Notes: generated by a model not told the origin, from the sequence alone. DNA of 47,005 nucleotides from Chiloscyllium plagiosum (GCF_004010195.1 NC_057751.1:8560060-8607064); one strand, 5' to 3'. Counted from the stretch's first letter, positions 1 through 47,005 are shown. Translations and numbers: made by a program.

Positions 1-170
1 TCCTCTAGCTTATCTCTCCACCCTTCAGGCTCTCTGCCTTTATTCCTGATGAAGGGCTTTTGCCCGAAACGTCGATTTTACTGCTCCTCGGATGCTACCT
101 GAACTGCTGTGCTCTTCCAGCACCAATAATCCAGAATCTGGTTTCCAGCATCTGCAGTCATTGTTTTTAA
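1..170 (+). mobile_element. Penelope-like element 3' pseudo-LTR fragment (window-truncated)
   Basis: Contains cctgatgaagggcttttgcccgaaacgtc...ccagcatctgcagtc. Near-identical to the reverse complement of 46414-46603, which adjoins a GIY-YIG C-terminal coding fragment. Confidence 0.8.
46..73 (+). ncRNA. Minimal hammerhead ribozyme core (Penelope type)
   Basis: CTGATGA-A-GGGC/TTTT/GCCC-GAAAC-GTC: CUGANGA core, 4-bp stem II, GAAA, palindromic ACGT helix III and a GUC cleavage triplet. Confidence 0.75.
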
Positions 171-699
171 CCAATTTGAAAGCTCCCCCAATTCGCTGCC
201 ATGTGTCGATTTCAGCTCATCCATAATTGCCCAGAGAATCGGTAAAATCAACCAATTTACTTGGAGCTTGAGATACATGTAGGCTGGGTCAAGTCATAGT
301 TCAAGTCCCCTTCTCTTCAGTTAAGCAGGTTTTACAGCACAGCATGAGGCAAACTCTTCAATCTTCACTCTGTTTTGCCCATTTACCTGCGGTTGATTGG
401 GTTGACTTGACCATGTAGCCAAAGTCCGAACTCTTAAGATTCCACCTGACCCCCACAAGCCCAGTATACATGTTTGTATGACCTGTTTCCGTGCTGTACA
501 CCCAACATAACCATCACTGGCAGCATAGAGGGAACAGAATCAGAAATGGAATCAAATGCCTCACACCCTCGCATCCATAAAATGACATCGAAGAAACATT
601 TGAATAGTTGTCTTCACTGACTTTGACCTTGACAAGTCTGACAGTCCAATTCTATTTCTATGCAGAATCATTTATCTAACAGTAAATTGGAGACTTGTC

Positions 700-1610
700 A
701 CTTCCCAGCATGACTCAAATGAAATCAAAAGACTCAGAAATAAAAGAACCAAATTTTGCTTTGAAATTAATTTCACAAAGGCATTAATGACTGAGAAACT
801 AATTCATTATTGCTGTGATCTCGGTCCAGTATGTACCTTGTTTTCTTTTGTTCCAATTCTGAGATGTAATTTTATTCATCACCAATCAATTCCACAATCA
901 GTAGCACAGCTCCACAAGGAAGACAATACTTCACAGCTGAAGGGTTTCGTGTTACCGTTTTGAATTGACAATTGTCCCTTCGAAAGAAGCACCCAGCAAG
1001 TAGAGGAGCACTCTCGATAATTGAGGACAGATTGTATTTACATACCATCTCATCATCTTGAATTATCTTGAAGCACTTCATCTCAATCAAATGCTGTCAC
1101 TGTCCTGTGGACAAACAATCCCATTCTCAGGTACATCATCTCATTTCCGTTGTGAATTTCATTCCCTTGAAGCAACCTACTTGCTGCTTTGAAAAACTAA
1201 TGTCACTCTCAAAGAGCACTGGGGTGAGGCAAGAAAGGTTCCAGAGATGAGGTTAACAGATTCTCTTCAATGATCTCATTGGACCTAAGACCAGGAGAGA
1301 TTTCCTGCAGCAGGCTGTTGCAAAATCAGTTGCAGTTGATGAATTCTGATGAAAGCAGCAGATGAGTCTTCACGGTGAGCTGTTACGTCCCATCAGTCAT
1401 CACGGACTAGTGTCCTACAGAGAAGATGGACCTGGCACACCTTGGAACATATTGCCCTGTAGTCTGACCATCGTATACAGTGAATCAACAAACATAGTTC
1501 AACTGTAACAGCCAACTCTGGCCTGAGCTTCTGTTAAGAACCCACACTCCAACAAAACAGTCAGCTTTCAAGGTAAACAATCCCTGATTGCACAGTAGGC
1601 TGCTCACATG
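700..1610 (-). pseudogene. Very ancient CR1/L2-group RT fossil (C-terminal half)
   Basis: Minus strand gives gttccaaggtgtgccaggtcca (~VPQGSVLGP) near 1427-1448 and FKTVTRNPSAVKYCLPC (~LYKxLVRPxLEYCxxxW) in ORF 872-1090, in the expected order. Heavily decayed. Confidence 0.5.
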
Positions 1611-1617
1611 ACCAAAG

Positions 1618-1808
1618 ACATCTGGCAACACCTGTGGAGAGAACCAGAGTTAACGCTTTGAGTCTGGTCTAATTCTTCTTCGGATCTTCTCCAGAACAGC
1701 CAAAGCAAACTCAAAACGCTCGCTCTAGTTTTCTCTCCACAGACGTTGCCAGACTTGCTGAGTTTTTCCAGCATTCATTCTGTTTGTATCAGATTTCCAG
1801 CATCTGCA
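1618..1808. mobile_element. Imperfect palindromic Penelope pLTR-derived element
   Basis: tctggcaacacctgtggagagaac...gttttctctccacagacgttgccaga inverted arms; ends in ttccagcatctgca, shared with other pLTRs here. Confidence 0.6.
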
Positions 1809-2150
1809 TGGATAGGATAAATAACACAAGGTTTTTTTCCCAGGGGTAGGGGAGCCCAGAGTGAAAGGGCTTAGATTTAGGGTGAGAGGGGAAAGATATG
1901 AGAGGGATCTAAGGAGCAATGTTTTCATGAAGAGGGTGGTACATGTCTGGAATGAGTTGCCAGAGGAAGTGGTGGAGGCTGGTACAATTGCAACATTTAA
2001 AAGGCATTTGGATGGGTATATGAATAGGATGGGTTTGGAGGGATATGGGCCAGGTGCTGGCAGGTGGGACTAGATAGGGTTGGGATATCTGGTCGGCATG
2101 GATGGGTTGGATCGAAGGGTCTGTATCCGTGTCATACATCACTATGACTC
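1808..2150 (+). mobile_element. CR1 LINE 3' end (5'-truncated)
   Basis: ORF 1861-2073 RVVHVWNELPEEVVEAGTIATFKRHLD is the CR1 ORF2 C-terminus; tail ends ctatgact. Same family as 22050-22548 and 40868-41462. Confidence 0.9.
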
Positions 2151-2270
2151 GATGCAGTGTTCTGCTTTAATTCGAGCGATCTGTAAATAAAGAGTTATCT
2201 CCACACACATCCTTTCAAGGTTTCGCTGTTTTTAATGTGTGGCCACGTGACACTGGTGAATTTCTTGGGA

Positions 2271-2323
2271 ATCATGATGACACAACTGATAACTGACATC
2301 ATGATGACACAACTGATAAATGA
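2271..2323. repeat. 27-bp tandem duplication
   Basis: atcatgatgacacaactgataactgac followed by atcatgatgacacaactgataaatga. Confidence 0.85.
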
Positions 2324-2463
2324 ACTTGCAAACAAGGATCAGAACTAGACCATCGTCCCTGTCCCCAGAACGCATGTTACCATTCAATCAGTTCATGGCT
2401 GATCTTACTGTCAATTCAAATCCACAATCCCAATAATCGTTCATCCACTTGCTTCACAAGAAT

Positions 2464-3092
2464 TGTGATCGTGCTGCTCCTTTAACAAGGTTATGTTGTC
2501 CTTGGCTTTTTTTTTCGGGAAGGGTCATAAAAACATGGATTCTGAAATGTCTTGGTTTATCGAGTTGAAGCAGCTTTTAAAGTTTTTAAACAAACACTTG
2601 TACAATGAAGTGGGGGGAGATGGGAGGGGGGTGGCCAGTTCTCCCAGCTCAGCTTTTCTCTAGTTTGGTTTGGTTTTAGCGAGCAGTCAGTTTTTTTCAA
2701 GACTGCTGGTCAAAGAAACAGCTGCATGGAAGAAGGTGTTCCATGCCGAATCTCTGCCATCTCTCTCTCCAGCCAGATCCTGTGTTTGATTTTACCTTTT
2801 ATGCCAAGGGTTGTTTATGGTGATAGTTGCAGGAATTTGGAACAGCATCATTAAGCTGGGATAGTCTGTTGGGTTTTTGGTTAGGTTAAGTTATTCTGTA
2901 TTCTGTTCTCTTCTGTTTATGCTTCATTCACTACTCTGTAGATAAATTCTGTTTTGTTTGAAACTGAGGGGTTTTGACCAGCTGCATCACTCCCAGAACA
3001 TCCACTCTACACCTGCTCAAAACAACTGGAAAAGTTAGGGTCTGGGCTACCTTCTTGGGGTATTTTGAGCAGGCCTGGCCTGGTCCATAATA
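2464..3092 (+). mobile_element. Solo LTR (family A) inserted in an antisense CR1 3' fragment
   Basis: TGTGAT...CATAATA termini (CA>TA), 4-bp TSD GAAT at 2460-2463 and 3093-3096. Rejoined flanks (aagaat|ctac) resemble the CR1 antisense tail at ~21990-22010. The 3' end resembles that of 12513-13299. Confidence 0.8.
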
Positions 3093-4819
3093 GAATCTAC
3101 ACACCTCTACCTCAAATCATCTGAGACCTTGCTTCCACCACCTTCTCAGGGAGACTTGACCCTCTGTGAGGAAACAATCTGTGTTTCTGATGCTTTAAAC
3201 GAGCAAACCCTCCTGATTAAGCAGCAGCCCTCTTCTTTTGGGTCCTCCAAGAAGAAACACCCTCTCCATTTCTAATCCTTCTATGACCCCTCGGGGGCTC
3301 TGTGTTTCACTCAACAGATCTCAATTCAGAGTGTTTCAGTGCATCAGGATTTGAAGAGCCTCACTTCATGATGTGGAGCGAGTGCCCTCAGGGATTGAGA
3401 GTATGCAGGCACCCTCACCCTGAGATTCTGCAGACTTGTCTTCCCATGTGCAGGTTGCTTTAAGCAGAAGGGAAAACAACCACACCACAACCGCATTGTT
3501 ATGCGTCACCACAATGACTCCCCCATGTTCATTTCAACACTCTACACTGCGTTCATGGGTTGCAAAATCCTGGAACTCCCTCTCGAACAGCATATTTTCA
3601 GCGTATATTCACTGCAAGAAATGCAGCACTTAGGTTCATCAACTCAACACCACATGGTCAGGTTATAGGAGTTACAGTCCAACAGGGTCCTGGTTGAGTG
3701 TCATGTTGCAGCAACTGTTTACGGATTTCAGGCATCAGTACATTTCAGGGTCATGTACATGCCAACATCTCGACAAGCGTTTTCAAAAGGAGGCCTGGTT
3801 GATCATCCACAAATCGATACCTGTATTGACAAAAGCAGATTTGCCTACGTGGACAACCTAATCACATTGTCACATAGTGTGTTGCATTTTCTAAGGCACC
3901 AGACAAGGCACATCACCCTGAACATTTAAAGTGCACAAATGATTTTTGTGTATAATGATTGCGGAAGCACGAAAACCATGGTTATTTTCAATTAGTGCCT
4001 TGTTAATACAATCTCAAAGTTAATAATTCCACTGTTGACCACAATGAAGGAAAGACTCTCATTTAATATGGCACCTCTCCATTTCTGGGTGCGATCTATC
4101 TAATTTTCATAATGAGATACACACATCACAGTAAGTGAGACTGCAGTTACTGTGGGTTGGAGCTGTCAAAATCTCTAATCATTTCCTGATAGCTGTTATT
4201 GCTAAACAGATAACGAATGATGGATGACAGCAGGCAATACATCTCATTATAAATCAGGATTTCCGTAAACATGTTATAAAACAGATCCTCACCTTCATTC
4301 ATTTTCAGTGAGACAAGAATTTCTCACATTCCTACCTCTGTTAATTAAATTACTTCAGGTGACACAATCACCAACAACAAGGAAGATTAAATTGAGAACT
4401 GCTGTCCATTGAAAGATGTCATCAGACTCTGATCGCACTCGTGTATCATTTTCCTCTGTCCAGGGAAAACCATAACTCACAGAACACTCTGCCTTCCAGG
4501 ATCCAAACAGAAAAATATCGTGTATACGACATCTGATCATTTCCCAAACGTTCTCAAGGAAGTTCCCCTCCAAGTTTCACACAGTCCTGACCTAGAACCA
4601 CAGCACAGTTCTTTCACTGTCACTGGATCAAATCCTGGAATTCTCTTGCTACAGACCCCCAGCAGCTGTACCTGCATCACAAAGGCTGCAACAGTTCATC
4701 ACTATTTTATTGCTAAGGTCTTTTCCCTAGGGTGTGGGAGCTCAAAACTAGAGGGTATAATTTTCATCTGAAAGGAGAAAGATTTAAAAGTTTGACTCCT
4801 TTTTGTAACAATGGATTTT

Positions 4820-5260
4820 TTGAGCAGTGGATGCCACAATCAAGAGTTCCTTGGTTATTAATTATTTGCACATCTTCCAACATTATCCACAAAGGACGAA
4901 ATGCATCTCCCTTTATTCTGAAGAGACAACATGTTATTTACAGCTTGAGGGGAACCAGTTCGCGAGCATGGGAGAAGTTGAGGAGACAGGCCTCAGTGAA
5001 CTATCACAGCCAGTGTGGGAACTGAACCAATCTCTTTCATTAGAGCTTCATAATCAAAGACAAGAATTATATGATTGGATGATCCAGGTTATCAAGTTCC
5101 TTCTGAAGAAAATCAATGTCCTAATGTGCCTTCCATAAGGTGCAATTCTAATTGAACAAATCAGCAAAGTCAGGCAATCACCCCAATCCATGAGGAAACC
5201 GCACCTGCTTGACTCATTCAGCTTGCATCAATCAAGGACAATGAGGCACAGCAATATTGG
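4820..5260 (-). pseudogene. Very ancient CR1-group RT fossil
   Basis: Minus-strand motifs in canonical order: RCGFLMDWGDCLTLL (~QHGFxxGRSCLTNL), DIDFLQKELDNLDHPI (~LDFQKAFDKVDH), RTGSPQA (~SGVPQG), ISSFVDNVG (~ISKFADDTK). Confidence 0.65.
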
Positions 5261-5269
5261 ATGTAATAT

Positions 5270-6165
5270 GCTACCCTAGTGCCCTAGGCCCACCCACCTT
5301 CAGTTTTTCATTAATGTCCTTTCATCATAAGGTCAAAAGTGGGGATGTTCGTCGATGTCTATAGAATGTTCAGCATCATTTGGGACTCCTCTGATACTGT
5401 AGCAGTCCATGTTCAAAAGCAACACAATCTGGACAATATCCAGGATTGGACTGACAAGTGGCAAATGATATTCACGCCACACAAATGCCAGGCAATGAAC
5501 ATCTCCAACCAGAGACAGAGACAATCTAACCAACACCCCTTGACATTCAATGGTGTTGCCATCAATGAGTCCCCCACGCTCAACATCGTGGGGGTTACCA
5601 TTGACCAGAAACTTAGCTGAACTCACCATGTAAACACCGTGGCGACAAGAACGGGTGAGAGACGAGGAATGCTGCAATGAATATCACACTTCCTGACTCC
5701 CCAAAGCCTGTCCATCATCTACAAGGCACAAGTCAGGAGTGTGATGGTATTTCCCACTTGCCTGGGTGAGTGCAGCTTTAACAACACTCGAGAAGTTTGA
5801 CATCATCTACGAAAGGCAGCCTGTTCGATCTGCGCCATGTCCTCAAGCATCTACTCCCTTGACCATTGACACTCAGTAGTAGCAGTGGCAACCATCTACA
5901 AGAAATTTCCCAAAGATCCTGGGACAGCACTTTTCAAACTCTCAACCACTAACACGTGGAAGGTCAAATGCTGACTTGGAAATATATCATCGTTCCTTCA
6001 CTGTCACTGAGTCTAAATACTGGAATTCCCTCATTCAGGGCATTGAGGGTCTAACTACAGGAAGTGGACTTCAGCGGTTCAAAGCAACAGCTCACTACCA
6101 CCTTCAAGGGCAACTAGAGACAGGCTTTAAACGGTGATGAGCCAACCATGCCTATTCCTGAACCA
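5270..6165 (+). mobile_element. CR1-group LINE (family B) 3' portion: RT C-terminus plus 3' UTR
   Basis: ORF 5339-5620 VGMFVDV...LDNIQDWTDKWQMIFTPHKCQAM...LNIVGVTIDQKLS (FADD, WxxxW and LGV motifs). Its 3' UTR recurs at 7770-8085, 29230-29520 and elsewhere. Confidence 0.85.
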
Positions 6166-6194
6166 ATCATCTTCTTCGCATAAAGTTAAACAAC

Positions 6195-6860
6195 TAACTG
6201 CAGATATTGAAAATATGAAACAAAACCAGATATTGCCAGGAAAAAATCAACGAGGTAAAAACAATGACTGCAGATGCTGGAAACCAGATTCTGGATTAGT
6301 TTGCCAGGAAAACTCAGCACATCCAGCAGCACCTGTGAAAAGAAAGCAAAGTTAACATTTCAGTTCTAGTGATCTTTCTTCAGAAATTTGAGGACAGCAT
6401 CTCATTTTCCACTCAGCGGCCTTGCAACCTTTGGGATTCAACACGGAGTTCAATCATTTTCGGGCCTGAACACCTTCGTCCGTGTCCTTCACCCACCCCC
6501 ACACACCCCTGACACTGTCATGCTTGCTTTTACCACAACCGGTCCATGTTTATCGATGTACAGTCCTCATTATCTGTTGCTTTATCTCCCTGGCTTGCCA
6601 TTATTCATCCCTTTGCCTGCCTGTTTTCATCTCTGTCTCGGCTCGGTCTCCACCTATTCGCCTGACACCTGCCACCACCTCCGCCCCCCCAACCCTGCTC
6701 AATCCCCATCCCATATTAAGCATTTAATCCAGCTTTTCCTTGCTTCAAACAGTTCTGAACAAGGGACATTGGACCCGAAACACTCACTCCGCTTTCTCTC
6801 CACATCATCTTTCCACACAGTATAAATTGGTGTTCCCTTTCCAAATTTGGTTTCATGACT
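6195..6860 (+). mobile_element. Penelope-like element 3' end with inverted pLTR head and a nested pLTR fragment
   Basis: From ~6390 one frame reads QHLIFHSAALQPLGFNTEFNHF (~GIY-YIG C-terminus). Degenerate hammerhead at ~6754-6782. A ~50-bp pLTR piece (6251-6300) is flanked by duplicated ttgccaggaaaa. Confidence 0.7.
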
Positions 6861-7369
6861 CAATAAACAAGGTGAAAACTTGCCGACTACATGTTTCTTT
6901 CTCAGCTATGTATTACCTAATGTATTACTTTGCTCAACCTTTGCTTGGACTTTGGTAGACAAAAACTTAGCCACTATTATCAAACGATGAAAATGGATTA
7001 CAATAACAAATTTTTAAAGATGGGGTACAGTCTCAGAAGAAGATGGTGAAGGGGAGGAAACTGCTGACTCCAAGAGTGATGAGTCATTAAAATTCTCTAC
7101 CCGTCAGGCTAAAGTCAGATACAAGAATAATGAGAAATTTGGATTCTGTAGTCAGATACATTTGAGGGATAAGATCAGCCAAGGTCTTTTAGAATAGAAT
7201 TTGAAGGGTGAAAAGGCCTTCTGCAAATTAAATTTCTCGAGTGTTTCCCTCTCAAAGAATCCTCAGTGTATATCCCACAGTGGTGCCAGTACCAATGGTT
7301 AACATCGATACATTGACTGCTACCCAGTATTGCCTCGAGCACAGCTAGCACAAGGAATTCAGGGCCATG

Positions 7370-7622
7370 CCCCCACCCCCTCTCCGGCCTATCATCCTCA
7401 CCTTAACCTACTTCGACCTGTAGCATTCCCGACGCCCCTCCCCCAAGTCCCTCCTCTCTACCTTTTATCTTAGCCAGCTTGGCACACCTTCCTCATTCCT
7501 GAAGAAGGGCTTATGTCTGAAACGTCGATTCTCCTGCTCCTTGGATGCTGCCTGACCTGCTGCGCTTTTCCAATAACACATTTTTCAGCTCTGATCTCCA
7601 GCATCTGCAGTCCTAATTTTCT
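7370..7622 (+). mobile_element. Penelope-like 3' pLTR with hammerhead core at 7499-7526
   Basis: CTGAAGA-A-GGGC/TTAT/GTCT-GAAACGTC; reverse-complement match to 32908-33135. Confidence 0.8.
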
Positions 7623-7769
7623 CCGCATTGCCAACGTATGACATGACAAGTCAAGTAGCCATGATAGTTAAGGCTGCTGCTTTGCAGCAGAAATTACAAG
7701 CAATGTCGAAACAAGAAGTCTCCCTTATTCAGAGGATTATGTAGGAATTCACTTCGAGAAACTGTCAAG

Positions 7770-8085
7770 GGATTCACCGAAGATCATTGGACAGCTCCTT
7801 CCAAACCCACAACCTCTTCGAACTAGAAGGACTTGGGAACACGACCACCTGCAAGTTCCCCTCCAAGCCACTCACCATCCTGACTTGGAAATATACCGGC
7901 ATTCCTTCACAGTCGTTGGTTCAAAATCCTCGAATTACCTCTCTACCGGCATTGTGGGTCAACCCACAGGAAGTGGACTGCAGTGATTCAAGAAGGCACC
8001 CCCTCCCTCACCTTCTCAAGGGCAAATAGGGATGGGCTACCAATGCTGGCCAGCCAGTGACACCCAAGTCACACAAATTAATAAA
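7770..8085 (+). mobile_element. CR1-group family B 3' UTR fragment
   Basis: tgacttggaaatata...ggaagtggact...caccttctcaagggcaa, shared with 5970-6165. Confidence 0.75.
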
Positions 8086-8299
8086 AACGAAGAGGAAATG
8101 GAATCACTTCTGTGCATGAAACCGCTCTGTCTTTGTCAAAGTCATGCAAGATAAAAAAAAATTATCTCAAACTCAGCAAGCAACCAGTAAGAGGGTTCAT
8201 TTGTCATTAGGATATCAGGCAGAGATATCTTATCTGTCAAGAAACATGAGAATACAGGTAGAAGCGCAGCAAGAAGAGGGGATAGGTCTGGCATTCCAC

Positions 8300-9050
8300 T
8301 CCAGGCAGCAGATTTATGAGGCAAATCATCAGACAAAAGGTTGAATCCACAGATTATCAGCTCCAGACGTTAGGGACCCAGAAGAATAAAAGGCACATAC
8401 ATTGTTGAGTATCTTTACATGGGTCAGAGTGACATCCATGGCGTGGCTCCTGAGCACTGAGGCCACTAGTCCAGTTTTCTCAAACTGACATATTCCACCT
8501 GAACGAAGAAAGAAGTTGATATAGGATCTCATTGTCCCAATCCTGAGTGTCGCTCTTTACAAACACCAGGCCACATCTGCTAACACAGCAGGGCATCCAC
8601 AACATTCTAATGCCATCTAGTGGAATTTATCCAGAATCTGCTCTGTCCAATTCTACATTCCGACAGCAACGTTCCTTTCCCTGCACGGGCAGCTTTCTGA
8701 GAGAGATTTCGAAGACTGGCCACAATCCCACTTCTTAGTTCCAAGAGAGACAGTGAAACCCCAGGCATTTGGAGAGCTGTGCAAAGCAGTTTTAAGGACA
8801 ACACATTTTGGGTGAGGTTTCAAGTGCTCGTCATGACTTATGCAGCAATTCCAGGTGATGGATAAATAAACAGCCATATGCAGATCTCTAAACATTTCTG
8901 TCCAGGTTGCAATGGTCTCACATTAGTTTCATAGAAGCAGCGTTTTGATCCTTGGCTCACCATTGAAATGGGCTGAACCTCATGAAGCTGCCACACTTCT
9001 GTGGGACGTACAATTGAATCCTCTCGCGGGAACTGAAAGCTACCAATTAC
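8300..9050 (-). pseudogene. Very ancient CR1-group RT fossil
   Basis: Across minus-strand ORFs, in order: PTEVWQLHEVQPI (~PxxWxxAxVxPI), KCLEICI (~KxxExII), SQKAA (~FQKAF), RIGQSRFWINS (~GIxGxxLxWIxS), YINFFL..GICQFEKT (~YINDL..KFADDT). Confidence 0.5.
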
Positions 9051-9395
9051 AGACATAAATACCTGTTCGACAACATGCTAAGTATTAATTCCAACTAACA
9101 TTGTGACACACAAGATTCTCTGCACCTGAGGAACGGAAAATACAGGGGCACAGTCTCAGGAGAAGTGTTGAGTAAGTTGAGGGGAAACTATTTCACTCAA
9201 TCTTTGGTAAATCTTTGGTATTCCTGACCCCACAGTGTTGTGGACACTCCAGTTTTGAACACGTTTATGCTTGGGACAAAGAAATTTCTTTTGTCTCTGA
9301 GAGATATTTGGAGTGGGGAACCAAGTGCAGTTGAAGCCTAAGATGATCATATTGAATAGCAGAAGATGCTCGAAGGATCATATGCTCTACACCAG

Positions 9396-10164
9396 TGTTG
9401 CAACACGGCGGTGAACCCTTCTGTTAATTAAACCAAATAATCAAACAAAGCTCACCCTGCCTCGTAATCTGTTAAAATATGAGTGACAGAGAAATCCCAA
9501 ATTTCACGATTTAAAGAAAATAATATCAATTTATGTTTTAACTCTAAAAGTGAACATTAAACAACAAATATTCACAATTCTAAGCCCCCCCTTTTTCTGA
9601 ACTGCTTATTTCCTGCCTCCAACTGTATAACTATATGCTGTTCCAATAAGACACTTATTAAAATTACATCAACTTAATTTCAAAACCACACAGCCGCTGT
9701 CGTCTTCAATGTCTGTTTTCTTCCAGTGGAAGATCTCCCTGGGTCATCTTCTTTCTTTTTACTGTGAATACGTTTCATAAGAAAAGGTATCATTGATAGA
9801 GAGTGCCTCCACATTTCTTGGGTCTCTTTCCATGCCAGTTACTCTACCTGCAATTTTCAAAATGCCTGTCTTTTTTATAATCCCAACATTGGACCGTCTC
9901 ATTGATTCGATGTTGATAAACAATCAATTCAAACTTGATTAGGTTTTAGTATCCGTGGCACAATTTAAACTGATTGCCTAAATTTGAATTGTTGTCAAAA
10001 CAGCAAGTAACTCAGGTATCCATTTCATACCCAAATGTTACATGTTTTCAATTTTCCAGTGGGACTGTTATATAGTCATATCACACAGATGCTTGTAAGC
10101 TCTCAGTTCAGAACAGCAATCACTCTCTATTAAAGGTACAGTATGCACCTTCAACTTCCTAACA
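9396..10164 (-). mobile_element. Solo LTR (family B) inserted in a CR1 3' tail (~9120-9395)
   Basis: TGTTG...TAACA inverted termini; perfect 4-bp TSD CCAG at 9392-9395 and 10165-10168; TATAAAAA on the minus strand at ~9871-9879. Confidence 0.85.
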
Positions 10165-11414
10165 CCAGTTCCTCCTTAGTGTGTTCTAGTCAATTCCACT
10201 GTCAATGGTAATGAAGTGTTGCAAACTGTTGGACTGTTGAAGTTTCTCCTTCAGGTTTCCTATTTTCAGGGTGATTCTATAAATGTTACATTTTACAGTT
10301 TTTGTTGGTACCTTTTCTTTATAACTTTTTCTTTATCCTGAAATTCAATCTTCATTGAATTCCATTTGTTTTGCAGCAACTGTGCACTCCTTTTACTGCA
10401 TAAACACCTGTATCTTATTCTCTACTAGAATTGAGATATGATGCAGTTTTAAATACATTATCCCATGTTACATATACCAGTTAGCAGGTTCTTATTGAGT
10501 TATATATCTCAAAGTTTATTCACAACAAAATACATGGACATGACATCTCAGACTTGCATGTAGTTTGGGTTTTTTGCTTAGTTGCTCCTATTACAAGATA
10601 TACATCATTAACTCATGACTAACTGACCATCTGACTGTCATAATTTGACTCTTTCGGCAGAATATCAGCTGGACACCTTTGACAATGACAGCATCATGTA
10701 TAGGCGTTACCTAGTCACCTATAAGGTACAATCCTTTCTGAGATCTGTTCAATAACATATCAGAGATGTTCTGGGATACAAAGTGGATGACCTTAAAACT
10801 TGTTCACGCTGAATTCCATCCACTATAGCTTTGCCCACTCATTTTTATCTGAACACAATCCTATTTAACTTGTTATTTCCCTTTATTGGAACATCACTGG
10901 GGACACAATGAAGGCAACAGAGTACTGGATAAATTTGAGTTTAAGAAAGGCAGAGGTCATAAAGAAGAATGAAGCAAAGTGAAATTTTAAAGTCAATGTA
11001 ACTGTGAGTGAAGATTAAACTGGCTGTCCCTTTTTTTTCTACAGACAAGAGAATAGATGGCCTTATCAAATTCTCAAAAATTATTAAAGGTTTTGATCAT
11101 GTAATATCCTTGGATCAGGATGTTGGTATACAGCAGTGCTCCTCAGAAGAAAGTGACAGATATAGTGAATTCTGAATTATCTTGGATTGAAGATTTGATG
11201 CTAGTTAGTATCAGACCAAATGTATTGGGCTAAAATACTTGAACAGGTTACCTAAAGCCAAGTACAGTGTTCCAATATCGAAGTTAAAGATTCAAGTCTT
11301 CAAATCTACTGAGGTGTTTAGTACAAAGAATCTGGTGATGATATTACATGAGTGGTGTTTTCGGAACTCTATCAAGATGCATATTGACTATTATGCAAAA
11401 GCTTTGTCACTCAC

Positions 11415-11745
11415 AGAATTCCTACAGTGTGGAGGCAGACCATTCAGTCCATCGAGTTCACATAGACCCTTCGAAAAGCATCCCACCCAGACTCAATCCC
11501 TATCCCTGTAACCCTGCATTTCCCATGGCTAATCGACCTAATGTATACATATCTGGATACCACAGGGTAACTTAGCATGGCCAATCCACCTAACTTGCAC
11601 ATCTTTGGATTATGGGAGGAAACCGGAGCACACAGAAAAAACTCATGCAGACAGAAGTCCACAAAGAAAATCACCCAAGGGTTGAAAGAAACCTGGGTCC
11701 TTGGCACTGTAAGGCAGCAGTGCTAACCACCGAGCCACTGTGCTG
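11415..11745 (-). mobile_element. HE1/V-SINE-type tRNA-derived SINE
   Basis: Reverse complement of the 13549 SINE (tRNA-like head ggctcggtggttagcactgctgcc, V-domain ggtttcctcccataatccaaagatgtgc). Confidence 0.85.
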
Positions 11746-12512
11746 CTCATACTGCTCTTTTTTTTTTCCATTTATAAATGAATGTTTTGGGAATAATGGC
11801 AAACTATTTCCACTGTTGTTAAGAATATTTGAATTTGTATTGTAAGTAGAAATTTTGGATTATTCCATTTTATCTTTGTTCCTTCTGTGATTAATTTCTG
11901 TTTTATTGTTCTGGCAAAATCTGCAGCATTGCGTGTTTATGGTTCAGCAAGAGAGCACTTTGACAAAACCAAAACAAATAAAAATATGGTTTCTCAAGCT
12001 ATATTCTGACTGGGATCTGACTTGTCTGACTTGATCAACTGTGATCACAAAGCTCATCATTTTATGATGCAACTTGTGCTTTTAACAGTTGGAAAAGAAA
12101 ATGTAAGTCAAATCTGTTTTTTTATGTACTGCTACATTTGTTTGTCGATAATTGTTGTGACATTATTGTTCCGTGTTTGCACGTTGACAATCTGTTTATA
12201 TATTCTATATGTGATGATAGAAGCAGAACTGCTATTCAGCCATCACAGTGCTTGATTATTTCTTGAATAAAATGCCATTATATAAAAACAGTCCATAGCA
12301 TCACCTTCAGCTTATAATGTAGAAAGCCTCAAGTTGCTCCCAGTCTTTCCATTTCTGAGCCATAACGTTAAAATTAAATAAACGTCTTGAACAATCATAG
12401 ACACTTTAGGAACTCTGAAAATATGATTCATGGACTCATAGGACCACATTTTACGTGGAATACTCGTGCAATTTAAACCAGCTCCAAAAAAATGGTGACT
12501 CAAAATACGTTT

Positions 12513-13299
12513 CGTCACAAAGCTAGTCCCTTTTCTTTCTAAAAGCTGTTCCTTGGCTCAAGGAGACTCTGTCCTTGATTTTTTCAGCGGGGCAATAAAC
12601 CTGGCTGGTCTCCAATCATTCTGGTTTGGTACAGAGATTAAAAGGTATTGAGAGGCCTCACAAAGCTAGTCCCTTTTCTTTCTAAAAGCTGTTCCTTGGC
12701 TCAAGGAGACTCTGTCCTTGATTTCTTTCAGCGGGGCAATAAACCAGGCTGGTCTCCAATCATTCTGGTTTGGTACAGAGATTAAAAGGTATTGAGAGGC
12801 CTTTTGTTTATATGTAAACAAATGAGACTTCAGGCCAAATTGATCATGTTTTAGAAGAGATCTGTATAAAGAAAGGAGAGTGATCAGCTCTTGAGCTGAG
12901 CTGAGCAGTTTAATTCAGTCCAGAACTGGTTGGGGGTTCAACAGTGAGCTGTGTGGAAACTCTCTCTTCTGCCCTTCTAACTTCAACCTGTAAGCATCTG
13001 ACGCTTTTTTGTACTGTGTTTTAAGGGGGTTTGCTTATTGGGACTGTTGTGTATATTTGGAACAGCATACTTAAGTCTAGTTTGGATAGGCTGAGTTCTG
13101 TATGGGTTCTTTATACTGTTCTTTGTGTTTCATTGTGTCATTTTGTGAATAAATGTTTTGTCTGTTTTAAACCTGGTAGTCAACCTAGCTAACTTACTCC
13201 GGATAATTTTCACTGTACACTTCCCGAAATAACTTGCAAAGTTATGGTCTGGGCTACCTGCATAACAATGTTTTGAATGGTCTGGCCTAGTACATAACA
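12513..13299 (+). mobile_element. Solo LTR (family A relative) with internal tandem duplication
   Basis: (C/T)GTCAC...CATAACA termini; near-TSD gttt/cttt; TATAAA at 12865, AATAAA at 13148; 3' end aagttatggtctgggctacc... resembles 2464-3092. Confidence 0.75.
12515..12801. repeat. 143/144-bp direct tandem duplication
   Basis: Units 12515-12657 and 12658-12801; only two differences seen (1-nt indel, cctgg/ccagg). Confidence 0.95.
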
Positions 13300-13548
13300 C
13301 TTTAAAAAATTTACACATGGAGAGAAAATAAGTAACGAATCAGATACTGCCATTTAACCAAAAATAACGAAGATACTGCCTCTGCTAATGGAAATGCCAC
13401 TGAATAAAATATTGTCAACATCAAAGATAAGGTGACAGAGGGTGTAACTGCAATGAGCTCAGTGAAGAAAAGAGGGTAGATTTGACAACAAAACAAAAAC
13501 AAACACCTGGACTGAAATTTCAATTACTATTTCCTGCCTATTGTCAAG

Positions 13549-13830
13549 TGGGCGGCACGGTGGCACAGTGGTTAGCACTGCTGCCTCACAGCGCCAGAAA
13601 CCTGGGTTCAATTCCCGCCTCAGGCGACTGACTGTGTGGAGTTTGCACATTCTCCCCGTGTCTGCGTGGGTTTCCTCCAGGTGCTCCGGTTTCCTCCCAC
13701 AGTCCAAAGATGTGCAGGTCAGGTGAATTGGCCATGCTAAATTGCCCGTAGTGTTAGGTAAGGGGTAAATGTAGGAGTATGGGTGGGTTGCGCTTCGGCA
13801 GGGCGGTGTGGACTTGTTGTAATCTAATCT
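13549..13830 (+). mobile_element. HE1/V-SINE-type tRNA-derived SINE (young copy)
   Basis: Pol III box A tggcacagtgg and box B ggttcaattccc; V-domain ctgtgtggagtttgcacattctcccc...ggtttcctcccacagtccaaaga; tail aatctaatct. Confidence 0.9.
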
Positions 13831-13879
13831 AAAATGTTCTGCCTCCCAGAGATCTAAGCAAAAACTCATCAGAGAGAAT

Positions 13880-14340
13880 GGGAATGTTTACAGACTAGCA
13901 GCAGAGTGTATTCTGTGGTTTCTTACTATTGTTTGAAGCCTTTTGTCTTCTTTATCTTCCTCACCACTTTTGGTGTCCAAGGCAAGGTTATGCTGCAACT
14001 TGTCAAAGTCTTTGCTGAGAAAGAGCTGACATTGGCTGCTTCTGCTCCCCTTCAATGTTTTTCAAACCTTCACACGCAGCCTTCGTGATGCCTCTAACCT
14101 GACACAAAGTCTGACTTTTATTGTTGAAATTCAAAACCCCAAGTGCGCTGCAGGATAACTCTCGTCTCCTTAACGCAGCCAGATCATGAGTCACATAACT
14201 CAACACACCAGTAAGCTCCTCCATGAACCTATTACAGTAAATCCCCTAGACTCCTCAAAGAGCATCTACTCCCATAAGACCTGTTAACAGGTTTAATAAC
14301 AACTCCACGTAAAAACAGCACCTCTTGCACCATGTCAAAG
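13880..14340 (-). pseudogene. Very ancient CR1-group RT fossil
   Basis: Minus frame LFLSKDFDKLQH at ~13990-14025 (~LDFSKAFDKVPH), preceded by NFNNKSQTL (~LIxxSQHGF). Confidence 0.55.
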
Positions 14341-14364
14341 CATAAGTGATCTTGATGAGATCTA

Positions 14365-14520
14365 TGGAGTCTGGGAGGAAACCAGAGCACCCAGAGGAAA
14401 CCCATGCAGACACAGAGAGAATGTGCAAACAGCACACAGAGAATCACCCAAGGCTGGAATCATATTGGGATCCCTGGCGCTGTGAGGCAGCAGTACTAAC
14501 CATTAAATCACCATGCCACC
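14365..14520 (-). mobile_element. HE1/V-SINE-type SINE, 5' part
   Basis: gggaggaaaccagagcacccagaggaaaccc...ccctggcgctgtgaggcagcagt is the reverse complement of the SINE head and V-domain. Confidence 0.85.
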
Positions 14521-14749
14521 CACAAACCTTTTTCATTAGAAACTATCTGCACTCACCATCATCATATTGGCAGATGCAAGGAGTAAAATAAAATAAAGGT
14601 TATACTTAAAGTAACTTACATTTACAGTACATAACCTGCCTACATCAATGAGGTTTTGAGATGATGAATAATTAATTTTATATCTTCCTTAAATACTTCA
14701 AACAGATACTCTGTTTTGTTCATCAATGTGTCTCTCATTAATTATAGTC

Positions 14750-15190
14750 TTTTCCCAGCCAATGAATCATCTCTGGAATAACATGCACAGTCATTGTCCT
14801 CTAAGTATCCGAGAATAACTTCTGAAGAGGTATTCAAAATATGCCAAGGGCACACTTGACAAGACAAGTTTTCAGTCCTTAGCTGCCAAATGACAATATT
14901 TACATTGAAAGCCTTAGTCTCAACCTGAAGTTGGAAAAGCACTTAAGTTACAAGAAGATCTGCACGATTGAGGTATCGAGTACAGGTCCATTTACACTGT
15001 TGCATCAAAACACTCCCAGAGCAGGTATATCACACATTCCCAAAATGCAACATCTTCCTTCTATGATACAGCTGCTCATCCAGTAGACAAGGATGAATCT
15101 TGGCAAAATTGAAGGAAAGTCATTCATTTTCCTCCAGTATCTGTTGCACATGAAAAAATTACAAGAGTAACATGTCAACACTATCACCCC
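14750..15190 (-). pseudogene. Very ancient CR1-group RT fossil (core motifs)
   Basis: GDSVDMLLL (~GxxVDVIYLD), ILVYWMSSCIIEGR (~LLxWIxSxLxxR), NSVNGPVLD (~GVPQGSVLG), CHLAAKD*KL (~LFADDxKL). Confidence 0.5.
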
Positions 15191-15864
15191 AGGAAGTGGC
15201 TCATCAGCGAATTGGTTACATTCTGTGCAGGAGAATCAAGAGTGAGGGGTCACTTGTTAAAAATCTGACATCTCCAATTTAAAACAGAAATAAGATTAAA
15301 TGCTTTTCTCACAGAGTGTCACAAGTCTTTGGAAATGGCGGTGGAAGCGAAGTCTTCGAGGCAGAGGTGGCAAGATTCTTAATAAGCAAGGTGGAAGGTT
15401 ATCAGGTGCAGCCTGTAAGGAGGATTTGAAGAGGTCACCAGATCAGTTGTAATTTTATTGAAGACGCAGCAGGTTTGAGGAGCTGAACCGTACGCTCCCA
15501 GACTGTTTGAATGTTAAAGGAATAAACTGAATTCTGATCCTTTAGGTTGTTCGCATTGGTCACAGGACAGTGCCATCACATGACAGGAGAAAATCCCAAG
15601 GAAAATTATATAAATAGTCCTCAGGTGGACAGACAGAGCAATTCCTCTTTTTAAACCCCCATGTCTCGCTATCCATGTCTTTTGATGCCAAGTAAAATCA
15701 GCTCACATCAAGTTCTGCTCCACTCACCAGCCCTTTCAGTCTAATGGCCTGATTGCCACTGTTTCCAAACTACACTGTCTTTTCACCATTTGGTTAAATT
15801 TCTGTTGTATTGAGCAACCCCCGCTCAATCGCTGGAAACTCACCCACATCACTGGCAATGTCAA

Positions 15865-15987
15865 GACCTGATGAAGGAGCAGTGCTCCAAAAAATAGTAC
15901 TTCCAATTAAACCTGTTTGACTATAGCCTGGCATTGTGTGATTTTTATGTTTGTCCACCCTAGTCCAACACCGGTACCTCCACATCA
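15865..15987 (+). mobile_element. Penelope-like pLTR (family 2) with degenerate hammerhead
   Basis: cctgatgaaggagcagtgctcc...aaacctgtttgactatagcctgg...gtccaacaccggtacctccacatca; homologous to 24560-24685 and 27351-27436. Confidence 0.7.
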
Positions 15988-16433
15988 AGACAGAGACAGC
16001 AAGTTTTGGTGCTGTTGACCATTGACATCTTCGTAACCTTGAATTTAATTAATTTTCCCCAACAAAATCCTAAGCTATAATTCATTAATTTTACCACTTG
16101 AAGCCCCAATCTTTAATTAATTTACTTGGCTGAAATTCCATGGTCTTTATTTAACTGATCAATCTGATGCCTTTTAACATATTTCATCCAACATTTTTAT
16201 TTCATTAGTTCAATCAGCTTTCTTTCCAAATTTTTCAACGCATTTAAAACCACAATTGACAAACTATTTCATACTGCATTTTCAAGTGTTTGCCAAAATT
16301 TCACTGAACACCCATTTTCATTGGCTTCCTCAGTTCCACCAACACAGGACAACAAAGAAAGAAAAAAGCAGGGAGAAAATTAAATATGATTTTGTGGTCT
16401 TGTTAACTTTCACCCACCACACACTGATAATGT

Positions 16434-16665
16434 GCGGCACAATAGTTCAGTAGTTAGCTCTTCTCCGTCACATCGCTGGGGAGCTGGGTTTGATTCCGAC
16501 CTCAAGCTGTATGGAGTTTGCATGTTCTGCTTGTATTTACCTCTGGGTGCTCCAGTTTCCTCCCAAAGATATGCAGGTTAGGCGGATTGGCTGTGTAAAA
16601 TTTCTCATAGTGTCCAGGGAAATGTAGACGAGGTGGATTAGCCTGATTCCATACAGTAGGAATTC
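16434..16665 (+). mobile_element. Degenerate HE1/V-SINE-type SINE
   Basis: ggcacaatagttcagtagttagc...tggagtttgcatgttct...gtttcctcccaaagatatgcaggttagg. Confidence 0.75.
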
Positions 16666-17369
16666 TTTGATTATCTCATACGCACACCTTGCTCACCATC
16701 ACTAGACCCCTCCAACCACCCCACCTCTCAATCTCTAATCCTGAAATTATGGTTTGAAAGAACTTGCAAGGCCATTTCAGAGGGCACTTAAGAGTCAACC
16801 ACATTGCTGTCAGTCCCATAATCCCCCTTCCCCATCCCACTCATTTCCAAAGTTACAAGGTCCAAAAGAGTAAAGAGAGGCAGATGCAAATGCACAAATA
16901 AATATAGAGACAGAGACTGAGACATACAGGATCATGGAGACTCCGAGTAATAAAGAGAAATGGTACAAAATAGAGAAATAGAAGGTAAGGCAGAGGCAGA
17001 AAAGACGTTATGTTATGGGGGGGCAGTGACTTAGAGATAGACACACAAAAAGGTGGAAAATGAGGGTGCATAGTTGGATGACAATGGGTCTCTCCCCACT
17101 CAATACACATCTCTAAACTGTTTTCCAGTAACTGCAACCCATTGTCTTCTGGGAGAGCTACACTTTCAGGTATTGAGTTCCTTTTATTTCCAGTGAGAAG
17201 CCGCAGACCCTGAGAGTTTTATTTTCAAGAGAGAAAAGGGTAAAGTGTTCATGTTTTGCCTTTAATTTTGCTTGTATTTGTAATTTCAGCCCTTGTATCT
17301 TTAAATAATGGCAATGTTAAAAGTCCCTGGTATTTTGCAGGAAGTGTGATTTCATTAAAATATGAATTG

Positions 17370-17850
17370 TTCTGCCTCCTGGCCGGTGAAAGCTTTCGCT
17401 CTTGAGCTCTCAACTATTTGTACTCTCAGAAAGCAATGCTGCTCTATGTCCAAATTCTCTGATGTGTTGTCCCACTGGTCTGCAATTAGTTTTCTAAATT
17501 ATCCCACCAACATCATCATCTTCTCATTACCAATGGCCAACAAAGCAAAGCATGATGTCTGTTCTACCTGCAGAGGGATATTTTTACTTATTGAGGCAAT
17601 ACTTATGTTAGCCCCCCAATGTAATAAACCAGGTGTGGCTAAAGTGGTGTCGGAGAATTCAACAACCCTTTACACAGCTCACGAATTCCTAAAAATATTC
17701 AATTCACAGGTGCATCAGCGTCTGGGCTCATATTCAGCTTTCGGTTTCAAACAGCAACACACATGTCAGTGTTTCACACTTCAAGTGATTGGTGGTAAGT
17801 TGGAGGCTGAGATCTTTATTCCCTCAGGTGACATTATGATGCAGTTATGA
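17370..17850 (-). pseudogene. Very ancient CR1-group RT fossil (N-terminal RT part)
   Basis: Minus strand WGANIS (~WxxANVxP), KMMML (~KxME) and DIEQHCFL (~SQHGF). May be the upstream part of the 14750-15190 fossil. Confidence 0.45.
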
Positions 17851-19858
17851 TTTGACAAGACAATAAGTATGTGTCTTAAAGGCATACTATACCAGTTGAA
17901 ACAATACACACAGAAAGACAGCTTGATTGACATGGACAGAAGTGTGCGTTGCTGTGGGAGTCAAAATAAAGATGAGGGTGTATACATTCATTTCCATGCT
18001 CTTGCAATACATGTTAAAATCTTCTCAGAACTGTGACACTTCAAAAATGTTTTTTTGTCTTTTGTGTCATCCAGTCCTTTATGGCAACACACAAGAAAAT
18101 CAGATGTTCCCAGTTAAAAGTGCTGTTTCCTCAACGCAGAGGGATCCCAGACAATTACAGTGGCTTAGAAAACACACAGAGGCAAGGAAGGGAGGAGTGT
18201 GAAAGAAGGATTCATCATCTCAACAAAAAAGTGACAAGACAGTTGCATATCAATTCCATGATGTTCTCATATTTGTTCCAAACCGTCAGATCTCTCAGAA
18301 AAGTCTCTTGGTGTTTTGTGCAAAATAAATAACACTTTAAGTGCAGCAATCTGTACTGTAAGACTGAGAACGAGGATCCACTTGTCAAAAAAGATCTCTC
18401 AAACGGGACCTGGAACAGTGGACCCCTGATGGCACTGTAGGAGTACATTCACCATGTTCTTCCAGGTTTGATGAGTGACTCTGTTTACTCTTGATGCCCA
18501 CTGTGCTTGCCTGAGTTCACACTCAGTCTGAAGCAGAGTTAAAAGTAAAAAAAAGGGGTGGACAGAGATAGAGGTGCAAGCGATAAGATGGAATCGACAT
18601 TTGAAGAACAGCACGCACACTTGGAATCTCATGTCATCTCTCCGTCGATCGGAGATACAAATCATACAACACCACACACCGTGAATTATTCTCAAGGGCA
18701 AACACAGATGGGCAATAAATGCTGAACTTGCCAGCTCTGCCCACATCTCGCTCCTTTCTAAATGAAGCAGATGGTGCGGTTTCCCAAGGGAGGAATATTG
18801 GCCAGTCCCTTATCCAAACTGCATCACGATATAGTTTGAAAAGTAAAGAAGCAGCTCAAAGTTAAATAGGAGATGAATCAATACTGAAGCCAGGTCCTGC
18901 TGTTTCACACCCAAGTATTTGGGTTTTAGCTTGTGTGCAACTTTGTCCCAAAATAAGTGGTAGATTTTCCTGCATGCCCTTTTCTCATCCATAATGTACT
19001 GAGTACATGTCTCCACTGTTGAAGTATGAGACTTTGCAAACCATCCCAAAGGGCATTGGGTTCATGTTTCAGGACGGAAAGATGCATTGTTTAAATGTAA
19101 AGAGATTAGTTTCACAGGAAAGTACATATTCACGTGCCAGTGGAACAGGCAGAAACCGCTGCCCCACTGGGAGTAAATTGAAAATGAACTGCACGTTCTA
19201 AGTAAGATGCAGCATAAAAACAGACAGTAAAGCTAAATAAAATCTAATTAAGTTTCAATCTGTGTCCAATTCAGCTTAAATTGAAAATCCATAGAGTGCA
19301 TTTAGGCTAACACTTACAAGTAAGTAATGGTATCAATGTACAGTAATGGTTCAGTTTAAATAAGCAGAATATCTGTACTAAATACAGGCAAAAGATCAGC
19401 AATGGTTGAAGTTTCAATGACTTGATTATATCCACTGAGAATGGTAACACGAAGCAACATATATCAATACAAATCCTATATCTGTCTCTTCATTTACATT
19501 TATGGCATGGGTTATATTAGACAAATTTGAAATCATGACAAAGTGAATAACAAGGAGTTTTTTTTAACATACTACAGAAAGAATTAAATTTGGCTTTGTG
19601 ACAGCATTACCTCAGGAAGCTTGCATTATTGAGTTCACCTATGTTACAACAGGCAGTCTCCCTGAATAAAGTCCGTCCAGCCAGCTGTCAGTTGTATAAA
19701 TGTTCTTTCTTCTCCTTCTGTCACTGAAATAACTACACGGAGGCCGGTATCCCATCACCAAGTCACCTTTCATTTACACATGGACAGTACATGGACTCTG
19801 ACCAGCCAAATCAGAGCCAGCTCTCACAGCAAACAGAAACCCTGACATTCCTGGTTCT

Positions 19859-20319
19859 GTTTTTTTTTTATTTTATGAAACAGTACAGTTTACAAATAAA
19901 CAATTAACATTAACAGCCATAAACAGAGAAACAGCAAATTTACAAGGGAAAGGAATGGCAAAGCCAGACCCCAAACCCCACTGTTCAACCAGTTTTCAGG
20001 GAAATGAGGACAGACATTCCCATTTCTTTTTTTCCTATTATTTTCCTTTTCTCCCACACTACACCTAGCAGCAATAGTCCTTATTTTTCTCCAGCACCCA
20101 TGTCGAGTGTGTGCAGATGTTGGAAACAGTGAAGAACAACAAGTGCACAAATCTTTATTTATATTCCACCACCAGGAAGATAGGAAAACACACGAGTGGC
20201 CAGTGACAAACACTGCCCTTCACAAAAGGCAATGCTGTGTGATCAAACAGTGATGGGGAGGGCAGGGACTAAATCAAAATAGAGTTGGAGGGGGAAATAA
20301 TGCACTCCACTCCCTGCGG
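19859..20319 (-). mobile_element. Tx1-clade (L1 group) non-LTR retrotransposon 3' end, copy 1
   Basis: Minus strand begins PQGVECIISPSNSILI* (20319-20269), which I recognise as a Tx1-type ORF2 C-terminus; then 3' UTR and polyA. Flanked by tgacattcctg(g/t)ttct at 19843-19858 and 20320-20335. Confidence 0.75.
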
Positions 20320-20335
20320 TGACATTCCTGTTTCT

Positions 20336-20622
20336 TTTTTTTTATTTTATTAAACAAGTTACAAAACAATTTACAAAAAACGTTGACAGCTGTACACGAA
20401 AGACAGCAGTTTTACAAGGGAGGGGAGCAGCAAAGCTAGGCCCCGAACCCTACCGTTCAACCATTTTAAAGGGAGGAGGACAAACCTCAAATCCCAGTTC
20501 CACGTGTGACAAGACAATGACAATGACATTTATACATTAGACAATACCGTTACATACAAAAGTGCAGACAATACAGACCCAGCAAGCCCCCGCCCCTCCC
20601 ACCTTCCGACCGCTCTAAGGCA
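20336..20622 (-). mobile_element. Tx1-like 3' UTR, copy 2 (different subfamily)
   Basis: PolyA tail; last ~150 nt align by eye with copy 1 (tgtcctc...ggttgaac...gctttgc...tcccttgtaaa...gctgt...aaaataaaaaa), upstream part dissimilar. Flanked by acattcctgtttct at 20322-20335 and 20623-20636. Confidence 0.7.
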
Positions 20623-21019
20623 ACATTCCTGTTTCTATCTGTCAGCCAGGGCTTCCTGATTGGATCAGGTTAATAGTCCCAATCAAGGATTTCCTTGTCC
20701 ATGAGATCCACCTGGTTCCAATCACTACTGTCAACCTTCTCCAATTTCTCAGTGCTATTCTCAGCCTGAAACCCACTTCACCAGCCTCAGACATTCCCTA
20801 AAGCAGACCAATGACCACAATTCAAATGCTCCCCACCACAGCTCAACTGTCTACCCTTCATGCTGGCAATTTACTACAGTGCTGGGTGAGTGCAGCATTG
20901 TCGGTGATACTACTCATTCAGCCGAGGACCCACCAGCCCACGACACAGCATTTAGTCCACATGGAAGTTCCCAGGGGAAGGCCAAAAAAAAAAGCCATGG
21001 TGCCTCTGTAACCTCAGGA

Positions 21020-21700
21020 TAATCCAAAACACTTAGCAGTCAGTGGAGTACTTTTGAAGAGAAGCCACTGTTACAATGAGGCAACTTACGCAACACTAAC
21101 TCACAAAAAACAGCCATGTACCCATGGCAGAATCATGTTTCGCGTTAAAATTAATGTTCCCAGGTTCCAGGACTATGTGCTGAAGGACGTACTAAAGCTT
21201 GGGGCACCTGCCACCAAAGCATGTGGGGAAAGACCACCAGCTAATGTCTTTGTACCGAAGTTAAAAGGGGTCCGTTCGGATATCGGACCTTTCGGATGCC
21301 TCAAATATTCTTCATATATAGTCTTGTACAAGTAAGAAATGTTTTTGGTTTGTTTGCTGCTAAGAGTCAAGCTCCAATGTTTGTTTGTTTCTTCACATGG
21401 TACTGTACAGAACCAAACTGCTTCAGTGACTATGTCGATAAAGATATGTTTATAAGTGGAGTATATTCTTGAAATTAGAAAAAAAAAGATAGATACTGTT
21501 AATAACATGAAGAAGCATTCCCCCTGCTCTTCAAGTTCACATCTTAGAATTTTGTACATGTATCTGGGAGAACAGACATTGCCTCAGTTTAACTCCTTAT
21601 CGGAGAGATGGCACCTCTGACAGTGCAGCACTCTGTTGTGTCAGCGGAGGTTTTTAGGCCAAGGTCTCTGAACAAAGTGTTGAACCCCACCACCCTTGGA
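21020..21700 (-). mobile_element. Deu-domain SINE (SacSINE1/AmnSINE1-like), interrupted
   Basis: gtacttttgaag...cccctgctcttc...gcctcagtttaac...ggcacctctgacagtgcagcactc...ttgaaccc matches the antisense Deu domain and tRNA-type head as I recall them. Confidence 0.65.
21165..21487 (+). mobile_element. Tx1-clade 3' end (third, unrelated family) nested in the DeuSINE
   Basis: QDYVLKDVLKLGAPATKA then (frameshift) WGKTT, resembling a Tx1-type ORF2 C-terminus; ends in an A-tract at ~21479-21487. Confidence 0.65.
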
Positions 21701-22049
21701 TTCACACAAGGCATGATTGCTTCACAATTAACCAATGGAACATCAGTTGAAGCTGCTGCTCGTACCATTGTGAGTGGCGATTTACAGAAATAAAGCTGTT
21801 AAAAAAAAATCTGCAGTGAGTAAGTGACAGAAACAGGCAATAAAGCAAACATACAAACACAGGAATGAAAGTAGGCCAGGTGACCCTTCCAAACTACTGT
21901 GTCATTTAATAAGATGATGGCTGATCTTACTTCAATATCAACTCAACATTCTTTCATATTCTCAACAATCATTCATCCCCTTTGGTCATCAAGAATCTAT
22001 CTACCTCTGCCTTAAATGAAAATTAAATATTCTGTGTCCATTGTCATAA

Positions 22050-22548
22050 AGTCATAGAGATGTACAGCAGGGAAACAGACCCTTCGGTCCAACTCGTCCA
22101 TGCCGACCAGATATCCCAACCCAATCTAGTCACATCTGCCAGCAACCGGCCCATATCCCTCCAAACCCTTCCTATTCATATACCCATCCAAATGCCTCTT
22201 AAATGTTGCAATCGTACCAGCCTCCATCACATCCTCTGGCAGCTCATTCCATACACATACCACCCTCTGTGTGAAAAACCTGCCCCCGAGGTCTCTTTTA
22301 TATCTCTCCCGTCTCACTCTAAACCTGTGCCCTCTAGTTCTGGACTCCCAACTCCAGGGAAAAGACTTTGTCTATTTATCCTATCCATGCCCCTCATGAT
22401 TTTATTAACCTCTATAAGGTCACCTCTCAACCTCCAACACTCCAGGGAAAACAGCCTCAGTCTGTTTAGCCTCTCCCTATAGCTCAAATCCTCCAACCCT
22501 GGCAACCTCCTTGTAAATCTTTTCTGAACCCTTTCAAGTTTCACAACA
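22050..22548 (-). mobile_element. CR1 LINE 3' end nested in an older antisense CR1 fragment
   Basis: ORFs KLERVQKRFTRRLPGLEDLSYRERL and FFTQRVVCVWNELPEDV; tail ctctatgact. Older CR1 flanks at ~21860-22040 and ~22550-22760. Confidence 0.92.
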
Positions 22549-22996
22549 TCTTTGACAGGAAAATAAATGTTTCCTCATCTCTGTATTAATTGGGTGCCTC
22601 CTTATCTTCAAGCCTATGAAAGGAAATATACTTTCATGGTCATGTTCCCTCAGCATCTTACATGTTTCAAAGAAATCACTTCTGTCTCTTCTGACCTCTA
22701 GAGGATACAGGCATAACTGTCTCGCAATTCCTTGTAAGGCAATCTGCCTATTCCATGTGTTAGTCAAGGAAACCTTATCTGAATGGCTTCCAGCACACTC
22801 ACATATATTTTCTGTTTTTACAAAGTAACTGAAGCTGCACCTTAATAGCTGTAAGCTGCAAGGCTTGAGCCATGTGCAAGAGATGGGACTGCAAAGAACT
22901 TCTGGGTCAGCACAGACAGAATGGGCCAAATGACACCTTCCGTATTGTATAATTTATATGGTTCAATCTTTCTCTAAGGACAAGAACCAATCAACT

Positions 22997-23101
22997 CGAA
23001 GCGTCGATTCTCCTGCTCTTCGGATGCTGCCTGACCGGCTGTGCTTTTCCAGCACCACCCTCTCAACTCTGATCTCCAGCATCTGTCGTCCTCACTTTCT
23101 T
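22997..23101 (+). mobile_element. Penelope pLTR fragment
   Basis: cgaagcgtcgattctcctgctcttcggatgctgcctgacc...ctccagcatctg. Confidence 0.75.
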
Positions 23102-23242
23102 CCAGTAACCAATTCTGTACACAGATGCCACAAGAGGTCCCAACAATGCCATAGCTAAATGAAGAGTAACTCTTGCACTCAATTCCTCTCACAATAAACC
23201 AGCATATTCGATCATCCTGCCTGAGGAGGAAGCTGCTTAACC

Positions 23243-24429
23243 CAAGTGTGGGAAGCTAGGGAAGTGATTGCTGGGCCCCTTGCTGAGATATTTGTCTCAT
23301 TGATAATCACAGGTGAGGTGCCAGAAGACTGGAGGTTGGCTAATGTGGTGCCACTGTTTAAGAAGAGTGGTAAGGACAAGCCAGGGAACTATAGACCAGT
23401 GAGCCTGACGTCAGTGGTGGACAAGTTGTTGGAGGGAATCCTGAGGAATAGGATGTACATGTATTTGGAAAGGCAAGGACTGATTAGGGATAGTCAACAT
23501 GGCTTTGTCCGTGGGAAATCATGTCTCACAAACTTGATTGAGTTTTTTGAAGAAGTAACAAAGAGGATTGATGAGGGCAAAGCAGTAGATGTGATCTATA
23601 TGGACTTCAGTAAGGCATTTAACAAGGTTGCCATGGGAGACTGATTAGCAAGGTTAGATCTCATGGAATACAGGGAGAACTAGCCATTTGGATACAGAAC
23701 TGGCTCAAAGGTAGAAGAGAGAGGGTGGTGGTGGAGAGTTGCTTTTCAGACTGGAGGCCTGTGACCAGTGGAGTGCCACAAGGATCGGTGCTGGGCCCTC
23801 TACTTTTCGTCATTGAAAGAAAGATTTGGATGTGAACATAGGAGGTATAGTTAGTAAGTTTGCAGATGACACCAAAATTGGAGGTGAAATGGACAGTGAA
23901 GAAGGTTACCTCAGATTACAATGGGATTTTATTTAGATGGGCCAATGGGCTGAGAAGTGGCAGATGGAGTTTAATTTCGATAAATGTGAGGTGTTGTATT
24001 TAGGGAAAGCAAATCTTAGCAGGACTCATACACTTAATGGTAAGGTCCTAGGGAATTTGCTGAACAAAGAGACCTTGGAGTGCAGGTCCATAGCTCCTTG
24101 AAAGTGGAGTCACAGGTAGATAGGATAGTGAAGAAGGCGTTTGGAATGCTTTCCTTTATTGGTCAGAGTATTGAGTACAGGAGTTGGGAGGTCATGTTGC
24201 GGCTGTACAGGACATTGGTTAGGCCACTGTTGGAATGTTGCGTGCAATTCTGGTCTCCTTCCTATTGGAAGTTTGTTGTGAAACTTGCAAGAGTTCAGAA
24301 AAGATTTGCAAGGATGTTGCCAGGGTTGGAGGATTTTAGCTATCGGAAGAGGCTGAACAGGCTGGGGCTGTTTTCCCTGGAGCATTGGAGGTTGAGAGGT
24401 GACCTTATAGAGGTTTACAAAATCATGAA
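23243..24429 (+). mobile_element. CR1 LINE ORF2 RT fragment (disabled)
   Basis: VPEDWRLANVVPLFKK...GNYRPVSLTS...SQHGF...MDFSKAF, then [10 protein letters not shown] and FADDTK with frameshifts; truncated at both ends. Confidence 0.95.
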
Positions 24430-24559
24430 AATCTATGATCCATTGAATAGACCTTCCTCCAGAACAATCGCAGAACACAATCATGAAGTGGAAATCCCAT
24501 CTGATTGAACTTGATATTTGAGCAATGGAAGGAATCTGGACTAACACATTAGTTCACTC

Positions 24560-24685
24560 ACTACCTGATAAAGAAACAGTTCTCCAAAAGCATGTACTTT
24601 CAAATAAACCTTTTGGACTATAACCTGATGTCATGTGATTTTTAATTTTGTCCACCCCAGTCCAACACCAGCACCTCCACATCAT
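24560..24685 (+). mobile_element. Penelope-like pLTR (family 2), degenerate
   Basis: cctgataaagaaacagttctccaaaagc...ggactataacctga...gtccaacaccagcacctccacatca. Confidence 0.65.
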
Positions 24686-25929
24686 CAACAGTTCTGTGTA
24701 GACTTCAATTTCAGAATTGGGAGGGTGTACCATCTACTTGGCAATGTTCAAGGGACGACGTAAAACAAAATTTTTGTTGGAATCAGGTGAAGAAGCCCCT
24801 TGAATCAATCACATCAAACCCACCCTTTTTCCATTATATGATTCATAAACGAGTCCACTACTCTGATCTCAATACTACTTTCCACCCAATGTTCATCACT
24901 GATATTCAAACTATTATTGTTATCCTGAAATAGCTCAATTTAATGAACAAACAATTAGAAAGAAGGAGACACAGCTGTTGGCGTGATGCATGTTCCTCAG
25001 AACATGAAACAGATAATGATTTACAAGTTGTCATACTCAAACTGAAAGGAGGAAGTTCTTTTCAAATAACATTGAGCAGACTAAGTGCAATCAGAACTAA
25101 TTTTCTGTCAAGAAATCTAGAGATGTTTTTCAATGGAAATATGCAGTTTGGGATATTAAATCTAGGTCTACAATCAAAGCTCTGCTTGACATCTGGCACT
25201 CAGATATGCTGGAGTAAAACTTGTTTGGCAGACTGTTTATGTTCTGTCCTGATTATTTCCCATCAAATACAACAAAGAAAACTGTAAAAGCATAAGTTGT
25301 AGGTGTTTGCAGAAAATTTTCCATTCATTCCTCTGGCTTCAATTCAGGCATCAACTCCAAAAAAACGGAAGAACATCAGTAGAAAGAACAAGTTATACAT
25401 TTAAATCTGAACAGCAATGTGACGAGAGTACACTACAGATTTGACAAATGGAAAGTTTGGATCAAAGTCCCTACCTTGTCTTTGGGCGAATTGAAATGAA
25501 GGTGATGATGGGGACCATCATGTTGAGGAGAGATGCAGCTCAAGGGTTGCATGCTGAATATGTCCATTATATGTCCATGAATTGGCGTTTGCAAAGAGAT
25601 GGTCCTCACAGTCAATAACTGTAAATGCATAAAAAATAACAGGAAGTAACTAAAGCAGCTTTACCAAGTGAAAGACAGCATTATCATCAATTTCTGGGAT
25701 GCAGATAAAGGAGGACCAACGTTTTCTCATGTAAGAAACACAGAGCTTTTTGAATTGAATACAGCTTATCTTTAACTTGAAACATGGTGTTGTATATTTA
25801 CCTTGCTTTAAGGACTCTGTGTGCTATGCATGCTCAGTGTTGCAACTCTGCCTGACAATTAGTCTGCTGTTGGTTTACAAGCTGCATCTACAAGCAGACA
25901 CACGCACTTTGTCAGGAAGAACAGAGGAG

Positions 25930-26550
25930 ATGAATATTATTTAAATTGAGAAATCTGCAGAAAGCTGCAGTGCAGAAGAATTTGGGAATCTTCATACATA
26001 CCTCATGAGTTTACCCTAGTGCTGAGGTAATTGGGAAGGAAAATGGAATGTTGGCCTCACTTTTAAGGAATGAAGTCTAAAAATATGGAGGTCTTACAGG
26101 AATGACAGAAGGCATTAGTCAGACCACAGCGAGAATACTGTTAACAATTCTGAGCCTCCCGTTTAAGCAAAGATCATTGTGAAGGGTCACTGGACCCGAA
26201 ACATCAACTCTGATTTCTCTCCACAGATGCCGCCAGACCTGAGCTTTTCCAGCGATTTTTGTCTCTGTTTTGACTAGCATTGCAGTCACTCAAGAAAATG
26301 TTCAAGAGGTTGATACCAGATATGGAGGGATATACTTAAGAGGACAGGATGTGTAGCTATTGCTTCCAAATCAGAGTTCAGAAGAATGAGAGGTGATCTT
26401 CTTGAAACATGAAAAATTCTTTGGGGGCTTGACAGGGGAGGTATGGAGAGATTGTTTCCCCTTGTGGGAAGCTGGAGGACCCGATGTATAACCTCAGAGT
26501 AAGGGGTCACCCATTTAGCAATGAGATAAGGAGGAATCTTTTTTCTCTCA
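25930..26550 (+). mobile_element. Degenerate CR1 ORF2 C-terminal fragment with nested Penelope pLTR piece (~26178-26285)
   Basis: attagtcagaccacagcgagaatactg (~LVRPHLEYC), agaagaatgagaggtgatctt (RRMRGDL); insert gaagggtcactggacccgaaac. Confidence 0.75.
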
Positions 26551-26947
26551 CATCTACTGCTTCCCAATTTGCAAGAATCAGCTATCGGTGGATAAACCCA
26601 CTTCAACGTTGAGTTTGGGCCTGCTCAACTCCAAACTATGCTGCTATTACCTCCAAACCCAACTAGATCAAGGCTCAAAGAAAAGGAAAACAAAAATTTG
26701 ATGTGTTGCAGGTTGGCTTCTATAAGCTTGCAGCTGCCTGTATCCTAACTCACACCAAGGGTTGAATTCAATCCAGATAATAGGGGTCTCACCTGCTGAA
26801 TGGAGAGCACCATGTAGACCATTGCAGCAATGGGCTGCTTGAAGGCTGTTTTTTATGACCTCCCTCAGAAACACTGTTCTGGAACGGTTCAACCCAGGCT
26901 CACACGAATCTTTATGGGAGTTACTGAACAAGATCATGTTTCAGCTC

Positions 26948-27436
26948 CGATTTGGAGATACCGGTGTTGGACTGAAATATACAAAGTTAAAAATCACACA
27001 ACACTTCCAGAATTACATTTTACTTTGCTCAAAAACTGCATGAATCCATGTAAGATTCTGTAAATCCATTATTTAGATTAGAATCAGTCTGACCATTGTG
27101 GCACAGATACTCTCACTTTCAATGCACTATCTGGGCCAACATGACACAGATTGTTAAAGTTCACTTGTGAATGTAACTTTTAAAAAAACGTTTTACGATT
27201 TACATATGAAAGAACTGAAACCAATATGGTCATTCTAAAAGATGAGAGACGTAACAAACAATCCAGATTTTTTTCAATATATAATTTCAGTTACATCACA
27301 CTGTAAACTTTTGCTATAAATTCTGTGCCTTACAATCTTAATCTCCACAACCACCTGATGAATGAGCAGCGCTCAGAAAGCTAGTGCTTCCAAATGAACC
27401 TGTTGAACTATAACCTGGTGTTTTGTGATTTTTAAC
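26948..27436 (+). mobile_element. Penelope-like element (family 2) with inverted 5' pLTR piece and TSD
   Basis: Flanked by catgttt(c/t)agctc at 26935-26947 and 27437-27449; gttaaaaatcaca...tgtgatttttaac inverted ends; hammerhead core at 27355-27383. Confidence 0.75.
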
Positions 27437-27749
27437 CATGTTTTAGCTCAGCATTTAGCCCTGCGATGTTCCAAAGTCACAGCTTACCTGTGCTGCCAAA
27501 TGTTAACAGTAGTACACCAGAAACTTGACAAAGCAACTTCAAAACATGCAGTTGTTTTGAAGCTGTGAATAGAGTGATTCATAAGCCTGCAAACTCAAAG
27601 GATAAAAAAAAACACAAACATAGAACTCGTGAGAAAATGTCTATTTCTGGAAAAGGTCTCTGCAGTGCAACTGTTCAAGCACTAGATGGAGCTGATACAA
27701 CAGGGAACCTGTCAGCCTGTTTTCCTTTTCAAGCATATTGCCATTTATG

Positions 27750-27919
27750 AGAAAGTGAGGACTGCAGATGCTGGGGATCAGAGCTTAAAAATGTGTTGCT
27801 GGAAAAGCGCAGCAGGTCAGGCAGCATCAAAGGATAAGGAGGGCTTATGCCCGAAACGTCGATTCTCCTTCTCCTTTGATGCTGCCTGACCTGCTGCGCT
27901 TTTCCAGCAACACATTTTT
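27750..27919. mobile_element. Fold-back Penelope pLTR insertion with 19-bp TSD
   Basis: aagcatattgccatttatg at 27731-27749 and 27920-27938; perfect 52-bp inverted arms 27783-27834 and 27872-27923. Confidence 0.85.
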
Positions 27920-29229
27920 AAGCATATTGCCATTTATGGCATTTTCAGAATCATCAGGGTTATGGAATGGTTCCAGCACAGAATACAATTGTTTGCCCCT
28001 ACGGGCCCTCTGCAAGGTCAATGTAACTGGCACCATTTACATGCCTTCTCCCCAGAGTCCTGCAAAATTCTCCACCTCCTGTCAAAATGGCTGTGCATTT
28101 ACTTCACAACGCAAAGTCCCTCATGATTTTGAGAAGTTTCATCCACTTTTACCTTCACTTCCCACTTAAGGAGAATGCTAAGTGGGAAGCACTGGCAAGG
28201 CTCCTCTTGAAGTGACTTGAAGATATTAGGAGCCTACTATCCAGTGAGGAACAAGAGTTAACTAGAGACCAAGTTCATTCAAGATGGCAAGCTTGTTTAC
28301 ATTTTTACAAGGCGTGGGGCGGAATTTAATGAAATGCAAAACATTAAAATCAGTGCGGTCACTTTCAGGAAATGGTGGCCTGAAAACAATTTCCAAAAAG
28401 TAGGAAGGCCAAACTTCAGGAACTCAATTGCTTAATGAGATTGCAACAGTAACAAGGATTTTATGAATGATCATCAAACAGAACTGCACATCCTGGGGTT
28501 GATCTAAAGACAACTGCAGGCCAGCCAAAACCTGTCGAGAGTTTGATATTCTTCAACTGCTTAAGGGTCACGAATCTTGATTTTAAAAAAATGTTACTAT
28601 TTTCATTTGCACAGGCTCTACAACGCTACAAGCATTTCCAGAACCTTGACATTTCTGTTCTTTGCAAACAAGGGTTAAGTTTTAGAGGTTGTCATGTCCA
28701 CCAGAGGGAGTGAGACAACTTTGGCCATTTCCGTGGTTCCAAACATCCCAGCTCAGGAACCAATCTTCATAGAAAGGAATAAATCAGGGACCAGGTAACA
28801 CTAATTTGGTCAGGAGACCAAGCAGCACATGATTTTTGTCTAAAACTTTGATATTAACAAGAACCCAAGTGGCCAGACACCCACCCCCAAACAAAAACTC
28901 AAAATGTGAATTCCAATATATAAGGTGATGCCAATATGCTTCATTCATAGTATAATGCAAAGTTTTATCACATTCAGTATAACAAGTGCCTCAGCTTCTC
29001 TACCAAAGACAGACTGACAAAAACCGCAATCTTTACAAATAGGTTGTTGAACATATGTCAAGGAAGGATAGCACTCAAAAATGCAGCTTCTGCTGCATAT
29101 CAGTTCCTGTGCATTTAGCACAATTAAGGCAATTAATTAGCAATTGATTACGAAGTCGCTCCTCCCAGAATGCTTTTTCCAATCATAACACATGACGTTT
29201 CGTTTTTGACTCATTTTTTTTAAACTGAG

Positions 29230-29520
29230 TTTGTTCACAGGATATGGACAACATTGGCTGAGGTAGCAGTTGTTGCCAATCTCCAGTTGCCCCGAGAAGG
29301 TGGTAATAGTGAGCTGCCATTTTGAACCACTGCAATCCTCGTGATCCATGTAGTCACACATACCCATGAGGGAGGGCATTCCAGGATTTTGACCGAGCGA
29401 CAGTGAAATAACAGATACATTTCCAAGTCAGAATGGTGAGTGGCTTGGAGCGATACTTGGAGGTGATAGTATTCCCATGTATCCACTGCCCTTGTCCTTC
29501 CAGATGTGGCACAAACTGAG
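29230..29520 (-). mobile_element. CR1-group family B 3' UTR
   Basis: Reverse complement of 7770-8085 (atttccaagtcagaatggtgagtggcttggag). Confidence 0.75.
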
Positions 29521-29949
29521 CAAAGAAGTGAATCAAATAAAGAGAGAACACCCAATGTCGTGCTTTTCAAAATGTCATTATTATTTCAATGCATAGCAGC
29601 CAAGACACTATGCCACTTGACCATGAATATCTAACAATAGGAAACCGGGTCTGTTTATTTCACTCCATTCTACCTTTCAGCTAAGTTAATGTAGACTTCT
29701 CTCAATGCTTCTTTTATGGCCTCACCTCTCCCAGTATTTCAGACCAGAACCTGCCATGACTTTTTAATATGAAGACATACCTCCACTGAGCCAAGTACAC
29801 CTCATGCATCTGCAAAATGAACTCCAAGTTACATTTTGTTCACTTTACAAAAAGTTAAGACACCAACTATGGAAATGCCTGTTTGTACAATTAGGAATAT
29901 AGATAACAAAAGTACAAGTATTGCTGTTCAACTCTCCTTGAATTGACTT

Positions 29950-30540
29950 CTATAGTACTCCATAATTGCAATTTTTGATGTGATGTCTTCAGTTTTGGCA
30001 AGTCTTTATTCATTCATGAACAAATGACAGTTTAATTCTTTGGAGTCCAATTTAGATTTGGGGGAAGTAATTACGTGAAACCTTCAGCTCTCAGATTCTC
30101 AGACAGTTGAAGCCAATTGCTTTGAAGGCTTCCATTTCAGAATAAAGCATCTATTGAAGACTGAAGATTAAATTGTGATTAAAGCATTTTATTATAAATG
30201 CTGCAGTTTAATTATGCAACTCAGGATCAAAACCTTGTCTTATCAAGTTTGCCCTTGGAAAAAATCCACCAAACAGAGGCCTTCCTATTGTCTGATGTTC
30301 AATTGTTTAGTTTCAGAGAGGGTTGGAAGAGAATTTTGAGAGTTATCTCAGAACGAGCAAATTATTCTTCAGCAAGCCAAAGAACACAGTTAATGCCAAG
30401 CCTCTTTTGGCAGAGTTGAAAGGTTTGCAGCTTTCATGCATATAAACCTGTAGCTCAGAGCACAAACATTAAAATGTTCTCAGAGTTCAACTGGTCTTGC
30501 TGAAGACAAGATTCCTCAGAGACTTGTCACATGAACAGTT
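29950..30540 (-). pseudogene. Possible very ancient L2-type RT fossil
   Basis: Weak minus-strand resemblance to YADDTQLY, NxLxLN and LGVxFDxxL motifs, in order. Confidence 0.3.
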
Positions 30541-30624
30541 TGTATTTCAACATGTATTTCAATATGTTGAAATGGTATTTTAGCTCATGCACTTGCTGCA
30601 GTTTCTTTTGCAACTGTAAGGGTA

Positions 30625-30830
30625 AGGTCTTCAGAGTTTACCAGACCACAGGGACTCCTCTCTCATTCAGAGGAAGACAACTGGTGGCGGTTTAACCCGA
30701 GGAACACCATGCCTCAGGCGAGGGGCAAAGTTAAGAAGTAGAGACACCGAACGTAACCTGAGCCAGTGTCAGTAGCAAACCCACATCTTTAGCATTACTC
30801 TGCAAACCTCCTGCCCAGTCCCCTGAGCTA
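30625..30830 (-). mobile_element. Degenerate tRNA-derived SINE (family not identified)
   Basis: Minus strand starts tagctcag (box A-like) and contains ctcgcctgaggcatggtg...ggttaaaccgccaccag. Confidence 0.45.
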
Positions 30831-31543
30831 ATGTGCATGTACATTGTGGATACTGTGGAACAGTGCTCGTTCTAGTTACTGAATATCATGGCCTAAATCT
30901 AAAAATAATTAAGCTTCCAGTTAACTTTTCTCAGACTACACGATCATAAAATGGAGCAACTTTCTATTGAATTATACTGTCAAAGTTGTTACCAAATTAT
31001 TTTGTCATGTGATAAAACCTAATCCAATAATTGCCATAATTTCAGTGACTATAATAAGCTACTGTTAGAAATACTGTAGTCCTGAGCAGTTCCCACAACT
31101 TCTTCATTTTTCCAATGTCTGTCAAAACAATAGCTTGCTATTTAAATGTAATTTTTTTTTGCTGAGAGTCAGGGGTATGGCAAGCTAACTGTCTTGGGTG
31201 CAAGATCAGGTAAAGGTTTTCCCTGCTCACTATGAAGTAACAGACATAGTTGTCCCCAAAGACAGAGTAGCATGATCAAAGACCAAAGAACTAACTGATA
31301 ACTAATATCAGGCAAGTGGCTGAAACTCCTCCAAGAGTTGCCCACTTCACCCTTTTAGCTAAACTATCCAATACAACTACCACCAACAGTCATTGACACA
31401 AACAGCATGGAAGCATTCCTCACAAAGATGTGAAGCAATAGTCTGATGTTAGAGGAAGGGTGGAGTGGGAGGAGGCCCACTTGTGCATCAATGCTGGCAT
31501 AAATCTCATGCACTATATACATTGGTTCTCAATATTTCAACCT

Positions 31544-32490
31544 TGTAACCCCACTTGTTAAGGGAAAACATTACACTAGACTAGTCAGATCGCGAACAAG
31601 AACCTGGCTGAAAAGGTTTCGGTTTTGTTACCGAAATGAAGTTTCAAAACAAAACACCGTACTGCAGTCTTCGTTTCAACAATAATACAAGTCAAACGTT
31701 TATGAACAAAAATGTCGGTAAGGAAAAAAAAAATCATTCTATTCTCTTGTAACATAGATGCAAAGGTTTTTAAACACACTGGAGAAATAATTCACATAAT
31801 CTTACCAGATCGAACTAAAACAACAGCTGGGTACTAGAATCAGTCCATCACAGTAGAGCTTACAAACATTGATGCAGTTTGAAGAACATCTCGCGCTGTA
31901 TCTCTGAAAAGACACAGCCCAGCTCATTTTCAAGGGAAAAACTTTGGTAGGCTGGAAATAATTTTGACTCATCTGCTGGAACCACAGATAATTCCCTCGC
32001 GTCATAATTAGGCACCCAATTCAGCTTCAATCCCAGACACTCCATTTCTTTAAACTCCATTTAAACTCCATTTCTTTTTGTTAAAACTTCACTTCTTTTC
32101 CAGTGACTATATCCCAATACTCTAGTCTGAGTCAAAAAATAACATTTTCTCCTCAAATAATTTCATTCCTTTAAACTCTTATTCTTTGGAGCTCTGTTGA
32201 GCAGGTTACTGCACTTAAATATGGCACAGAAATTCAGAGCTTGATATATGCTTCTCTCTCAAACAACTTCCGAGCACAGACTCAAATTATTAGAAGTTGG
32301 AATATGAAAAGTTCTTCCCCAAGCCCTCTGGGTATGTCTCTAAGAATTCTGGATAACTTCCTCTTCATTAGAATTACAAGATTGTGTTTTATAAAAACAA
32401 ATTGTTGACTCCAAAAAAAAAGACAAACTGAAATGTTGAACTTGAAACTCCAAGAATCCAATTATATCATGATTTAATATCCTGCAACTA
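31544..32490 (-). mobile_element. Possible solo LTR-like element
   Basis: TGTAAC start and composition like the other LTRs; no convincing TSD, so the right boundary is uncertain. Confidence 0.3.
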
Positions 32491-32679
32491 ATTTATCAGG
32501 TGAAATACTTACAAGATGCTTTGACATGTTGGTGTGTGCTAATATTGATTAGTATTTTATCAAATAGCTTTACTGATTTTTCTTATTTCTTCACAGAATG
32601 TGGGAGACACTCCAACGTGAATGCTGAACGTCCATGTGCTGCACAAAGATCTACAAAGCTGTTTGGGAGCAGGTTTCAG

Positions 32680-33785
32680 GATTTTGACCCAGTGATAATG
32701 AAGGGGACAGCGATATATTTCCAAGTGTGGAGATTGGAGGGTATCTTATAGGTGGTGGTGCTCTCATGTATCAGCTGCCTTCGTTCTTCTAGATAGCAGT
32801 CATGTGTTTGGAAGGTGCTATTGAAGGAGTCTCAGTAAATTTCTGCAGTCCATCTTTTAGATGCTAAGTACTGCTGCTACTGTGCATTATTGGTGGATAT
32901 AGTACGAGGAGAAAGTGAGGACTGCAGATGCTGGAGATCAGAGCTGAAAATGTGTTGCTGAAAAAGCGCAACAGGTCAGGCAGCATCCAAAGAACAGGAG
33001 AATCGACGTTTCGGGCATAAGCCCTTCTTCAGGAATGAGGAAAGTGTGTCCAGCAGGTAGGGAGGAGGGACTTGGGGGAGTGGCGTTGGAAATGCGATAG
33101 GTGGAAGGAGGTCAAGGTGAGGGTGATAGGCCGGAGTAGGTCCTTGGTGGAGTGGGAGGGGGAGTTGAAGTGTTGAGCCACGGGGTGGTTGGGTTGGTTG
33201 GTCCGGGTGTCCCAGAGGTGTTCTCTGAACCGTTCCGCAAGTAGGCGGCCTGTCTCCCCAATATAGAGGAGGCCACATCAGGTGCAGCGGATGCAATAGA
33301 TGATGTGTATGGAGGTGCAGGTGAATTTCTGGCGGATATGGAAGGATCCCTTGGGACCTTGGAGGGAAGTCATACAAGTCAGGTGTGCTGCTTTGTCATG
33401 GATATTGTCAAGTTTCTGGAGTATTGTTGGAACTGCACTCATCCAAGCATATGGGAAGTATTCCGTCGCACTCCTGACTTGTGCCTACTCAATGGTGGAC
33501 AGGTTTTGGGGAGTCAAGAGGTGAGTTACTTGCTGCAGTTTTCGCATCCTCTGGCCCACTCTAACCTCATTCATTTCAGTTTCTGATCTAAGATAACCCC
33601 AAGGATGTTGGCAGTGGGGGATTCAGAGATGGTAACACTGTTGAATGTCAAGGGGTGGCTGTTAGATTGTCTCTTGTTGGATATGATTGTTGCTGATCAT
33701 TGGCATGGTGGAAATGTTACAAACCACTAATTAGTCCAAGCCTGGATATTGTCCCAGATCTTGACATGTTTGAACATGGACTGAA
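32680..33785 (-). mobile_element. CR1-group family B fragment (host of the Penelope insertion)
   Basis: 33372-33785 is the reverse complement of ~5400-5810 (gaatgtcaaggggtg, ggatattgtcccag); 32680-32900 is its 3' UTR. Confidence 0.8.
32908..33370 (-). mobile_element. Penelope-like element: GIY-YIG endonuclease fragment plus pLTR with hammerhead (33005-33032)
   Basis: Minus frame FTCTSIHIIYCIRCT*CGLLYIGETGRLLAERFREHL...PVAQHFNSPSH; CTGAAGAAGGGCTTATGCCCGAAACGTC intact. Confidence 0.9.
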
Positions 33786-33934
33786 CAAACTCAAACCATT
33801 AGGAACTTATATTTTGCTTTTTCTCTGACTATGACTTTTTCTTGTCACATACCTCATGAAATACTCTGAAGGAAAACATGAGGAGCTTTGCTGCCCAGAA
33901 TGTCCTCTTGCAGCTGTTCAGGCCATAAGGCCAC

Positions 33935-34478
33935 AAGTCATAGGAGCAGCAGTTAGGCCATTCAGCCCATCGAGTATGCTCAGCCATTCAATAGTAGTTG
34001 ATAAGTTTCACAACCCCCTTCTCCCAGTTTTTCACTGTAACCCTTGATCCCCTTTATACTCAAGAACCTATCCATCTCAGTCTTAAATATACTCAATGGC
34101 CTGGCCCCCACAGCCTTCTGAATTCCATAGATTCACCACTCTCTGGCTGAAGAAGTTTCTCCTTATCTCTGTTCTAAAAGGTCTTCACTTTTATCGAAGC
34201 CTATGCCATCGGGTCCCAGTCTCTCCTACCAGCGGAAAAATCTTCTCAACATCCACTCTGTCCAGGCCATTCAGTCTTCTGAATAATCTCCCATCATCCT
34301 TCTAAACTCCATTGAATGTAAACCCAGAGTCCTCAAACATTCCTCATATGTTAAGCTTTTCATTGCTGGAACCATTCTCATGAATCTCCTCTGAACATGC
34401 TCCAGGGTCAGTACATTCTTCCTGAGATATGGGGCCCAAAACTGCACACAATACTCCAAATGGGATTTTACCAGAGCC
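33935..34478 (-). mobile_element. CR1 LINE 3' end
   Basis: ALVKSHLEYCVQFWAPYLRK...EHVQRRFMRMVP...RRMMGD; tail cctaactgctgctcctatgac. Confidence 0.9.
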
Positions 34479-35339
34479 TGTGAATTTGCCTGTGCCTCTG
34501 GATTCATCACCCAGCAACTTGACCAAACCACCACCTCGAACATGGGGGGAATGTACGAACTCCACAGTGACATTCACCCAAGGCTGGAATTGAACTCAGG
34601 TCCCAAACCAACCACCCCAATCTCGTTCAGAGGGCAGCCTGATGGTTAACAGTTGACGAAGGCCATTCACTCCATCATGAGTCCCAGCTGGGACAGCAGC
34701 CAAACAAATGACCTGAGTAACCCTGAGTGGCAGGGAAATGTAAAGAGCCTGATTCCCAGACTGTGACCACTATCCAATTAACAATGGGAAAAAAAGCCCA
34801 GGTAATCGGGTTCAGGAATCAGTTTGAACCGAGAGAAAAAAAACTCAGCACACCTAGAACTGATGTGCTTGAAGTTAAAAACTGGACCCACGGTTTCTAC
34901 AAACGATGTTCATTCGGCAAGCAATAAAGTTTGCGAGACTGCAGAAGCAGTAATAGATAGTTATGGGAGAATATAAACAAACCTCAGATTGTGAGGAGCG
35001 ATGGTACACAGATGGCTTTTACCTGGAGCTAATTCAAGTTCATCAGTGTTTCCATCATAACTGTGCAATGATGCCATCAATTGGCTGAATCAAAGGTTAC
35101 ACCTCAAGCTGACTGAACGTAAACGAGAAAGGGATTTTTTTTTAAGAAGACAACACAGAAAATAACGTGTCGCATTCAAAAAGGTAGCTCTCTCCATTGG
35201 AACCATTGCAGGGCCAAGATGGAGTGAAGGCTTGACAGGGGTGTGTGTAAAAACTGGGAACAGGAATCAGCAGTTCAACCATTCAAACCTGCTCTGCTAT
35301 CTCACACAATCATAACTGGAAATAACAACGCAAGTAAGG

Positions 35340-35935
35340 GTGAGCTGGTTAATAGTACTGTGGCATTCTTCATCCTCATCAATTTTCCTCCCAGAGTGAG
35401 CCAATAGATAAGGCAATTTGTCTGCCTTTAGTCCCGTTTATTTATCAAATGCTTTGTCCCTAGTCATTAAAGACAGTTACATGATCTTTCCTCCCATTTG
35501 CACCTTGCTTTCCCAAAGCGCTTGCTGTGTGTTTTCATTTTCCTTGCCAATTTACAATCATAACCAATTTTCTCCCATATTAATTGCTTCATAGTCTTCC
35601 AGTGCTGAATTGTTAAACATTGCTCACCCTTTGGTCTATCACCATTTTCAGTCCTTTCTGATGCCTTATGTTTTGATTGGATACTCTCCTTTACAAATTT
35701 TGTTCACCACAACAGTTTATCCTCCGTGAGGCTTATTGTTAACCACAGCAACTTTTTGTTCAGCTTCAATACTTGCCTAATGACCCCTTCCCCTTGGTCT
35801 ATTTTCCCATTCTGCTCTCAATGTCTCTTTCTTCTTATCTCTGTAATTGCCCAGTTGACTGAATAACATTGGTTTGAGACCCAGGTTGAGCTCCCTCAGA
35901 CTGAATTTGAAATTGGACCACATTGTGATCAATAC
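35340..35935 (-). mobile_element. Degenerate CR1 ORF2 fragment (APE C-terminus/linker)
   Basis: Minus strand gatcacaatgtggtccaatttcaaattcag (DHNVVQFQIQ, ~SDH motif) followed by typical linker sequence. Confidence 0.55.
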
Positions 35936-37929
35936 CTCCTCAAACACAAGAAATCAGAACAGCAATAGACCAGTCAACCCTTCAAGCCTGCCCCTCCGTA
36001 GCTGAGCAAGTATGACTTCGGTTCAACTACTCTTCTGAAAGCTGGCACCTCTGACGGTGCAGCAGTTCCTCAGTGGTGTCAGACCAGCCTGTATTTCCAT
36101 GCTTAAACAAACAGGGAGTGATTTTGAACCCACAACTCAGTGTTATCCATTGAAGCACAACTTACACATGTTATCAAGCATGTTATGAAATGATCGATGT
36201 TTGAGCTGGTCTTTAGCACCTTACAAAGGTCCACACCTGAGCCAGCTCCCTGTTCATCAAGGAAAATGATGTAAATAGGGATTATTAAAAAATGGGTCCT
36301 GCCCTCACCTTGACAGTCAAGCTGTCAACAAAAGGACAATGCCTGAGTCTCAGGTGGCATTGACTCATTATATACAAAGTTATGAAAATTTAATATTCCT
36401 CCAATGTTTATTTTTAAATCAACCTCTTCACCGATGTTATCATGCACCTTTAAAGCAGGTGGGAGTTGAACCCAGATCTGGCCTAGAGATAAGGAAACTA
36501 CCACTGCATCACAAGAGCCAGGGATGGCTCACTGAACCCCGACAGGTCTCCATCTGGGTTCATGGTTAGGACCTGGAAATCTGACTGACTCACATGCAAA
36601 TTACGTTGCAAAATATAAAGGGAGTCAGGACTTCACAGTGCTGAATACGTATGAATGAATCTTATCTCCTCTCTTATCCCATTCAACCTTGAATGGCGCT
36701 CTCTGGTTCACAGATTCCTACATTTTAAACAGTTGTGCAAACCATCAATGACAATGAGCCCTTACTAAGATGCAGTTGAAATGTTTTTGTTGACCTATCA
36801 CTACTCTCCGACTGCTTTCAAAGCTGTTGTGCTTTCAAGAGCTGTGTTTTTCTCTTTTAAACAGGACATCTAACAAACTTAGATTCAGTGTCTAATTGAA
36901 GGCTATTTGCAGTAAAACGTGTATCCCTGAAAGTGCACTGCTTTCATGTGTATTGGCTGCAGAGACATTGTCGGATGGGTTTTATTTTAGCTTACGTTGT
37001 AACAAGATCGTTTGGACCATGAGCTTTGATGACTCAACATAATTTTATCTGTCTGTGGAAAGTGTACATTGTGAGCTGTGCATTGAATTAGGACAAGTGC
37101 TGAAAGTCAATTCAGACAGACCTGCAAGGAAGGCAGCTCCCTTGGTTGGGAGCAAGAGGCAGAAATTACGATGGTACAAAAACGCATTAAGCCTGACAAA
37201 ATGCACAGCCGTGCTATGTTTCAACATGAAGGATGTGTTCTGACGCTGAACTCTAGCTCTGTTCACCATAACTCCAAGTTCTGCGGATGATCAGTGGCTT
37301 AAGTACAAAGTCAGGTTTGCAGACGATCCTGTGACTCTGTTTATAAGACAGTCTGGGATAAAGGGAAGAGTGGTGTCCCTGCTATTTCATGCAATTCAAC
37401 AGACAACTACAAAATGTGCACTGGGTGATCAACCCAAAGAAACAAAAATGAACAAGAGAAGGGAAAAAATTGGACTAAAAATTCTCTGCCCCATCCTGAC
37501 TCAATATCCCCCCTTATGACATGCCTTATATTTGCCTCGAGGATTTTTTTTGGGCACCTCTCCAATTAACTCCACATGGTTCAGTGTCAAATTTTGTTCA
37601 CTCGTACTCCTGTCAGGCACACTGATGCATTTCACCACGTACAAGTCACCAGGAAGATTCAAGCTGCTTTCACTGAGACAACATAAAACTGAGTTTCGCA
37701 TTCTCAGCTGGCAGTGTCAGATTGGCTGAGTGTAAGCACCTTTGTGTTTCAGCCAACATTGTTTGAAACCTGAAGAGGATAAAAGCATATGAGAGTGGCT
37801 AAGAGGGCCAGGTTGAAGGTTGAAATGTTAGTGAGAGGAGGTGGTTTGCTAAGTGAGAACAAAGGCCACCTCCTGATTAAAACGTTAAACCCAGTGCCCC
37901 TTTGTCCTGTTATTTATGGAGGCTTGTCA

Positions 37930-38245
37930 ATGATGGTTCAGTGGTTCGCACTGCTGCCTCACAGCGCCAGGGACTTGGGTTTGGTTCCAGCCTCAGGCAA
38001 CTGTCTGTCTAAACTTCGCATATTCTCCCAGTGTCTGCCTGGGTTTCTTCCCAGTCCAAAGATGTGCCAGTTAGGTGGATCGGCCATGGGAAATTGGCCA
38101 TAGTGTCCTGGAATGTGTAGGCTAAGTGGCTGAGCCATGGGAAATGCAGGGTTACAGGGAGAGGGTAGAGGAGTGGGACACTCTTCAAAGGGTCAGTGTT
38201 GCTCGATGGGCTGAATGACCTGCTTCTATGTGGTAGGGAATTTAT
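37930..38245 (+). mobile_element. HE1/V-SINE-type SINE
   Basis: tggttcagtggttcgcactgctgcctcacagcgccagggac...cccagtccaaagatgtgc. Confidence 0.85.
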
Positions 38246-39269
38246 GATTTTATGAAAATAAGCAAGTGCTCCCTTGTGATAAGCTAACATTGCTTTCACT
38301 GCCTCAAACCATCAGTCAATTGTCCCACCGCTGCGAGTGAGTGAAAACATGCCCAGTGTAAAATGATTGAAGGCCCCAATCCAAGCAACAAAATCACAGA
38401 ATTACTGTGGCACGCAATGGGGCTATTCAACCCATCGTGTCAGCATCACTGAATTCCAAACCAAGCCATCGTACATGAGACAGTGAGAAAGCCTCTTACA
38501 ACGCTCAGTGCATTGCTGAATAAGTGATGCATTTGTTATCAAACATTTTCCTGCAGCTTTCCCACTTCAGTGGATAAGCCACATGGTGAGGAGCGATTAA
38601 AGGAAGGTGTGGAGACAATGAGCTGAGAACATTGTGCTGCAAATATTGCTGAGTGCACTTTCTTGCTCCTAAAACAGGGATCTCATTTCTGTTGGACAGG
38701 GAGATTCCAACAAGATGAACTGGCGCAAAGGGTTCTGGAGTAAATTTTGATCCATCTCACAGCCCTTCATCCTGACATTTCATTGGCTTTTGTCCCATGT
38801 TTTGTTATTTTTTTTATTTGCATTCTGTGAGAACTTACTATTTTGATCAATATGGGGGTGGTGTGTCACAGTATGGGGGGGGGGGGGGGGGGGTGCGGAG
38901 TTGAGTGCACGATCCACTGTATTCCAACATCAGACAGACGCCTCAGGCTTTACTCAGTCCTGGGTGAACTGGCTGCTTGCCAAGAAATAGGAAACCTCTG
39001 GTTAGAGATGCCTGAGAGAATTCCACCATTGACTGTGAACAATTAGCATCAACATGGGACAGGAAACCCAAGGACTATTCACAGCAGAGTATTAACCACT
39101 TAGGTTAAAAGTCCACAATGGTGATGTGGGATGTGAAAACAGCCCTATTAATTCCTCGGCATGAGATACAGGGCACACTGCAATCTATATTGTAATCAAA
39201 TGAGTGAATCTTAGCAGGTTTTATTGAGCATAACTGCAGACAAGACAAGAAAGGGCTTACCTTTGAAGC

Positions 39270-39460
39270 CATTAGGGATTTTCATCTGTATGGACAAATC
39301 AGATAGACAAGGCTAACATGGAAGATGCATTTAGAGCATATTTCAGAAATTCTTTCTTCGAGCAGTACATTGCACAGCATTCATGGGAACAGGATATTTT
39401 AGAGCTAGTGATGTATGAGGAGGTAGGATTAACCAGAGACTTCTCAGTTAAGAATCCTAC
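39270..39460 (+). mobile_element. Degenerate CR1 endonuclease fragment
   Basis: GDF...FFEQYI...QDILELVM (~GDFN...FLEQYV...AILDLV). Confidence 0.55.
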
Positions 39461-40489
39461 TGAAAGCATTTAAAGAGGAAATATACTCTTTTGAAATATC
39501 AAGGAATTCAGGGTGATGGCACAAAAGAGGAGTTGAGGCCTGAGTGAAGATGATCTCATGATATGAATTCAATCAGGGTCAGAGGAGTTGTGCCCAATAT
39601 GCCAGTGAGGTTGCATGACTCAAAGACAGCTTACCTGTTCACTGTCACTTGCAGGAGTCTGCCAGTCTCAAAGGGGTTGCCTAATCTCCTGAATTCCTGT
39701 AGGGGCTATACTTTGAAAATATTTTACAGGTGTAAAACATTCTTGGGTATCTTGAGGTCATGAAATGTGCTATAAAAATGCAGGTGTACCTTAAATAAGA
39801 TAGAAGATTCGTTCATAATGATTGCAAGTTATACAGCTGGTAACACCGGTCAAAGCAACAACAAAAGCTCCCTCCCTTACAGGGTAAAGCATGTTTAGCT
39901 TGTGGAGTCAAGACTTCAAAAATCTTACTTCACATACCTCCCTCGTCAAGCCAGTGCTAATTTCAGTTTTGTAGATTATTCAGTGTTTACACAGACAACA
40001 CGAATCAATAAAGACAATCAATGTGGAACTGAGGAGAATAGGTTAAGTGCTGCATTATCCAATGTTTGTAATTTCAGTCAAACTGGTGCACACCAATATG
40101 CACAATAGCTCAGAAGTGATTAAGGCCAATAAATGCAACTCACGCTATTTGGGAAATGAATTATCACTGCAGAAGCAACTGCTGAAAATCTCAAGTGAAG
40201 ATCAAGTGAAAAACAGAAATGATTCCAAGAAACTTGAGCACCCAACTGGATGCTCCCAGTGCAGGGCTGAGGGAGTGCTATACTTTCCAAAGTATCATTT
40301 TCTCATCAAGTCATCAAACAAAGACTCTGCCTCTGGGTTCACATGAAAGATTTTGTTCTACTAATTTTAATCAACAGGTGGAATCTTCTCCCTCGTGTCC
40401 TAGTCAATATCCAGGCCCAATCCATTCTACTGAAACAAGTTATCTAGTCATTATCTCACTGAGGTTTTGGGGATCATGCTGTGTAGAAA

Positions 40490-40800
40490 TTAGATTAGAT
40501 ACCCTACAGTGTGGAAACAGGCCCCTCCTTCCAACAAGTCCACAACGACCCTCCAAAGAATAACCCACCAGAACCATTCCCCTCCCCTACATTTACCCCT
40601 GCCTAATGCATCTCACACTATGGGGCAATTTAGCATGGCCAATTCACCTAACCTACACATCTTTAGATTGTGGGAGGAAACCCATACAGACAGGGGAGAA
40701 TGTGCAAACTCCACACCAACAGTCACCTGAGGCAGGAATCGAACCCAGATCCCTGGTGCTGAGAGGCAGCAGTGCGAACCACTAAGCCACCAGGCCACCC
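40490..40800 (-). mobile_element. HE1/V-SINE-type SINE nested in a plus-strand DeuSINE fragment (~40370-40860)
   Basis: Reverse complement of the 13549 SINE including the attagattag tail. Flanks tgtcctagtcaatat...tcattatctcact and cagctgcacgtttccc...tacacttgaaaaagta are Deu-like. Confidence 0.8.
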
Positions 40801-40867
40801 CAAGTCAGCTGCACGTTTCCCTCCATCACAACAACAACGGTACACTTGAAAAAGTATCATTAAACGA

Positions 40868-41462
40868 ACTTGAAAGGGTTCAGAAAAGATTTACAAGGAT
40901 GTTGCCAGGGTTGGAGGATTTGAGCGAGAGGGAGAGGCTGAATAGGATGGGGCTGTTTTCCTTGGAGCGTCGGAGGCTGAGGGGTGACCTTATAAAGGTT
41001 TATAAAATCATGAGGGGCATGGATAGGGTAAATAGACAAAGTGTTTTCCCTGGGGTCTGGGAATCCAGAAATAGAGGGAATAGGTTTAGAGTGGAGAGGA
41101 AAGATATAAAATTCACCTAAAGGACAACTTTTTCCACACAGAGGGTGGTGTGTATATGGAATGAGCTGCCAGAGGAAGTGACGGGTCTAGATTAGAGTGG
41201 TGCTGGAAAAGCACAGCAGGTCAGGCAGCATCTGAGGAGTAGGAAAATCGACATTACATGCAAAAGCCCTTCGTCAGGACTGGTGGAGGCTGGTACAATT
41301 GCAACATTTAAAAGGCATCTGGATAGGTTTATGAATAGGAAGGCTTTAGAGTGATATGGGCCAAGTGCTGGCAAATGGGACAAGATTAGATTGGGATATC
41401 TGGTCGGCATGGACAGGTTGGACCGAAGGGTCTGGTTCCGTGTTGAACATCTCTATGACTCT
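40868..41462 (+). mobile_element. CR1 3' end interrupted by a Penelope pLTR piece (~41182-41280)
   Basis: MLPGLEDLSERERLNRMGLFSLERRRLRGDL; gaggaagtg|insert|tggtggaggctgg; tail ctctatgactct. Confidence 0.9.
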
Positions 41463-42399
41463 GTGGTTGTGGAGCGATGAGCCGAGTTCATTAAATGCAC
41501 AATATAAATGCAAATTCTTTCTTTCATGATCACCTTGGCCTGACGTCCACAAGTTTCTTGTGGCTTCATTAGTTGAGCATCTCAACTGCCCATTACCATT
41601 CTCTTCTGCTCTGCACCATGAGAGCTTTTGTCATTAAATCTTTCCTCCCATCCACCCTATCACAAGGCTTCCCTTGTGTTCTGTCTGCTGCCTCTGCCCT
41701 TCAACTGATTCAAAACCTGGAACACATCTATCTTCCTTCAGAGCTGGACCTCAACTGTGAGAAACTGTGTTTCTCATCACAGATCACTGGCCTCCTGTTG
41801 ATTTCAGCATTTTATGCTTTCATCCCGCTGCATGTTACTTGTTGATCTCAGCTGAGGTGTCAAGGAAAGCGCAACACTTTGAGTCTGACGTGGACTTAAG
41901 CAGCCTCCAGGTTTGTGGTTTGATTTATTGGTGTCACATGTACCAAGACACCATGAGAAGTGCTGTTGCGCGTGCTGTACAGGCGGATCATACAGTTCAA
42001 CGTGCATTTGGGTAGCAGAACTGAGTGCAAAATACAGTGTTACAGCTGCAGAGAAGGTGCACAGAGCGAGAGAGAGGGAGAGAGAGATCAGTATTAACAG
42101 TTAAGCTCCATTTCAGCAGCAGGAGTCAAAAAGGCATGAGCCGCGGGCAGCCAGGAAGGTAAATTTGAATATTAAATACTTAGCTCATGAATCAGCACAG
42201 CGAAGGTTGAACTGGAACAGAAGTGGACACTAAGTGAACTAATATATTCACTTAATATATAATAGACCGAAACACTGCACGTGGAGTGTTTATCATTCAT
42301 CCTCCTCCTGTAACTTAAAAAAATAAGACTCGGTGTGGAGGGTTGGTTAGGTATGGATTTTTTAAATCTCTTGGCAATTTAGAGCAGAGGGGATGGAAG

Positions 42400-43325
42400 C
42401 TTGGGCAGTAGGCAGTTTCATGCTCCTCTTGCAGGATGTAGAAGGTAAGGGTCACCACGAGTGACCCTGCTGACTTCGCCTGAGAGAATTGCACCCAACT
42501 CCAGCTCCTCACAGACCGCGTTAAGGAACTGGAGCTGGAGCTGGATGAACTTCAGATCATTTGGGAGGCTGAGGGAGTGATAGAGTGGAGTTAAAGGGAG
42601 GTAGTCAAGTTACCTAAAGTTACGAGATAAAGGTAGATGGGTGACCATCAGAAGAGGGAAAGGGAATAGGCAGTCAGTGCAGGGATCCCCTGTAGCCGTT
42701 CCCCTCAATAATAAGAATACCGCTTTGGATACTGTTGCGACGAACAACCTATCAGGGGAAAGCCACAGCACCTAGATTTCTGGCACTGAGCCTAGCTTTG
42801 TGGGTCAGAACGGAAGGGAGGAGAACAAGAGAGCTATAGTGATAGGAGATTCAATGGTTAGAGGAACAGACAGGAGATTCTGTGGTCGCAAACCAGATTC
42901 CCGGATGGTATGTTGCCTCCCAGGTGCCAGGGTAAGAGATGTCTCAGATCAGGTCTACAGGATTCCTAAGGGGGAGGGTAAGCAGCCAGATGTCATGTTA
43001 CACATCAGTACTAATGACATAGTTAGGAAAAGGGATGAGGACCTGAAAAGAGAACATAGGGAGCTTGGTTGGAAGTTAAAAGGCAGGATGAGCAGAGTAG
43101 TAATCTCAGGACCAGTGCCATGGGCTAGTGAGGCTAGGAATAGAGAGAGAGTGTAGCTGAACACAGGTCTGCAGGGCCTGTGTAGGATGGATGGCTTCAG
43201 ATAGTGGGATGCATTCCGGGGAAGGTGGGACCTGTGCAAGGAGGATGAGTTTCACTTGAACTGGAGGGATACCAATATCCTGGGCAGGAGATTTGCTAGA
43301 GCTCTTCAGGAAGGTTTAAACTAGT
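42400..43325 (+). pseudogene. CR1 ORF1: zinc finger/leucine zipper plus SGNH esterase (disrupted)
   Basis: CSSCRM*...CTQLQLLTDRVKELELELDEL; AIVIGDSMVRGTDRRFCG...VCCLPGARVRDV...HISTND; DEFHLNWRDT. Confidence 0.88.
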
Positions 43326-43449
43326 TTGACACTCATCCAAAGCTACAGATCAGAGGTTGAGACAACTGGTGAACAGGTAGATGCAGTGTGCAGAGAGTCT
43401 GTGAGGAAGGATAGACAGTTGATATGGCAAAGGTATACTCAGTGCGATG

Positions 43450-46200
43450 GATTGAATTGTGTCTATTTTAATGCAACAAGAGTCAGAAATAAGGGTGATG
43501 AACTTACAGCATGGATCAGTACTTGGAACTGTGATGTTCTGGCCATTACAGAGACTTTGATACCATTAGAGCAGGAACGGTTGTTGGATGTTCCCGGGCT
43601 TATATGTTTCAAAAGGACTAGGGATTCAGGTAAAAGAGGTGGGGGCTGGCATTGCCAATCAGGGGTAGTATTACAGCTACAGAAAGGGAGGTCATCGAGG
43701 AGGATTTGTCTACTGAGTCAGTATGGGTGGAAGTCAGAAACAGGAATACAGCAGTCACTTTATTGGGAGTTTTCTACAGACCGCCCAATAGCAACAGAGA
43801 CGGAGGAACAGATTGGGAGGCAGATTTTGGAAAGGTGCAAAAGTAACAGGGTTGTTGTCATGGGCAACTTCAACTTCCCTAATATTGGTTAGAACCTCCT
43901 TAGTGCAAATAAATTTAGAAGGGGAAGATTTTGTCAGGCATGTCTAGGAGGAATTCCTGATTCAATATGTAGATAGGCCAACGAGAGGAGAGGCCATATT
44001 GGCAATGAACCAGGGCAGACATCAGATCTCTCAGTGGGAAAGCATTTCAGTGATAGTGATCACAACTCCCTGACTTTTACAATAGTCATGGAGAGGGATA
44101 AGAGCACACAGTATGGGAAACAATTTAATTAGGGGAGGGGGAATTACAATGCGATTAGGCATGAACTGTGGGGCATAAACTGGGAACAGATATTCTCAGG
44201 GAAATGCATGACAGAAATGCATGGGTGTTGTTTAGGGAGCACTGGCTGCAAGTGCTGGATAGGTTTGTGCCACTGAGGCAAGGAAGAGATGGTAGGGTGG
44301 AGGAACCTTGGATGATAAGAGATGTGGAACATCTCATCAAGAGGAAGGAGGAAGCTTACCTGAGGGTGAGGAAGCAAAGATCAGACAGGGCTCAGGAGGG
44401 TTACCAGATAGCCAAGAAAGAGCTGAAAAATGGACTTAGAAGAGCGAGAAGGGGCATGGAAAACTCTTGGTGGGTAGGATTAAGGAAAACCCCAAGGCAT
44501 TCTACACTTATCTAAGGAACAAGAGGATGGCCAGAGTGAAGGTAAGGTTGATCAGGGATAGTGGAGGAAACCTGTGCCTGGAGTCGGAGGAGGTGGAGGG
44601 GGTCCTTAATGAACACTTTGCTTCACCACTGAGAGGGACTTTGTCATTTGTAAGGACAACGTGAGACAGGCTGATATGCTCAAACAGGTTGATGTTAAGA
44701 AGGAGGATGTGCTGAAAATTTTGAAAAAATATGAGGACAGATAAGTCCCCTCAGCCAGATAGGATATATCCAAGGTTACTGCAGGAAGCAAGGAAGAGAT
44801 TGCTGCACCTTTAGCGATGATCTTTGTGTCCTCACTGTCCACTGGGGTAGTACCAGATGATGGAGAGTGACAAATATTTTTCCCTTGTTCAAGAAAGGGA
44901 ATAGGGATAATCCTGGAAATTATAGACCAGTCAGTCTTATGTCGGTGGTGGGCAAATTATTGGAGAGGATTCTGAGAGACAGGATTTATGATTATCTGGA
45001 AAAGCATAGTTTGATTAGAGATAGTCAGTATGGCTTTGTGAGGGGCAGGTCATGCCTCACAAACTTTATTGAATTCTTTGAGGATATGACAAAAGACATT
45101 GATGAAGGTAAAGCAGTGGATGTGGTGTATGTGGATTTCAGCAAGGCATTTGATAAGGGTCCCCATGGTAGGCTGATTCAGAAAGTGAGTCACCATGGGA
45201 TTTAGGGAAATTTGGCTGTCTGGAATACAGAATTAGCTGGCCCATAGGAGACAGAGAGTGGTAGTAGATGGAAAGTATTCAACCTGGAGCTTGGTGGCCA
45301 GTGGTGTTCCACAGGGATCTGTTCTAGGACTTCTGCTCTTTGTGATTTTTATGAATGACTTGGATGCGGAAGTGGAAGGGTGGGTTAGTAAGTTTGCCAA
45401 TGATATGAAGTTTAGTGGAGTTGTGGATAGTGTGGAGGGCTGTTGTAGGTTGGCAACGGGATATTGATAGGATACAGAACTGGGCTGATCCGTGGCAGAT
45501 GGAGCTCAAACTGGAAAAGTGTGAAGTGGTTCAATTTGGAAAGTCGAATTTTAATGCAGACGACAGGGGTAAAGGCAGGATTCTTGGCTGTGTGGAGGAA
45601 CAGAGGGATCTTGAGGCCCATATCCATAGGACCCTCAAAGTTGCCACCCAGGTTGAGAGGGTTGTTAGGAAGGCATATGGTGTGTTGGCTTCCATTAGCA
45701 GGAGGATTGAATTTAAGAGCCGCGAGGTTATGTTGCAACTCTATAAAGTCCTGATTAGACCACACTTGGAATACTATGTTCAGTTCTGGTCACCTCATTG
45801 GAGGAAAGATATGGAAGCTTTAGAGGGGGTGCAGAGGAGATTTACCATGATGCTGCCTGGACTGGAGGGCATGTCTTATGAAGAAAGGTTAAGGGAGCAA
45901 GGGCTTTTCTCATTCGAGTAAAGAAGGATGAGAGGTGACTTGAAAGAGGTGTATGAAATGATGAGAGGCATAGATAGAGTGGATAGCCAGAGACTTTCTC
46001 CCGGGGCACAAATGGCTATCAAGAGGGGGCATAATTTCAAGGTGATTTGAGGAAGATTTAGGGGAGATGTCAGAGGTAGGTTCTTTACACAGAGAGCGGT
46101 GGGTGCATGGAATGCACTGCCAGCAGTGGTAGTAGACTCAGTAACATTAGGGGCAATTGAGCAACTCTTGGGTAGGCACATGGATGATAGTAAAATGTAG
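43450..46200 (+). pseudogene. CR1 ORF2: APE endonuclease plus reverse transcriptase (disrupted)
   Basis: [82 protein letters not shown]. Confidence 0.93.
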
Positions 46201-46413
46201 GGTATGTACATTAGTTTGATCTTAGAGTAGAATAAAATGTCAGCACAACATTGAGGGCCCAAGGGTCTATACTATACTGTACTGTTCTATGTTCTATTTC
46301 CTTTCAAAAGTCTGATAACAGTGGGGAAGAAGCTATTCTTGATTCCATTCATATGTGCCTTTAAAATTATATATCTTCTGCCCGATGGAAGAGGATGGAA
46401 TAGAGTATAAAGG

Positions 46414-46692
46414 TGGTAAAAACAATGACTGCAGATGCTGGAAACCAGATTCTGGATTAATGGTGCTAGAAGAGCACAGCAATTCAGGCAGCATCCGAGG
46501 ACAGGCAAAATCCAAGTTCAGGCAAAATCGACGTTTCGGGCAAAAGCCCTTCATCAGGAATAAAGGCAGAGAGCCTAAAGCGTGGAGAGATAAGCTAGAG
46601 GAGGGTNNNNNNNNNNNNNNNNNNNNNNNNNNNNNNNNNNNNNNNNNNNNNNNNNNNNNNNNNNNNNNNNNNNNNNNNNNNNNNGGGGGGGG

Positions 46693-46723
<31 letters not shown>

Positions 46724-47005
46724 AGAGAGTAGCATAGAGTACAATAGGTCAGTGAGGAGATGAAGGTGATAGGTCAGGGAGGAGAGGGTGGAGTGGAGAG
46801 GTGGAAAAGGAGCTCGGCAGGTCGGACAAGTCCGGACAAGACAAGGGGACAGTGTTGAGCTGGAGGTTAGAAACTAGGATGAGGTGGGGGAAGGGGAAAT
46901 GAGGAAGCTGTTGAAGTCCACATTGATGCCCTGGGGTTGAAGTGTTCCGAGGCGGAAGATGAGGCGTTCTTCCTCCAGGCGTCTGGTGGTGAGGGAGCGG
47001 AGGTG
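46414..47005 (-). mobile_element. Penelope-like element 3' end (GIY-YIG C-terminus plus pLTR, hammerhead at 46530-46557)
   Basis: Minus frame LTTRRLEEERLIFRLGTLQPQGINVDFNSF; CTGATGAAGGGCTTTTGCCCGAAACGTC intact. Confidence 0.9.
46607..46683. other. Assembly gap (77 N) next to a poly-G run
   Basis: Run of n characters. Confidence 1.

What the first reader, a model, noticed from the sequence alone, without database searches (positions are those of the whole stretch)
19843..20636. Two different Tx1-like retrotransposons stacked at the same base of an LTR: candidate LTR-targeting site-specific LINE
Seen: the motif (tg)acattcctg(g/t)ttct occurs three times (19843-19858, 20320-20335, 20623-20636). 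Between the copies lie two minus-strand, polyA-tailed elements. Their last ~150 nt are clearly homologous but diverged, and their upstream parts differ, so they are independent insertions rather than a tandem duplication. Removing them restores a continuous LTR (ccctgacattcctgtttctatctgtcagcc). Copy 1 keeps the peptide PQGVECIISPSNSILI*, which I recognise as Tx1-type. Established: the Tx1 clade includes target-specific families (Xenopus Tx1L into the Tx1D DNA transposon; Keno into U2 snRNA, Mutsu into 5S rDNA, Kibi/Koshi into microsatellites), and repeated insertion at a regenerated TSD is typical of such specificity. Inference: a shark Tx1 lineage specialised on an LTR retrotransposon's LTR, i.e. 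a parasite of a parasite.
Basis: partly seen in the sequence, partly recalled or inferred. Interest (0 to 1): 0.75.

Follow-up and report, generated by a model that had tools for sequence, protein, structure and literature searches.

The report
Three LINE tails stacked in LTR
Three broken jumping-gene tails, not two, sit stacked at one base inside the leftover end-repeat of another jumping gene, and relatives hit the same base in other copies of that repeat, which is likely a strong but not exclusive homing habit of the Tx1 group, already described in crocodilians.

Summary
The three motif copies are real. A fourth, diverged copy at 20013-20027 with its own T-tail was missed. So the ~227-bp solo LTR (19725-20729, minus strand) holds three 5'-truncated, polyA-tailed inserts: E1 (154 bp), E2 (294 bp), E3 (287 bp). 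E1 and E3 are homologous. The Tx1-like peptide belongs to E2, which resembles neither.

Public reads and contigs show that this base is hit in other LTR copies. Nine contigs run from an E3-type tail into the LTR in exact register, and 8 of 12 listed junctions join differently truncated E2/E3-type copies to it. But only 4-21% of E3-family tail reads visibly run into the target word. That is about 50 times a generic L1 nick or more, and inconclusive for strict specificity.

Tx1 membership could not be tested and rests on recall. LTR-preferring Tx1 families and TSD-sandwiched stacks are already in print (PMC4494074). This scan noted the same phenomenon before on other DNA of this and other genomes. 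The nick lies 22 nt past a CCAAT box, which leaves promoter-guided targeting open. Verdict: real, a new member of a known kind.

The parts
19720..19724 (.). left copy of the LTR's own 5-bp target-site repeat (GTCAC)
   Evidence: right copy 4 of 5 identical
19725..19843 (-). 3' part of a solo LTR (ends in CA on the minus strand); polyadenylation word near 19768-19774, degenerate in this copy, AATAAA in most reads of other copies
   Evidence: (depth rises from ~2x to ~1,400x at 19725; loose flanks there agree only 0.34; table 3)
19844..19858 (+). target copy T1 (1 difference from T3/T4)
19859..20012 (-). insert E1: 154-bp 3' tail with polyA, homologous to the 3' end of E3; coding partner unknown
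   Evidence: 0 of 5000 shuffles
20028..20321 (-). insert E2: 294-bp 5'-truncated 3' end of a very abundant LINE family with its own short A-tail; 5' edge uncertain by 2 nt (20319-20321)
20269..20319 (-). last 16 codons and TAG stop of a LINE ORF2 (PQGVECIISPSNSILI*); Tx1-like by recall only. In reads of other copies the frame goes on for 10 further sense codons upstream (loose-end letters, read by eye)
   Evidence: no Pfam family
20322..20335 (+). target copy T3 (identical to T4)
20336..20622 (-). insert E3: 287-bp 5'-truncated 3' tail with polyA; the family goes on beyond 20622 in 283 reads (agreement 0.84); no coding sequence in this piece
20623..20636 (+). target copy T4, still joined to the LTR's promoter side; inferred first nick between 20636 and 20637 (TTTCT/ATC on the + strand)
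   Evidence: nick position inferred from where each T-tail begins
20637..20729 (-). 5' part of the solo LTR (promoter side)
20659..20663 (-). CCAAT box in LTR sense, ending 22 nt (starting 27 nt) upstream of the nick; two more CCAAT words on the + strand at 20679 and 20718
20730..20734 (.). right copy of the LTR's 5-bp target-site repeat (GTCAA)

Best explanation
Three 5'-truncated, polyA-tailed LINE-type inserts from two unrelated families sit at one base of a solo LTR, each set off by a 14-16-bp copy of the target, and were likely placed one after another by a Tx1-type endonuclease/reverse transcriptase that prefers, without being limited to, this site at the LTR's predicted TATA position. 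Shown: the anatomy, the shared orientation (inserts in LTR sense), and use of the same base in other LTR copies. Inferred from the established TPRT mechanism: the endonuclease nicks the + strand at TTTCT/ATC, the T-rich 3' end primes cDNA on the RNA's polyA tail, and a second nick 14-16 nt away makes the duplication. Each event rebuilds an intact target next to the LTR's promoter side, so the site can be hit again and copies stack. Inferred, weakly: the order E1, E2, E3, newest nearest the promoter. Inferred: the enzyme reads a degenerate word like CC(T/C)GTTT-N-T/A, the LTR family is its main multi-copy carrier, and LTR context raises the rate further. Inferred: E1/E3 are tails of a second LINE or a non-coding passenger using the same or a sister enzyme.
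For: Four target copies, three with a T-tail directly behind. In organism A contigs (run X1), 9 contigs run from an E3-type tail through the whole target, and their loose-end consensus matches the left flank of empty LTRs for 15 of 15 letters in register (table 7 against table 7; agreement 0.55). They cannot come from this locus, where E2 follows. table 5c: 8 of the 12 rows shown (373 in all) join E2-type (6 rows, 5 different break points) or E3-type (2 rows) truncated copies to the LTR at 20622-20641, all in organism C; 1 row is a stack in organism B. table 5c: 11 of 12 rows shown (15 in all) are head-to-tail stacks, with spacers that resemble the target clearly in 6, partly in 3, unclearly in 2 (judged by eye), none identical to the 14-mer. 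Raw reads (X21): 13, 24 and 71 of 334 tail reads reach 20322, 20325 and 20334 (4%, 7%, 21%), against 0.004-0.08% expected for a generic L1-type TTTT/AA nick and 0.4-1.1% for a 9-10-nt word alone. T3 and T4 are identical; T1 and T2 differ by 1-3. Tx1L endonuclease alone is sequence-specific in vitro (PMC1950540, passages).
Against: Most E3-family tail reads do not visibly reach the target; the two commonest loose ends (54 and 40 reads) agree only 0.42 and 0.47. The share for E2, the only insert with coding sequence, was not measured, because this copy's tail is too diverged (depth 32-36x). E2-family depth is 2-4 times the LTR depth, so its copies cannot each sit singly in an LTR of this likeness. 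No protein evidence ties any insert to Tx1. Junction rows are single contigs at 80% likeness, chosen by the tool as best supported, and the tool warns that such joints often come from repeats. Reads are not independent loci. The word densities rest on only 5-9 sites in one window. T2 can also be aligned to the E1/E3 family's own sequence (about 11 of 15 with a 4-nt gap), though less well than to the target (13 of 15, no gap).
Confidence: 0.55

Rival explanations
1. Promoter-guided targeting: the complex is steered by a host factor on the LTR promoter (CCAAT-binding NF-Y or the TATA machinery) and cuts the nearest T-rich step a fixed distance downstream; the 14-bp word is a passenger. Inserts land in LTR sense and a full-length copy would borrow the promoter. 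Lead taken from earlier scan notes e1-8630298 and e1-8026190.
For: The nick is 22 nt past a sense CCAAT box, the distance those notes report from other loci (unchecked AI notes, not independent evidence). Only 1 of 151 generic T/ANAAA sites elsewhere in the window has such a CCAAT. The spacers at other junctions are degenerate. The observed share exceeds the word-only expectation about 4- to 18-fold. T3/T4 identity fits re-use of the copy nearest the CCAAT box. Factor-guided targeting exists for TRE5-A (PMC3159450, start of abstract in listing).
Against: One locus only: CCAAT box and target word are linked in every LTR copy, so my data cannot separate them. Spacers at stacks keep a CC(T/C)GTTT core in 6 of 11 rows, as a sequence-reading enzyme would give. 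Tx1L specificity lies in the endonuclease itself (PMC1950540). No expression or binding data.
Confidence: 0.22
2. Strict LTR specialist: nearly all copies of these families sit at this LTR site, singly or stacked.
For: Exact-register hits in other LTR copies. My share is a lower bound, since variable T-tail length makes the aligner clip before the target, and the blurred loose-end consensus at 20335 still shows a target-like core shifted by about 3 nt.
Against: Only 4-21% of E3 tail reads visibly reach the target; loose ends are heterogeneous. The E2 family outnumbers the LTR 2-4-fold in depth.
Confidence: 0.15
3. Generic L1-type insertion: TTTCT/AT is an ordinary degenerate TTTT/AA nick, and later copies used the earlier T-tracts.
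For: The nick resembles the L1 consensus 5'-TTTT/AA-3' (PMC1950540).
Against: Each insert has its own full target copy. The same base is used in other LTR copies. The share at the target is about 50 times the generic expectation or more.
Confidence: 0.03
4. Anatomy rival, compatible with targeting: only two events happened here. E2-T2-E1 came as one transcript read through a stack at another locus (3' transduction), then E3.
For: T1 and T3 match over 16 nt (15 of 16), as one duplication around E1+E2 would give; T2 is the odd copy. Stacks are common donors.
Against: The TG at 20320-20321 can equally be a decayed CG of E2's own sequence (loose ends at 20319 and 20321). T2's two differences fall on one dinucleotide and CCCG variants of the target occur. 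No multi-copy E2-T2-E1 junction is seen among the joints listed (15 of 534 shown).
Confidence: 0.25

Closest known systems
Tx1-8_Crp and Tx1-4_AMi (crocodilian Tx1 families; Kojima 2015, PMC4494074; passages and section 14 read, supplements not available)
   Same: [quoted passage not shown]
   Different: The passages read do not say where in the LTR element they insert (supplementary figures S3-S4 could not be seen). Here the site is one base inside the LTR, at the predicted TATA position, in a probable shark lineage. Relationship by sequence not tested.
Tx1-Mar with SINEU-1/2/3 (crocodilians, PMC4494074)
   Same: Autonomous and non-autonomous families share a target inside another transposon; tandem insertions sandwich a TSD; preference ranges from 13% to 90% of copies; transcription from the flanking target is proposed.
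   Different: Their target is a Mariner DNA transposon, with two sites; E1/E3 show no snRNA head and no Rfam match above threshold.
Tx1L of Xenopus laevis (PMC1950540, passages; PMC4494074)
   Same: Site-specific LINE inserting into another mobile element (Tx1D), with specificity in the endonuclease.
   Different: The target is a DNA transposon; the bases after the nick are AGTT there and ATCT here; Tx1L is described as stringent, while the E3 family looks relaxed.
TRE5-A of Dictyostelium (PMC3159450, listing with start of abstract only)
   Same: Precedent for a non-LTR element placed at a fixed distance from a host transcription-factor complex; relevant only to the promoter-guided rival.
   Different: Pol III factors and tRNA genes, ~50 bp upstream; here a predicted Pol II LTR promoter, 22 nt downstream of CCAAT; no factor contact shown.

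Membership tests
TPRT (non-LTR) insertion | 3' polyA tail, 5' truncation, variable 7-20-bp target duplication | tested here: met
   T-tails behind T1-T3; TSDs of 14-16 bp; families go on beyond the 5' edges of E2 and E3 in 2,015 and 283 reads
Tx1 clade | RT domain groups with Tx1L/Keno in a tree | not testable with these tools
   No RT in the window's copies; no assembly held; no contig source found
Tx1 clade | APE endonuclease and two-ORF layout | not testable with these tools
   Only the last 16 codons of ORF2 are present
Tx1 clade | ORF2 C-terminus like that of known Tx1 proteins (E2) | tested here: inconclusive
   No Pfam family for the 24-aa stop-free stretch; too short for the homologue searches; the resemblance is recalled, and asserted in unchecked scan notes
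Tx1 clade | Any coding link for E1/E3 | tested here: inconclusive
   No coding sequence in either piece; no similarity to E2
Target-specific family (Kojima 2015 criterion) | More than 20% of flanks are one type of sequence | tested here: inconclusive
   E3 family 4-21% by read depth, a probable underestimate; E1 and E2 not measured; criterion
Target-specific family (Kojima 2015 criterion) | Independent, differently truncated copies at the same target, not hitch-hiking | tested here: met
   5 different E2-type and 2 E3-type break points join the LTR site (8 of 12 rows shown); 9 contigs from the 3' side
Solo LTR of an LTR retroelement | TG...CA ends, 4-6-bp target repeat, multi-copy with sharp ends, promoter and polyA words | tested here: met
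   the 5' TG is mutated in this copy, the 5-bp repeat is 4 of 5
Gypsy (Metaviridae) LTR | Linked internal pol with Gypsy domain order, PBS/PPT | not testable with these tools
   Solo LTR; no internal part among the loose ends listed; 'Gypsy' comes from scan notes only

The most novel reading that the evidence does not exclude
A vertebrate LINE that finds its site through the host's Pol II promoter machinery (CCAAT/NF-Y or TATA factors) on LTRs, inserts in sense just behind the TATA position, and takes over the LTR promoter. Two unrelated RNA families share the route, and the rebuilt target keeps the newest copy next to the promoter.
Probability: 0.2. Interest if true: 0.72.

Novelty: new member of a known kind. 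Interest (0 to 1): 0.36.

Why it matters
As it stands, this adds a probable shark example, resolved to one base, of Tx1-type homing into another transposon, with two unrelated families sharing one site. If the site is set by the CCAAT/TATA promoter rather than by the endonuclease, it would be a Pol II factor-guided LINE in a vertebrate. I did not find that in print. It would bear on how Tx1 elements switch targets so often and on site-directed gene insertion tools.

Tried and rejected
No other copy of the LTR halves, E1-E3 or the neighbouring LINE piece lies in the window. DNA motif scans found nothing in metagenome contigs or viral contigs. A homologue search could not be run for E2's short peptide. 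The neighbouring Tx1-like piece gave no hit (2 candidates, none E<=10; none), and Pfam found no family for E2's peptide (13 ORFs scanned). Rfam: one chance-level hit in 19600-21600 (E 0.92). Folding of the three tails is not significant (z -0.71, -1.48, -1.23). Tandem duplication rejected: E1/E3 are 74% alike and E2 is unrelated. The majority A at 20334 (45 of 71 reads) was not taken as proof of a TATAAA target, since longer TTTTA-type tails give the same signal. Supplements of PMC4494074 could not be read and may give the exact LTR sites of Tx1-8_Crp and Tx1-4_AMi. Look-ups by sequence and place in earlier findings were empty.

Full report
Observation. Allowing more mismatches shows a fourth copy at 20013-20027 with a T-tract directly behind it; 0 of 5000 shuffles of that interval give such a hit, and the whole window has only three motif-plus-T-tract hits, all in this locus. 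The locus therefore reads, on the + strand: LTR 3' part, T1, E1 (19859-20012), T2, E2 (20028-20321), T3, E3 (20336-20622), T4, LTR 5' part. E1 and E3 are homologous (74% over ~157 nt). E2 is unrelated to either and alone carries an ORF end, PQGVECIISPSNSILI*.

The host element. The two halves add up to 227 bp between 19725 and 20729, with a 5-bp flanking repeat (GTCAC/GTCAA). In raw reads depth rises from 1-2x to about 1,400x at 19725 and is about 2,400x at 20640-20679. Hundreds of contigs leave the element at 19724-19725 into flanks that agree only 0.34. That is a multi-copy element with sharp ends, present here as a solo LTR. It reads on the minus strand: a CCAAT box ends 22 nt upstream of the nick, and most reads carry an AATAAA word near the far end (table 3). 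That the target lies at the TATA position is inferred from this layout. The LTR is present at the orthologous place in organisms B and C (contigs bridging 19725 by 46 and 32 letters, table 8). 'Gypsy' and 'shark' are labels from recall and scan notes, not tested.

Is the site used elsewhere? No assembly is held, so I laid public runs. (19600-20799; two raw runs of organism A, contigs of B and C): of 12 junction rows shown out of 373, 8 join a truncated E2-type copy (break points 20187, 20209, 20296 twice, 20298, 20316) or E3-type copy (20449, 20460) to the LTR at 20622-20641, all in organism C. One row is a stack in organism B, one an empty LTR, two reflect internal repeats or E1/E3 homology. 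(20303-20632; one further raw run, contigs of A and C): 9 contigs of organism A run from an E3-type tail through the whole target, and their loose-end consensus matches the left flank of empty LTRs in exact register for 15 letters. Of 12 junction rows shown out of 15, 11 are head-to-tail stacks at varied break points, with target-like spacers (6 clear, 3 partial, 2 unclear by eye; none identical to the 14-mer). So the same base is hit independently by both families, and stacking is common.

How exclusive? In run X21, depth is 334 at 20358, 71 at 20334, 24 at 20325 and 13 at 20322: 21%, 7% and 4%. The first figure can be inflated by longer tails. The last two are lower bounds, since tail-length differences make the aligner clip. 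The commonest loose ends at the tail (54 reads at 20335, 40 at 20343) agree only 0.42 and 0.47. Using word densities from the rest of the window and LTR depth per 1,934 Mb read, a generic TTTT/AA nick predicts 0.004-0.08% at the LTR site, and a 9-10-nt word alone 0.4-1.1% (only 5-9 sites underlie the latter, and reads are not independent loci). The preference is strong; exclusivity is not shown, and Kojima's 20% criterion is neither clearly met nor failed. For E2 the share could not be measured. Its family depth (4,600-5,700x) is 2-4 times the LTR's, which needs stacks, more diverged LTRs or other targets.

Mechanism. The anatomy is that of target-primed reverse transcription (established knowledge): a nick at TTTCT/ATC on the + strand, priming on the polyA, a second nick 14-16 nt away, 5' truncation. 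Each event leaves an intact target attached to the promoter side. T3 and T4 are identical while T1 and T2 differ by 1-3, which weakly favours the order E1, E2, E3 with the newest copy nearest the CCAAT box. I favour (0.55) an endonuclease that reads a degenerate CC(T/C)GTTT-N-T/A word, helped by LTR context, because spacers keep that core and Tx1L endonuclease is specific on its own (PMC1950540, passages). Rivals: promoter-factor guidance (0.22; lead from scan notes, consistent with the 22-nt distance here, but not separable at one locus), strict LTR specialist (0.15), generic L1 behaviour (0.03). Separately, E2-T2-E1 may have arrived as one transduced unit (0.25).

Comparison with what is known. 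Kojima 2015 (PMC4494074; passages, section 14; supplements unavailable) reports Tx1-8_Crp and Tx1-4_AMi as preferring LTR retrotransposons, tandem SINEU-3 insertions sandwiching a TSD, shared targets for autonomous and non-autonomous families, and possible transcription from the flanking target. This locus works like those systems. Membership of the Tx1 clade could not be tested: no RT or endonuclease is present and searches gave nothing; the peptide resemblance is recalled. Searches for a shark case or a TATA/CCAAT-linked case found none relevant (listings only; the library lacks most subscription papers and Repbase reports). Earlier notes of this scan describe the same phenomenon at other loci of this and other genomes; these are unchecked and not counted as support.

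Verdict. Real and more stacked than first read; a new member of a known kind, interest 0.36. The open and more interesting question is whether the site is chosen by the enzyme's word or by the LTR promoter.

Noticed in passing
window ~21150-21489 (+): Another LINE 3' end with peptide RFQDYVLKDVLKLGAPATKACG (Tx1-like by recall) and an A-tail at ~21479-21487, outside any LTR; no target duplication found; no database hit.
   Followed up: partly
window 20492-20499 (E3) and 20012 (E1): 5 of the 11 stack junctions shown have their 5' break in 20492-20499, and E1 breaks about 10-15 nt from the equivalent place. The family's own sequence there resembles the target word, so microhomology may favour ~155-165-bp truncation products.
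   Followed up: partly
window 19842-19847 and 20640-20645: A 6-bp inverted repeat (CTGACA / TGTCAG) brackets the target word in the LTR; it could be a hairpin or a pair of factor sites.
   Followed up: no
window 19720-19724: Flanks of other LTR copies end in the same majority letters in two organisms (593 and 505 contigs, overall agreement 0.34), hinting at a weak integration-site preference of the LTR element itself.
   Followed up: no
window 19937-19964 and 20417-20450 (minus strand): E1 and E3 tails fold a similar small hairpin, with one compensatory and one one-sided change between them (read by eye); overall folding is not significant.
   Followed up: partly
window 19968-20006 and 20589-20622: The E1/E3 family has short internal tandem repeats (reads going back 39 nt; repeated unit beyond 20622).
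   Followed up: no
window 23225-23644, 43320-43892, 44861-45205: RT fragments (Pfam RVT_1, E 2e-10 and 1e-13) and an endonuclease-like fragment (Exo_endo_phos, E 0.001, below cut-off) of ordinary LINEs, CR1-like by recall.
   Followed up: partly
window 12579-12802: Two 80-nt copies 144 nt apart, 98% identical: a recent local tandem duplication.
   Followed up: no
window ~46600-46690: The window holds 78 N; a run of them lies beside a long G-run, probably an assembly gap.
   Followed up: no
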